Assembly: GCF_018336915.1 (NCBI RefSeq)
Contig: NZ_CP064923.1
Location: forward strand, 4,770,001-4,802,000
Source of the DNA: Acaryochloris marina S15
GTDB lineage: Bacteria > Cyanobacteriota > Cyanobacteriia > Thermosynechococcales > Thermosynechococcaceae
Direction: 5' to 3'
DNA length: 32,000 nucleotides
The number at the start of each line of letters is the position of its first letter. The first letter of the stretch is position 1. A program made the position numbers and the translations under genes. Below are positions 1 through 32,000 of this stretch, piece by piece. A model generated the notes under the pieces. That model worked only from the letters and a program-made list of their open reading frames with translations. It made no database searches and had not been told where the DNA came from.

Positions 1-1
1 A

Positions 2-607
2 GCGATGACGACCTTGAGTAATGACGGTTTAACAGAAGAGTCACCCTGTCATCCTGACTCACCCTATGGCCGCAGCAAATGGCAGGCAGAGCAGGACTTG
101 ACGGCCCTTGCGCAACCCACCGAGATGCGGTGGACGATTTTGCGCCCGACATTGGTGTATGGTCCTCGCAATCCCGGCAATATGGAGCGATTGATCAAGC
201 TAGTCGATCAGGGATTACCTTTACCCTTTGGCTTAATTAAAAATCGTCGAAGCCTAGTGTACGTAGGCAATCTAGTCGAGGCCATTGTGATCAGCCTGGA
301 CAATCCAAAAGCGTTTAATCAAACCTTTCTGATCAGTGATGGGCTTACGATATCCACGGCTGAACTCATTCGTGCCATTGCCCTGGCGTTGCATCGTCCA
401 GCCCGATTGCTCCCCATTCCGCCGATATTGCTCAAACTCTTGGGCATACTAACCGGTAAAACTGATGCGGTCGATCGTCTTTTGGGCTCATTGGCGGTTG
501 ATAGTGATAAGATTTTCCAGACTTTAGATTGGACACCCCCCTACTCTATGGAACAAGGCCTCCTCGAAACTGCAGAATGGTATGCTCATGGCGCTTCCGA
601 AGCGTAA
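2..607 (+). CDS. NAD-dependent epimerase/dehydratase family protein, C-terminal part (5' end outside window)
   Basis: The frame is open from the window edge to the stop at 605-607. The translation contains the SDR catalytic Y-x-x-x-K (SPYGRSKWQAEQ) and the C-terminal half typical of extended-SDR sugar epimerases. A sugar-phosphate transferase gene follows directly. Confidence 0.8.
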   Translation, partial: AMTTLSNDGLTEESPCHPDSPYGRSKWQAEQDLTALAQPTEMRWTILRPTLVYGPRNPGNMERLIKLVDQGLPLPFGLIKNRRSLVYVGNLVEAIVISLDNPKAFNQTFLISDGLTISTAELIRAIALALHRPARLLPIPPILLKLLGILTGKTDAVDRLLGSLAVDSDKIFQTLDWTPPYSMEQGLLETAEWYAHGASEA

Positions 608-659
608 TTCACACCAATCGTCCTCAATGATCAGCGCTCAAGGGATTCACTAAGGATTC

Positions 660-1649
660 ATGGTCTTTATTGTTATTTGTTCTATAGTCAGCTGCATATT
701 CAGCATCCTTGGGGTTTACGCCTTAACCAAAACCCTCAAGCAGATATTGATAGATATCCCCAATGAGCGTAGCTCCCATACTCAACCGACTCCTAGAGGA
801 GGGGGGCTAGGATTTATTCTGGCTTTTGCCGTATCGGCCTACCTCAGCCAAACCTTATTCAATGATCCGCAGATTCCCTTTGCTTATCCCCTCTGGTTAC
901 CCTTGACCTTTTTAGTCGGGGTTGGCTGTATGGATGATTGGAAAAATTTGTCGTCGACGTTGAGATATGCGGTACAGCTCTTAGTCGCCTGCATGATTGT
1001 CTGGCAGGGCAATGCCTTTCCCCAGCCGTGGTTAGAGTCGTTGGGAACTGTTGGTTTTTTGGTTGCGATCGCAACCACAATCATCGGCCTGACCGCCTTG
1101 GTCAATTTCTATAATTTTATGGATGGCATGGATGGATTGGTCGGTGGGGTAAGCGCCGTCCAGTTAGGTTTTATGGCGGTTTGGTCTCAAGAGCCCGTTC
1201 TCTGGCTGCTGGTTTCGGCCTTGGTTGGATTTCTTTATTGGAATTGGTCTCCAGCCAAGATCTTTATGGGGGATGTGGGCAGCACCTTTCTGGGGGCGGT
1301 GATGGCAATTACGCTACTTAACCAAACGGGCACTGTAGAAGAGAGTTGGGCCGCTTTGGCCATTACCCTACCAATTACAGGGGATGCCATTTACACCCTG
1401 TGCTGTCGGACCCTTCGTGGTGAAAATATTTTCAAAGCCCATCGGAGTCATGTGTATCAGCGACTGAATCAAGCTGGTTGGAGTCACGGCAAGGTGGCAG
1501 CCCTGTATGTAGGTGTAACAGTTGTATTGGCCCTGCTCATCTATGGCTATGGCGGCTTGGGGGCCTGGATCAGTTTGCTGGGCGTTGCCGTCTCAATTCT
1601 CATTGCTGAACGATATCTGAGTACTCGTAAGCAACCCCTCAACCATTAA
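660..1649 (+). CDS. Glycosyltransferase family 4 / MraY-WecA-like polyprenyl-phosphate HexNAc-1-phosphate transferase
   Basis: 329-aa polytopic membrane protein with the family motifs NFYNFMDGMDGL and IFMGDVGSTFLG. It sits next to an epimerase gene. Confidence 0.85.
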   Translation: MVFIVICSIVSCIFSILGVYALTKTLKQILIDIPNERSSHTQPTPRGGGLGFILAFAVSAYLSQTLFNDPQIPFAYPLWLPLTFLVGVGCMDDWKNLSSTLRYAVQLLVACMIVWQGNAFPQPWLESLGTVGFLVAIATTIIGLTALVNFYNFMDGMDGLVGGVSAVQLGFMAVWSQEPVLWLLVSALVGFLYWNWSPAKIFMGDVGSTFLGAVMAITLLNQTGTVEESWAALAITLPITGDAIYTLCCRTLRGENIFKAHRSHVYQRLNQAGWSHGKVAALYVGVTVVLALLIYGYGGLGAWISLLGVAVSILIAERYLSTRKQPLNH

Positions 1650-1653
1650 ATCT

Positions 1654-2976
1654 CTACAAAACACGCAGCAGACTGGGAATAGAGTCAATAGCTGCCATTT
1701 GGCGAATTTCATCTAAAGCTCGATGAAAATTACCTTCCTGGACATCGTGGGTGACCACCACAATTTCTGCCAGCTCAGCTTTGATACCCGTTTGCACAAT
1801 AGATTCTAAACTCACCCCATGATTACCAAAGACGGTGCCCAACTTGCCGATCACTCCGGGATGATCCTTGGTTAAGAATCGAGCATAGAAGCGGGTGACC
1901 AAGTCATTCATGGGAGCAATATTGCAGTAATGCTGATGAGAACAGGCCAGCAACGGGTGAATACGAGAGGTTTCCGGATCGTTCGCCACAATGCCCGTTT
2001 TCAGCAAGGCCGCAATATTAATTAAGTCGGCAACCACAGCACTGGCAGTCGGACCAGCGCCAGCCCCTGGCCCAAAGAACATCACCTGGCCCAACGGCTC
2101 GGCTTCGATCAGCAAAGCGTTAAAGACATCATTCACATTAGCAAGAGGATGATCGAGGGGGACCAATGTGGGATGAACTCGGGCTTCTAATTGAGGCGGA
2201 GGAAGCTCTGCAGTTGTTGGAGGCACTTTTGCGATCGCAAGTAGTTTGATCACAAATCCCAAGTTCTTGGCATAGTTAATATCCGCTGCACTCACCTGGC
2301 GGATGCCTTCCCGATGGACCTGCTCAAGATCTATCCGTCCTCCAAAGGCTAGGGATGCCAGAATAGCAATTTTATCGCCTGCATCTAAGCCATCGACGTC
2401 AGCAGTTGGATCAGCTTCGGCATACCCGAGATCTTGGGCTTCAGCCAGCACATCATCAAAGGCTGCCCCCGATTGCTGCATCTTGGTCAGAATATAGTTG
2501 GTGGTGCCGTTGAGAATACCGATCAGGGTATGGATCCGATTGGCTCCAAGGGATTCCTTCAGAGGTTGAATCACTGGAATGCCACCTGCCACCGCCGCCT
2601 CAATCATGACGTAGACACTTGCTTGAGTCGCAGCTTGAAAAATTTCTTCGCCATAGCGGGCAATCACCGCTTTGTTAGCAGTGACGACATGTTTGCCCTG
2701 AGCAATGGCTTCTAGAATAAGGGTTCGAGCCGGTTCGAGGCCGCCAATCACTTCAACCACAATGTCGATGGCAGGGTCATTGACGATGGCTCTCAGATCA
2801 GTCGTGAGCACCTCAGCAGGTAGATTCAGGCTGCGCGCTTTCTCTAAAGACCGCACCCCAACTTTGGCAATTTCAATCTCTTGCAAGAGGGGATGTCGGC
2901 CTTTGGGACTCGCAAAGATCTCGCCCACTCCTGTACCTACGGTTCCTAATCCAAGTAAGCCAATTTTGAAACCCAC
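1654..2976 (-). CDS. hom: Homoserine dehydrogenase
   Basis: 440 aa with an N-terminal Rossmann motif (IGLLGLGTVGTG), central catalytic-domain motifs (ILNGTTNYIL, GYAEADPTADVDG.DAGDK) and a C-terminal ACT-like domain. Confidence 0.95.
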   Translation of the reverse strand: MGFKIGLLGLGTVGTGVGEIFASPKGRHPLLQEIEIAKVGVRSLEKARSLNLPAEVLTTDLRAIVNDPAIDIVVEVIGGLEPARTLILEAIAQGKHVVTANKAVIARYGEEIFQAATQASVYVMIEAAVAGGIPVIQPLKESLGANRIHTLIGILNGTTNYILTKMQQSGAAFDDVLAEAQDLGYAEADPTADVDGLDAGDKIAILASLAFGGRIDLEQVHREGIRQVSAADINYAKNLGFVIKLLAIAKVPPTTAELPPPQLEARVHPTLVPLDHPLANVNDVFNALLIEAEPLGQVMFFGPGAGAGPTASAVVADLINIAALLKTGIVANDPETSRIHPLLACSHQHYCNIAPMNDLVTRFYARFLTKDHPGVIGKLGTVFGNHGVSLESIVQTGIKAELAEIVVVTHDVQEGNFHRALDEIRQMAAIDSIPSLLRVL

Positions 2977-3029
2977 GGTTCTGCCCCATCTCGATCACAA
3001 ACCTTATTGTGACATTCAGATTCAAGTCT

Positions 3030-3689
3030 TCAACAAGATGTAGGGAAAATTTGCGGGACTTGCAATCTATTGGCAGTTTCCAAATCCTGAACTGGATAAG
3101 GGGATTCAGCAGGCGTTAGGAGGGCTTCGTAGTTGCCAGACACCACATGCTGCCGCTGCTCTGCCACGAAGTCTGAAATATCTTCAATGTCGATAATCCA
3201 CTCTTGGGCATAGCAGCGAATCGCTTCTCCTCGAAGGCCCAATTGAATCGCTCGCCGTTCCAGCTTATTACCCCCTGGATGATGATCCGGGTCCCACTGC
3301 AAACGCACATCAGAGGTTTGGACCGCCTTTTGCCAAGATTCTTGACTCTCATATAGTCCAGATTGAAAGGATGAATGGACGGCCTGGGCCAAAATCGAGT
3401 CAAAGGCAGCTCGGTGTAGACGAATGGCCAGAATAACTTCTTGGCCTTGCTTAGCACCCCAGCCAGAGCGATACATCATCCACAAAAAGTTGGGCTTAAT
3501 CCACGTCATCCGTGAAAGCTTAAATTCCCCCCCAAAGTAACCCTGTTGAGCAGCAAAATCACCAATGGCAGGTCGATAGGCCTGGTACACGACGATTGAG
3601 TCAGCATCATACTGGGCTAGAATCACTCGTCCTCGCTGGAGCCAGCGGTCTTTTTGGTGGAGATAGGGTTCGGTCTTGATGGTGGACAT
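3030..3689 (-). CDS. DUF4291 domain-containing protein
   Basis: 219 aa. It has the block YQAY...RMTWIKPNFLWMMYRSGWGAKQGQE..LAIRL, which I recognise as the DUF4291 signature. Confidence 0.8.
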   Translation of the reverse strand: MSTIKTEPYLHQKDRWLQRGRVILAQYDADSIVVYQAYRPAIGDFAAQQGYFGGEFKLSRMTWIKPNFLWMMYRSGWGAKQGQEVILAIRLHRAAFDSILAQAVHSSFQSGLYESQESWQKAVQTSDVRLQWDPDHHPGGNKLERRAIQLGLRGEAIRCYAQEWIIDIEDISDFVAEQRQHVVSGNYEALLTPAESPYPVQDLETANRLQVPQIFPTSC

Positions 3690-3783
3690 ACAATTGAATC
3701 AGGAGATACTTTTCGGATGTGTAGCATATTGTAGTATATTCAATTTCCTGACCTACTGTCCATTCATGTCAATTGATGCAGTT

Positions 3784-4227
3784 TTAAAAGTCTCCACTCT
3801 TCTCCTCTGCCAAGTGGAAGGAATACATCACAAAATCCTCAGCTTTTCCTGCAACGGACTGATACAACCTCCGAGCCGGTTGATTCTCCAACTCAGTACC
3901 CACCCACGCTTCTTGACAGCCTAACTCTTGCCCCAAAGCAAATAGGGTCTGCAACAACCGCCTTCCAATGCCTTGTCTTTGATAACTCGACGACACACCC
4001 ACTTCATTAATCCAGAGTTGAATGGGCTTATCAGGATGGAAATACGTCACTGCTGAAGCCATCCCCACCACTCGCTGACCATCACAGGCCACTGCCAGAT
4101 GATGGCGAGGATCGGCTAAAAATGCTGCACTCCATTCTCGGTTCAGCTGATAGTCAAAAACATCCGGTGCCACACAATCTAGGACATGGAGCTGATCAGG
4201 TTGAAGAATGCGAATGACGATTGTCAT
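3784..4227 (-). CDS. GNAT family N-acetyltransferase
   Basis: 147 aa with the acetyl-CoA binding motif A (YQRQGIGRRLLQ) in the expected position. Confidence 0.85.
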   Translation of the reverse strand: MTIVIRILQPDQLHVLDCVAPDVFDYQLNREWSAAFLADPRHHLAVACDGQRVVGMASAVTYFHPDKPIQLWINEVGVSSSYQRQGIGRRLLQTLFALGQELGCQEAWVGTELENQPARRLYQSVAGKAEDFVMYSFHLAEEKSGDF

Positions 4228-4267
4228 GGCCCATCCCTCCGTAAGTATAAGAACTTAGCCTAGCTCA

Positions 4268-4579
4268 ATGGTAGCGTGGGCCTACTGTCCAGATGAGGGG
4301 ATATCAGTCATAGCCAAATTGAAAGAAGCCGTGCTAGCCTGTGAAAAAGATTTTGCATCTTACTTTTATAACAACGACGATGAATTACAGCTCGTTCTAC
4401 AACGGATTGATTATTACCGCCATTCCTTAATCAGTGGTGGGTTCAACGTCGCATTCAATCATTTAGAAACCCGCCTCAAGGCGGTTTTTTTATGGGCCTG
4501 CTTTGAGGCAACTCAGGAGGTCAATCATGAAAAAAGTCGCAGTCTTTGGCAATACCGGTGGAGGGAAATCCACCCTTAG
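4268..4579 (+). CDS. Hypothetical protein (doubtful ORF)
   Basis: 103-aa ORF with no recognisable motif. It contains a terminator-like hairpin plus T-run at 4471-4491 and overlaps the next gene by about 50 nt in another frame. Confidence 0.25.
   Translation: MVAWAYCPDEGISVIAKLKEAVLACEKDFASYFYNNDDELQLVLQRIDYYRHSLISGGFNVAFNHLETRLKAVFLWACFEATQEVNHEKSRSLWQYRWREIHP
4471..4491 (+). terminator. Intrinsic-terminator-like hairpin (CCGCC-TCAA-GGCGG) followed by T7
   Basis: Read directly: 5-bp GC stem at 4471-4475/4480-4484, 4-nt loop, then TTTTTTT at 4485-4491. It lies 36 nt upstream of the ATG at 4527. Confidence 0.4.
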
Positions 4580-5045
4580 CGCTCAATTAGCAGAGGTAAC
4601 GGGTTTACCCCTCTATGTCTTAGACAAAATCCAATACAAAGCCGGAGGCGAAAAGGTATCACAATCCGTTTATCGGGCCACTCATGATCAGATCCTGCGA
4701 GAAGAAGCCTGGGTGATCGATGGATTTGGCTGTATAGAGACCTTATGGGAACGACTCAAGACTGCAGACACCCTGGTCTATCTCGATTTGCCGTTGTATA
4801 TCCATTTTGCCTGGGTGACCAAACGGATGATCACGGGATTTGTGCAACTGCCTTCAGGCTGGCCTGAGGGAAGCCCCATCCTTAAAAGCAGCCTGAATAG
4901 TTATCGGACATTGTGGCTATGCTATCGGTATTTGACACCGCGATATCGCGATTTTGTGGGCCAAGCCAGGGAGACTCAAACGGTGTATCACCTCAGATCA
5001 GTTCCTGATATCTCGCAGTTTTTAACCACATTGGCCAATGCATAA
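4527..5045 (+). CDS. P-loop NTPase, adenylate-kinase / topology-modulation (FlaR)-like
   Basis: Walker A motif VAVFGNTGGGKST sits at the N-terminus. The start was moved from the track's 4503 to the ATG at 4527, which is preceded by AGGAGG (4515-4520). Confidence 0.8.
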   Translation: MKKVAVFGNTGGGKSTLSAQLAEVTGLPLYVLDKIQYKAGGEKVSQSVYRATHDQILREEAWVIDGFGCIETLWERLKTADTLVYLDLPLYIHFAWVTKRMITGFVQLPSGWPEGSPILKSSLNSYRTLWLCYRYLTPRYRDFVGQARETQTVYHLRSVPDISQFLTTLANA

Positions 5046-5217
5046 GTCGTGCAGGGGAGTGGCCATGGGGTTCCAGCATAGACGAGCCAGCCAATATTGC
5101 TCAATCAGCTGTCTCGTCTCGCTTAGAAACTACATGCCATTCTCAAAACTGATCGTTACACCTGTATCCGGTATATCCTGTTAAATTGTCGGTATCGCGC
5201 AGCGGAATAGTTAAGAC

Positions 5218-6492
5218 GTGATTGATTTAAAGCAGCTAAGGGATAATCCTGAAGCCTTTGCAGAACGCCTCAGTCGGCGAGGTGACTATGATTTGCAAGC
5301 TATTTTGGACCTGGATCAAAAACAGCGCGAACTAGAAACCGAGCGATCGCAACTGCAAGCCCAAAGTAACCAAATTGGCAAAACCATTGGTGAACGGATG
5401 AAAGGGGGTGCCAATCCCAAAGATCCAGAAATCCAAGACCTACGGCAGGAAGGCAGTAGTGTCAAAGCAACCCTGAGCGATCTAGAACCGAAAGAGCGGG
5501 ATCTCAAAGCCCAAATTGGGGAGCTACTGCTGACGATCCCGAATTTACCCAGTGACGATACACCAGTGGGTAAAGATGAAACCGCCAATGTAAAAGTGAA
5601 GCAGTGGGGAGATGAATACATTCCCAAAAACGCCAAACTGGCCCATTGGGAGATTGGCGAAAATCTAGGGATTTTGAACTTTGAGCGCTCTGTCAAAATT
5701 GCTCAAAGTCGATTTGTCACGCTGATTGGGGCAGGGGCTGCCCTTGAACGCGCCCTGATTCAATTCATGCTGGACCAGCAGGTGGAAGCGGGCTATATCG
5801 AAGTGTTACCACCCGTTCTAGTCAACAGTGACTCGTTAACAGCCACCGGACAACTTCCCAAGTTTGCCGAAGAAAGCTTCAAATGTGCTGAGGATGATTT
5901 GTGGCTCAGCCCGACGGCTGAAGTCCCCGTCACTAACCTCTATCGGGATGAGATTCTCAACGCCGATGATCTGCCTATTTTTCACTGCGCCTATACTCCT
6001 TGTTTTCGCCGGGAAGCGGGGAGCTATGGTCGCGATACTCGGGGACTGATTCGACTCCACCAGTTTAATAAGGTGGAATTGGTCAAGCTGGTTCATCCCA
6101 GTACCTCTGCTGCCGAACATGAAGCCCTGGTCAAAAATGCAGCTGCTATCCTCGAAGCATTGAAGCTTCCTTACCGGGTCTTACAGCTCTGTACTGGGGA
6201 TTTAGGATTCTCTGCAGCTAAATGCTATGACCTAGAAGTGTGGCTACCCTCGGCTGATTGTTATCGAGAGATTTCGAGCTGCTCCAACTTCCAGGACTTC
6301 CAAGCTAGACGCGGAAATATCCGCTTTAAGGAATCCGGACAGAAAGGAACCCAGTTTGTCCATACTCTCAATGGTTCAGGATTGGCCATCGGTCGCACGA
6401 TGGCTGCCGTGCTCGAAAATTATCAACAGCCAGATGGATCTGTGCAGGTGCCAGAGGTCTTGCAACCCTATTTGAAACGCAAAGTCTTGTAA
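5218..6492 (+). CDS. serS: Seryl-tRNA synthetase
   Basis: 424 aa with an N-terminal coiled-coil tRNA-binding arm and class II motifs ([33 protein letters not shown]). GTG start. Confidence 0.97.
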
Positions 6493-6742
6493 ACTGCCGA
6501 AGCGACGGACCTTCTACAATAGGTGGGACACTGACAGGGGAGTCTCTATCTGTAAGCAATCTCTTGTTTGAGTCAGAGGTTTGCCGTTAGCGACCTCAAT
6601 GTCGACCTGCTGCAAACGAGTCAATATTGCTAGAGATATTTGAGAGAACTGTCGTTCTAATACTGTGGGGATCAGTGCAGGTATCTGACCATTGAGCCGT
6701 CTCTTTTCTAGCCCAAGTTCAGTAAAGGGAGAATAATTTTCT

Positions 6743-7690
6743 ATGCGTCTGAATCGTGTCCTAGCCTTAGCGTTAGTGACTTTATGTTTAATTGCAGCCT
6801 TAGGAAACTGGTTAGGCGGATCGATTAACAAAAGCAAAGCCAAAGGCTCTGCTAATGTCGCCCAAATCAATGTTTATGGTGTGATTAGCGATGAAGCCTC
6901 TGGCGGTCCTTTCAGTTCTGGAGAAGGGGCCAACGCCAATAAGTTGATCAGCAATATTAAGAAAGCGAGGGAGGATGATGGAATTAAAGCCATTCTGCTC
7001 CGGATTAACAGTCCTGGCGGCACGGCTGCAGCCTCTCAAGCTGTATATGAAGAGCTGATGCGAACCCGTCAAGAAACGGATATCAAAATTGTCGCTAGCT
7101 TGGGGGATGTTGCCGCCTCAGGGGGATATTACATTGCCAGTGCGGCCGATCATATTGTTGCTAATCCCTCTTCGATCACAGGATCCATTGGGGTGATTGT
7201 GCAAACCCAAAATGTGACGTCTCTCCTCGATAAGATTGGGGTCCAAACCAGCACGATTAAAAGTGGCCCCTTGAAAGATATTTTGTCGCCGTTCCGGGAA
7301 ACTAAGCCAGAAGAGCGCAAAATATTGCAGTCGGTAGTAGATGAGTCCTATAAGCAGTTTCTAGATGCCATCGTGGCTGGACGGGGCATGTCCCTGGAGA
7401 AATTAAAGCCTTTGGCAGATGGTCGAATTTACACTGGGACCCAGGCAAAAGACAAAAAGCTCGTGGATTCCCTCGGAAATTACTACGATGCGTTGAACAA
7501 GACGGCTGAACTAGCCAAAATTTCCGGTGAACCGAAGGTACGGGATTTTGGCAAAGGCAGTTTCTTTGGGGATTTCGGTCCGTTTCTATCCACGTCTAAT
7601 CAACAACTCCCCCAGCTAACGACGGAATGGCTCTCTTCAGAATCCCAATTGCCCCGTTGGCATAAGATTCCGCTGACGATCATGGAGTAA
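6743..7690 (+). CDS. sppA: Signal peptide peptidase SppA, 36K type
   Basis: 315 aa with an N-terminal signal anchor and S49 peptidase motifs (INSPGG, AASGGYYIA, GSIGV). RBS-like GGGAGA lies upstream. Confidence 0.9.
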   Translation: MRLNRVLALALVTLCLIAALGNWLGGSINKSKAKGSANVAQINVYGVISDEASGGPFSSGEGANANKLISNIKKAREDDGIKAILLRINSPGGTAAASQAVYEELMRTRQETDIKIVASLGDVAASGGYYIASAADHIVANPSSITGSIGVIVQTQNVTSLLDKIGVQTSTIKSGPLKDILSPFRETKPEERKILQSVVDESYKQFLDAIVAGRGMSLEKLKPLADGRIYTGTQAKDKKLVDSLGNYYDALNKTAELAKISGEPKVRDFGKGSFFGDFGPFLSTSNQQLPQLTTEWLSSESQLPRWHKIPLTIME

Positions 7691-7693
7691 GCG

Positions 7694-8227
7694 ATGCTAG
7701 ATGCCCTGTTTACAACCTTCTTTGGTTCTCAATCTTCCCGCAATACTCAATCTGTCTCGATCCTGATTGGCTTTGTACTCCTCAGTATTCTGTCCTTGAA
7801 TGCAGCAGGAAAAGTAGGGGCAGGCATTGGGGGGGTAATTATTTTCTTCCTGCTGTTTTTAGTGGCGGGTCTATTAGGTGGACTTTGGTTAGCCGCCGCC
7901 TTTAACTTTTTTGCTCAACTCTTAGGGGGACAAGGCACGGCCCAAGATAGCTTACGGGCCGTGCTGCTTGGCCTATGGCCGTTGATGGTATCTGGACCTG
8001 CGATCGCAGCGTCGCAGTGGCCCGGTATTGCAGGTCAATTTTTAGGTCTGTTACTGGGGCTAGTCGTCCTGATCGGCACTTTGCTCACCCTAACCCGATC
8101 CATTGGCCAAGCCCATCAACTGAAGTGGGGTAAGGCCTTATTGACGGTTGCCTTAACGGCTGTAAGCTCTATGCTGGCTTGGTTAGGGTTAATTCTCTGG
8201 CCCCTCGTTTTGGTCTTGGGCTTGTAG
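7694..8227 (+). CDS. Hypothetical integral membrane protein
   Basis: 177 aa with about 5 hydrophobic segments. It starts 3 nt after the sppA stop, so it is probably co-transcribed, and is followed by a strong terminator. Confidence 0.7.
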   Translation: MLDALFTTFFGSQSSRNTQSVSILIGFVLLSILSLNAAGKVGAGIGGVIIFFLLFLVAGLLGGLWLAAAFNFFAQLLGGQGTAQDSLRAVLLGLWPLMVSGPAIAASQWPGIAGQFLGLLLGLVVLIGTLLTLTRSIGQAHQLKWGKALLTVALTAVSSMLAWLGLILWPLVLVLGL

Positions 8228-8256
8228 TGTTGATGCAATCACATCAACACTTTTTC
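8227..8256 (+). terminator. Rho-independent terminator
   Basis: Perfect 9-bp stem GTGTTGATG / CATCAACAC (8227-8235 / 8242-8250), 6-nt loop, then TTTTT. It overlaps the last base (G8227) of the TAG stop of the upstream gene. Confidence 0.7.
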
Positions 8257-8422
8257 ATCGACTGCAATAATTCATAACGAAATTCGCTTCTTTTTTAATA
8301 AAAAGATACTGATCCCAGGCATTTTTCAGTGCATCTACCCAGGCGATTTTGATAGCATTTTGGAAACAATGGAATTAAGCAATTAGTTCTTTTGAACAGT
8401 CACAACCACGCAGGGCTACATC

Positions 8423-8542
8423 ATGTTTCAAGAGCCAACCAGCACAATGTTTTGGACCATCATGGTCTGTGAATTCTTGGCCGCTTTCGGTTTAATTACC
8501 TACCTCGTTCAAGGGGAAAAGCGCCACAACAAACCTCAGTAA
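8423..8542 (+). CDS. Candidate small single-TM protein (39 aa)
   Basis: ATG...TAA ORF encoding MFQEPTSTMFWTIMVCEFLAAFGLITYLVQGEKRHNKPQ, which has one hydrophobic helix and a basic tail. It lies in a 470-bp intergenic gap and has a hairpin plus T-run about 55 nt downstream. It is below the ORF-track size cut-off. Confidence 0.35.
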   Translation: MFQEPTSTMFWTIMVCEFLAAFGLITYLVQGEKRHNKPQ

Positions 8543-8597
8543 TTATTGCTTTTATTTGCAGCAAGCAACTTTCAACAAACCTCCTAAATTAACCAAC

Positions 8598-8628
8598 AGC
8601 AGCCCAGCGTCAACTGTGCTGCTTTTTT
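8598..8628 (+). terminator. Terminator-like hairpin plus T6
   Basis: AGCAGC (8598-8603) pairs with GCTGCT (8618-8623). The loop is 14 nt and the right arm runs into TTTTTT (8623-8628). Confidence 0.45.
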
Positions 8629-8696
8629 CATGGTTACAGAACTCCTAGGTCTCGCTGGTGGATATACCGCGAGTACCCAAGCAGCCTACGGATGCT

Positions 8697-9575
8697 TTAA
8701 CCCACTCGGTAAGCTTTCGGTGTAATGCCCGTCAATTGTCGAAATTGCTTACTCAAATGGCTATGGCTACTGAAGCCGCATTCCAAAGCGATTTCGATAA
8801 TGGGCTGGTTTGTTTGTTTCAAAAGCTGCTTCGCCCGTTCTACCCGCTGCTGAAGCAAATATTGAAACGGGGATAGCCCCATGGACTGTTTGAACAGGCG
8901 ACTGAAATGAAATTGGCTCATATCCAGCAATTGAGCTAACTCAGCTAGCTTGAGATCTTGGTCTAAATGGGCATCCACAAAATCGAGCACCTGTAAAAGC
9001 TGACGCTGGGGAATGCCGCCCTCATACACAGGTAAATGAGGCTGGAGAGTAGCATGCTGCCTGAGCAACTGCACCACCAATACGTTTGCCAACGAGTCGA
9101 TATACAGTCTACTACCCGTGCCCTGTTGGCACTCCGTCAGTAGCATCATGGCGATGGCTTCAACTTGGGGATCACGGATCCGAAAGCCAGGGATTAGGGA
9201 CATGCGATCGCAATCTTGTTTCAGGGTTTCCTGGGCAATACTGCGGACAAGCCGATCAGTAAGCCTCACTTCTAAACAATGTTCATGCCCTTCCCACCGG
9301 GCGAAAAACGGAGAGCCAGCGGGTGCAAGGGAGAACTCCCCTTTCTGAATCAGTCCTGTGAATTTGTTGCCGTCTTGGGATTGGACATAGTGAAGCGGCC
9401 GGGGTGCCAATGACATAAACAGGGTATGTTCTGCTTCAAAATGGCACTGACCTTCTCCCGGTGAGTTCTGAAATTGCTGGACATGGACATGCTCCCAATC
9501 TTGCTCTGAGCTTGGCAAATTGAGATAGGCAGTGACAGCAGTCTGTTGCGGTGCTGTTGTTTCCACGATATCCAA
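8697..9575 (-). CDS. AraC family transcriptional regulator
   Basis: 292 aa. The C-terminal double HTH (LAELAQLLDMSQFHFSRLFKQSMGLSPFQYLLQQRVERAKQLL...IALECGFSSHSHLSKQFRQLTGITP) follows an N-terminal ligand-binding-type domain. Confidence 0.9.
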   Translation of the reverse strand: MDIVETTAPQQTAVTAYLNLPSSEQDWEHVHVQQFQNSPGEGQCHFEAEHTLFMSLAPRPLHYVQSQDGNKFTGLIQKGEFSLAPAGSPFFARWEGHEHCLEVRLTDRLVRSIAQETLKQDCDRMSLIPGFRIRDPQVEAIAMMLLTECQQGTGSRLYIDSLANVLVVQLLRQHATLQPHLPVYEGGIPQRQLLQVLDFVDAHLDQDLKLAELAQLLDMSQFHFSRLFKQSMGLSPFQYLLQQRVERAKQLLKQTNQPIIEIALECGFSSHSHLSKQFRQLTGITPKAYRVG

Positions 9576-9648
9576 CCCATTCGGCTAATTGCAACTATAC
9601 AATTCCACCCTATCCAGGTGAGTGAAACTGCTTACAGAATTTAGTGTC

Positions 9649-10251
9649 TCACTCAGATCCAGGTGACAACCAAGGCGTTGTACGCTCTAGCGGGCACCAC
9701 CGATCGTCAATAAGATGCGTTTCAATATCATAGACATCCCTAGTCGATACAATCAGCTCATCCTCATCCCACCGATCAATCAGTGCTATCACATCTGATT
9801 TTTGGACTGTACCAATGGAAATGGATGATTGGTGAGGACTGCCCACAGCAAACTGTAGGGCAACATCAAGATTGAGAGTCCATGAGATGCCCTGTAGTAA
9901 AGGATGATCATGGCCGCGGAATATCATCAATTCGTCTGATAATACCGCCAGTTTTTCCTGTTCGGCAGACGTCATCATATTGTGAACATGCTTGCTAAGT
10001 GGTAAATCAACCATAGTACCTAGCATTAATTCAAGAAATGATGATGATTGCCCCAGTGACTCAGGATTTGTCCAAATTTGGCCTAGCATTCTGAAGTATT
10101 CAGGATCTCGCTCTGGGAAATCAGGCTTATTTAATTCTTCAATACAAAATTTTAGAATTCGCTCCACGACTTCTAAATGAGGGTAATAAGATTGCCACAA
10201 ATATAGTCCGCGATCTCTTTTGTGCTTTGCCTTTTGATCTTGGTAAACCTT
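9649..10251 (-). pseudogene. C-terminal fragment (~200 codons) of an orphan ORF split by the IS1634-family element
   Basis: The track ORF (9649-10200) starts at a TTG. The same frame stays open for 17 more codons up to the IS boundary at 10251, so there is no independent start signal. Confidence 0.6.
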
Positions 10252-10257
10252 ATTAAT
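10252..10257. repeat. ATTAAT, left copy of probable 6-bp target-site duplication
   Basis: Identical hexamer abuts both IS termini. As I recall, 5-6 bp duplications are usual for IS1634-family elements. Confidence 0.5.
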
Positions 10258-10320
10258 CCGACATTCAGCAGGTACTAACCATCAAGGGATAATTTTGAGG
10301 TTGTCTCTCAACGCAAGTCC

Positions 10321-12003
10321 ATGTATTCACCTCAAGAGATAGACGTTCAGGATATTGACCATCTCGGTATTATTGCCGGTATCGTCGATGAGATCGGCAT
10401 TGTCGAAATAGTGGATCGATTATTAGGTACTCACGAGCAAGAGAATGTTAGTTGTGGTCAAGTTGTCAAAGCCCTGATTCTAAATGGTATGGGCTTTTTG
10501 AGTGCTCCATTGTACTTATTTAGTGAGTTTTTCGAAAGCAAAGCAACCGAGCACTTACTCGGTCAAGGTGTACTGCCAGAGCACCTCAACGATACCCGTA
10601 TCGGTCGAGTCCTCGACAAGCTCTATGCCTATGGTGTGACCCAGATATTTATCCATGTGGCAATGGCAGTCGTTCAGAAATTCGATGTAGCTCTAAGGTG
10701 TGCGCATCTAGATGCGACAAGCCTTAGTGTTGAGGGGCAATACTTAGATAAACCACAGGTTGAGGCGTCAGACGAATCCCCCTCTGCACCTGAGTCCCCC
10801 TCCCCTGCACTGGCTGAATCAGAGGAGCCGATACCCGTGAAAATCACCTACGGCTACTCACGGGACAATCGTCGTGATCTCAAGCAGTTTGTATTGAACC
10901 TACTGGTGAGTGGGGACGGGGGTATTCCTTTATTTTTACAAGTGGGCAACGGTAATGATGCGGACAAAAGTACGTTTGTGCCTATCATCCATGAATTTAA
11001 GCAACAGTGGAGTCAGCAACAGCCAGAGGTGATTGTTGCTGATAGTGCCCTCTACAGTGCCGACAATCTGCAAGCATTAGGAAGTACATCTTGGATTAGC
11101 CGAGTTCCAGCAAGTTCAACGGCAGCCCAAGACTTATTACAAGGGCTGCCGGGTTCACAGTTTCACCCCAGTGCTCTCAACGGCTATAGCTTTGTCGAAG
11201 TATGTAGTACCTATGGAGAGATTCAACAACGGTGGCTGGTGGTTGAAAGTAAAGCTCGCAGAGACTCTGGACTCAAACAAGTGCAAAAGCGGATTGATCA
11301 GGCGTTTAGCCAAAAAACTACTGCACTTAAAACCCTCTGCAAACAGACCTTCTTGTGCCCTGCAGATGCTTTAGCTGCAGCCCAAGATTTTGGCAAAATC
11401 CTCAGGTATCACACCCTTGACGATCTCAAAATCCACAAAAAACCTCATTATTCAAAGGCTGGACGACCGACAAAAGCAACGGTTGTGACTCACTACACCT
11501 ATTCTATTGAGGCTACCTTAACCCTCAATGAGCCAGTCATCGAACGCTATCGGCGGCAAGCAGGTCGTTTCATCTTAGCCACCAATCTCTTGGAACAAGA
11601 GCAATGGAGCAATGATGATATTCTGCGCGAGTATAAGAACCAGCAGGCGTGTGAAGGAGGCTTTCGCTTTATCAAAGATCCACTCTTCTTTGCCTCTAGT
11701 GTTTTCCTGAAGACACCTCGGCGTATCGCTGCCTTAGCCATGATCATGGCCTTGTGTTTGATGGTCTACAGCTTAGGACAACGACAGTTAAGAAATGCAC
11801 TAGAACAAGTACAAACAACTCTCCCTAATCAGAAGGGGAAACAAACTATGAAACCTACGTTACGTTGGATTCTCCAATGCTTTCAGGCCGTCCATTTAGT
11901 TTGGCTTGATGGTGCCAAGCATCTCATCAAGCTCAACAGCAGGCAGCAACTTATCTTGCCGTTCCTTGGGAAGGGCTGTAAAAAATATTATCTGCTCTGC
12001 TAG
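10321..12003 (+). CDS. IS1634 family transposase
   Basis: 560 aa. The N-terminus (IDHLGIIAGIVDEIGIVEIVD) resembles the DUF4277 domain found on IS1634/IS4-like transposases, followed by a DDE-type core. Confidence 0.9.
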   Translation: MYSPQEIDVQDIDHLGIIAGIVDEIGIVEIVDRLLGTHEQENVSCGQVVKALILNGMGFLSAPLYLFSEFFESKATEHLLGQGVLPEHLNDTRIGRVLDKLYAYGVTQIFIHVAMAVVQKFDVALRCAHLDATSLSVEGQYLDKPQVEASDESPSAPESPSPALAESEEPIPVKITYGYSRDNRRDLKQFVLNLLVSGDGGIPLFLQVGNGNDADKSTFVPIIHEFKQQWSQQQPEVIVADSALYSADNLQALGSTSWISRVPASSTAAQDLLQGLPGSQFHPSALNGYSFVEVCSTYGEIQQRWLVVESKARRDSGLKQVQKRIDQAFSQKTTALKTLCKQTFLCPADALAAAQDFGKILRYHTLDDLKIHKKPHYSKAGRPTKATVVTHYTYSIEATLTLNEPVIERYRRQAGRFILATNLLEQEQWSNDDILREYKNQQACEGGFRFIKDPLFFASSVFLKTPRRIAALAMIMALCLMVYSLGQRQLRNALEQVQTTLPNQKGKQTMKPTLRWILQCFQAVHLVWLDGAKHLIKLNSRQQLILPFLGKGCKKYYLLC

Positions 12004-12022
12004 CTAGCCTGCTGAATGTAGG

Positions 12023-12028
12023 ATTAAT
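12023..12028. repeat. ATTAAT, right copy of probable 6-bp target-site duplication
   Basis: See the left copy. The direct identity actually extends to 9 nt (ATTAATCCG at 10252-10260 and 12023-12031). Confidence 0.5.
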
Positions 12029-12181
12029 CCGCCCATAGAACCTTGGAGCGTTCGCCCATTCAAAATCTACTAGAGGATGGTGGAGTCCATCCTCAGATAG
12101 ATAAGGCTGAAGATCAGGATGTAAACTTGGCAGCCTATAAGTTTGGAGAACTTGATTGATATCGGGTCTTGGTGACGACAT
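12029..12181 (-). pseudogene. N-terminal fragment (51 codons, ATG start) of the ORF split by the IS1634-family element
   Basis: From the ATG at 12181, codon 51 ends exactly at 12029. The track ORF 11951-12181 continues only by reading through the IS terminal repeat. Confidence 0.55.
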
Positions 12182-12458
12182 CTTTATGGTTTGAGAGTTA
12201 GTTCAGATACTCATTTGATGCTAACTCGACATACCTCCGTTCACCTTCTTCTGGTCATCCCACATACAGGTCAGGTATAAAGCGGTTCAGCCATTCTGCT
12301 GAGCATCCCAATTTATAGCAATGCAATGGTCGGGCAATCATAGATGACGGGCTGCATAGAAATTGACCGCAAGATTGTGACAGTACCGCAACAGGTTGAT
12401 AGTGGCATTTAAAAGGTTTTCCTAAGCTGAGATTGTCTTGACTTAGGAGAGCAACATT

Positions 12459-13082
12459 ATGCAATTACTCGTTTTCGGGGCAACAGGAAGCGTGGGTCGC
12501 CATGTAGTTGAACAAGCCTTGGCTCAGGGGCACACCGTTACAGCCTTTGCCCGTAATCCCCAGAAATTTGATATTCAGAACCCTCATCTCAAGCTTTTTC
12601 AGGGCGATGTCATGGATTTCCCAACTGTTGTGAGGGCAATGCAAGGGCAAGATGCTGTGCTCTGTTCTCTGGGAGCCGGTCGAAATGGAGTGATTCGCTC
12701 TGAAGGTACTCGGCATATTGTCCAGGCAATGGAGAATGCCTCTATATCACGTCTGATTTGTCAGACCACATTAGGGGTTGGTGATAGCCGAAGCAATCTA
12801 GATTTCTTTTGGAAATACATCATGTTTGGGCTGCTATTGCGGCCTGCCTATGCGGATCATGTGACCCAAGAAACCTACGTCAAACAAAGCAATTTGGACT
12901 GGACTATCGTCCGTCCTGCAGCATTTACGGACAAGCCTCAAACGGAAGCCTATCTGCATGGCTTTCCAGCCGATCAACAAGGGCTAACCCTCACCATTTC
13001 TAGAGCCGATGTAGCCGACTTTATGCTGCAGCAATTGCAAGACCCTACCTATTTACACCAAACACCAGGCTTGTCCTATTAA
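12459..13082 (+). CDS. NAD(P)H-binding SDR-type oxidoreductase (biliverdin/flavin reductase B-like)
   Basis: 207 aa with the N-terminal Rossmann motif LVFGATGSVGRHVVEQAL, and the length and layout of the NAD(P)-binding NmrA/BVR-B-like family. Confidence 0.85.
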   Translation: MQLLVFGATGSVGRHVVEQALAQGHTVTAFARNPQKFDIQNPHLKLFQGDVMDFPTVVRAMQGQDAVLCSLGAGRNGVIRSEGTRHIVQAMENASISRLICQTTLGVGDSRSNLDFFWKYIMFGLLLRPAYADHVTQETYVKQSNLDWTIVRPAAFTDKPQTEAYLHGFPADQQGLTLTISRADVADFMLQQLQDPTYLHQTPGLSY

Positions 13083-13129
13083 CCACAGTCTATCTTCGTC
13101 GAATTGATGTATTCAGTAGGAGAATCACC

Positions 13130-13621
13130 ATGTCAAATCAACTTCTTTTTTCCATCAAATTGTTCTCGATTCTAGGCTGTGGACTGGTTGCTGGGATGTT
13201 CTTTGCTTTCTCAACCTTTGTGATGCTTGCCTTGGAGCAACGACCACCCGCTGAAGGGATTGCGGTCATGCAAGCCATTAATATCACAGTGATCAATCCT
13301 TGGTTTATGGTCGCGTTTCTCGGAACGGCTGTCACTTGCCTGGGTCTGGCGATTTCTTCACTGATGCAGTGGCAACAACTGGGGTCTGCCTATCTGCTAA
13401 TGGGAAGCCTGTTATACCTGATCGGCACTCTATTCGTCACCATGCGGTTTAACGTGCCAATGAACGATGCCCTAGCGATTGTTCAACCCAATAGCCCTGA
13501 TGCAGTTGGTCTTTGGAACCACTACCTGACCCAATGGACATTCTGGAATCATATCCGCACTGCTGCTGCTCTAGCTGCAACAGCATCACTAACCCTCGCC
13601 CTGAGAGCACCCCAGTTATAA
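13130..13621 (+). CDS. DUF1772 (anthrone-oxygenase-like) membrane protein
   Basis: 163 aa with four hydrophobic helices and the motif pattern N.PMNDAL...W..W..WNHIRT that I associate with DUF1772. Confidence 0.75.
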   Translation: MSNQLLFSIKLFSILGCGLVAGMFFAFSTFVMLALEQRPPAEGIAVMQAINITVINPWFMVAFLGTAVTCLGLAISSLMQWQQLGSAYLLMGSLLYLIGTLFVTMRFNVPMNDALAIVQPNSPDAVGLWNHYLTQWTFWNHIRTAAALAATASLTLALRAPQL

Positions 13622-13743
13622 ATGCTCAGATATGGCTTACTCCCATCCCAGCATAAGATTGGGTATTCAGATTCTTGATAAATAAGAATTTCAATGATAT
13701 TTAGATGCACGATCTTATGGCGGGAAGGGAGTAAAAAGTGCTA

Positions 13744-14661
13744 TTAAGCCTTCTGAACTGCAGCTTCTTTGGCACCCAATTGAGAATCTTCTTCTACCAC
13801 CTCAGTCGACCCTCGCAATTTTGGATCTAATGCATCTCGCAAGGCATCACTGACAACATTTAAGGCATAAATAATCAAGAACATAGTAAATACAACCCCC
13901 GCCAAGGGCCACCAGATCCCCTGAACTAATTCCCCGGTTGCATCCGAAATCATAGACCCCCAACTGGCTCCATCTTGAATACCTACGCCCAAAAAGGTCA
14001 GAATCACTTCTGATTTGATTGCCCCAAGAATTTGGAGAGAGGCACTGATAATCGCTAAATGTACAACGTTGGGCAGAATATGCCTAAAAATGATCTGCAG
14101 GTCGTTGGCACCAATGACTCGTGCTGCAGCTACATATTCAAGATTGCGGTTTTTGAGGACCTCACTCCGAATCAGGCGACACAGACCGACCCAACCGAGT
14201 AGCCCCATTGCCAGACAAATAGCAACTAGACCCTTGCCAATCACATAAGAGATAGCAATCACCATCAAAATATAAGGCACAGAACTGATGACGGTGTAGA
14301 GCCAAACAATACCCACATCCACTAAACCACCGTAATATCCAGCAACGGCTCCTAACGTCACTCCAAGGGGAACAGAGATACTGGTCACCAAGATGCCAAT
14401 CAGCATCGCCGTTTTGGTTCCAGCTAGAATTTTATATAGGACTGAGCGACCAAATATATCCGTGCCCAACAGTTTTGCGAGGCCTAGAGAAGGAGCTTCG
14501 TATCCTGTCGCTACCCGAGTTTGGTAATCGGGCAGCAGATTTAAGATACCTAGTAAAGCCACAAAAATATAAACAGCAATAATCCCCAAGCAGATGACGA
14601 CTAACTTTTGACGACTCAGCTTTTGGGCAGCGTCCCAATAGAGGTTATTAAAACGGGGCAT
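13744..14661 (-). CDS. Peptide/nickel ABC transporter permease (DppC/OppC-like)
   Basis: It has a binding-protein-dependent transport inner-membrane domain (EAA-like region YVAAARVIGANDLQIIFRHILPN). The start was moved to the ATG at 14661, which is preceded by GAGGA and avoids a 35-nt overlap with the upstream permease. Confidence 0.9.
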   Translation of the reverse strand: MPRFNNLYWDAAQKLSRQKLVVICLGIIAVYIFVALLGILNLLPDYQTRVATGYEAPSLGLAKLLGTDIFGRSVLYKILAGTKTAMLIGILVTSISVPLGVTLGAVAGYYGGLVDVGIVWLYTVISSVPYILMVIAISYVIGKGLVAICLAMGLLGWVGLCRLIRSEVLKNRNLEYVAAARVIGANDLQIIFRHILPNVVHLAIISASLQILGAIKSEVILTFLGVGIQDGASWGSMISDATGELVQGIWWPLAGVVFTMFLIIYALNVVSDALRDALDPKLRGSTEVVEEDSQLGAKEAAVQKA

Positions 14662-14668
14662 GGGTTCC

Positions 14669-15601
14669 TCAATGTAGTTTGACGCGCGGATCCACCGCAG
14701 CAATGAGCAAATCCGTCAGAAGATTAAACAGTGCATAGGTCATCGTGATATACATCGTCATCCCTTTGAGTACGGGGAAATCACCATTATTAATGGCTGT
14801 AATCATCAAATCGCCTAAGCCAGGAATACTAAAAAATCGCTCCATTAAGAACGAGCCCAATATTAAGAAGGGAACCGCCACGATAGTAAAAGTCAGGATG
14901 GGAATCATGGCGTTTTTGAGAATATGGATAAAGAGGATACTGCGTTCGCTTACCCCTTTAGCCCGAGCCGTACGAACATAATTAGCCTGCATCTCATTCA
15001 GAAAGATCGTTCTATAGATGCGCACATCTGGGCCAATGGATACCAGGATAATAATCAGCCACGGTAAGGCCAGATAAGGAAGTGCATCCCATCCTGGCGC
15101 ATAGCCATTGATGGGAAACCACTCAAACTCATAGGCCAGAAAATACTGCATGGCAATGATATAAACCAAGTAAGAGAAACTCATGGAAATCACCGCTGTG
15201 GCCGTTGAAAAGCGATCAATCCAGGTATCTCGGTAGTAAGCAATCATCATTGCGATCGCAATATTCAATACCAAACCAAAAACAAAAGGTGGTAGCGTCA
15301 AGCTCAGAGACACCAACGCCCCACTAGCAAACGCTTCACTCAAAACCTCGCCCGTAAAGTAAGACTCTCCATAATTAAAGGTGACAATTTGCCCCAGAAA
15401 GCTAATGAACTGCCTCCATAGGGGCTGATCCAATCCCCAAAGCGCTTCTAGATCCGCAATCGCTTGCGGTGTGGCATGTTGTCCTAAAGCCACTCTAACG
15501 GGGTCTTCCCCAGCAGCGGTGAATAACACAAAAACTAAAACAGCAACCCCAAAAATGGTGGGAATGATATAGAGGAGGCGGCGAATGATATACCCAACCA
15601 T
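14669..15601 (-). CDS. Peptide/nickel ABC transporter permease (DppB/OppB-like)
   Basis: 310 aa with the N-terminal MVGYIIRRLLYIIPTIFGV signature and EAA region YVRTARAKGVSERSILFIHILKNA. Its ATG overlaps the stop of the SBP gene (TAATG), suggesting translational coupling. Confidence 0.9.
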   Translation of the reverse strand: MVGYIIRRLLYIIPTIFGVAVLVFVLFTAAGEDPVRVALGQHATPQAIADLEALWGLDQPLWRQFISFLGQIVTFNYGESYFTGEVLSEAFASGALVSLSLTLPPFVFGLVLNIAIAMMIAYYRDTWIDRFSTATAVISMSFSYLVYIIAMQYFLAYEFEWFPINGYAPGWDALPYLALPWLIIILVSIGPDVRIYRTIFLNEMQANYVRTARAKGVSERSILFIHILKNAMIPILTFTIVAVPFLILGSFLMERFFSIPGLGDLMITAINNGDFPVLKGMTMYITMTYALFNLLTDLLIAAVDPRVKLH

Positions 15602-17415
15602 TACTTCAGTCCTTCAGCCTTCATTTCTGTATCAATATCCAGAAATTTAGCAGTCGATCCCAACATCAGGTTCGGCTTGGAATTCAGCAGCCATTTCTGG
15701 CGCATCCCTACACTAATAGGTGCTTTCAAAAAGACCACTGGAACATCTGCTTTCAGTAACAACGCCATCTTTTCAATAATCTGATTACGCTCTGATCCGG
15801 CAGGCATCCGTCGCATCTGCTCATACAGTCGATCAAATTCAGGGTTTTGGTAAGAGCCATCATTGGGTCCCGGCGCTTTATTAGGACCATAGAAGAGTTG
15901 ATAGAAGTTCTCGGCATCGGGATAGTCGGCTCTCCACCCCCCACTGGCTAGCTGAAAACTGCCTCCTTCCTTACGACCTAAATAGTCAGAGAAGGATAGA
16001 AATTCACCCTTTAACTGAATGCCAGATTTAGCCAGTTGCGCCCGCAGAAACTCATGATTCTGACGGGTAATATTATCTTGTGATCCATATAGGATAACGA
16101 CAGGAGGAAGTCCTTTCCCCTCTGGATATCCAGCTTCTTTTAACTTGGCTTTGGCCTTTTGCAAGTTGTGAGAATACCATTGGACCGAAACGGACTGCTC
16201 ACTCCCCGCAATCGGTAGCGGCACGATGGTATTAAGGGTATGGCCACGACCATTTTCCATTTTCTCAATATAGGCTGGAGTATCCAGGGCATAGGCTAAG
16301 GCTTGACGTAGCACCTTATTTTGGCCAAAGACTTTATCTCTAAAGTTAATAGTGATGTAAAAAGAGGAGAGTGCATCAACGGAGGAAATATTAAATTGCT
16401 TAGCAAACTTACCCTTGAGCTGAAACTCATTGCTCACTTTTTCAGCCATTTTGGTGAAATTATCCCGATCAATACCAATGGAGTCCAACTCTCCACTCAG
16501 AAATTTGAGCATTCGAGGCTGCGCTTCTTCGATCAGGGGAATTCGAACTTCGTCAACAAAAGGGAGCTGTTCTCCTGCGTTGGTGAGTAGACCCTGGCTT
16601 TGATCGTCCGGATCTCCTTCAGTGGGATAGGTGCCATGGTAGTTGGGGTTTTTCTTAAGCACCATCACCCCTTTGCGCGGATTTTTAGCCAAGGTAAAGG
16701 GGCCAGTCCCGACAGCATGATGTTCTAATTTACGGCCATACTTCTCAACGGCTTCCTTTGGCACAATCGACAATGCATTGGTAGCAAAAGACATGAGTAA
16801 CAATGGATCAGGCTCAATCATCACAATCTTAAAGGTGTACTCATCGACCTTTTCTAGACCAGCAATATTCTCCTGGTCATAATCTAGATCCTTTTGTTGA
16901 CGGGTTTTTTCCCGAAACTCATCCAGCCCCTTAATTCGATTTTGAAGTAGTGCTGGATAACTTTGGGGATTGACGTTCACGTCTGCAAATCGCTTGATCG
17001 TGAACAGGACATCATCTGCTGTCAGTTCTCGCCCTTTCCCGCCTGAGAAACACGGATCATCATGAAACTTGATACCTTTGCGAAGTTTGAACGTGTAGGT
17101 GAGCTTATCCTCTCCTATCTCAGGCATAGACTCTAAAAGATTTGGGGTTAACTCATAGGGACGTTTGAGATAGTGATAGTCCAAGAGAGGGTCATAGATA
17201 TGACTAATGATTCGGGAAGATGCTGCATCAAACTGTTTAGGTGGATCGAGGCTCCTATAGACATCCCCCCGATAAGAATCCAATACTTTGACATCGGTAT
17301 TCCCCACACCGTCTCGTGGGCGACACCCAAGGGGCACTGCCACTGTGGCGATAAGTAAGGCAGACAAAACTAATTGGGGTGCTTTTTGCCAGATTGAAAT
17401 TCTCTGTACAGCCAT
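15601..17415 (-). CDS. ABC transporter substrate-binding protein, family 5 (peptide/nickel)
   Basis: About 604 aa counted from the ATG at 17415 (MAVQRISIWQKAPQLVLSALLIATVAVPLGC, which is lipoprotein-signal-like). The track's upstream start at 17466 is possible but adds a non-signal leader. Confidence 0.9.
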   Translation of the reverse strand: MAVQRISIWQKAPQLVLSALLIATVAVPLGCRPRDGVGNTDVKVLDSYRGDVYRSLDPPKQFDAASSRIISHIYDPLLDYHYLKRPYELTPNLLESMPEIGEDKLTYTFKLRKGIKFHDDPCFSGGKGRELTADDVLFTIKRFADVNVNPQSYPALLQNRIKGLDEFREKTRQQKDLDYDQENIAGLEKVDEYTFKIVMIEPDPLLLMSFATNALSIVPKEAVEKYGRKLEHHAVGTGPFTLAKNPRKGVMVLKKNPNYHGTYPTEGDPDDQSQGLLTNAGEQLPFVDEVRIPLIEEAQPRMLKFLSGELDSIGIDRDNFTKMAEKVSNEFQLKGKFAKQFNISSVDALSSFYITINFRDKVFGQNKVLRQALAYALDTPAYIEKMENGRGHTLNTIVPLPIAGSEQSVSVQWYSHNLQKAKAKLKEAGYPEGKGLPPVVILYGSQDNITRQNHEFLRAQLAKSGIQLKGEFLSFSDYLGRKEGGSFQLASGGWRADYPDAENFYQLFYGPNKAPGPNDGSYQNPEFDRLYEQMRRMPAGSERNQIIEKMALLLKADVPVVFLKAPISVGMRQKWLLNSKPNLMLGSTAKFLDIDTEMKAEGLK

Positions 17416-17548
17416 AAATTCAGACAACGCTACATAAACGACAAACCCATCAGAGGGAATCATCAAACCGTTGAGACAAGATTAATGGGAAGTTATGGTT
17501 TGATCAAATCTGAGTGTTCATTTAGATCGTATTGTGGCACCAATGCCC

Positions 17549-17576
17549 AAAAACCGCCCCTACTCATCGCAGGGGC
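17549..17576 (-). terminator. Rho-independent terminator of the SIMPL gene
   Basis: On the minus strand, GCCCCT-9 nt-AGGGGC (17556-17576) is followed by GGTTTTT (plus-strand A-run 17549-17553). It lies about 85 nt past the stop at 17660. Confidence 0.55.
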
Positions 17577-17659
17577 TATCCCAATATTTTCTGCTCATAG
17601 CAAATTATAGATGGGCCATCAAGTGATGCCGATCGGGAATAACTATCGCTAAAAGAGGC

Positions 17660-18424
17660 TTAGTATCTGATGTGTAGAGTGACCGAGGCCCTTACCGTTT
17701 GTTCACCTCCGACAACAGGGGTAGACGCGGCTTCTCCTCGCAACATGCTCGTTGTCTGAAATGGAACTGGGGGCGGCACAGGTGCATTAGCACCGTTAAT
17801 TTGAATACTAATGACGTCTTGGGGAGAGAGATTGAGCGCAGATAGTACAGCCCTGGCCTGAGCTTGGGCATCCTGAGTGGCCTTGGTTAAAGCTTGTTTT
17901 TGGGCCGTTGCGATCGCATCTTCTGTAGCAACAAACGATACGTTATCAATCCGGGACGCTCCTGCCTTCACGGTATCGTCCATCAAGGCTCCTGCTGATG
18001 CAATATCGACCCGAAAACTGACCACATTGCTCCCTCGATATCCCACTAGTCGCCGTTGACCGTTATTGGAGCTGTAGTTCGGCCTCAGATTAATCCCTGT
18101 TGTTTCCAGCTTGTCCACCTTGCGAGACTTTAAGAGAGAGACAACGGCAGCAGAACGGCTGGCGACCTGTTGCTGAACCACCTCGGCAGTTTTGCCTTGA
18201 ACCTCCACACCCAAGCGCACCTGTGCTTCAGTAGTCTGAATATTTTCAACCCCTTGCCCGGTGACTGACAGCACACGATACTGCCGTTCTGAAATCGTTG
18301 GCGGCTGGGGTTGGGCATAAATGGGTCCCGATAGCCCTAACAGAATCGTCACTCCTAAGAGGCCAGAGCAAGCAAAATGGCGGACGAAATAGCCTTGATG
18401 GTCAACAGAACGATCAGATTTCAT
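17660..18424 (-). CDS. SIMPL / DUF541 domain periplasmic protein
   Basis: 254 aa with a signal peptide and the SIMPL-type pattern (VTGQG...A.V.LGVE..G.TA......A......V...L........L.T.G..L.P.Y). Confidence 0.85.
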   Translation of the reverse strand: MKSDRSVDHQGYFVRHFACSGLLGVTILLGLSGPIYAQPQPPTISERQYRVLSVTGQGVENIQTTEAQVRLGVEVQGKTAEVVQQQVASRSAAVVSLLKSRKVDKLETTGINLRPNYSSNNGQRRLVGYRGSNVVSFRVDIASAGALMDDTVKAGASRIDNVSFVATEDAIATAQKQALTKATQDAQAQARAVLSALNLSPQDVISIQINGANAPVPPPVPFQTTSMLRGEAASTPVVGGEQTVRASVTLHIRY

Positions 18425-18651
18425 AGGGTCTTAGGTTGTGTAATTTAGAGATAAGAACAGCACTGTTGGCTTTGCTTAAGGGCAATTGTCATCCCCTCAA
18501 AGCTGTTAGTTTAGTTGTCTCCTAATATACTTTTTGGGTTCCTAGAAGGCTGTCCTCAAATAGCTCTGGACACTTGAATTGAGAGGCTCAGATAGCCAGA
18601 GCAAGATGATTTCAGAGTGCTAACGACAGTGAGTTAACAATTGTGGCGATA

Positions 18652-19947
18652 CTAATTGATGGCCTGTCTCGCCATTGCGATCGCACGTTCTTTCTGTGGA
18701 TCTTGGCCCTGGGCATAGGGGATGGGTAAAGGGATAACCACATTAGGGGTCACGCCGACCCCCTCTAATCGAACTGTTTTATCGACATAAACATCTTTCA
18801 CTGCAACATATAGCAAGCTTTGATCTGGCATCAGAAAGGGGCGTCCAGCCACCACTGCCCCCGCCGTAGGGCTACCAACAACGGGGCCAATATCATATTG
18901 TTGAAAGCCATAGGCCAGGATCTCCTTAGCACTGCGGCTTCCTTCATTCACAAGCATGACCACAGGCTTATTCCACTGGCCATGGAAGGTAGATGCCTCC
19001 CCATCTCTATTAATGCTGGTCAAACTAGGCCCTCTAGCCGTAAACAATTGCAGTGCCGTCAGCGGATCGCCTCCCCAACCGTCTCTTAAATCCAGTACCA
19101 GGGCATCGGCCTTTCTCAAACGGCCATAGATCACTTCGTCTTCCAACTCTTGCTGATACTGATCTCCGGCATAGGACCACATGTGAATATAACCAACCTT
19201 TTTTTCATCCGCTTCAACCATCTGCACACTATTAGCGATGGCCTCTACAAACATCGTGGTGCTATCGAAAAGCTTGGGGGTCACTGTGATGTTTTTTTGA
19301 CTACTAGAATCTGGAGTCCTTTGGATCCGCAGCTTGATAGGTTGGTTCGCTTTGCCTTGAAACGATTCCAGCGGGTGAAACGGTTGGTCTGCCACACGAA
19401 GAATCTGGTCTCCCACCTTAAGACCAGCCTTGGAGGCAGGGCTACCCTCAAAAATTGCCTTAATAAACATTTTGCCTTGGATAGGCTGAGTCACAATCCC
19501 AATTCCCTCATACTGAATCTTCCCCTCAGGGAAAGTAGATTTGAGCTGAGTGCGCAATTCTCTAATGCGGGGATAGAAAATACCCAATAGCTGGTAGTAC
19601 GCGGGTTCATCAGCAGTAAACAGGTGAGTATGAGACGTTTGCAAACGATCCAGCATCTCATTGATCACTTCAGCCTTTTTTGCCCGAGACGATGCCTTGG
19701 CCACCTGGGGCTGGTATTGCGATTTCAAGGCTGCCCAGTCTAAGCCCTTGAATTCAGGGTCGTAAAAGTTTTCATTGACGGTGCTCCAAACTGTATCGAA
19801 CAAGCTAGGTTGCGCAGAGGACACAGAAGACATCGACCCTTGTGAGAGCCAAAGCACCAGACCAATGCCTATTGCTATTAGAAAACTTAGTAGATAGCTT
19901 TTAGATCGCTTCAATTTTCGGATAACAGTCTGCATCTTTTGTCTCAC
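18652..19947 (-). CDS. S41 family peptidase with PDZ domain
   Basis: 431 aa with an N-terminal membrane anchor, a PDZ-like block (GIGIV...IFEGSPASKAGLKVGDQILRV) and the S41 catalytic region (LVNEGSRSAKEILA). Confidence 0.85.
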   Translation of the reverse strand: MRQKMQTVIRKLKRSKSYLLSFLIAIGIGLVLWLSQGSMSSVSSAQPSLFDTVWSTVNENFYDPEFKGLDWAALKSQYQPQVAKASSRAKKAEVINEMLDRLQTSHTHLFTADEPAYYQLLGIFYPRIRELRTQLKSTFPEGKIQYEGIGIVTQPIQGKMFIKAIFEGSPASKAGLKVGDQILRVADQPFHPLESFQGKANQPIKLRIQRTPDSSSQKNITVTPKLFDSTTMFVEAIANSVQMVEADEKKVGYIHMWSYAGDQYQQELEDEVIYGRLRKADALVLDLRDGWGGDPLTALQLFTARGPSLTSINRDGEASTFHGQWNKPVVMLVNEGSRSAKEILAYGFQQYDIGPVVGSPTAGAVVAGRPFLMPDQSLLYVAVKDVYVDKTVRLEGVGVTPNVVIPLPIPYAQGQDPQKERAIAMARQAIN

Positions 19948-20070
19948 CTACAATGAGCTGCGTTGCTAAGCATGATATTGGCGACCATCCCTATAGTGAG
20001 AACAACCAACAGTGAATCCGGTCATTATGGGAGTGATACTTTTCTTCCATGAGGCGCAAAGCGTTCTGGA

Positions 20071-20391
20071 CTAACGTTCGCCCTGGGGTAAGAATTGCCT
20101 GCGCTCCAAGTCACGGCGGTGTTTCAGTTGCTGCCTCAACTCCTGCTGTCGCTGCTTTAGAAATTCATCGATGTGCCGATGCTGATTGAGACAGAACTGC
20201 CGATGAAAGTCTAACTGCTGTTGAAGATGCTGCCGCCTTTGTTGAAACAGAGACCGCTGCTGACGATAGTGTTGAGAATGAACAGGCGTTTGAGCCAGCA
20301 GAGGGATTGACCGGCTAAGGGTCAAAGGAGCCGTCAAAAATACCCTAAGGGATCTGTGGCAAAGTACTGTCATGGAACTGACCTCTGCCAC
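20071..20391 (-). CDS. Hypothetical Gln/Arg-rich small protein, possibly secreted
   Basis: It is the only ORF in a 560-bp gap. From the internal Met (20373), a hydrophobic leader (MTVLCHRSLRVFLTAPLTLSRSIPLLAQ) is followed by a helical Q/R/H-rich repeat region. Confidence 0.35.
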   Translation of the reverse strand: MAEVSSMTVLCHRSLRVFLTAPLTLSRSIPLLAQTPVHSQHYRQQRSLFQQRRQHLQQQLDFHRQFCLNQHRHIDEFLKQRQQELRQQLKHRRDLERRQFLPQGER

Positions 20392-20505
20392 TAGTGTAGC
20401 GAGTTAGATAGATAGCGAGCTTGTTCTTGTCTTGAGCAACTCAGACCAATGCAAGTCGGCTTCTTTAGGTCGAACCGACCTCTGCCTGATTGCCTAAATC
20501 AGAGG

Positions 20506-22260
20506 TCATTCTCTCACCTCTCGAATATCATGAATATTCCACGTTACTTTGCCTAAAGCCGTATATTGGGTGCCTTCAAAGTCATTTCGGACTGCTGCTA
20601 GGGCCAACGGATTAATCAGATAAATAAAGGGTAAGTACTCCTGGGCAATCTGTTGAGTCTCCGCATAAATCGCTTTGCGTTTGGCCTCATCGATCTCTTG
20701 AGCACCTTGAATATAGAGATCGTCAATCTTCTGTTCCCAGTCGCTAACCGTAAAGCCTTGGATGGGTTCACTAGGGGGCTGGGGTTTTTGATTAAACATA
20801 TGTAGGCCCCCTTCTGGAGACCAGACATTCGCACCCGTATTGGGTTCTAAACCACCCGTTAACCCCAACAAAGCGCAGTCCCAATCTAATGAGTCACTCA
20901 ATTTATCAACCATCGTGTTGAAGGCAATGGGGGTATAGTCCACTTTTATGCCGACTTTCGATAAATCTTGCTTAATTTGGGCTCCTAATGTACTACCTGC
21001 AGGGGCCATCAGCGTAAAACGAACTGGATTATCCTTGTCATCAAAAAGTTGTCCTTTATTTTTGGTGGTAAACCCAGCGTCTTTCAGAAGTTGCTTGGAT
21101 TTCTCCGGATCATAGTTGTAAACCTTCAGGCCTTCTTCAGGAGATAGGTAATAAGGACTTTGAACCGATATCGACGAATTTTGGGGTAAACCTAGTCCTT
21201 GATAGGTATTAGCCAGCATTCGCTCTCGATCAATGGCATAGGCAACAGCTTGGCGAAATTTGACGTTATTAAACCATCGCGACTTCACAGGGTTGACTAG
21301 AGGCTTGTTGTTTCTGCGTCCTCGATTGAGGTTAAAGAGAATAAAGGTCGTGCCAAAATCAGGCCCCCCTTCATAGATGGTGAAGTTACCAGCCTTTTCT
21401 TCCCGCTTCAGGAGCGAAAACGTACTGGCCCGCACCCCTACAGAATCTAATCCACCCGAGCGGAATTGTAGAAGAGCCGTATCGGGAGATTCGACAATTT
21501 TCCAAATAATGCGCTCAATATTCCCGTTGGCACGACCAGGGATTTGATAGCGCCAATAAAACTGGTTGCGTCGAAACACGACTCGCTGGTTGGTTTCGTA
21601 GGATTCGAGCTGGTAAGGCCCATTGACAATAATTTCCCTGGGGTCCGTATCGACCCCCCAAGCAGAAATGAATTGGGGATTGCCTTTGCGATCTGGCGTA
21701 TCCACCAATTTCTTGAGGGCATGGGCCGGCAAAATATTAACGGCCCCAGCAGTCCGCAGAAATGGGGCAAAGGGTTCCGGAATGGAGAACTCTACTCGCC
21801 GGTCATCTAGTTTTCTGACCTTGGGCAAGGCCCGACTTTTACCAATTCTGAGAACATCGCGAGTATCAGTAGGAATAGCTTCATTCAGATAGACATCGTT
21901 ATAGGAAAAAACAACATCATCTGCTGTTAAAGCAACCCCATCTGACCATTTCAGATTAGGTCGGAGGGTAAAGATAATTGTGAGTTTATCGGCAGAGAAT
22001 TCCCAAGACTCCGCAAGGGCAGGCTCAATCTCGCCTGTAAGACCATTCTGGGTCGTTAATCCTTCATAAATCAAGCCGAAGACATTGTTGGCTTCTTGAC
22101 TTTGGGAAGAATTAAACGTTTTAGGGGCACTCAGCAGGGTATCTACATACTGGGGCACCCGTGCCGTTTGGGTTTTGAATTGGGAGAGGCTACAGCCAGG
22201 GAGTGCGATCGCAACCACCAATACCAAACTCAAAGCCACCCACCGACGCAGAAAAGCCAT
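20506..22260 (-). CDS. ABC transporter substrate-binding protein, family 5 (peptide-type), lipoprotein
   Basis: 584 aa with a lipobox (ALPGCS). It is a paralogue of the SBP at 15601-17415 but has no adjacent permease or ATPase genes. Confidence 0.9.
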   Translation of the reverse strand: MAFLRRWVALSLVLVVAIALPGCSLSQFKTQTARVPQYVDTLLSAPKTFNSSQSQEANNVFGLIYEGLTTQNGLTGEIEPALAESWEFSADKLTIIFTLRPNLKWSDGVALTADDVVFSYNDVYLNEAIPTDTRDVLRIGKSRALPKVRKLDDRRVEFSIPEPFAPFLRTAGAVNILPAHALKKLVDTPDRKGNPQFISAWGVDTDPREIIVNGPYQLESYETNQRVVFRRNQFYWRYQIPGRANGNIERIIWKIVESPDTALLQFRSGGLDSVGVRASTFSLLKREEKAGNFTIYEGGPDFGTTFILFNLNRGRRNNKPLVNPVKSRWFNNVKFRQAVAYAIDRERMLANTYQGLGLPQNSSISVQSPYYLSPEEGLKVYNYDPEKSKQLLKDAGFTTKNKGQLFDDKDNPVRFTLMAPAGSTLGAQIKQDLSKVGIKVDYTPIAFNTMVDKLSDSLDWDCALLGLTGGLEPNTGANVWSPEGGLHMFNQKPQPPSEPIQGFTVSDWEQKIDDLYIQGAQEIDEAKRKAIYAETQQIAQEYLPFIYLINPLALAAVRNDFEGTQYTALGKVTWNIHDIREVRE

Positions 22261-22328
22261 ACTGTTCCTAACGTTTAACGCTGAGTCTGATGGTAGCGTA
22301 CAAGTCTATCGGAATTGCCAAGCAAGTT

Positions 22329-23408
22329 TTAAGTCGGGTCAGCAGCAGGAGTACTCTCCGTACTCACAGGCAAAACAGGGGGCTGAATATAATCGGCAGG
22401 GGGTTCTCCGGTTAGGGATTCTAGAAAGGCAACAATATCTCCTGCTTCCGCATTAGACAGATCTTTACCCAACTGGGTGTTGGCCATTTGCACCACAGCA
22501 GCTTTCAGAGATTTGACCGAACCATCATGAAAATAGGGACCGGTCTCAGCTACGTTGCGCAGAGAAGGCACTTTAAATAGCATCCGGTCATCGTCACTTC
22601 CAGTCACTTTGTAGCGCCCTTGATCATCTTGGTTCGGCCAAGGATTAACTCGACCGGCTTTTTGATAGGTGTTACCGCCCAAATAAGTGCCGTTATGACA
22701 TTGAGCACACCCTGCATCCGTAAAGAGGGTTAGACCCCGTTTTTGTTTGGCATTGAGAGCGGTTTGGTCGCCAGCAAAGTAGCGATCAAAAGGGGCAGGC
22801 GTCACCAATCCTCGCTCAAAAGAACCAATAGCTTGACCCAGGTGATCATAAGTCACGGACGGTTTGTCTTGGGGAAAGGCTGTGGCAAAGGCTTCCACAT
22901 ATTCCGGCATAGAATTAAGGACTTTGAGAACCTGAGCCTCGGAAGGCATCGCCATCTCTACTGGATTGAGAATTGGGCCTTTAGCCTGGGCTTCTACATC
23001 AGCAGCTCGGCCATCCCAGAATTGAGCCACATGGGAAGCGGCGTTATACACCGAGGGAGAATTACGTCCCCCGAGTTGTCCCTTGTGGCCAGGAGAAAAA
23101 GGCTGGTTATCAACGCCATAGTGATCGAGCTGATGGCAGCTATTGCAGGAAATATCCTGATTTTTGCTGAGGCGCTTTTCAAAGTAGAGGCTCCGGCCTA
23201 AGGCTACTAGCTCAGGATCGGCAGGCTGCTGTTGGGGATAGAAATTCTCGGGTAAGGGCGGACCAAATAAGGCGAGGTTGGGGACTTCATCGGCAATCGC
23301 AACATCCGAAACGCAGAGCAACATCAACAAAGTCGCTGCCAATACTACCCAAAACACAATCAACCGCTGAATCTTATCGCGGGTTCCGTGATGCCATTGC
23401 AAAGTCAT
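22329..23408 (-). CDS. Di-haem cytochrome c peroxidase (CCP/MauG family)
   Basis: 359 aa with an N-terminal anchor and two CxxCH haem motifs (CNSCH and CAQCH). It also has the conserved FKVPSLRNV...PYFHDGS block. Confidence 0.9.
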   Translation of the reverse strand: MTLQWHHGTRDKIQRLIVFWVVLAATLLMLLCVSDVAIADEVPNLALFGPPLPENFYPQQQPADPELVALGRSLYFEKRLSKNQDISCNSCHQLDHYGVDNQPFSPGHKGQLGGRNSPSVYNAASHVAQFWDGRAADVEAQAKGPILNPVEMAMPSEAQVLKVLNSMPEYVEAFATAFPQDKPSVTYDHLGQAIGSFERGLVTPAPFDRYFAGDQTALNAKQKRGLTLFTDAGCAQCHNGTYLGGNTYQKAGRVNPWPNQDDQGRYKVTGSDDDRMLFKVPSLRNVAETGPYFHDGSVKSLKAAVVQMANTQLGKDLSNAEAGDIVAFLESLTGEPPADYIQPPVLPVSTESTPAADPT

Positions 23409-23580
23409 GGGCCACCTCTCCTCTTAGAAAACTCTATGGGCGCAAGCTGCACTCCACTCAAATTTTATGAGTTAGCCAAAAGTGAATGACGACCCGTAAG
23501 AAAACGTGATGGCTCCATGACGTTTTGGCACAAAACCATACATAGCTTCGAAGTTCGCAAGAAAAGGTTGAACTCAATCA

Positions 23581-23700
23581 TTAACCCTTCAATATCAATG
23601 GAGATGTCATCTATGGACAGATCCTTAAGGGGATTATCGCCCATGGGGGAAAGCTATCCTGAGAGATTTTTCTCGTAAGGCTGCCACCCTTGCAAAGTCA
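23581..23700 (-). pseudogene. Decayed copy of the 3' end of the AsmA-like gene (relic fragment)
   Basis: It aligns by eye with 26213-26345 at roughly 75-80% identity. One frame encodes GDNPLKDLSIDDISIDIEG, compared with GDNPLKNFPIDDIPIDDIPIDIGD in the intact gene. Upstream it is frameshifted, and one 15-nt repeat unit is missing. Confidence 0.6.
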
Positions 23701-23989
23701 GATGCAGCTCACAACAATGCCTTCATGGCACTTCCAAACCGAGTAATTGCAATCACTCGGTAACTGGCAAAGGCTGATCGCTTTGTCTGAGGTGAAGCAA
23801 TAACGCCCAGTTACCATCTACTGACTGTTTTATTTTTTTTCAATGACGACCGAAAATGCTCTCCAGAACTTGCTTAAAAACCTTGATACGTTCGCTTACA
23901 GATGGTTAATATCTAAGTTTCTAAATTCTTCATGTGTCAGGTCATCTTTTTTATACGTTTAACATAAAATAGCTCTGACGCTTGAGATC

Positions 23990-26092
23990 ATGATGCTAGG
24001 CATCCAACCATTTAGAGCGGCTTTAACCCCACTCCAAAAAGCTTTTACCTGTATTTGTTGTTCATCCATGTACCTGACTCGTCTTGTTCACTCTAAGACC
24101 CTGCTGTTATTGCGAGAGGCATTTACATCCCTCTTGCCTGTCGTCTTAGTGATGAATATTATCGTTTTGCTGTCAGGTCTGTCTGGCCTGCTGGCATCTC
24201 AGAGCGTGGTAGCAGAGAGTTTCATCAACGGGAATGAAGTCAGCCGACTCTATTTCTTTTTAGTCCCGTTTTTTCTCAACATTTCCCTGAGCACCCTAAT
24301 GGCCAAGGAGAAAGATCTGGATCAGGTGAGTACTGTTCTGATCTCAGTCGTTTGTTTTTTGCGGGTGTCGGGCTTTTTGTTTATCGATTCGACAGGCCAA
24401 ATCCTCTCGTTTCAAGGTTCAGTGCTCACTAGTATTCCAGCCACACTGGTAGCAGTCACACTACTCCATTACTTCAGTCGATTCTCTGCTCTGCAATTTT
24501 TTAGAGGTCGATCTGAGGTGAGTCCAGCCCTCCAAAGAACCCTGAACCTCCTGATTCCAGGTCTCCTAACAGTGTTGTGTTTTGAGTTAATCGGCCAAGG
24601 ATTTAGGCTATTTTTTAAGACTGGTCTGTTCAGTTTTTTATTCGAAATCCTACCTAAATTGCAAGCCACCCAAGAAGTCATTCTCTTTAAGCTAATTTCT
24701 CAACTTTCTTGGTTTTTCGGGATTCATGGCGAGTATAGTGCCGATGGTCTATTTCGAATTTTGAATGCGATTCCATCCTCTGAAGCTGGCAGTATTCACT
24801 TCAAAGTTTTGCATGATGTTTTTATGAATATTGGAGGGTCTGGCTCCACTTTCGTCGTGCCATTGGCGATTCTTTTTCTACCCGGATCTACCCAATTCAA
24901 ACCCATTGCGCAGCTGAGTCTGCCATTCGCACTCTTCAATGTGAATGAGATTTTATTGTTCGGACTTCCGATTATTCTAAATCCACTCTTTCTGGCACCG
25001 TTTCTGTTAGCTCCGCTGGTCAATATGGCTATTGCGCTGACTGCAATTCACTGGGGAGCATTCACCATTAGTGCGACTGCCATAAACTGGATGTCTCCGC
25101 CTTTATATAGTGCCTATGCGGCCTCTGGAGGATCGGGAGGGGCGGTACTGACCCAGTTCCTTTGCATCGTTATCGATATGGGTATCTACTATCCATTTCT
25201 GGTTCTGGCAAAGCAGCAGTCCAATACTCCACGTGCGCTCCGCAAGCTCTTGGATGGTGATGCCTACCAGTTTGTGAATAGAGAAATCAATCGCCAAGAA
25301 GAGCGGCGTTTTATGACTCAGAAAATGGATCAAGTCCAAGACATGGAAGAGGTCCAACGCTTACTACAGCAACTCAAAGGCGGGCAGTTTCTCCTCTACT
25401 TTCAGCCTAAGGTAGATGCCCAGTCGAAAGCACTCGTTGGCTTAGAAACGTTGCTGCGTTTCCAAGATGCAGGGGGTAACATTGTCCCCCCTACGTTTTT
25501 GCCGATCCTCTACCAACAGGGCTTATCTAAGGCTATAGATCAAAAAGTGCTGTCGCTTGTTTTTGACCAGATCAAACAGTGGCGAGGGAATGGTCAAGGA
25601 TTTCCTCAGATTAGTATTAACCTGGATAAACATTTTTTATTAGATCCACCCTCTGTAAAGACTTTGATTGCTAAAGCCAGACAAGAAGGGATTTGCTTTG
25701 AACTAGAAATTACTGAACATACCTACACTTCGGAAGTGAAATCTTTGGCATCAGTGGTTCGTGACCTTCGATCTGCTGGGCATCAAGTTTCAATTGATGA
25801 TTTTGGGGCAGGCTATTCTTCCCTCACAACCTTAGTTTCTCTGGAAGCAGATTCGGTCAAATTAGACCGCAAGCTGGTCGTCGCCCCTGAAGGGGAAATC
25901 CAGCGGGGACGAGTGTTACTAGAGTCTAGTGTGAAGCTCTGTCATGACTTAGGATTTTCTGTGGTGGCAGAAGGAATTGAAAACTTGTCTCAGTTACAAC
26001 TAGTGCAACACTGTGGAGTAGATTTCGTGCAAGGGTATTACACAGGCAAACCCATGCCTGCTAATCAGGTCAGTCGCCTATTTCAGGCGTAA
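23990..26092 (+). CDS. PTS EIIC (lactose/cellobiose-type) domain / EAL domain fusion protein, putative c-di-GMP phosphodiesterase
   Basis: 700 aa. Residues ~30-420 are polytopic and carry EIIC motifs (LSWFFGIHG, NIGGSGSTF, LFNVNEILLFGLPIILNPLFLAPF, ASGGSGGAVLTQ). Residues ~455-695 carry EAL motifs (FQPKV...GLETLLRF, SINLD, ELEITEH, SIDDFGAGYSSL, VKLDRKLV, VAEGIEN, QGYYTGKP). Confidence 0.9.
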   Translation: MMLGIQPFRAALTPLQKAFTCICCSSMYLTRLVHSKTLLLLREAFTSLLPVVLVMNIIVLLSGLSGLLASQSVVAESFINGNEVSRLYFFLVPFFLNISLSTLMAKEKDLDQVSTVLISVVCFLRVSGFLFIDSTGQILSFQGSVLTSIPATLVAVTLLHYFSRFSALQFFRGRSEVSPALQRTLNLLIPGLLTVLCFELIGQGFRLFFKTGLFSFLFEILPKLQATQEVILFKLISQLSWFFGIHGEYSADGLFRILNAIPSSEAGSIHFKVLHDVFMNIGGSGSTFVVPLAILFLPGSTQFKPIAQLSLPFALFNVNEILLFGLPIILNPLFLAPFLLAPLVNMAIALTAIHWGAFTISATAINWMSPPLYSAYAASGGSGGAVLTQFLCIVIDMGIYYPFLVLAKQQSNTPRALRKLLDGDAYQFVNREINRQEERRFMTQKMDQVQDMEEVQRLLQQLKGGQFLLYFQPKVDAQSKALVGLETLLRFQDAGGNIVPPTFLPILYQQGLSKAIDQKVLSLVFDQIKQWRGNGQGFPQISINLDKHFLLDPPSVKTLIAKARQEGICFELEITEHTYTSEVKSLASVVRDLRSAGHQVSIDDFGAGYSSLTTLVSLEADSVKLDRKLVVAPEGEIQRGRVLLESSVKLCHDLGFSVVAEGIENLSQLQLVQHCGVDFVQGYYTGKPMPANQVSRLFQA

Positions 26093-26212
26093 TCCAATGC
26101 GTTACTGCCAAACCAGCACTTACTATGAGCTGAAACTGGTCTGGGATTCATTATGAAGTAACACCAGGCTGCTTTACACCATAGTCCTTCAGCCTCTAGG
26201 CAAACGGCTGAC

Positions 26213-26953
26213 TTAGGGAATCAAGTCTCCAATATCAATGGGGATGTCATCAATAGGAATATCGTCAATGGGAAAGTTCTTGAGGGGATTATCGCCATCA
26301 AGCTTGAGGGGAAAGCCATCTTGAGGAATTTTTTCGAGTAAAGCAGTGGTTACGGCATTTGCGATCGCAACCGACAATTTTCCCTCTGCATTTTTAGAGG
26401 TCACATCCGTCAACTCAATATCGCTGATATCAAGATCCTCTTCGATGCCAAAATCACCAATGGCAGTGACTTTAATGGAAGCTTTGATATTACGGATACT
26501 GAGGCGACCAATCTTAACCACCTTCTCGTTACCGCTGCTTTCAGGCTGATCCTTTTCTTGCAGGGTATCAACCACTTTCACCAAATTATTGTCTGGAATC
26601 TGTTGCTCCACCTTCAGATCCAATCCGTTGACGGTCAGGGATTCAATGTCCACCTGATCTTGCCAAAGGTTGGAGAGCTGAAAATCTAAATCTAAATTTT
26701 GGACTTTAATCAGATGAGGCGTGGAAAATCCATCGGGATTCTTGAGGGTAATGGCTTTAATGGTCAAATCCCCAGCGAAGGGCTGAAAGTTGAGTCCCTC
26801 TACATCCGTATTCACGCCCGTCGTATCTTTAATGGCCCCTTCTAGGGCTGACTCAATGATGCCATTGCGACTAAACCAGCCAATTCCCAATGCGAGAACT
26901 GCGATCGCAACTCCGCCACCCAAAATCTTTAATGCACGCTTCGCCATAGCCAC
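26213..26953 (-). CDS. Membrane-anchored AsmA-like / DUF748-like protein with C-terminal (P/S)IDDI repeats
   Basis: 246 aa. An N-terminal anchor is followed by a beta-rich region resembling the AsmA N-terminal pattern (GV.TDVEGL.F.PF.G.L.I..I.L.NP.GF..P.L..V..L). The acidic tail is PIDDIPIDDIPIDIGDLIP. The coding call is firm; the family call is tentative. Confidence 0.6.
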   Translation of the reverse strand: MAMAKRALKILGGGVAIAVLALGIGWFSRNGIIESALEGAIKDTTGVNTDVEGLNFQPFAGDLTIKAITLKNPDGFSTPHLIKVQNLDLDFQLSNLWQDQVDIESLTVNGLDLKVEQQIPDNNLVKVVDTLQEKDQPESSGNEKVVKIGRLSIRNIKASIKVTAIGDFGIEEDLDISDIELTDVTSKNAEGKLSVAIANAVTTALLEKIPQDGFPLKLDGDNPLKNFPIDDIPIDDIPIDIGDLIP

Positions 26954-26963
26954 CCTGCACTGA

Positions 26964-26989
26964 GAACTGCCGCGCTAGCACGGCAGTTC
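26964..26989 (-). terminator. Strong hairpin between gnd and the AsmA-like gene (no U-tract)
   Basis: Perfect 9-bp stem GAACTGCCG / CGGCAGTTC with an 8-nt loop, 33 nt past the gnd stop. No T-run follows on either strand, so a terminator role is uncertain. Confidence 0.35.
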
Positions 26990-27021
26990 CAGCTTATCCC
27001 ACAAAAATCCAGCTTGGGAAA

Positions 27022-28452
27022 CTAGCTGTTGGACTCATTAATAGCAGTCCATTCCGTATGAAACGTCCCTTCCTTGTCAATCCGCTGATAGGTATGGGCA
27101 CCAAAGAAATCGCGCTGGGCCTGGGTTAGGTTTTGGGGCAGGCGATCACGGCGATAGCTATCAAAGTAATCCAAAGAAGCACTAAAGGCCGGGACTGGAA
27201 TACCGAGCTGAGCTGCAGTGGCCATCACTTCTCGCCAGGCTTGCTGACGGTCCAAAATGGTCTGCCGAAACTCAGGAGCAAGCAGTAGGTTGGCTAGGGC
27301 CGGATCATCGGCAAAGGCTGACTTGATCTTGTCCAAGAAGCTCGCCCGAATAATACAGCCCCCCTTCCAAATCCGAGAGATTTCACTCAAATTCAGATTG
27401 AAATTAAATTCCTTTGAAGCGGCACTCATCAAAGCCATGCCCTGAGCATAGGAGCAAATCTTGGAGCAATAAAGGGCATCTCGAACTTTGCCAATAAAGG
27501 CTTGCTTGTCGCCACTAAAGGTGGCCGTGGGTCCGGTCAAGATTTCAGCAGCCTTAACCCGCTCATCCTTAAAAGATGAGGTAATTCGAGCATTCACAGC
27601 TGCTGTAATCGTGGGGATGGGTACGCCTAATTCCAAGGCACTCATCACGGTCCAACGGCCTGTGCCTTTCTGGCCTGCTTTATCCAAAATTAGCTCGACT
27701 AGAGGCTGCTGGGTACCTGGATCAACGTAGGTAAAAATTTCAGCCGTAATTTCCACCAAAAAGGAATTCAGTTCATCCGTGGTGTTCCACTCACTAAACA
27801 CCTCATGCAGTTCTGTATGACTCAGTCCTAGAACATTTTTGAGCAGGTCATAGGCTTCGGCAATCAGCTGCATATCGCCATATTCAATGCCGTTATGGAC
27901 CATTTTGACGTAGTGACCTGCACCCCCTGGGCCAATATAGGTGACGCAAGGCCCGTCATCCACCTGAGCCGCAATTTTCGTCAGAATTGGAGACAGATCT
28001 TTATAGGCTGCTTCTGTGCCTCCGGGCATCAGACTGGGACCGTTCAGCGCCCCTTCTTCACCACCACTAACGCCCATGCCGATGAAGCGCAAGCCAACTG
28101 CTTCTAGCTCTTCTGTGCGGCGAACTGTATCTCCATACAAAGAGTTACCGCCATCAATCAGCACATCGCCTGGCTCTAGCATGGGCTTAAGCTGCTGAAT
28201 CACCGCATCCACAGGTGCGCCAGCTTTCACCATGATCATGATGCGTCGAGGACGGGCAAGGGATGCTACGAGTTCTTCGGGCGTAAACGCGGCGACCACT
28301 TGTCGTCCTTGGGCCCGCTCCGCCATAAAGGCATCTGTTTTTGCTCGTGTCCGATTGTAGACAGCGATGGGAAAACCATTGCGCTCAACGTTGAGGGCTA
28401 GATTTTCCCCCATGACCGCGAGGCCAATCAGTCCAAATTGTTGCTGGGGCAT
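27022..28452 (-). CDS. gnd: 6-phosphogluconate dehydrogenase, decarboxylating
   Basis: 476 aa with the N-terminal GLIGLAVMGENLALN Rossmann motif and the conserved GAGHYVKMVHNGIEYGDMQLI and GTGRWT blocks. Confidence 0.97.
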   Translation of the reverse strand: MPQQQFGLIGLAVMGENLALNVERNGFPIAVYNRTRAKTDAFMAERAQGRQVVAAFTPEELVASLARPRRIMIMVKAGAPVDAVIQQLKPMLEPGDVLIDGGNSLYGDTVRRTEELEAVGLRFIGMGVSGGEEGALNGPSLMPGGTEAAYKDLSPILTKIAAQVDDGPCVTYIGPGGAGHYVKMVHNGIEYGDMQLIAEAYDLLKNVLGLSHTELHEVFSEWNTTDELNSFLVEITAEIFTYVDPGTQQPLVELILDKAGQKGTGRWTVMSALELGVPIPTITAAVNARITSSFKDERVKAAEILTGPTATFSGDKQAFIGKVRDALYCSKICSYAQGMALMSAASKEFNFNLNLSEISRIWKGGCIIRASFLDKIKSAFADDPALANLLLAPEFRQTILDRQQAWREVMATAAQLGIPVPAFSASLDYFDSYRRDRLPQNLTQAQRDFFGAHTYQRIDKEGTFHTEWTAINESNS

Positions 28453-28706
28453 AAGGAATTTGCTCTAAATAATGAGAGTCACAATGCGTTCACTACAGGG
28501 TAGCTCGATCCCCATGGGAACTACTGGAAGAAGAGATTAAAAGACACCAAGAATCGGGTGAGAATCGGTCAGACATTACACAAGTCAGCCATCCTGAGCG
28601 GGTATTTAATGCCTATCAACAGTGTTCAGCTAAGCTTCATCAAATGGTTGTCAGAATACAAGCCTTCAAATAGCTTCTCAATCTTAAAGCGCAGGTGTTT
28701 TCAGAA

Positions 28707-28734
28707 TCTGCTTCCTTAAATTTAAGGAAGCAGA
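28707..28734. promoter_or_regulatory. 28-bp perfect palindrome TCTGCTTCCTTAAA|TTTAAGGAAGCAGA
   Basis: Read directly: the two 14-nt arms are exact reverse complements with no spacer. It lies in the region upstream of gnd, 64 nt from the IS1 end. Its function (operator or hairpin) is unknown. Confidence 0.4.
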
Positions 28735-28789
28735 GTTATTGATTGCTCTTGTAGCTCAAAAAACACATTGCTAAATAGACTTGTTCCTC

Positions 28790-28797
28790 ATTCATTG
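28790..28797. repeat. ATTCATTG, left target-site duplication of the IS1-family element
   Basis: An identical 8-mer abuts the other IS end at 29701-29708. Confidence 0.85.
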
Positions 28798-28806
28798 GGT
28801 CGTGCA

Positions 28807-29307
28807 TCAAACAATTGTGGGGTAGGTGAGTATGTCATCCCAATGCCAAGCTCGCGAGGCTAGATCAGCACGTTGTGCCGCCGTTGTTTTAAGCCGACTG
28901 TGTGTCCAAATCCAATTGAAATAGCTGACCACTAATCGAGCAGTGACTTTGGTTTGCGCCCACACTTTGCCAAATTTGTTCTGGCGTCGATGCCATCGAC
29001 CACTGTGCTGTCGAATAATGCCATTGGTGCGTTCGAGTCGTTGAGTTCTGTCCTTGCCAATGTAATGGTCAATCTCCCAAGGCAACACTCTTTCGTAACC
29101 ACCCCAATCGTCGCTATTCCAGTCCTTGCAATCGGTCTTACCTTCAGTGCTAGTCACCAGTTCATTCAATAATGAATCGGTGTGCTTGCCCACACGACAC
29201 GAGAGGATCACGCCGCTTGTGTTTGCCAAGGTAATCGCCATCCAACAATCACCCATCTCTAGCTCATGGGGAAGACAGTGTTTTTGCTTTTTTTCACAAA
29301 GGACCAC
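28807..29307 (-). CDS. insB: IS1 family transposase catalytic part (InsB frame), expressed by -1 frameshift as InsAB'
   Basis: It lies in the -1 frame relative to insA. A shift at GTG-AAA-AAA-AGC (plus-strand T7 at 29290-29296) would give ...DEMWSFVKKKQKHC..., joined to a DDE-type core. Confidence 0.85.
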   Translation of the reverse strand: MVLCEKKQKHCLPHELEMGDCWMAITLANTSGVILSCRVGKHTDSLLNELVTSTEGKTDCKDWNSDDWGGYERVLPWEIDHYIGKDRTQRLERTNGIIRQHSGRWHRRQNKFGKVWAQTKVTARLVVSYFNWIWTHSRLKTTAAQRADLASRAWHWDDILTYPTIV

Positions 29308-29636
29308 ATTTCATCTGCACTGACATCCTCCGTTTCAACGGCTTGCACTTGGCCATTATGGAGTTGCTGAGATCGTTGGCTAGCAGCTCTTACTAGAGAG
29401 ACTACAGTGTTGTAAGCCAGGCCACTGGTCCGAGTGATACCTCGAAGACTACTCCCTTCTGCATGGGCTTGGAGAACTTGTCGGACCTGCTCTGGACTCA
29501 CCTGACGACGATAGTAAAGGGTATCAAAGCGTTCAGTAAAGGTCTGCTGGCACTCAGGACAACGGTATCGTTGAAGCATGTTGGGCATCTTGCCATGCTT
29601 GTGTGCTTTGGAATGACCGCATAGTGGGCATTGCAT
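29259..29636 (-). CDS. insA: IS1 family InsA-like protein (zinc finger + HTH), upstream frame of the transposase
   Basis: CPLCG...CPEC zinc-finger pairs and an HTH region. It ends just after the DEMWSFVKK motif at the A7 run. Confidence 0.85.
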   Translation of the reverse strand: MQCPLCGHSKAHKHGKMPNMLQRYRCPECQQTFTERFDTLYYRRQVSPEQVRQVLQAHAEGSSLRGITRTSGLAYNTVVSLVRAASQRSQQLHNGQVQAVETEDVSADEMWSFVKKSKNTVFPMS

Positions 29637-29700
29637 GGGTAGGTTAGAAGCTGAGCTGAGCCTCTAGTATACTCAACCCACAATTACTTGAGGCACGACC

Positions 29701-29708
29701 ATTCATTG
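29701..29708. repeat. ATTCATTG, right target-site duplication of the IS1-family element
   Basis: Identical to 28790-28797. Confidence 0.85.
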
Positions 29709-29834
29709 CTATCGTTGCCGTTGAATCGTCGCTCCTAACACAGAGAATCATCAACGAGTAAGTGCATGCGGAAAGCAGGCTATATCACATGCTGCTGTAT
29801 TCTACTTGGGAATGAAGAATGTAAAGCGTAGTAC

Positions 29835-30176
29835 ATGGCAAAACTACCCGAGAGTCTCCTATCCACAATTTTTGAGTTGCTTCAGAAACTTGCTAAAGGG
29901 ATTGAGGAGGCATCTGCAATTGAGTGGACTCTCTACGAGCAGCATGGTGAAACAGCTGAAACAATGGAAGAGTTAAGAGAACTACAGAATGCTAGAGAGC
30001 GTCTGGTGTCCCCTTACTCACGTTTGAACACATTATTGCTTAGAATTTTGGAGTCCCAACCTATAGCTGACCCTGCTATGCTGGAATTATTGATCCAAAC
30101 AGTAAGTCAAGCTCAAGCCTCAACTGATGCGTCTTGGGCCAGTGTTCAAGAGGTCAAACGAGTTTGGAGGCTTTGA
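29835..30176 (+). CDS. Hypothetical all-helical small protein (113 aa)
   Basis: ATG ORF with no recognised motif. Its stop overlaps the ATG of the next ORF (TGATG). Confidence 0.5.
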   Translation: MAKLPESLLSTIFELLQKLAKGIEEASAIEWTLYEQHGETAETMEELRELQNARERLVSPYSRLNTLLLRILESQPIADPAMLELLIQTVSQAQASTDASWASVQEVKRVWRL

Positions 30177-30352
30177 TGGCAGATAACAAAACAGCGATTC
30201 CAAGCATTGAAGAAAGGCAACAGGCTCTTGAAATGCTAAGAGTGAGCAACCAACAGTTGGAACTCACCGCCATAGCATTAGACAAACTGATAACCACAGT
30301 AGAGACAGGTCTAAGCCGACAATATCACCAGCGCGTGGAGAAAAGCCTCTAG
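30176..30352 (+). CDS. Hypothetical small helical protein (58 aa)
   Basis: The ATG at 30176 overlaps the upstream TGA by 1 nt and is preceded by GGAGG (30166-30170). The track's longer ORF (30134-) overlaps the previous gene and is less likely. Confidence 0.45.
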   Translation: MADNKTAIPSIEERQQALEMLRVSNQQLELTAIALDKLITTVETGLSRQYHQRVEKSL

Positions 30353-30467
30353 CAGCTCTACTTCCTAACAAGTTTGTCTCAGGGGCGCAGGTGGAATTTG
30401 AAAAATCTCCATAGAGGGTGCGCATTGTTAATGCCGTACACTCCGTATAAGCGAGACACACTAAGGT

Positions 30468-31007
30468 CTAATAGTATTTTTCAGGGAAACCATAAAGCAG
30501 TTCACTCGGATAGGCTGTATCAACTAGAAATTCAGAAACTTCGACATCAAATAATTGGCTGATCGAATACTTATCGAGGTATTCCTTGATTTGACTTGGA
30601 TTTGAAAGATCGTAGTCATTGATGTATTGATCAACAATTTCACTGCGCAAAGAATGCAGCCATCTCTGAGGAAAATCACTGTCTAAGTCTGAATCAAAAA
30701 AAGGAATTAATAAGAAGATAGGATCCAGCTTTTCTGAAGATTTACTCTGCAATATTGGCAGAGGTTGCAGAATACATATTCCTCTATTGATACGAGCATC
30801 CGACCAATGTTCGAATTTCGGTAGTGGCGGGAAAAATCTACTAATCCCTGTGTCGCAGGCGGCTCGCCATTCAGCCATACCAGATGTATAGACTAACGTT
30901 TTTTGATTGACTACATTTGTTAATGCCAGCTCTCTAAGTTGAGCGAGAGAGATAGGGCCTACAACTTCTTTGCCAACCATATAATGCCAAGCATCATTGT
31001 CGCTCAT
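30468..31007 (-). CDS. GYF_2 (DUF4339) domain-containing protein with uncharacterised C-terminal domain
   Basis: N-terminal WHYMVGKEVVGPISLAQLRELALTNVVNQKTLVYTSGMAEWRAA fits the GYF_2 pattern (W.Y..G...GP.s..eL..l......TLVW..GM..W..A). The remaining ~120 aa are unrecognised. Confidence 0.75.
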   Translation of the reverse strand: MSDNDAWHYMVGKEVVGPISLAQLRELALTNVVNQKTLVYTSGMAEWRAACDTGISRFFPPLPKFEHWSDARINRGICILQPLPILQSKSSEKLDPIFLLIPFFDSDLDSDFPQRWLHSLRSEIVDQYINDYDLSNPSQIKEYLDKYSISQLFDVEVSEFLVDTAYPSELLYGFPEKYY

Positions 31008-31199
31008 ATCAGCATTTAATTGATTTTGGTAACAGCTTCACGAAGTGCCATCAAAGGTACGAATGGCTATCAGAAAAGTTCAATAAATCGCTCAAGTCTA
31101 AGCTTTCCTTGCACAGGATGAATTAGATAACGCAACAACAAAGAGTGACTTATAAAACTATAGGTGATCTCCCATCTACCCCAAACACATAGAAAATAT

Positions 31200-31715
31200 T
31201 TAGAACGTCACATACAGCCCACTCTGTCGCGCAAGGCAACTTCTGAGGAATGAAAGGTACTCTATCGTCAAGGAATTATCCGACTTAGATAGAAGTTCAA
31301 AGGACTGGCTTACCTCATCTGGTGATTGAAAATACGATCCCATTTTCCCTGGATCAAACGGATTGAAAGAAGGTCCAACGGTTTGACCCAACAGAGCGGC
31401 TTGGGATGAGTGAGTTAAACAATCGCCACAATCAAGCCATGCAGAACCGATACCAAAATCTTTGATTGGATCATAGAAGCGGGTAATCGCAAAATCTCCA
31501 AGTGTGTGAACATCATGAACATTTTCTACTTGTGTTCGCCAATCTAAATTGAGAGGTTCCCCTTCATATGGATCAACAAGGAATCGCACATTTTCTTCTA
31601 TGTATGAGTGCAGTGGAACTACATCATTTGATGCAAGAGCATTATGTAAAATCGTGAGAAAGTCAGTCTTAAAAAACTGCCAATCAAATTCGAAAGCTTT
31701 ATGCTCCATCGACAT
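31200..31715 (-). CDS. Hypothetical protein (171 aa), no recognised domain
   Basis: Clean ATG ORF on the same strand as, and between, the TIR-like gene tail and the GYF_2 gene. AT-rich. Confidence 0.6.
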   Translation of the reverse strand: MSMEHKAFEFDWQFFKTDFLTILHNALASNDVVPLHSYIEENVRFLVDPYEGEPLNLDWRTQVENVHDVHTLGDFAITRFYDPIKDFGIGSAWLDCGDCLTHSSQAALLGQTVGPSFNPFDPGKMGSYFQSPDEVSQSFELLSKSDNSLTIEYLSFLRSCLARQSGLYVTF

Positions 31716-31815
31716 AAATCAAAGTTGGATCGGTTAACGCCCAAAATCACCGGGCCGCTGCTAGCGACGCTCCATTTAAATCTGACTGAATCGGCGGCTC
31801 CGGTGCATGTATTTG

Positions 31816-32000
31816 TTAGGCATTTTTTACGCCGAGTGCAAAATCGAGTGCGCGCTGAAAACGGGATAAAGGGATTCCGTGCTCCGTTCGTTCTAAGTCA
31901 GACGAGTGATAGTTCAGCCAATGATATTTCTTCAACGCCTCTGGTGGTTCACAGTCTGTGTCCAACAAAACGGGAATAATGTAGATTTCGCCCTCTGGCA
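31816..32000 (-). CDS. 3' end of a probable TIR-domain protein (gene continues beyond window end)
   Basis: The minus-strand frame is open from the window edge (codons from 31998) to the TAA at 31818-31816. It encodes PEGEIYIIPVLLDTDCEPPEALKKYHWLNYHSSDLERTEHGIPLSRFQRALDFALGVKNA. The IIPV.L....C..P..L....W.. then G....L..AL pattern matches the C-terminal third of bacterial TIR_2 domains as I recall them. It is not in the ORF track because it is truncated. Confidence 0.5.
   Translation of the reverse strand, partial: PEGEIYIIPVLLDTDCEPPEALKKYHWLNYHSSDLERTEHGIPLSRFQRALDFALGVKNA

Follow-up and report, generated by a model that had tools for sequence, protein, structure and literature searches.

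Evidence for an old insertion of an EIIC-EAL gene directly behind an AsmA/DUF748-family gene of Acaryochloris, with duplication of the target gene end

The locus and its EIIC-EAL gene

We analysed a 32,000-nucleotide stretch of DNA from Acaryochloris marina S15 (the window). Pfam searches confirmed the gene identities given in the original prediction: the 246-aa protein matches PF05359/PF05170 (AsmA/DUF748 family), the 700-aa protein matches PF02378 and PF00563 (EIIC-EAL), ccp matches PF03150, and gnd matches 6PGD. The features of the locus are listed below. Clade A is the clade of the window, and clade B is that of MBIC11017 (L008) and CCMEE 5410 (L003).

22329..23408, minus strand: di-haem cytochrome c peroxidase gene (ccp), which adjoins the AsmA gene in genomes without the insert (Pfam, synteny)
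23409..23573, minus strand: native intergenic flank from the AsmA stop to ccp, beginning on the minus strand with TTCAACCTTTTCTTGC (alignments, cross-genome conservation)
23574..23681, minus strand: left repeat copy, the displaced and decaying original AsmA/DUF748 3' end (repeat statistics, colinearity with the L009/L010 empty-site end, haplotype deletions)
23682..23855, no strand: clade-A-specific inner end of the insert, with a near-perfect 24-nt palindrome at 23738-23761 (homology breakpoints)
23856..24067, plus strand: EIIC-EAL upstream region common with clade B, together with the first 26 codons of the mechanically called ORF (78-80% identity)
23990..26092, plus strand: EIIC-EAL cargo gene, with a PTS EIIC membrane domain (lactose/cellobiose type) and an EAL c-di-GMP phosphodiesterase domain (Pfam, NCBIfam)
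26093..26212, no strand: outer end of the insert, a 120-nt spacer that separates the stop codons of the convergent EIIC-EAL and AsmA genes (post-stop comparison)
26213..26349, minus strand: right repeat copy, the functional AsmA/DUF748 3' end (codons TALLEK… to stop; repeat search, alignments)
26213..26953, minus strand: intact 246-aa AsmA/DUF748-family gene, the insertion target (Pfam, homologues, C-terminal alignment)

The AsmA/DUF748 protein scores 61.2 bits with PF05359 (cut-off 50) and 41.3 bits with PF05170 (cut-off 29.8). The protein is short, and its match to these long models is limited to their N-terminal ~190 positions.

The EIIC-EAL protein matches PF02378 with 61 bits (1.3e-16) and PF00563 with 191 bits (2.3e-56), both above the gathering scores, and NCBIfam models match as well. 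ETLLR, N, ELEITE, DDFGAGYSS, KLD, EGIE and QGY, which we take to be the EAL signature motifs, are readable in the 700-aa translation. By its sequence the cargo is a predicted member of the PTS_EIIC–EAL c-di-GMP phosphodiesterase family. The same domain order, PF02378 followed by PF00563, is present in 244 homologues in the database, among them proteins of cyanobacteria, Vibrio and Pseudomonas, and the cargo itself is in no way unusual. Among c-di-GMP proteins, PTS_EIIC is rare as a sensor domain (PMC8846402). The true start of the gene is likely Met27 at 24068, and the first 26 codons of the mechanically called ORF are probably not translated. L003 and L008 have an in-frame stop inside those 26 codons, and their annotated protein has 674 aa.

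EIIC-EAL is the sole ORF of the insert. This bears out the original statement that no integrase is present: neither an integrase nor a tyrosine or serine recombinase was found inside the insert, and the gene tables of the related occupied loci list no recombinase. The insert also has no transposase and no terminal inverted repeats between its ends; IS1-like genes at 28807-29636 lie 2.5 kb off. Scans of the insert for promoters and terminators gave counts equal to shuffle expectation, and no significant fold was found in the 120-nt spacer.

A GC content of about 40% had been proposed for this stretch as an anomaly. It was not reproduced. The DNA between the repeats has 44.9% GC and the AsmA gene 45.3%, and the GC3 of EIIC-EAL (45.2%) lies within the 44.6-54.1% of the other long ORFs of the window. 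The composition thus gives no support to a foreign origin. The nearest EIIC-EAL genes outside Acaryochloris (67-68% aa identity) adjoin an ABC transporter, not an AsmA gene, and no source locus for the cassette was found.

A direct repeat of the AsmA gene end and its decaying left copy

The original prediction had placed a diverged direct repeat, made from the AsmA-like gene end, on both sides of the EIIC-EAL gene, and this was confirmed. The segment 23574-23681 corresponds to 26213-26349, which comprises the last ~40 codons and the stop of the 246-aa gene. A repeat search connected 23580-23671 to 26220-26333 through families D1, D2 and D5. Gapped blastn of 23400-23990 against 26093-27021 gave 68/96 identities with E=2e-10 and a second segment of 27/32 with E=3e-5. 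The Smith-Waterman score of the repeat was 34, compared with 9.7±1.4 (maximum 18) in 1000 dinucleotide-preserving shuffles (z=16.8). The exact runs and the peptide GDNPLKDLSIDDISIDIEG quoted earlier are present in the sequence. The left copy has no other match anywhere in the whole window.

Across all genomes, the functional AsmA gene can be aligned up to and including the stop codon, and 4-12 nt past that stop the occupied genomes part from the empty ones. The duplicated segment thus possibly reaches ~4-12 nt beyond the stop on each side, and it may include the ~12 nt of the spacer that adjoin the AsmA stop (26201-26212). The length of the target duplication is ~126-134 nt. No extension of the left copy deeper into the AsmA gene was detected (score 10, shuffle mean 11); tblastn gave the 16-aa match only, and 23682..23855 has no homology to the AsmA gene body.

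The left copy had been called a frameshifted relic, and comparison among genomes bears this out. Its former stop codon at 23574-23576 now reads GAG, and the haplotype of the window carries a 14-nt deletion at the inner edge. The relic decays without constraint: six clade-A assemblies contain it in two haplotypes, with independent frame-breaking deletions of 14 nt and 11 nt. The left copy had also been said to lack one 15-nt PIDDI unit. The difference is instead a gain in the functional copy: the functional AsmA end of the window carries one extra unit, and most relatives have two.

In the window and five close relatives, the left copy is colinear with the AsmA 3' end of empty sites and with the native downstream flank up to the ccp start, and this colinearity with the empty sites holds base for base. 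This identifies the left copy as the original gene end, now displaced. The derived codons GAT AAT CCC CTx (GDNPL) occur both in the relic and in the functional ends of occupied genomes, and empty and outgroup genomes have GDSPI at the AsmA end. These shared codons point to a duplication derived from the locus itself, with the reservations that they lie in a segment of only ~120 nt and that gene conversion may have acted. We infer that the two copies were near-identical at formation and that their source was the resident gene or a very closely related one.

States of the site in relatives and age of the insertion

L009, L010 and L023, all Acaryochloris, have the order gnd–AsmA–ccp–SBP without EIIC-EAL. 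AsmA and ccp are thus adjacent where the cargo is absent, as the original prediction expected. More distant relatives have gnd–AsmA–Uma2 and also no EIIC-EAL. L010 and L023 are basal lineages. L009 is empty though nested in an occupied clade, and it carries the ancestral GDSPIK, compared with GDNPLK in both copies of the occupied genomes. These features of L009 indicate that the history of the locus includes recombination between lineages. Sliding-window identity gave no clear patch for import of an empty allele into L009 from a basal lineage.

In clade B (MBIC11017 and CCMEE 5410), most of the relic is gone beside a decayed IS1-family insA. MBIC11017 retains a vestige of ~25 nt from the very end of the old gene, plus the TAG, joined to the native flank. 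At the inner end of the insert these two genomes have ~0.9-1.2 kb of other DNA including the IS1-family remnant, compared with 172 nt in clade A. The IS1-family remnant came later, since it is found in clade B only. The ccp gene is intact in clade B despite the near-total loss of the relic. Relatives that lack the repeat but carry EIIC-EAL at the same site had been named as a refutation of the insertion. CCMEE 5410 formally qualifies as such a relative, but secondary loss accounts for its lack of the repeat: MBIC11017 keeps the vestige with its TAG, and both genomes have the decayed insA where the rest of the relic would be.

L007 has a different cargo, a 355-aa unknown protein, which ends at the same nucleotides as the EIIC-EAL insert. 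The first ~12-14 nt past its AsmA stop are common to EIIC-EAL-bearing genomes, and the right-hand breakpoints of L007, L003 and the relic are identical to the base. A search of metagenomes with the conserved flank pattern yielded no further site states; its one match was an unrelated chance hit.

Between the two occupied clades, the dS of EIIC-EAL is 0.61-0.63, compared with 0.63-0.81 for gnd, AsmA, ccp and SBP. Its dN/dS of 0.11 indicates purifying selection, and its tree agrees with the clades of the flanking genes. The insertion is old, because the divergence of EIIC-EAL between clades equals that of the flanking genes (dS ≈0.6). EIIC-EAL was gained before the MBIC11017/CCMEE 5410 clade split from the clade of the window. 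One insertion that then spread via flanking homology fits the data equally well as strict vertical descent.

Origin of the arrangement and comparison with known systems

The original prediction derived EIIC-EAL from an insertion into, or a duplication at, the AsmA-like 3' end; the empty sites and the colinear left copy support an insertion there, with duplication of the gene end. We consider it likely that there was one old insertion of a ~2.5-kb cassette right behind the AsmA/DUF748 gene, which duplicated ~126-134 nt of the target through the cell's own recombination and repair. The cassette would have comprised ~0.3-0.4 kb of upstream region, the EIIC-EAL gene and the 120-nt spacer, and would have entered the gnd–AsmA–ccp–SBP locus in an ancestor of A. 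marina-like strains. After joining, each side of the cassette would have carried the last ~40 AsmA codons, the stop and a few following bases. The copy on the AsmA gene body would have been kept in use as the 3' end of the gene, and the copy on the ccp-side flank would have lost its function and decayed as a pseudogene fragment. Later, the relic was eroded in other lineages by an IS1-family insertion and deletions (MBIC11017, CCMEE 5410), and in L007 the cargo was replaced. We infer that the agent was recombination and repair by the cell and not a transposase or an element-encoded integrase. A candidate route is single-crossover (Campbell-type) entry of a circular DNA with ~130 nt of homology to the AsmA end. 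Another would be homology-anchored/illegitimate joining, with junctions overlapping by ~130 nt on sister chromosome copies.

Two other origins were rejected. For insertion of a transposon or IS, a duplication of 2-14 bp is expected, compared with ~126-134 nt here, and there are no terminal inverted repeats or transposase. A tandem segmental duplication with later deletion would place after the spare copy whatever follows the duplicated unit, but the relic adjoins the native post-stop flank of empty sites, and no further AsmA homology lies upstream of the relic.

The insert might instead be what is left of an integrase island or prophage that brought a copy of the AsmA 3' end in its attP, in the manner of e14/phage 21 at icd, and that later lost the integrase and its other parts by deletion. 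The architecture fits this explanation: an intact gene ends inside the insert and a displaced C-terminal pseudogene lies at the far side (compare e14/icd/icdC, PMC13626634). Material could have been lost at that far side, which is variable (172 nt or ~0.9-1.2 kb), and the different cargo of L007 stops at the identical base. However, none of the 11 occupied loci contains an integrase or a fragment of one, and their sole mobile trace is the IS1-family insA of clade B. The derived states shared by the relic and the functional end also mean that the insert-borne copy is not visibly foreign, and the cargo is one housekeeping-like signalling gene with the composition and divergence of its neighbours. 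Taken together, we regard this origin as unlikely.

The L007 cargo with the same end nucleotides could hint at a site preference. Very unlikely in our judgement is the stronger proposal that the last ~130 nt of AsmA/DUF748, with the breakpoint at the stop codon or just past it (TAG|TTCAACC), are a recurrent docking site at which single-gene cassettes are inserted and exchanged by a recombinase acting in trans from another place in the genome. We note as a hint of such a site that three contents have been seen behind the AsmA gene, namely EIIC-EAL, the L007 protein and, in distant relatives, Uma2. The coinciding right-hand breakpoints of L007, L003 and the relic and the shared post-stop nucleotides of L007 are hints of the same kind.

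There is only a slim chance that the occupied state is ancestral, with the left copy made by a separate small dispersed duplication or gene conversion and the empty sites by later deletions between the copies. Recombination between the copies gives scar-free empty sites, so that polarity is not fixed by empty sites alone, and L009 is empty among occupied genomes. But the left copy is contiguous with the exact post-stop sequence of empty genomes, which is unexpected from a random dispersed duplication. Furthermore, the basal L010 and L023 are empty, distant relatives have no EIIC-EAL at AsmA, and the GDSPIK of L009 is no simple product of recombination between copies that both carry GDNPLK.

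Selection on the left copy, as a small protein gene or as an upstream control region of ccp, is highly improbable. An ORF of 59-63 aa across the relic is called in some assemblies, but the haplotypes differ in the start of this ORF and in the frame-breaking deletions. The distal 62 nt of the relic are 90% identical to the functional end of CCMEE 5410, more than the neutral expectation for its age from synonymous-site divergence (~0.3 per lineage), and are conserved about like the adjoining regulatory flank. This identity also counts against an old neutral relic, although it is no higher than neighbouring non-coding DNA would allow (4.5-10% change per lineage). The native AsmA-to-ccp flank is unaltered by the insertion and strongly conserved across genomes, with 89-98% identity between clades compared with 86-87% for the ccp coding sequence; RNAalifold predicted a long hairpin in it without compensatory changes. 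Against selection, the relic changes faster than its neighbours within clade A (about 7% plus indels compared with 2-4%), and clade B is nearly free of it with ccp intact. The relic has no Pfam, NCBIfam or Rfam match, and an Rfam search of 23200-26400 at E≤1 gave none.

The probability that the repeat is a chance or low-complexity similarity from 15-nt PIDDI-type tandem units is negligible: the family D1 part of the match does consist of such periodic units, but the match runs far past them (GGGGATTATCGCC, GGGAAAGC…TTTTTC), and this reading is refuted by the z of 16.8 and by the colinearity with orthologous gene ends elsewhere.

An insertion by the cell's own recombination and repair would make this locus a natural case of bacterial gene gain with an uncommon outcome: one chromosomal gene is added with no mobile-element machinery and with duplication of ~130 nt of the target end. 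Sister lineages still show empty sites, the intact relic, eroded relics and a replaced cargo. The locus also dates the gain of a rare EIIC-sensor c-di-GMP phosphodiesterase in Acaryochloris, and the AsmA–ccp junction emerges as a variable site in this genus. An architecture that rebuilds a gene end is by itself no proof of an integrative element.

The event is of a known kind and involves no new mechanism. As in islands at tRNA, tmRNA or other gene 3' ends, a direct repeat of the target 3' end brackets acquired DNA, and relatives have empty sites. Unlike the insert described here, those islands carry integrases and usually have an atypical composition.

In Escherichia coli, the e14 cryptic prophage and phage 21 insert in icd and leave the C-terminal pseudogene icdC (PMC13626634, citing Hill et al. 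1989). As with e14, the insert lies in or at the 3' end of a protein-coding gene, and its near edge supplies a second gene end that keeps the gene intact. The far edge carries the displaced C-terminal pseudogene fragment, and recombination between the copies would restore the empty site (PMC13626634). The direct repeat of the target 3' end at both edges and the uninterrupted site in L009, L010 and L023 are of the e14/icd type as well. However, e14 is a 15-kb element that has its own integrase and excises on SOS induction, whereas here one cellular gene sits in 2.5 kb without a recombinase. Unlike e14, both copies here appear to derive from the same resident sequence, and the arrangement has been stable long enough for an inter-clade dS of ≈0.6.

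Homology-facilitated illegitimate recombination, or C-terminal displacement, has left orphaned 3' ends in Rhs loci and in the effector-immunity arrays of the Vibrio cholerae T6SS (PMC5361080, PMC3240628). As in C-terminal displacement, homology would anchor one side of the incoming DNA, illegitimate joining would attach the other, and the resident end would be pushed downstream, where it stays as an orphan fragment. As in those systems (PMC5361080, PMC3240628), no mobile-element enzyme is required. Unlike the present locus, Rhs and T6SS arrays bring in a different functional C-terminal domain and recur to form arrays, whereas here the gene end is merely duplicated, in one event with a single relic, and an unrelated convergent gene forms the cargo.

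Locus layout and the direct repeat

The EIIC-EAL gene is bracketed by a direct repeat, as the original prediction had claimed. A repeat finder paired 23580-23671 with 26220-26333 in direct orientation (families D1, D2 and D5), and gapped blastn gave 68/96 identities between the left and right copies (E=2e-10) with a second segment of 27/32. Local alignment of the copies scored 34, as compared to 9.7±1.4 (maximum 18) in 1000 dinucleotide shuffles, and no other match to the left copy was found within the window. The exact runs and the peptide cited for the repeat were also present in the sequence. The features of the region are as follows:

20506-22260, minus strand, SBP
22329-23408, minus strand, ccp, di-haem cytochrome c peroxidase
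23990-26092, plus strand, PTS-EIIC/EAL gene (700 aa), between ccp and AsmA
26213-26953, minus strand, AsmA/DUF748 gene (246 aa)
27022-28452, minus strand, gnd
28807-29636, minus strand, IS1-family element with an insA-like ORF (125 aa) and a DDE ORF (166 aa) that overlap in the usual frameshift arrangement

A perfect 28-nt palindrome lies between gnd and the IS1-like element (28707-28734). Codons 1-26 of the mechanical EIIC-EAL ORF (23990-24067) are probably untranslated. In CCMEE 5410 (L003) and A. marina MBIC11017 (L008) this part contains an in-frame stop, and the annotated protein of 674 aa begins at the position matching Met27 (window 24068). The product belongs to a PTS_EIIC–EAL fusion family with 244 homologues, and according to a review, c-di-GMP proteins seldom have PTS_EIIC as their sensor domain (PMC8846402).

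Homologues of the 246-aa protein were found only in Acaryochloris and Acaryochloridaceae. Among the 20-odd related loci compared, the order gnd–AsmA–EIIC-EAL–ccp–SBP (occupied) was shared by the window, five assemblies very close to it (L015=L029 and L025-L028), L001, L022, CCMEE 5410 and MBIC11017. L009, L010 and L023 have gnd–AsmA–ccp–SBP with no gene between AsmA and ccp (empty), so that AsmA and ccp adjoin where EIIC-EAL is absent, as the predicted insertion had implied. Relatives further off have the order gnd–AsmA–Uma2. The closest EIIC-EAL genes outside Acaryochloris (67-68% at the amino acid level) have an ABC transporter beside them instead of AsmA. The far side of gnd is likewise strain-variable, with these features beyond gnd:

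L001 565-8055, type I restriction-modification system
CCMEE 5410 (L003) 15105-16708, IS4-type transposase
L022 5336-7356, toxin-antitoxin genes

Junctions and the relic copy

Alignment of the junctions was decisive in assigning the left copy as the original AsmA end, still joined to its native downstream flank. In empty genomes AsmA ends with …GATATTGAAGAGTTGATTCCTTAG, followed directly by TTCAACCTTTTCTTGC… up to the ccp start. The left copy of the window reads …GATATTGAAGGGTTAATGATTGAG and continues into the identical TTCAACCTTTTCTTGC… flank, and its colinearity with the empty site reaches upstream across the codons for ALLEKIPQDG…. The functional AsmA genes can be aligned through the stop codon in all genomes, and occupied and empty genomes diverge only from 4-12 nt past that stop. 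The cassette thus sits between the original gene end and a second copy which now serves AsmA. These alignments support the proposal that the EIIC-EAL arrangement originated by insertion at the AsmA 3' end. The flank between the AsmA stop and ccp (23409-23573, ~165 nt) was compared in the window, L003, L007-L010, L015 and L023, and showed 89-98% identity between clades vs. 86-87% for the ccp coding sequence. It is able to form a long imperfect hairpin; no compensatory changes in the hairpin and no Rfam match were found. This flank probably serves as promoter and leader of ccp.

The left copy, or relic, is present in six assemblies of the window's group (clade A) as two haplotypes, one of which lacks 14 nt at the inner edge (window and L025-L027) and the other 11 nt in the middle (L015 and L028). 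Reconstructed from both, the relic starts at CCACTGCCTTAC (codons T-A-L-L) and extends over ~122 nt of the coding region, with the stop codon counted, and a further 4-12 nt past it; no AsmA similarity was found upstream of the relic. Deletions of 1 nt and ~7 nt are common to all relic copies, as is a 5-nt substitution cluster (TCCCTAG to GATTGAG, with loss of the stop). Within clade A its substitution rate is higher than that of neighbouring non-coding DNA. This rate and the independent frame-breaking deletions indicate that the relic decays without constraint. An ORF of 59-63 aa called over the relic was rejected as a gene because its start differs between the haplotypes. The near-perfect 24-nt palindrome at 23738-23761 (ACCGAGTAATTGCAATCACTCGGT), ~55 nt from the relic inner edge, is kept in all clade-A copies and is followed by TTTGG on the minus strand; its fold z-score is only about -2.

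The left copy had been thought to lack one 15-nt PIDDI unit, and the comparison reverses this: the window's functional copy has an extra unit. At the AsmA C-terminus (26228-26275), the window, P0001 and L007 each have three PIDDI-type units. Most strains have two, and proteins of the L011/L012 type have fewer. This tail is slippage-prone and weakly constrained.

Age and later history of the cassette

In flanking-gene trees L010 is basal, clade A contains the window, L015 and L001, and clade B contains L003 and L008 plus L007 and L009. Identity between the clades is 84-85% for EIIC-EAL, 85% for AsmA, 86-87% for ccp and 88% for gnd, and synonymous divergence is 0.61-0.63 for EIIC-EAL vs. 0.63-0.81 for four neighbours. 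Since EIIC-EAL resembles its flanking genes in both measures, the cassette was in place before the clades split. Its dN/dS of 0.11 argues that EIIC-EAL is a working gene. The derived codons GDNPL are found in both the relic and the functional ends of occupied genomes, and GDSPI in empty and outgroup genomes. This common derived state points to one resident (or very closely related) sequence as the source of both copies, not a distant donor.

In two clade-B genomes the old AsmA end has been reduced further. MBIC11017 retains its last ~25 nt plus TAG beside the native flank, and in CCMEE 5410 only TAG is left. In both, ~0.9-1.2 kb including a decayed IS1-family insA, related to the IS1-like insA of the window (tblastn E=2e-27), separates the vestige from the EIIC-EAL upstream region. 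CCMEE 5410 therefore carries EIIC-EAL without the repeat, a case that the original prediction had set against itself; reduction of the relic to TAG beside the insA-bearing segment explains it. At ~14.1 kb of L008 (gap coordinates 1135-1165) there is a perfect palindrome of 30 nt with a HIP1 site at its centre (GCATTATTTATGCGATCGCATAAATAATGC); its position coincides exactly with a 270-nt deletion in CCMEE 5410 relative to MBIC11017.

L007 has different cargo in the slot (2238-3817). This ORF of 355 aa is convergent with AsmA, and the two stops are ~20 nt apart; its product has a lipoprotein-like N-terminus and no Pfam match. The first ~12-14 nt past the stop are common with occupied genomes and the cargo ends at TAG|TTCAACC, which suggests that it replaced the EIIC-EAL cargo. 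L009, which is empty, is nearest to clade B throughout the region, yet its AsmA gene ends in the ancestral GDSPIK. This end led us to reject a simple origin of L009 by recombination of one copy with the other.

Mechanism and related systems

The insert consists of one ORF with no space for a recombinase, and no terminal inverted repeats of the insert were found. The GC anomaly originally suspected was not seen, as its GC content is 44.9% and its GC3 of 45.2% falls within the 44.6-54.1% of other long ORFs. We infer recombination by host functions as the remaining mechanism. A circular molecule with ~130 nt of AsmA-end homology could have entered by a single crossover. Alternatively, homology-anchored or doubly illegitimate joining could have produced two junctions overlapping by ~130 nt, a scenario readily imagined for two sister copies of the chromosome. 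Many cyanobacteria are polyploid.

Insertion of e14 or phage 21 at icd, with its icdC pseudogene (PMC13626634), has the same architecture, but the AsmA locus is without any recombinase and its repeat appears self-derived; an integrase-borne element of this type, later stripped to its cargo, is unlikely and has no positive support. A reading in which cassettes repeatedly dock at the AsmA end through a recombinase acting in trans is very unlikely. Transposase insertion was rejected because the 126-134-nt duplication far exceeds transposase target duplications and terminal inverted repeats are missing. Tandem duplication followed by deletion is ruled out since the relic abuts the native flank.

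With host recombination preferred, the locus reads as a clean case of gene insertion, old and without an integrase, that left a long duplication of its target. It resembles the "C-terminal displacement" of Rhs and T6SS loci, which has been attributed to homology-facilitated illegitimate recombination (PMC5361080; PMC3240628). Unlike in those loci, the AsmA end was duplicated rather than replaced, in what appears to be a single event.

What the first reader, a model, noticed from the sequence alone, without database searches (positions are those of the whole stretch)
23990..26092. PTS EIIC sugar-permease domain fused to a complete EAL domain, in a cyanobacterial context with no PTS partners nearby
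Seen in sequence: one uninterrupted 700-aa ORF. Its first ~420 aa carry the hallmark motifs of lactose/cellobiose-type EIIC permeases as known from ChbC (LSWFFGIHG, NIGGSGSTF, LFNVNEILLFGLPIILNPLFLAPF, ASGGSGGAVLTQ). Its last ~240 aa carry every conserved EAL catalytic and metal-binding motif (E-T-L, N, ExxE, DDFGAGYSS, KxD, EGIE, QG), so an active c-di-GMP phosphodiesterase is expected. Established knowledge: EIIC is the sugar-binding translocator of the phosphotransferase system and normally needs EIIB, EIIA, HPr and EI. None of these is in the window, and to my knowledge canonical sugar PTS systems are generally not found in cyanobacteria. Inference: the permease fold may have been recruited as a ligand-sensing 'transceptor' that couples binding of a beta-glucoside or chitobiose-like sugar to c-di-GMP turnover. 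I believe such fusions appear in automated annotations, but I know of no experimental characterisation.
Basis: partly seen in the sequence, partly recalled or inferred. Interest (0 to 1): 0.72.

Follow-up and report, generated by a model that had tools for sequence, protein, structure and literature searches.

The report
Sugar-permease domain fused to c-di-GMP phosphodiesterase
This Acaryochloris gene encodes a membrane protein that joins an intact sugar-permease (PTS EIIC) module to an intact c-di-GMP-degrading enzyme; it probably senses a sugar without the usual PTS machinery, and it belongs to a large family that databases already list but nobody has tested.

Summary
One uninterrupted gene on the + strand encodes PTS_EIIC (Pfam E 1.3e-16; ChbC 3QNQ E 5e-23) followed by EAL (E 2.3e-56). 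One correction: the true start is almost certainly Met27 (window 24068), giving 674 aa, because the 26-codon extension is broken in the CCMEE 5410 orthologue. All 11 EAL catalytic residues are present, as are the ChbC His250 and Glu334 equivalents. Both halves are under purifying selection (dN/dS 0.07 and 0.12).

The fusion is not unique. NCBI already names it [quoted passage not shown]. It occurs in many cyanobacteria, Vibrio, Pseudomonas, Achromobacter, Delftia and Bordetella. A 2022 review lists it as rare. I found no experimental work.

New here:
- The two halves co-evolve (Mantel r 0.87–0.96).
- The TM10-to-EAL linker has a fixed length (IQR 68–69 residues) despite about 9% sequence identity.
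- No PTS gene lies near the gene in six lineages.
- The same EIIC module recurs fused to chemoreceptor (MCP) and hybrid histidine-kinase outputs.

Together these results favour a PTS-independent "transceptor" whose EIIC state gates the phosphodiesterase. The ligand is unknown, and I could not check the whole genome for PTS genes.

The parts
24068..26092 (+). Gene for the EIIC-EAL protein, 674 aa plus stop. This is the most likely true coding region, starting at Met27 of the 700-aa ORF.
   Evidence: The orthologue in Acaryochloris CCMEE 5410 is 674 aa, and its upstream extension is broken by a stop and indels. dN/dS against that orthologue is 0.096.
23990..24067 (+). 26-codon in-frame extension of the ORF as read by the first stage. 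It is probably 5' untranslated leader, not coding sequence.
   Evidence: The extension is not conserved as coding in CCMEE 5410: translation reads ...AALT*PN..., with a 10-bp insertion and a 1-bp deletion.
24068..25222 (+). EIIC membrane module (gene residues 1-385), Lac/Cel (ChbC-like) type, covering all ten transmembrane segments and the re-entrant hairpins.
   Evidence: Pfam PF02378 E 1.3e-16. TIGR00410 scores 135 bits, below its cutoff of 236. ChbC 3qnq aligns over chain residues 20-425. The AF2 model has pLDDT 83.7 and pTM 0.78. The only seven Foldseek hits with probability 1.0 are all PTS EIIC structures. dN/dS is 0.069.
24710..24730 (+). WFFGIHG motif. His220 (ORF numbering His246) is the equivalent of ChbC His250.
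   Evidence: Alignment to 3qnq. W215, G218 and G221 are invariant. His is present in 58 of 61 family members.
24827..24850 (+). NIGGSGST glycine-rich loop of the substrate-binding (transport) domain.
   Evidence: G256, G257 and G259 are invariant in 61 of 61 sequences, and the loop aligns to ChbC YMGGSGAT.
24935..24949 (+). FNVNE motif. Glu294 (ORF numbering Glu320) is the equivalent of ChbC Glu334.
   Evidence: Alignment to 3qnq FNINE. E294 is invariant in 61 of 61 sequences.
25223..25381 (+). Helical linker (residues 386-438). It is a cytoplasmic continuation of TM10, then a short low-confidence hinge, then a long helix that runs straight into the first EAL strand.
   Evidence: The AF2 model shows helices 357-394 and 399-436, with pLDDT below 50 at 391-404. 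Linker length from TM10 to EAL is fixed across 114 non-redundant relatives (median 68, IQR 68-69; 71 in this protein). Sequence identity between clades is only about 9%. dN/dS is 0.24.
25382..26089 (+). EAL c-di-GMP phosphodiesterase domain (residues 439-674) with the complete catalytic set: E460, R464, N518, E547, E550, D577, D578, K598, E635, E638, Q655.
   Evidence: Pfam PF00563 E 2.3e-56. MorA 4rni matches at E 2e-38 with TM 0.84. The catalytic columns are invariant or nearly so in the family. 98 of 122 non-redundant relatives keep all 11 residues.
25796..25822 (+). DDFGAGYSS: the metal-binding Asp pair and loop 6 of the EAL domain.
23883..23912 (+). Promoter-like hexamer pair (TTGATA, 18-nt spacer, TAATAT) about 155 nt upstream of ATG 24068. 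This is weak evidence only.
   Evidence: It is a consensus scan hit, and the number of hits in the region (5) is not above the shuffled expectation of 3.9 +/- 2.3. The region is well conserved with CCMEE 5410.

Best explanation
The gene encodes a PTS-independent membrane sensor (a 'transceptor') that controls c-di-GMP breakdown. The N-terminal module is a complete ChbC-like EIIC permease fold. It still binds a small carbohydrate-type ligand in its mobile substrate-binding domain. The last transmembrane helix (TM10) of that domain continues into the cytoplasm as a helical linker of fixed length that runs directly into a catalytically competent EAL domain. Ligand occupancy, meaning the elevator position of the EIIC transport domain within the EIIC dimer, would shift the two linkers. 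That shift would change the geometry of the EAL dimer and switch c-di-GMP hydrolysis up or down. No EIIA, EIIB, HPr or EI is required.

Shown here: the architecture, both folds, intact binding-site and catalytic residues, purifying selection on both halves, co-inheritance of the halves, the linker-length constraint, the absence of neighbouring PTS genes, and reuse of the same module with MCP and histidine-kinase outputs.

Inferred: that a ligand binds, that binding is transmitted through the linker, and the sign of the response. The identity of the ligand is unknown. A beta-linked di- or oligosaccharide is only a guess based on family resemblance.
For: 1. Both domains are real and complete.
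2. The ChbC His250 and Glu334 equivalents and the GGSG loop are invariant or nearly so in 61 family members across cyanobacterial and proteobacterial clades that share only 25% identity in this half.
3. The EIIC half is the most constrained part of the gene (dN/dS 0.069, against 0.119 for EAL and 0.24 for the linker). This argues against a mere membrane anchor.
4. All 11 EAL catalytic residues are present here and in 98 of 122 non-redundant relatives.
5. The halves co-evolve: Mantel r is 0.87 (36 sequences) and 0.96 (25 sequences), with 0 of 2000 permutations as high, and no sequence changes clade between halves.
6. Linker length is fixed (median 68, IQR 68-69, 114 representatives) although linker sequence is about 9% identical between clades. 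This is expected for a mechanical coupler.
7. No PTS IIA, IIB, HPr or EI gene lies within about 10 kb in Acaryochloris, Leptolyngbya PCC 7376, Myxosarcina, Vibrio vulnificus, Pseudomonas or Achromobacter, and the gene context is not conserved. PTS is reported absent from cyanobacteria (PMC2405797).
8. The same EIIC module is fused to MCPsignal in six independent clusters, including a Clostridium MAG on a 644-kb contig. It is fused to HisKA-HATPase-REC in three clusters. This is the usual signature of a portable sensory input module.
9. Characterised precedents exist for transporter folds fused to signalling outputs: CbrA (PMC7096432, PMC13022988) and Ks-Amt5 (PMC5764959).
Against: - There is no experimental evidence for any family member, and no ligand is known.
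- Retention of the His/Glu pair is also what one would expect if phosphotransfer from a trans-encoded EIIB were still used. Many proteobacterial hosts of the family do have a PTS.
- Genome-wide absence of PTS genes in Acaryochloris was not tested here. The supporting survey dates from 2008.
- The protein scores below the TIGR00410 subfamily cutoff (135 against 236 bits), so substrate specificity cannot be transferred.
- Structural superposition on ChbC is only TM 0.40. I attribute this to a different elevator state, because the model fits outward-facing MalT 5iws (0.53) better than inward-facing MalT 6bvg (0.41). That attribution is an inference.
- Only monomer models were made, and the linker hinge is low-confidence.
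- The NJ tree has no support values.
Confidence: 0.55

Rival explanations
1. PTS-coupled reporter. The EIIC module still works as a true PTS permease with EIIB and EIIA encoded elsewhere. The EAL domain reads out docking of phospho-EIIB or transport flux. This is close to the review's description of PTS_EIIC as a 'phosphoreceiver'.
For: The His/Glu pair next to the sugar C6-OH in ChbC is retained. Many hosts, such as Vibrio and some Pseudomonas, have a PTS. Review PMC8846402 classes PTS_EIIC as a receiver domain. A canonical EIIC-IIB protein (P0224) is among the relatives.
Against: EIIC itself is not phosphorylated in the PTS. In the Lac/Cel family the phosphoryl group passes from EIIA-His to EIIB-Cys to the sugar (established knowledge). 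No IIA, IIB, HPr or EI gene lies near the gene in six lineages. PTS is reported absent from cyanobacteria, yet the cyanobacterial clade conserves the module as strongly as the others do. Canonical transporters form a separate compact clade in the EIIC tree.
Confidence: 0.12
2. Membrane anchor or scaffold only. The EIIC fold merely tethers and dimerises a constitutively active EAL phosphodiesterase at the membrane, and no ligand is sensed.
For: No ligand is known. ChbC-type EIICs are obligate dimers and EAL domains act as dimers (established knowledge), so a scaffolding role is plausible. The gene context gives no hint of a substrate.
Against: Anchors drift quickly, but here the EIIC half has the lowest dN/dS (0.069). 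The conserved positions are precisely the substrate-site motifs of ChbC, not generic hydrophobic residues. A 385-residue, ten-helix elevator fold is an expensive anchor. Reuse of the module with MCP and HK outputs fits an input domain.
Confidence: 0.1
3. Reverse coupling. The EAL domain acts as a c-di-GMP sensor that gates a PTS-independent sugar facilitator, so c-di-GMP level controls uptake or efflux through the EIIC module.
For: EIIC proteins can mediate slow facilitated diffusion without phosphorylation (established knowledge). A subclade of the family has thoroughly degenerate EAL domains (P0131, P0132, P0134, P0157, P0165), as seen in c-di-GMP receptor proteins such as LapD and FimX.
Against: The window protein and 98 of 122 relatives keep every catalytic residue. 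This points to hydrolysis rather than mere binding. The MCP and histidine-kinase fusions are outputs, not inputs, so information flows from EIIC to the C-terminal domain in those relatives.
Confidence: 0.1
4. Artefact. Two separate genes (an EIIC gene and an EAL gene) were joined by a sequencing or assembly error or a recent frameshift.
For: None was found.
Against: The same single-ORF architecture is found in more than 300 homologues from independent genomes and metagenomes. The CCMEE 5410 orthologue is collinear and gap-free over 674 codons. The halves co-evolve.
Confidence: 0.01

Closest known systems
ChbC / CelB / LacE: EIIC permeases of the PTS lactose/cellobiose family (TC 4.A.3; structure 3QNQ of B. 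cereus ChbC)
   Same: The sequence family is the same (PF02378; the best PDB sequence hit for this half is 3qnq at E 4.9e-23). The fold is the same (the only Foldseek hits with probability 1.0 are EIICs). The His250 and Glu334 equivalents and the GGSG loop are present.
   Different: The protein scores below the TIGR00410 subfamily cutoff. It carries a C-terminal EAL domain. There is no adjacent IIA or IIB gene. The host phylum is reported to lack a PTS. Canonical transporters cluster apart from the fused forms in the EIIC tree.
'PTS sugar transporter subunit IIC/EAL domain-containing protein' (NCBI product name), corresponding to the Pfam architecture PTS_EIIC+EAL listed in Randall et al. 2022 (PMC8846402)
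   Same: This is the family the window protein belongs to. Architecture and length (about 670-720 aa) are identical. Identity is 28-32% to Vibrio, Pseudomonas, Achromobacter and Delftia members and 45-96% to cyanobacterial ones.
   Different: There is no architectural difference. The family is only catalogued. The review calls the domain a 'phosphoreceiver' and cites no experiment on the fusion.
CbrA (SLC5-STAC-PAS-histidine kinase) of Pseudomonas and Ks-Amt5 (Amt-histidine kinase) of Kuenenia: characterised bacterial transporter-fold sensors
   Same: In both, a complete transporter fold at the N-terminus is fused in one polypeptide to a cytoplasmic signalling output, and ligand or transport state is thought to be relayed to that output (PMC7096432, PMC13022988, PMC5764959).
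   Different: The transporter fold differs (an EIIC elevator fold, against LeuT-fold SLC5 or Amt). The output differs (EAL rather than a kinase, although EIIC-kinase relatives exist). There is no STAC or PAS domain; coupling is through a plain helical linker.
EAL phosphodiesterases with integral-membrane sensor modules (for example MHYT-GGDEF-EAL proteins and CSS-domain PDEs of E. coli; from my own knowledge and PMC8846402)
   Same: A membrane-embedded input domain is followed by a helical connector and a catalytically active EAL domain. The EAL fold matches MorA, RocR and others at TM 0.8 or above.
   Different: Here the input module is a recognisable solute-transporter fold with a conserved substrate pocket, not a dedicated sensor fold.

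Membership tests
PTS EIIC, lactose/cellobiose family (PF02378; TIGR00410; TC 4.A.3) | Significant match to the PF02378 profile above the gathering score | tested here: met
   61.0 bits against a cutoff of 30.7, E 1.3e-16, profile positions 1-319 of 319
PTS EIIC, lactose/cellobiose family (PF02378; TIGR00410; TC 4.A.3) | Score above the curated NCBIfam subfamily or equivalog cutoffs (TIGR00410 lacE; TIGR00359 cellobiose; NF007634 chitobiose; TIGR00394 lactose) | tested here: not met
   135 bits against cutoffs of 236 and 434; 86 against 760; 82 against 614. The protein is a divergent relative, and substrate specificity cannot be transferred.
PTS EIIC, lactose/cellobiose family (PF02378; TIGR00410; TC 4.A.3) | ChbC-like three-dimensional fold (ten transmembrane helices plus re-entrant hairpins) | tested here: met
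   The EIIC-only model has pLDDT 83.7 and pTM 0.78. The top Foldseek hits are 3qnq (E 2e-12), MalT, PtsG and VcIIC-Glc, all at probability 1.0, and the next hit has probability 0.14. Caveat: TM is only 0.40 to ChbC and 0.53 to outward-facing MalT, probably because the conformational state differs.
PTS EIIC, lactose/cellobiose family (PF02378; TIGR00410; TC 4.A.3) | Conserved His and Glu at the sugar C6-OH site (ChbC His250, Glu334) | tested here: met
   His220 and Glu294 align to them. They are conserved in 58 of 61 and 61 of 61 family members.
PTS EIIC, lactose/cellobiose family (PF02378; TIGR00410; TC 4.A.3) | Cognate EIIB and EIIA (and EI and HPr) encoded with it or elsewhere in the genome | tested here: not met
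   None is present in the 32-kb window or within about 10 kb in five other lineages. Genome-wide absence is not testable with these tools. The literature states that PTS is absent from cyanobacteria.
PTS EIIC, lactose/cellobiose family (PF02378; TIGR00410; TC 4.A.3) | Phosphorylation-coupled sugar translocation | not testable with these tools
   This needs uptake and phosphorylation assays.
EAL-type c-di-GMP phosphodiesterase (PF00563), catalytically active class | Significant PF00563 match over the whole domain | tested here: met
   191 bits, E 2.3e-56, profile positions 2-236 of 236
EAL-type c-di-GMP phosphodiesterase (PF00563), catalytically active class | Complete catalytic and metal-binding set (RocR E175, R179, N233, E265, E268, D295, D296, K316, E352, E355, Q372 equivalents) and an intact loop 6 | tested here: met
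   E460, R464, N518, E547, E550, D577, D578, K598, E635, E638 and Q655 are present, with loop 6 reading DDFGAGYSS. The mapping to RocR numbering is from my own knowledge.
EAL-type c-di-GMP phosphodiesterase (PF00563), catalytically active class | TIM-barrel-like EAL fold | tested here: met
   Foldseek TM 0.84-0.85 to MorA EAL (4rni, 4rnj) and 0.81-0.89 to BifA, MucR and TBD1265
EAL-type c-di-GMP phosphodiesterase (PF00563), catalytically active class | Hydrolysis of c-di-GMP to pGpG | not testable with these tools
   This needs an enzyme assay.
Catalogued EIIC/EAL fusion family (NCBI 'PTS sugar transporter subunit IIC/EAL domain-containing protein') | Single polypeptide of about 670-720 aa with N-terminal PF02378 and C-terminal PF00563, homologous over its full length | tested here: met
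   309 homologues, and nearly all of the 120 listed carry both domains. Coverage is 86-100%, and E-values run from 1e-62 down to 0. The halves co-evolve.
Bacterial transceptors (transporter fold fused to a signalling output; CbrA and Ks-Amt5 type) | Complete transporter-fold membrane domain directly fused to a cytoplasmic signalling domain | tested here: met
Bacterial transceptors (transporter fold fused to a signalling output; CbrA and Ks-Amt5 type) | STAC coupling domain between transporter and output (SLC5-type transceptors) | tested here: not met
   There is no Pfam hit in the linker. It is a plain helix of about 53 residues. The protein may work like a transceptor, but it is not a member of the STAC group.
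Bacterial transceptors (transporter fold fused to a signalling output; CbrA and Ks-Amt5 type) | Ligand-dependent change of signalling output | not testable with these tools
   Only indirect support is available: binding-site conservation, the linker-length constraint and alternative outputs.

The most novel reading that the evidence does not exclude
Lac/Cel-type EIIC permease folds form a widespread class of bacterial transceptors that work without the PTS and have not been recognised experimentally. In this reading, the elevator movement of the substrate-binding domain, relayed through a fixed-length helical extension of TM10, gates at least three kinds of signalling output: EAL phosphodiesterase, MCP chemoreceptor and hybrid histidine kinase. 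In PTS-less cyanobacteria such as Acaryochloris, this would give a direct line from an extracellular carbohydrate to c-di-GMP level, and so to the choice between motile and attached or aggregated life.
Probability: 0.4. Interest if true: 0.7.

Novelty: new variant of a known kind. Interest (0 to 1): 0.5.

Why it matters
Input signals are unknown for most c-di-GMP enzymes. Recent papers call bacterial transceptors "rare" or only just discovered (PMC13022988, PMC11109136).

If the EIIC module really senses a ligand, this family would be a large, easily recognised set of carbohydrate-responsive c-di-GMP switches. More than 100 clusters at 50% identity carry an EAL domain, and MCP and kinase variants exist as well.

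It would also show that an elevator-type transporter can drive a signalling domain, and that PTS parts persist and function in phyla without a PTS.

For Acaryochloris the family offers a testable candidate link between environmental sugars and surface-attached growth. That organism has about 60 c-di-GMP domain proteins (PMC3747582).

The claim is directly testable with PDE assays on membranes, with and without sugars, and with two point mutants.

Tried and rejected
- The genome-contig scan with the full-length family alignment was wasted. The back-translated pattern DDFG[TA]G[YF]S[SA] pulled in generic EAL proteins. I replaced it with exact-protein contig look-ups.
- Rfam found nothing in the whole window at gathering thresholds or in the 580-bp upstream gap at permissive thresholds. 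There is no riboswitch or leader RNA.
- The promoter and terminator scan did not exceed the shuffled expectation.
- Two papers I tried to open by PMC id (intended: Cao et al. 2011 on ChbC, and Barabote & Saier 2005) were not held under the ids I gave. The roles of ChbC His250 and Glu334 are therefore cited from my own knowledge.
- Literature searches for any name of the fusion returned nothing beyond one review paragraph.
- My first catalytic-residue census was wrong because it mishandled insert columns. I redid it.
- My strict regex for the EAL loop under-counted EAL domains (50 of 150). The HMM search found 123 of 150.
- I considered and rejected a frameshift or assembly artefact, because orthologues are collinear.
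- I considered and rejected assembly chimeras as the source of the MCP and HK fusions, because they recur in independent samples.
- I could not assign a ligand from the NCBIfam scores, which do not discriminate.
Full report
OBSERVATION. Profile searches confirm both halves. Pfam PTS_EIIC covers residues 42-342 (61 bits, gathering cutoff 30.7, E 1.3e-16, full profile length). Pfam EAL covers residues 456-688 (191 bits, E 2.3e-56). Against solved structures, the N-terminal half matches only B. cereus ChbC (3qnq, E 4.9e-23, chain residues 20-425). The C-terminal half matches about 45 EAL structures, with MorA best at E 2e-38.

START CODON. One correction is needed. The orthologue in Acaryochloris sp. 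CCMEE 5410 is 674 aa. Its DNA upstream of the internal ATG carries an in-frame stop, a 10-bp insertion and a 1-bp deletion relative to the window, while everything downstream is collinear. The gene therefore most likely starts at Met27 (window 24068). Below I number residues from that Met; add 26 for ORF numbering.

ORGANISM AND CONTEXT. The window is syntenic with the CCMEE 5410 chromosome: SBP_bac_5, di-haem cytochrome c peroxidase, the EIIC-EAL gene, an AsmA-like gene, then gnd. The source is therefore an Acaryochloris-type cyanobacterium. The gene stands alone. It diverges from the peroxidase gene across a 580-bp gap and converges on the AsmA/DUF748 gene. None of the roughly 27 other ORFs in the window is a PTS component or a glycoside hydrolase. 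Rfam finds nothing in the window or, at permissive thresholds, in the upstream gap.

IS EACH HALF INTACT? In a 61-member family alignment, the EAL catalytic and metal-binding set (E460, R464, N518, E547, E550, D577, D578, K598, E635, E638, Q655) and loop 6 (DDFGAGYSS) are invariant or nearly so. The "E-T-L" in place of "E-A-L" keeps the catalytic Glu. In the EIIC half, alignment to ChbC places His220 on ChbC His250 and Glu294 on ChbC Glu334. From my knowledge of Cao et al. 2011, these two residues flank the sugar C6-OH; I could not open that paper here. His is kept in 58 of 61 members and Glu in 61 of 61. W215, G218, G221 and G256, G257, G259 of the GGSG loop are invariant across clades that share only 25% identity in this half.

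SELECTION. Between the window and CCMEE 5410, dN/dS is 0.069 for the EIIC half, 0.24 for the linker and 0.119 for the EAL half. The permease-like half is the most constrained part of the protein.

STRUCTURE. An AlphaFold2 model of the 674-aa protein has mean pLDDT 81. A model of the EIIC half alone has pLDDT 83.7 and pTM 0.78. The EAL half superposes on MorA at TM 0.84. For the EIIC half, the only seven Foldseek hits with probability 1.0 are PTS EIIC transporters (ChbC, MalT, PtsG, V. cholerae IIC-Glc). The next hit drops to probability 0.14. TM to ChbC is only 0.40. The model fits outward-facing MalT (5iws, 0.53) better than inward-facing MalT (6bvg, 0.41). I therefore read the low value as a difference in elevator state rather than in fold, but that is an inference. 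TM10 continues out of the membrane as a helix (357-394). A short low-confidence hinge follows (391-404). A second long helix (399-436) then runs straight into the first EAL strand.

HOW COMMON IS THE FUSION? It is not rare, and its existence is not new. A search of 5.8 billion proteins returned 309 homologues, and nearly all of the 120 listed carry PF02378 plus PF00563. Cyanobacterial members include Acaryochloris, Thermosynechococcaceae, Myxosarcina, Leptolyngbya PCC 7376, Roseofilum, Leptothoe and Phormidesmis, at 45-96% identity. Members from Vibrio vulnificus and V. navarrensis, Grimontia, Enterovibrio, the Pseudomonas fluorescens group, Achromobacter, Delftia and Bordetella lie at 28-32% identity. 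NCBI names them [quoted passage not shown].

An exhaustive HMMER scan of 1.84 billion cluster representatives with the EIIC half alone gave 1971 hits. Of the best 150, 113 are 640-780 aa long and 123 carry an EAL domain. The closest relatives of this EIIC are therefore overwhelmingly other fusions.

LITERATURE. A 2022 census of c-di-GMP sensory domains lists PTS_EIIC as rare and calls it a "phosphoreceiver", and cites no experiment on the fusion (PMC8846402). That label does not fit PTS biochemistry, because EIIC is not phosphorylated (established knowledge). Searches for any name of the fusion found no other paper. The cyanobacterial c-di-GMP census does not mention the EIIC domain (PMC3747582).

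WAS IT ACQUIRED AND KEPT AS A UNIT? Pairwise distances of the two halves correlate strongly within the cyanobacterial clade (Mantel r 0.87, 36 sequences) and the proteobacterial clade (r 0.96, 25 sequences). None of 2000 permutations reached these values, and no sequence changes clade between halves.

EVIDENCE ON MECHANISM. Four results bear on it.

1. Partners. No PTS IIA, IIB, HPr or EI gene lies within about 8-10 kb of the gene in Acaryochloris, Leptolyngbya PCC 7376, Myxosarcina GI1, V. vulnificus, Pseudomonas or Achromobacter insolitus. The neighbourhoods share nothing. [quoted passage not shown] I could not scan the Acaryochloris genome myself.

2. Coupler. The distance from the conserved "Y-x-P" at the end of TM10 to the "Y-Q-P" at the start of the EAL domain has a median of 68 residues and an IQR of 68-69 in 114 non-redundant representatives (71 in this protein). 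Linker sequence identity between clades is only about 9%. Conserved length with unconserved sequence is what a rigid helical transmission element predicts.

3. Portability. The same EIIC module is fused to a methyl-accepting chemotaxis signalling domain (P0226) and to HisKA-HATPase_c-Response_reg (P0255). These are not assembly chimeras. EIIC-MCP recurs in six clusters at 44-100% identity, including a Clostridium sp. MAG on a 644-kb contig. EIIC-kinase recurs three times (P0255, P0305, P0371).

4. Tree. In a rough NJ tree of the EIIC module, the canonical transporters (stand-alone Lactobacillus-type EIICs and an EIIC-IIB protein) form one compact clade. The MCP and kinase fusions sit among the EAL fusions (no support values).

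An N-terminal membrane module found with three different cytoplasmic signalling outputs is the classic signature of a sensory input domain.

BEST EXPLANATION (confidence about 0.55). The protein is a PTS-independent transceptor. A ChbC-like EIIC dimer binds a carbohydrate-type ligand. The position of its mobile substrate-binding domain is relayed through the TM10 extension and linker helix to the EAL dimer, and this sets c-di-GMP hydrolysis. The anatomy, conservation, co-evolution, linker constraint, lack of partners and alternative outputs are shown here. Ligand binding, transmission and the sign of the response are inferred. The ligand is unknown: the cellobiose, chitobiose and lactose equivalog models all score far below their cutoffs and do not discriminate.

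RIVALS.
- A PTS-coupled reporter using trans-encoded EIIB (about 0.12). The retained His/Glu pair and the PTS-containing proteobacterial hosts favour it. The cyanobacterial clade and the absence of partner genes count against it.
- A mere membrane anchor (about 0.1). The EIIC half being the most constrained region, and constrained at the substrate-site motifs, counts against it.
- Reverse coupling, with c-di-GMP gating a facilitator (about 0.1). A subclade with degenerate EAL domains hints at it, but the intact catalytic set here and the MCP and HK relatives argue against it.
- A sequencing artefact (less than 0.01).

COMPARISON WITH KNOWN SYSTEMS. The protein is a member of the catalogued EIIC/EAL family. 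As a PTS EIIC it meets the profile, fold and site-residue criteria. It fails the curated Lac/Cel subfamily cutoff, and no neighbouring partner subunits were found; genome-wide absence could not be tested. I therefore do not file it as a PTS permease in the functional sense. As an EAL phosphodiesterase it meets every sequence and fold criterion. Functionally, it is closest to the characterised transporter-fused sensors CbrA (SLC5-STAC-kinase; PMC7096432, PMC13022988) and Ks-Amt5 (Amt-kinase; PMC5764959). It uses a different transporter fold, a different output and no STAC domain. Recent transceptor papers call such proteins rare in prokaryotes and do not mention EIIC.

VERDICT. The sensor reading now has solid comparative backing. 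The ligand guess and the genome-wide absence of a PTS remain untested, and the architecture is already catalogued and widespread rather than peculiar to cyanobacteria. I rate it a new (uncharacterised) variant of known kinds, namely sensor-coupled EAL phosphodiesterases and bacterial transceptors. Interest is 0.5.

Noticed in passing
L090:479-4628 (Logan contig SRR10097265_74422): The EIIC-hybrid histidine kinase gene (P0255) overlaps the end of an upstream EAL-HDOD gene, and a ParA/BcsQ-like ATPase gene lies just downstream. This hints that EIIC-type sensors are also wired into c-di-GMP, and perhaps cellulose, pathways when the output is a kinase.
   Followed up: partly
Proteins P0131, P0132, P0134, P0157, P0165 (also P0218, P0234, P0138): A subclade of EIIC-EAL proteins has a thoroughly degenerate EAL domain, with 7-10 of the 11 catalytic residues replaced, while the EIIC His and Glu motifs are kept. 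These may be c-di-GMP receptors or non-enzymatic signalling proteins.
   Followed up: partly
Protein P0105 (Delftia) and two cyanobacterial members of alignment A1: The ChbC His250 equivalent is replaced by Gln in the Delftia cluster (189 member sequences) and by Pro in two cyanobacterial sequences. The Glu334 equivalent is never replaced. These natural variants could be informative about the role of the His.
   Followed up: no
Protein P0164 (1243 aa): This protein has EIIC plus EAL followed by four RTX calcium-binding repeats (HemolysinCabind). It is an odd architecture seen on two contigs, and it could be a read-through or mis-called gene.
   Followed up: no
window 28807-29636 (-): An IS1-family transposase is split into two overlapping ORFs: an InsA-like zinc ribbon (29259-29636) and DDE_Tnp_IS1 (28807-29307). 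This is the usual programmed-frameshift layout. Synteny with CCMEE 5410 ends here, just after gnd, where that genome has a different DDE_Tnp_1 transposase.
   Followed up: partly
window 10321-12003 (+): A 560-aa IS4-like transposase (DUF4277 + DDE_Tnp_1) lies between an unannotated 183-aa ORF, which follows an AraC-family regulator gene, and an NAD(P)H-binding protein gene.
   Followed up: no
window 13744-17466 and 20506-22260 (-): Two family-5 solute-binding protein genes and two Opp/Dpp-type permease genes are present, but the window holds no ATPase genes. A SIMPL/DUF541 gene and an S41 tail-specific protease gene lie between them. The same order is found in CCMEE 5410.
   Followed up: no
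window 23409-24067: The 580-bp gap upstream of the gene has no Rfam match and no called gene in the window, although a 58-aa ORF is called in the equivalent gap of CCMEE 5410 (L001:9146-9322). The last 200 bp or so are about 88% identical between the two strains.
   Followed up: partly
window 9649-10200 (-) and 31200-31715 (-): Two ORFs of 183 and 171 aa have no Pfam match. A neighbouring 179-aa ORF (30468-31007) has only a GYF_2 domain.
   Followed up: no
models m7a3424cf9e3a and mba140fcc6d52: The AlphaFold model of the EIIC module superposes better on outward-facing MalT (5iws, TMq 0.53) than on inward-facing MalT (6bvg, 0.41) or inward-facing ChbC (0.40). The family alignment may favour an outward-facing state.
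   Followed up: no

Follow-up and report, generated by a model that had tools for sequence, protein, structure and literature searches.

Independently varying modules and a putative orphan immunity gene at a strain-variable hotspot between a coq4-like gene and gnd in Acaryochloris marina

Results

Extent and composition of the locus

The last part of the window (the whole 32,000-nt stretch of Acaryochloris marina S15 DNA that was analysed) makes up the half nearer gnd of an accessory hotspot of ~5 kb that varies between strains and extends from a coq4-like gene to gnd. With a probability of roughly three in four, we read this locus as a mosaic of independently gained and lost modules together with an orphan immunity gene, the latter encoding an acidic protein of 171 aa, and not as a single operon-encoded system. 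The modules would be an IS1 element, a pair of genes encoding proteins of 113 and 58 aa, a gene for a GYF_2 protein, the 171-aa gene itself and a TIR cassette situated just past the end of the window (Table 1). As a type of locus, it is an ordinary variable conflict hotspot.

A preliminary description made from the sequence had portrayed the region as a compositionally atypical accessory islet with conflict-type genes, and this is borne out. No other 2.3-kb stretch of the window is as low in GC. The contrast had been exaggerated, however: GC content is 42.7% in this region against 51.4% in gnd and 47.2% in the whole window, which is a drop of about 5–9 points and not the ~18 points claimed (37–40% versus 57%). 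The minus-strand ORFs (GYF_2, 171-aa and a 60-codon gene tail) were confirmed, and the intergenic gaps of 100 and 192 nt had been given correctly. As regards markers of an integration site, neither a tRNA nor an Rfam RNA was found. Moreover, searches of PHROG returned no match for the islet genes, and viral contigs yielded nothing related to the 113-aa or GYF_2 families.

Table 1. Features of the gnd-proximal half of the hotspot, in window coordinates
Feature	Position	Strand	Basis or remark
Segment absent from L002/L003: 224-bp spacer, IS1, small-ORF pair, GYF_2	28574..31179		blastn blocks, gene maps
Perfect palindrome, 14+14 nt	28707..28734	+	Between gnd and IS1, in haplotype-specific spacer
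IS1-family insertion sequence	28798..29700	-	Inverted and direct repeats, Pfam, NCBIfam
DDE frame of IS1	28807-29307	-	Pfam DDE_Tnp_IS1, 1.2e-9
InsA-like frame of IS1	29259-29636	-	Pfam Zn_ribbon_InsA
113-aa helical protein, first gene of pair	29835..30176	+	ORF; tblastn relatives on plasmids
58-aa partner gene	30176..30352	+	ATG overlaps 113-aa stop codon (TGATG)
179-aa protein: N-terminal GYF_2 (residues 7-51) and ~100-aa C-terminal domain	30468..31007	-	Pfam
171-aa acidic protein, pI 4.5	31200..31715	-	Unnamed widespread family; no toxin adjoining here
Intergenic region, ~100 nt, upstream of 171-aa gene	31716..31820	-	Conserved among haplotypes (three-way alignment)
Tail of 283-aa tandem-TIR protein, last 60 codons and stop	31816..32000	-	Translation; remainder on L001

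The 171-aa family and its partner toxin domain

The 171-aa protein had been regarded as an orphan without a recognisable motif. This does not hold, as it has >424 homologues across many phyla, with strongly conserved motifs, ~40% identity across phyla and 22 invariant alignment columns. Conservation of this strength is unusual for an immunity protein and counts against an immunity role. Pfam returned no match for any of 25 family members, NCBIfam none for the 171-aa protein, and a PDB search with the family profile gave chance-level matches only. An AF2 model of the protein (pLDDT 92) likewise had no significant PDB fold match in Foldseek. Resemblances of this model to the DNA mimic DMP12 (E=0.3 over 49 residues) and to YfbM (E about 1) were not significant and are leads only, whilst the name DUF1877, given by one source to a Chamaesiphon homologue, is unsupported, there being no Pfam match in any aligned member.

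At 15 of 78 loci a toxin C-terminal domain is encoded directly upstream of the family gene on the same strand, and at 13 of these the distance between the two ranges from -37 to +40 bp. The toxin-linked loci belong to Planctomycetota, Pseudomonadota, Cyanobacteria, Acidobacteriota, a Clostridiales MAG and an unclassified MAG, one of them being from Pseudomonas trivialis (L075). In the plasmid collection, the single record with the toxin domain is also the single record with the 171-aa family (Kovacikia minuta plasmid NZ_CP083583.1, with the toxin domain at 1137968-1138384), and the two are again on the same strand, 22 bp apart. The partner toxins have the architecture of polymorphic toxins: in one (L053), the C-terminal domain, residues 1841-1994, comes after 13 YD repeats, an RHS core and an Rhs-associated core, and in another (L019) the domain is preceded by PT-HINT. 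Several loci contain mere fragments of the toxin domain beside the family gene, as in displaced toxin/immunity modules, and at other loci the gene directly adjoins genes of Imm33-like and SUKH immunity families. The family has a pI of 4.0-4.8 (one member 5.6) versus mostly 8-10 for the toxin domain.

The partner domain is basic, conserved and ~140 aa in length, and outside the A. marina locus family members lie 3-40 bp downstream of it. An alignment of nine sequences revealed invariant residues at E23, P86-D87 and [DE]98-D99-K100, a motif that suggests a PD-(D/E)xK-type nuclease. Pfam gave no Tox-REase or PDDEXK match for the domain, and a PDB search with the toxin profile returned chance-level matches only. 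The Rehh toxin, described in a preprint, was considered as the partner domain and rejected; it is a divergent HNH DNase and its motif differs. Among the immunity and toxin models of Pfam and NCBIfam, none matched either the 171-aa family or its partner, and the family falls in no described Imm family.

Judged from sequence and gene order, the 171-aa family is best read as the immunity partner of this RHS/PT-HINT toxin C-terminal domain, to which the protein would bind and which it would neutralise. Whilst the family is found downstream of the toxin, the copy in the window has no toxin upstream and is therefore called an orphan. With no toxin as its neighbour, the gene would protect against toxins delivered by competitors.

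We think it unlikely that the family is instead a housekeeping or stress protein whose adjacency to a toxin in a minority of genomes is secondary. Such a role would suit the 63 of 78 loci (~80% of family members) with no toxin nearby, the high sequence conservation and the weak likeness to YfbM/DUF1877, but the tight same-strand adjacency to one specific toxin domain, recurring across phyla, counts against it. The family gene does look stably inherited and chromosomal in Nostoc and Acaryochloris, and its synteny is conserved in Nostoc, where GNAT and PD-(D/E)xK-family genes are its neighbours at 7-8 loci. However, modules consisting of a toxin fragment and the gene are typical of displaced toxin/immunity cassettes, and the other immunity families among its neighbours also argue for an immunity partner over a housekeeping protein.

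Haplotypes in related Acaryochloris

Four haplotypes were compared, namely that of the window and public contig L001, that of L002 and L003, that of L082 and that of the metagenome variant L089. Contig L001, located by looking up the GYF_2 protein, is 100% identical to window positions 29673-32000 (2328 bp) and ends inside the IS1 element. In L002/L003 the order is gnd, the 171-aa gene and ORFs of 139, 39 and 96 aa, with neither GYF_2 nor TIR genes. The blastn blocks agree with this arrangement, L002 10571-20516 corresponding to window 28573-18637 and L002 9896-10539 to window 31820-31180, and the 171-aa gene abuts gnd. The L002 cassette beside the 171-aa gene includes a MafI-like protein (E=2.7e-6). 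L082 contains a 94-aa ORF, the 171-aa gene, GYF_2 and a Gp49/HI1420 toxin-antitoxin pair, and again no TIR genes. In L089, gnd is joined to a truncated 113-aa gene and the 58-aa gene. GYF_2, the small-ORF pair and IS1 thus vary independently between haplotypes, and the 171-aa gene is the one constant gene of the hotspot, being retained in L002, L003 and L082, where unrelated small genes replace the TIR genes.

Homology to the other strains runs out where the upstream neighbour of the 171-aa gene has its stop codon (the blastn block ends at window 31820), which places a cassette junction at this point. Moreover, the TIR cassette is bounded by backbone sequence common to strains that lack it. 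The two-gene TIR cassette would fill a replacement site at which other strains have small genes, one of them MafI-immunity-like. A more far-reaching reading is that the 171-aa family and its partner form a previously undescribed RHS toxin–immunity pair that spans phyla, and that the coq4–gnd interval is an exchange site where anti-phage (TIR) and anti-bacterial (immunity) cassettes replace one another whilst the flanks stay fixed. The conserved flank on the upstream side (L001 54-83) would perhaps supply a shared promoter, and the locus would then be a small conflict hotspot of combined function in a cyanobacterium; this we put forward tentatively, as a possibility short of an expectation.

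IS1, the small-ORF pair and the GYF_2 protein

The IS1 element is, as had been noticed, still flanked by its target duplication, the 9-bp sequence CATTCATTG being present at 28789-28797 and 29700-29708. It has all the features of the IS1 family: a zinc-ribbon InsA frame and a DDE_Tnp_IS1 frame, which overlap at an A7 slippery run (~29290-29296), terminal inverted repeats (24 nt, 88% complementary) and a duplication within the 8-9 bp of the family. The NCBIfam model transpos_IS1 also matches, and this cyanobacterial member falls below the equivalog cut-off because its two frames were scored separately. The element looks intact and would have arrived by simple transposition, keeping the 9-bp duplication.

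The small-ORF pair that had been reported is real and lies on the plus strand, with the 113-aa and 58-aa genes overlapping by 1 nt. Relatives of the 113-aa gene were found by tblastn on Planktothrix, Gloeobacter and Calothrix plasmids (28-42% identity). The 3′ end of each is overlapped by a gene for a protein of 57-74 aa, and the 58-aa protein is alignable with these plasmid partner proteins. No Pfam, PADLOC or PHROG family contained the 113-aa protein, for which PADLOC gave a chance-level PbeC match only, and when the two genes were assessed as a type II toxin-antitoxin pair there was no significant match in Pfam, PADLOC, NCBIfam or PHROG. A weak tblastn similarity between a Gloeobacter plasmid protein and the Cap12-type TIR region (E=0.031) was not reproduced by a family HMM and was discarded.

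The 179-aa protein belongs to GYF_2, as it matches the Pfam model (PF14237) with E=5e-13 and 49 bits against a gathering score of 25.8. In Foldseek, the N-domain of its structural model (pLDDT only 72) matches the GYF domains of GltJ and GIGYF (e.g. 7z3c). The C-terminal domain has no relatives of known function. The family is very rare, with one close relative and two distant full-length relatives among 1.84 billion representative proteins, and the contexts of both distant relatives contain neither TIR nor the 171-aa family. A search for literature on bacterial GYF_2 in defence found nothing relevant.

That the segment absent from L002/L003 descends from an integrated plasmid or other mobile element and is now simply decaying, its genes no longer functional, strikes us as improbable. 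Elsewhere the 113/58-aa pair occurs on cyanobacterial plasmids, an IS1 lies alongside, the GC content of the segment is low and the 113-aa gene is truncated in L089. Yet the ORFs in the window are intact, and there is purifying selection between strains, with dN/dS of 0.13 for GYF_2 and 0.12 for the 58-aa gene (measured against L089); the corresponding value for the 171-aa gene is 0.21-0.26. Moreover, a remnant of that kind is at odds with the lack of any detectable trace of the genes found upstream of the pair on plasmids, and with the absence of a DNA match to the islet in any plasmid record.

The TIR genes at and beyond the window end

The gene cut by the end of the window had been proposed to be a TIR gene. 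Within the window its 60-aa tail gives a weak match to TIR_2 (E=0.015, 16 bits against a cut-off of 28), but the full 283-aa protein encoded on L001 gives a solid one (E=4.5e-31, 108 bits against the same cut-off, residues 141-256). Its N-terminal half contains a second, weaker TIR_2-like domain (1.8e-5). Upstream on L001 is a second TIR gene, whose product combines a Cap12/PycTIR-type TIR domain with a degenerate CHAT-like domain and has a counterpart of 100% identity in NCBI from Acaryochloris marina. It matches Pfam CAP12-PCTIR_TIR (2.8e-26) and the PADLOC models for the CBASS TIR effector (3e-43) and PycTIR (6e-33), and scores 121 bits with NCBIfam Cap12 against an equivalog cut-off of 450. 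In its family the glutamate of an RGNVxFExG motif is invariant, and the neighbours of its homologues vary. Exact-sequence look-ups of the 171-aa protein and the NCBI Cap12-type protein found no match. No CD-NTase or pyrimidine (PycC) cyclase gene was detected in the available sequence, and neither L001 nor the window encodes a ThsA-type effector (SIR2, or Macro with SLOG). Both TIR proteins are probably stand-alone defence effectors that consume NAD+, an activity we infer from their domains.

The central proposal of the preliminary description was a single uncharacterised TIR-associated system, presumably anti-phage, made up of the TIR, 171-aa and GYF_2 genes. All three share a strand, separated by gaps of just 100 and 192 nt, the TIR domain is now confirmed on the full-length protein, and the 171-aa and GYF_2 genes adjoin in two haplotypes (the window and L082). 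Furthermore, all minus-strand genes are co-directional and no clear terminator or convincing promoter separates them, promoter and terminator scans having found sites no more numerous than in shuffled sequence; therefore, GYF_2 and the 171-aa gene could still be co-transcribed with the TIR genes in this strain. However, the 171-aa and GYF_2 genes have no conserved linkage to TIR in other genomes and strains, and the proposal consequently fails. L002, L003 and L082 keep the 171-aa gene without TIR genes, and GYF_2 is missing from L002/L003. Across genomes, TIR, GYF_2 or small-ORF relatives were found within 6 kb of the 171-aa family at 0 of 78 other loci. The Pfam families matching at least 2 of its 149 immediate neighbours include no TIR family, and GYF_2 relatives adjoin neither TIR nor the 171-aa family. 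PADLOC, moreover, matched no model to the TIR tail, the 171-aa protein, the GYF_2 protein or the 58-aa gene (as a 72-aa TTG-start ORF). Taken together, these data make a three-gene system very improbable. It is more improbable still that the 171-aa protein is the dedicated antitoxin or immunity factor of the adjacent TIR NADase in a two-gene toxin–antitoxin-like module, since, for all that the protein is acidic, its gene lies on the same strand 100 nt downstream of the TIR gene and toxins occupy that upstream position in other genomes, the cognate upstream domain elsewhere is a single well-conserved non-TIR domain, related strains have the 171-aa gene with non-TIR small ORFs upstream, and no relative of the TIR protein lies near any other family member.

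Discussion

Reading the locus as a mosaic with an orphan immunity gene removes a false lead, as the locus does not encode a new three-gene TIR system, and neither the 171-aa nor the GYF_2 gene should serve as a marker of TIR systems. A large unannotated family gains a testable function, immunity to one particular toxin domain borne by RHS proteins, for which Pfam and NCBIfam likewise have no description. Furthermore, a compact cyanobacterial hotspot is documented in which defence and immunity cargo is swapped between strains, which is of use in pan-genome and defence-island studies. Exchange of cargo between strains at this hotspot is not surprising in kind.

Comparison with known systems

The components resemble known systems to differing degrees. 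The insertion sequence has the same two overlapping frames, slippery run, inverted repeats and 9-bp duplication as the IS1 family, and nothing notable differs. The 113/58-aa genes resemble type II toxin-antitoxin pairs solely in their overlapping two-gene layout. With Thoeris ThsB, a TIR sensor protein, the 283-aa protein shares TIR_2 and weak matches to ThsB models (E 1e-4 to 1e-2), but it differs in its tandem-TIR architecture. The gene upstream of it has the TIR domain type common to CBASS Cap12 and Pycsar PycTIR, effectors whose TIR NADase is activated by cyclic nucleotides; however, in those systems the partner is a SAVED, STING or transmembrane domain, whereas here it is a degenerate CHAT-like domain.

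The closest comparison for the 171-aa family is with the immunity proteins of polymorphic toxins (PMC3482391). Like them, the family is small, acidic and encoded downstream of the variable C-terminal domain of RHS/PT-HINT toxins, and it likewise occurs alone and beside toxin fragments, although neither it nor its toxin partner matches the described Imm, Tox or Ntox families of Pfam and NCBIfam. The A. marina locus as a whole recalls the strain-variable polyimmunity loci, a concept taken from Zhang et al. 2012 (PMC3482391), in that it too is strain-variable, a relative carries a MafI-like gene and elsewhere the family has Imm33-like and SUKH neighbours. Polyimmunity loci are, however, extended arrays, whereas the A. 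marina locus has at most one or two immunity-like genes, which it combines with TIR genes, a GYF_2 protein and a plasmid-type gene pair.

Composition and gene content of the islet

The islet (29709-32000) has a GC content of 42.7%, against 51.4% in gnd and a window mean of 47.2%, and is the lowest-GC 2.3-kb stretch in the window. The preliminary description had called it AT-rich, which holds, although the contrast is ~5-9 points rather than the roughly 18 estimated. The ORFs on both strands are all as it had described (see table), as are the intergenic gaps of 100 nt and 192 nt. An IS1 element with its target duplication was likewise found: a 9-bp direct repeat (CATTCATTG) lies on both sides of the inverted repeats, and an A7 run falls within the overlap of the InsA-like zinc-ribbon and DDE_Tnp_IS1 frames. 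The element looks intact in its frames, slippery run and inverted repeats. Between the gnd flank and IS1 lies a 224-bp spacer that L002, a related strain, lacks; it contains a perfect palindrome.

Features of the islet and of related contigs (window positions unless a contig is named)
Feature	Position	Strand	Size	Remark
gnd	27022-28452
Palindrome	28707-28734		14+14 nt	TCTGCTTCCTTAAA/TTTAAGGAAGCAGA
IS1	28798-29700
IS1 inverted repeats	28798-28821 and 29677-29700		24 nt
113-aa gene	29835-30176	+	113 aa
58-aa gene	30176-30352	+	58 aa	start overlaps 113-aa stop
GYF_2 gene	30468-31007	-	179 aa	Pfam GYF_2 5e-13
171-aa gene	31200-31715	-	171 aa
Gene tail	31816-32000	-	60 codons	end of 283-aa tandem-TIR gene
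Shared upstream flank	L001 1-97; L002 8972-9057; L082 1494-1578			past window end in L001
MafI-like gene	L002 9090-9380		96 aa
Gp49/HI1420 pair	L082 3368-3973

TIR genes beyond the window end

A public contig of 4240 bp (L001), retrieved by exact-sequence look-up of the GYF_2 protein, matches window 29673-32000 at 100% identity and adds 1912 bp beyond. Its terminus (window 29673) lies in the right end of IS1 and may be an assembly break at the repeat, in which case IS1 would be multi-copy in that genome. Read from L001, the gene cut by the window end encodes a 283-aa protein with a complete TIR_2 domain at residues 141-256 (E=4.5e-31), which confirms it as a genuine TIR gene; its N-terminal half resembles TIR_2 again, more weakly (E=1.8e-5). 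Upstream is the gene for a 341-aa protein, 100% identical to an NCBI Acaryochloris marina protein, with a CAP12-PCTIR_TIR domain (2.8e-26), PADLOC matches to CBASS TIR effector (3e-43) and PycTIR (6e-33), and a CHAT-like C-terminal domain of ~190 aa (Pfam CHAT in two relatives). Alignment of this Cap12-type TIR/CHAT-like family (L001 108-1124) shows an invariant TIR motif, RGNVxFExG. The family's CHAT-like domain is probably non-catalytic, because the position expected for the caspase/CHAT catalytic histidine may hold S, Q, M, P or H and that of the second cysteine is variable too. The neighbours of the homologues differ, a TIR_2 gene being nearby in one of three examined.

Haplotypes of the locus

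Two related Acaryochloris assemblies, L002 and L003, are ~93% and 91% identical to the window at the nucleotide level over the flanking core, and their 171-aa protein is 92% identical to that of the window. Their locus is without IS1, the small-ORF pair or GYF_2; 175 nt separate the 171-aa gene from gnd, and 139-, 39- and 96-aa ORFs lie upstream, where the window haplotype has the TIR genes. The 96-aa protein of L002 is acidic and MafI-family immunity-like (NCBIfam E=2.7e-6; 27 bits, cut-off 31), which hints that the site gathers immunity genes. A third haplotype, L082, has no TIR genes and reads 94-aa ORF, 171-aa gene, GYF_2 and then a Gp49 (HigB-like)/HI1420 (HigA-like) toxin-antitoxin pair shortly after the GYF_2 stop codon, inserted between matches to window 30454 and 30441. 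In a fourth haplotype, on the metagenome contig Ga0114957_1075861 (L089), the gnd flank (window 28587) is fused to window 30071, keeping the last 34 codons (last third) of the 113-aa gene and an intact 58-aa gene. The 171-aa gene is the sole constant gene among the haplotypes, all other parts having been gained or lost separately.

The TIR cassette is bounded by two flanks common to all haplotypes; one junction lies ~10 nt ahead of the first TIR gene's start codon, and the other falls on the tandem-TIR stop codon (window 31816-31820). The upstream flank is common to three haplotypes up to AATTATAGTTA, and the first gene of each cassette begins within ~10-25 nt of that junction. This flank holds a promoter-like TTAAGA-18-TATAGT site; the promoter scan gave no excess of such sites over shuffled sequence.

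Purifying selection acts on the islet genes (dN/dS 0.12-0.26; gnd, 0.011). Between strains they diverge at synonymous sites by 0.19-0.33 (0.19-0.26 for the accessory genes at 30468-31715), less than gnd at 0.64, a pattern that suggests exchange of the accessory genes at a later time than the divergence of the flanking core.

Linkage across genomes

It had been proposed that the TIR, 171-aa and GYF_2 genes form one TIR-associated system. A scan of species-representative genomes with the 171-aa family yielded 78 loci from many phyla, and relatives of the TIR, Cap12-type, GYF_2, 113-aa or 58-aa proteins occurred within 6 kb in none of them (0/78); in Pfam scans no TIR family matched at least two of the 149 immediate neighbours. 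For the GYF_2 protein there is one close relative; 1.84 billion representative proteins gave only two distant ones of full length, and near those two there is no TIR gene or 171-aa family gene. As none of these genes recurs near the 171-aa family in the loci scanned and linkage is conserved neither among the haplotypes nor around the GYF_2 relatives, the three-gene system is not supported, whilst the underlying observation was largely right.

Overlapping gene pairs homologous to the 113/58-aa pair occur on Planktothrix, Gloeobacter and Calothrix plasmids. On the 8.8-kb Gloeobacter plasmid the gene ahead of the pair encodes a 482-aa protein that matches HTH_36 weakly (E=5e-4, under the Pfam cut-off), and in Calothrix a KfrB-domain gene is near; these homologues and their neighbours point to a plasmid-borne module. 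The GYF_2 protein has a GYF fold in its N-domain and no match was found for its C-domain.

The 171-aa family and its probable toxin partner

Homologues of the 171-aa protein number more than 424 and share invariant H5, PYEGEPL, DPGKMGSYFQ and C-terminal GLYVTF. Neighbour clustering over the 78 loci revealed a recurrent same-strand gene directly upstream, and these upstream genes have in common a conserved C-terminal domain of ~140 aa. Its profile is present in 15/78 loci, as mere fragments in several, and lies -37 to +40 bp from the 171-aa family gene in 13 of the 15. The carriers are polymorphic toxins: in L053 the domain is preceded by 13 YD repeats, an RHS core and an Rhs-associated core, and in L019 by a PT-HINT pre-toxin domain. 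Several further observations fit a toxin–immunity pair. With a pI mostly of 8-10 the toxin domain is basic, whereas the 171-aa family is acidic (pI 4.0-4.8 in 24/25 aligned members, 5.6 in one). In an independent plasmid collection each was found in a single record, the same Kovacikia minuta plasmid, 22 bp apart on the same strand. Imm33-like and SUKH immunity families are among the other neighbours, and L002 has the MafI-like gene in the adjoining cassette. Invariant E23, P86-D87 and [DE]98-D99-K100 suggest that the toxin domain may be a PD-(D/E)xK nuclease. Searches of Pfam, NCBIfam and PDB sequences gave no match for either family, and a fold search with the AlphaFold model of the 171-aa protein, itself confident (pLDDT 92), gave nothing significant.

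The chief alternative is that, in the many genomes without a toxin close by, the family does something other than confer immunity. Seven Nostoc loci (L040, L041, L057, L062, L064, L069, L023) hold the gene in conserved synteny, flanked by a GNAT acetyltransferase and an opposite-strand PD-(D/E)xK-superfamily gene; no toxin is nearby, and in this setting the gene resembles a stable chromosomal one. The adjacency pattern nevertheless matches the signature that is standard for toxin–immunity pairs and for orphan immunity genes in strain-variable polyimmunity loci (PMC3482391); it is best read as that of such a pair, and the 171-aa gene of the window as a putative orphan immunity gene.

A probable mosaic conflict hotspot

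We consider it likely, with a probability of about three in four, that the islet is a mosaic, strain-variable conflict hotspot comprising IS1, a plasmid-type pair, a rare GYF_2 gene, an orphan immunity gene and a separate TIR cassette. The two-gene TIR cassette past the window end would be a module of its own, and the 171-aa gene would belong to an unnamed RHS toxin–immunity family. That family and the Cap12-TIR/degenerate-CHAT architecture are each of modest specialist interest; the parts of the islet belong to already known kinds.
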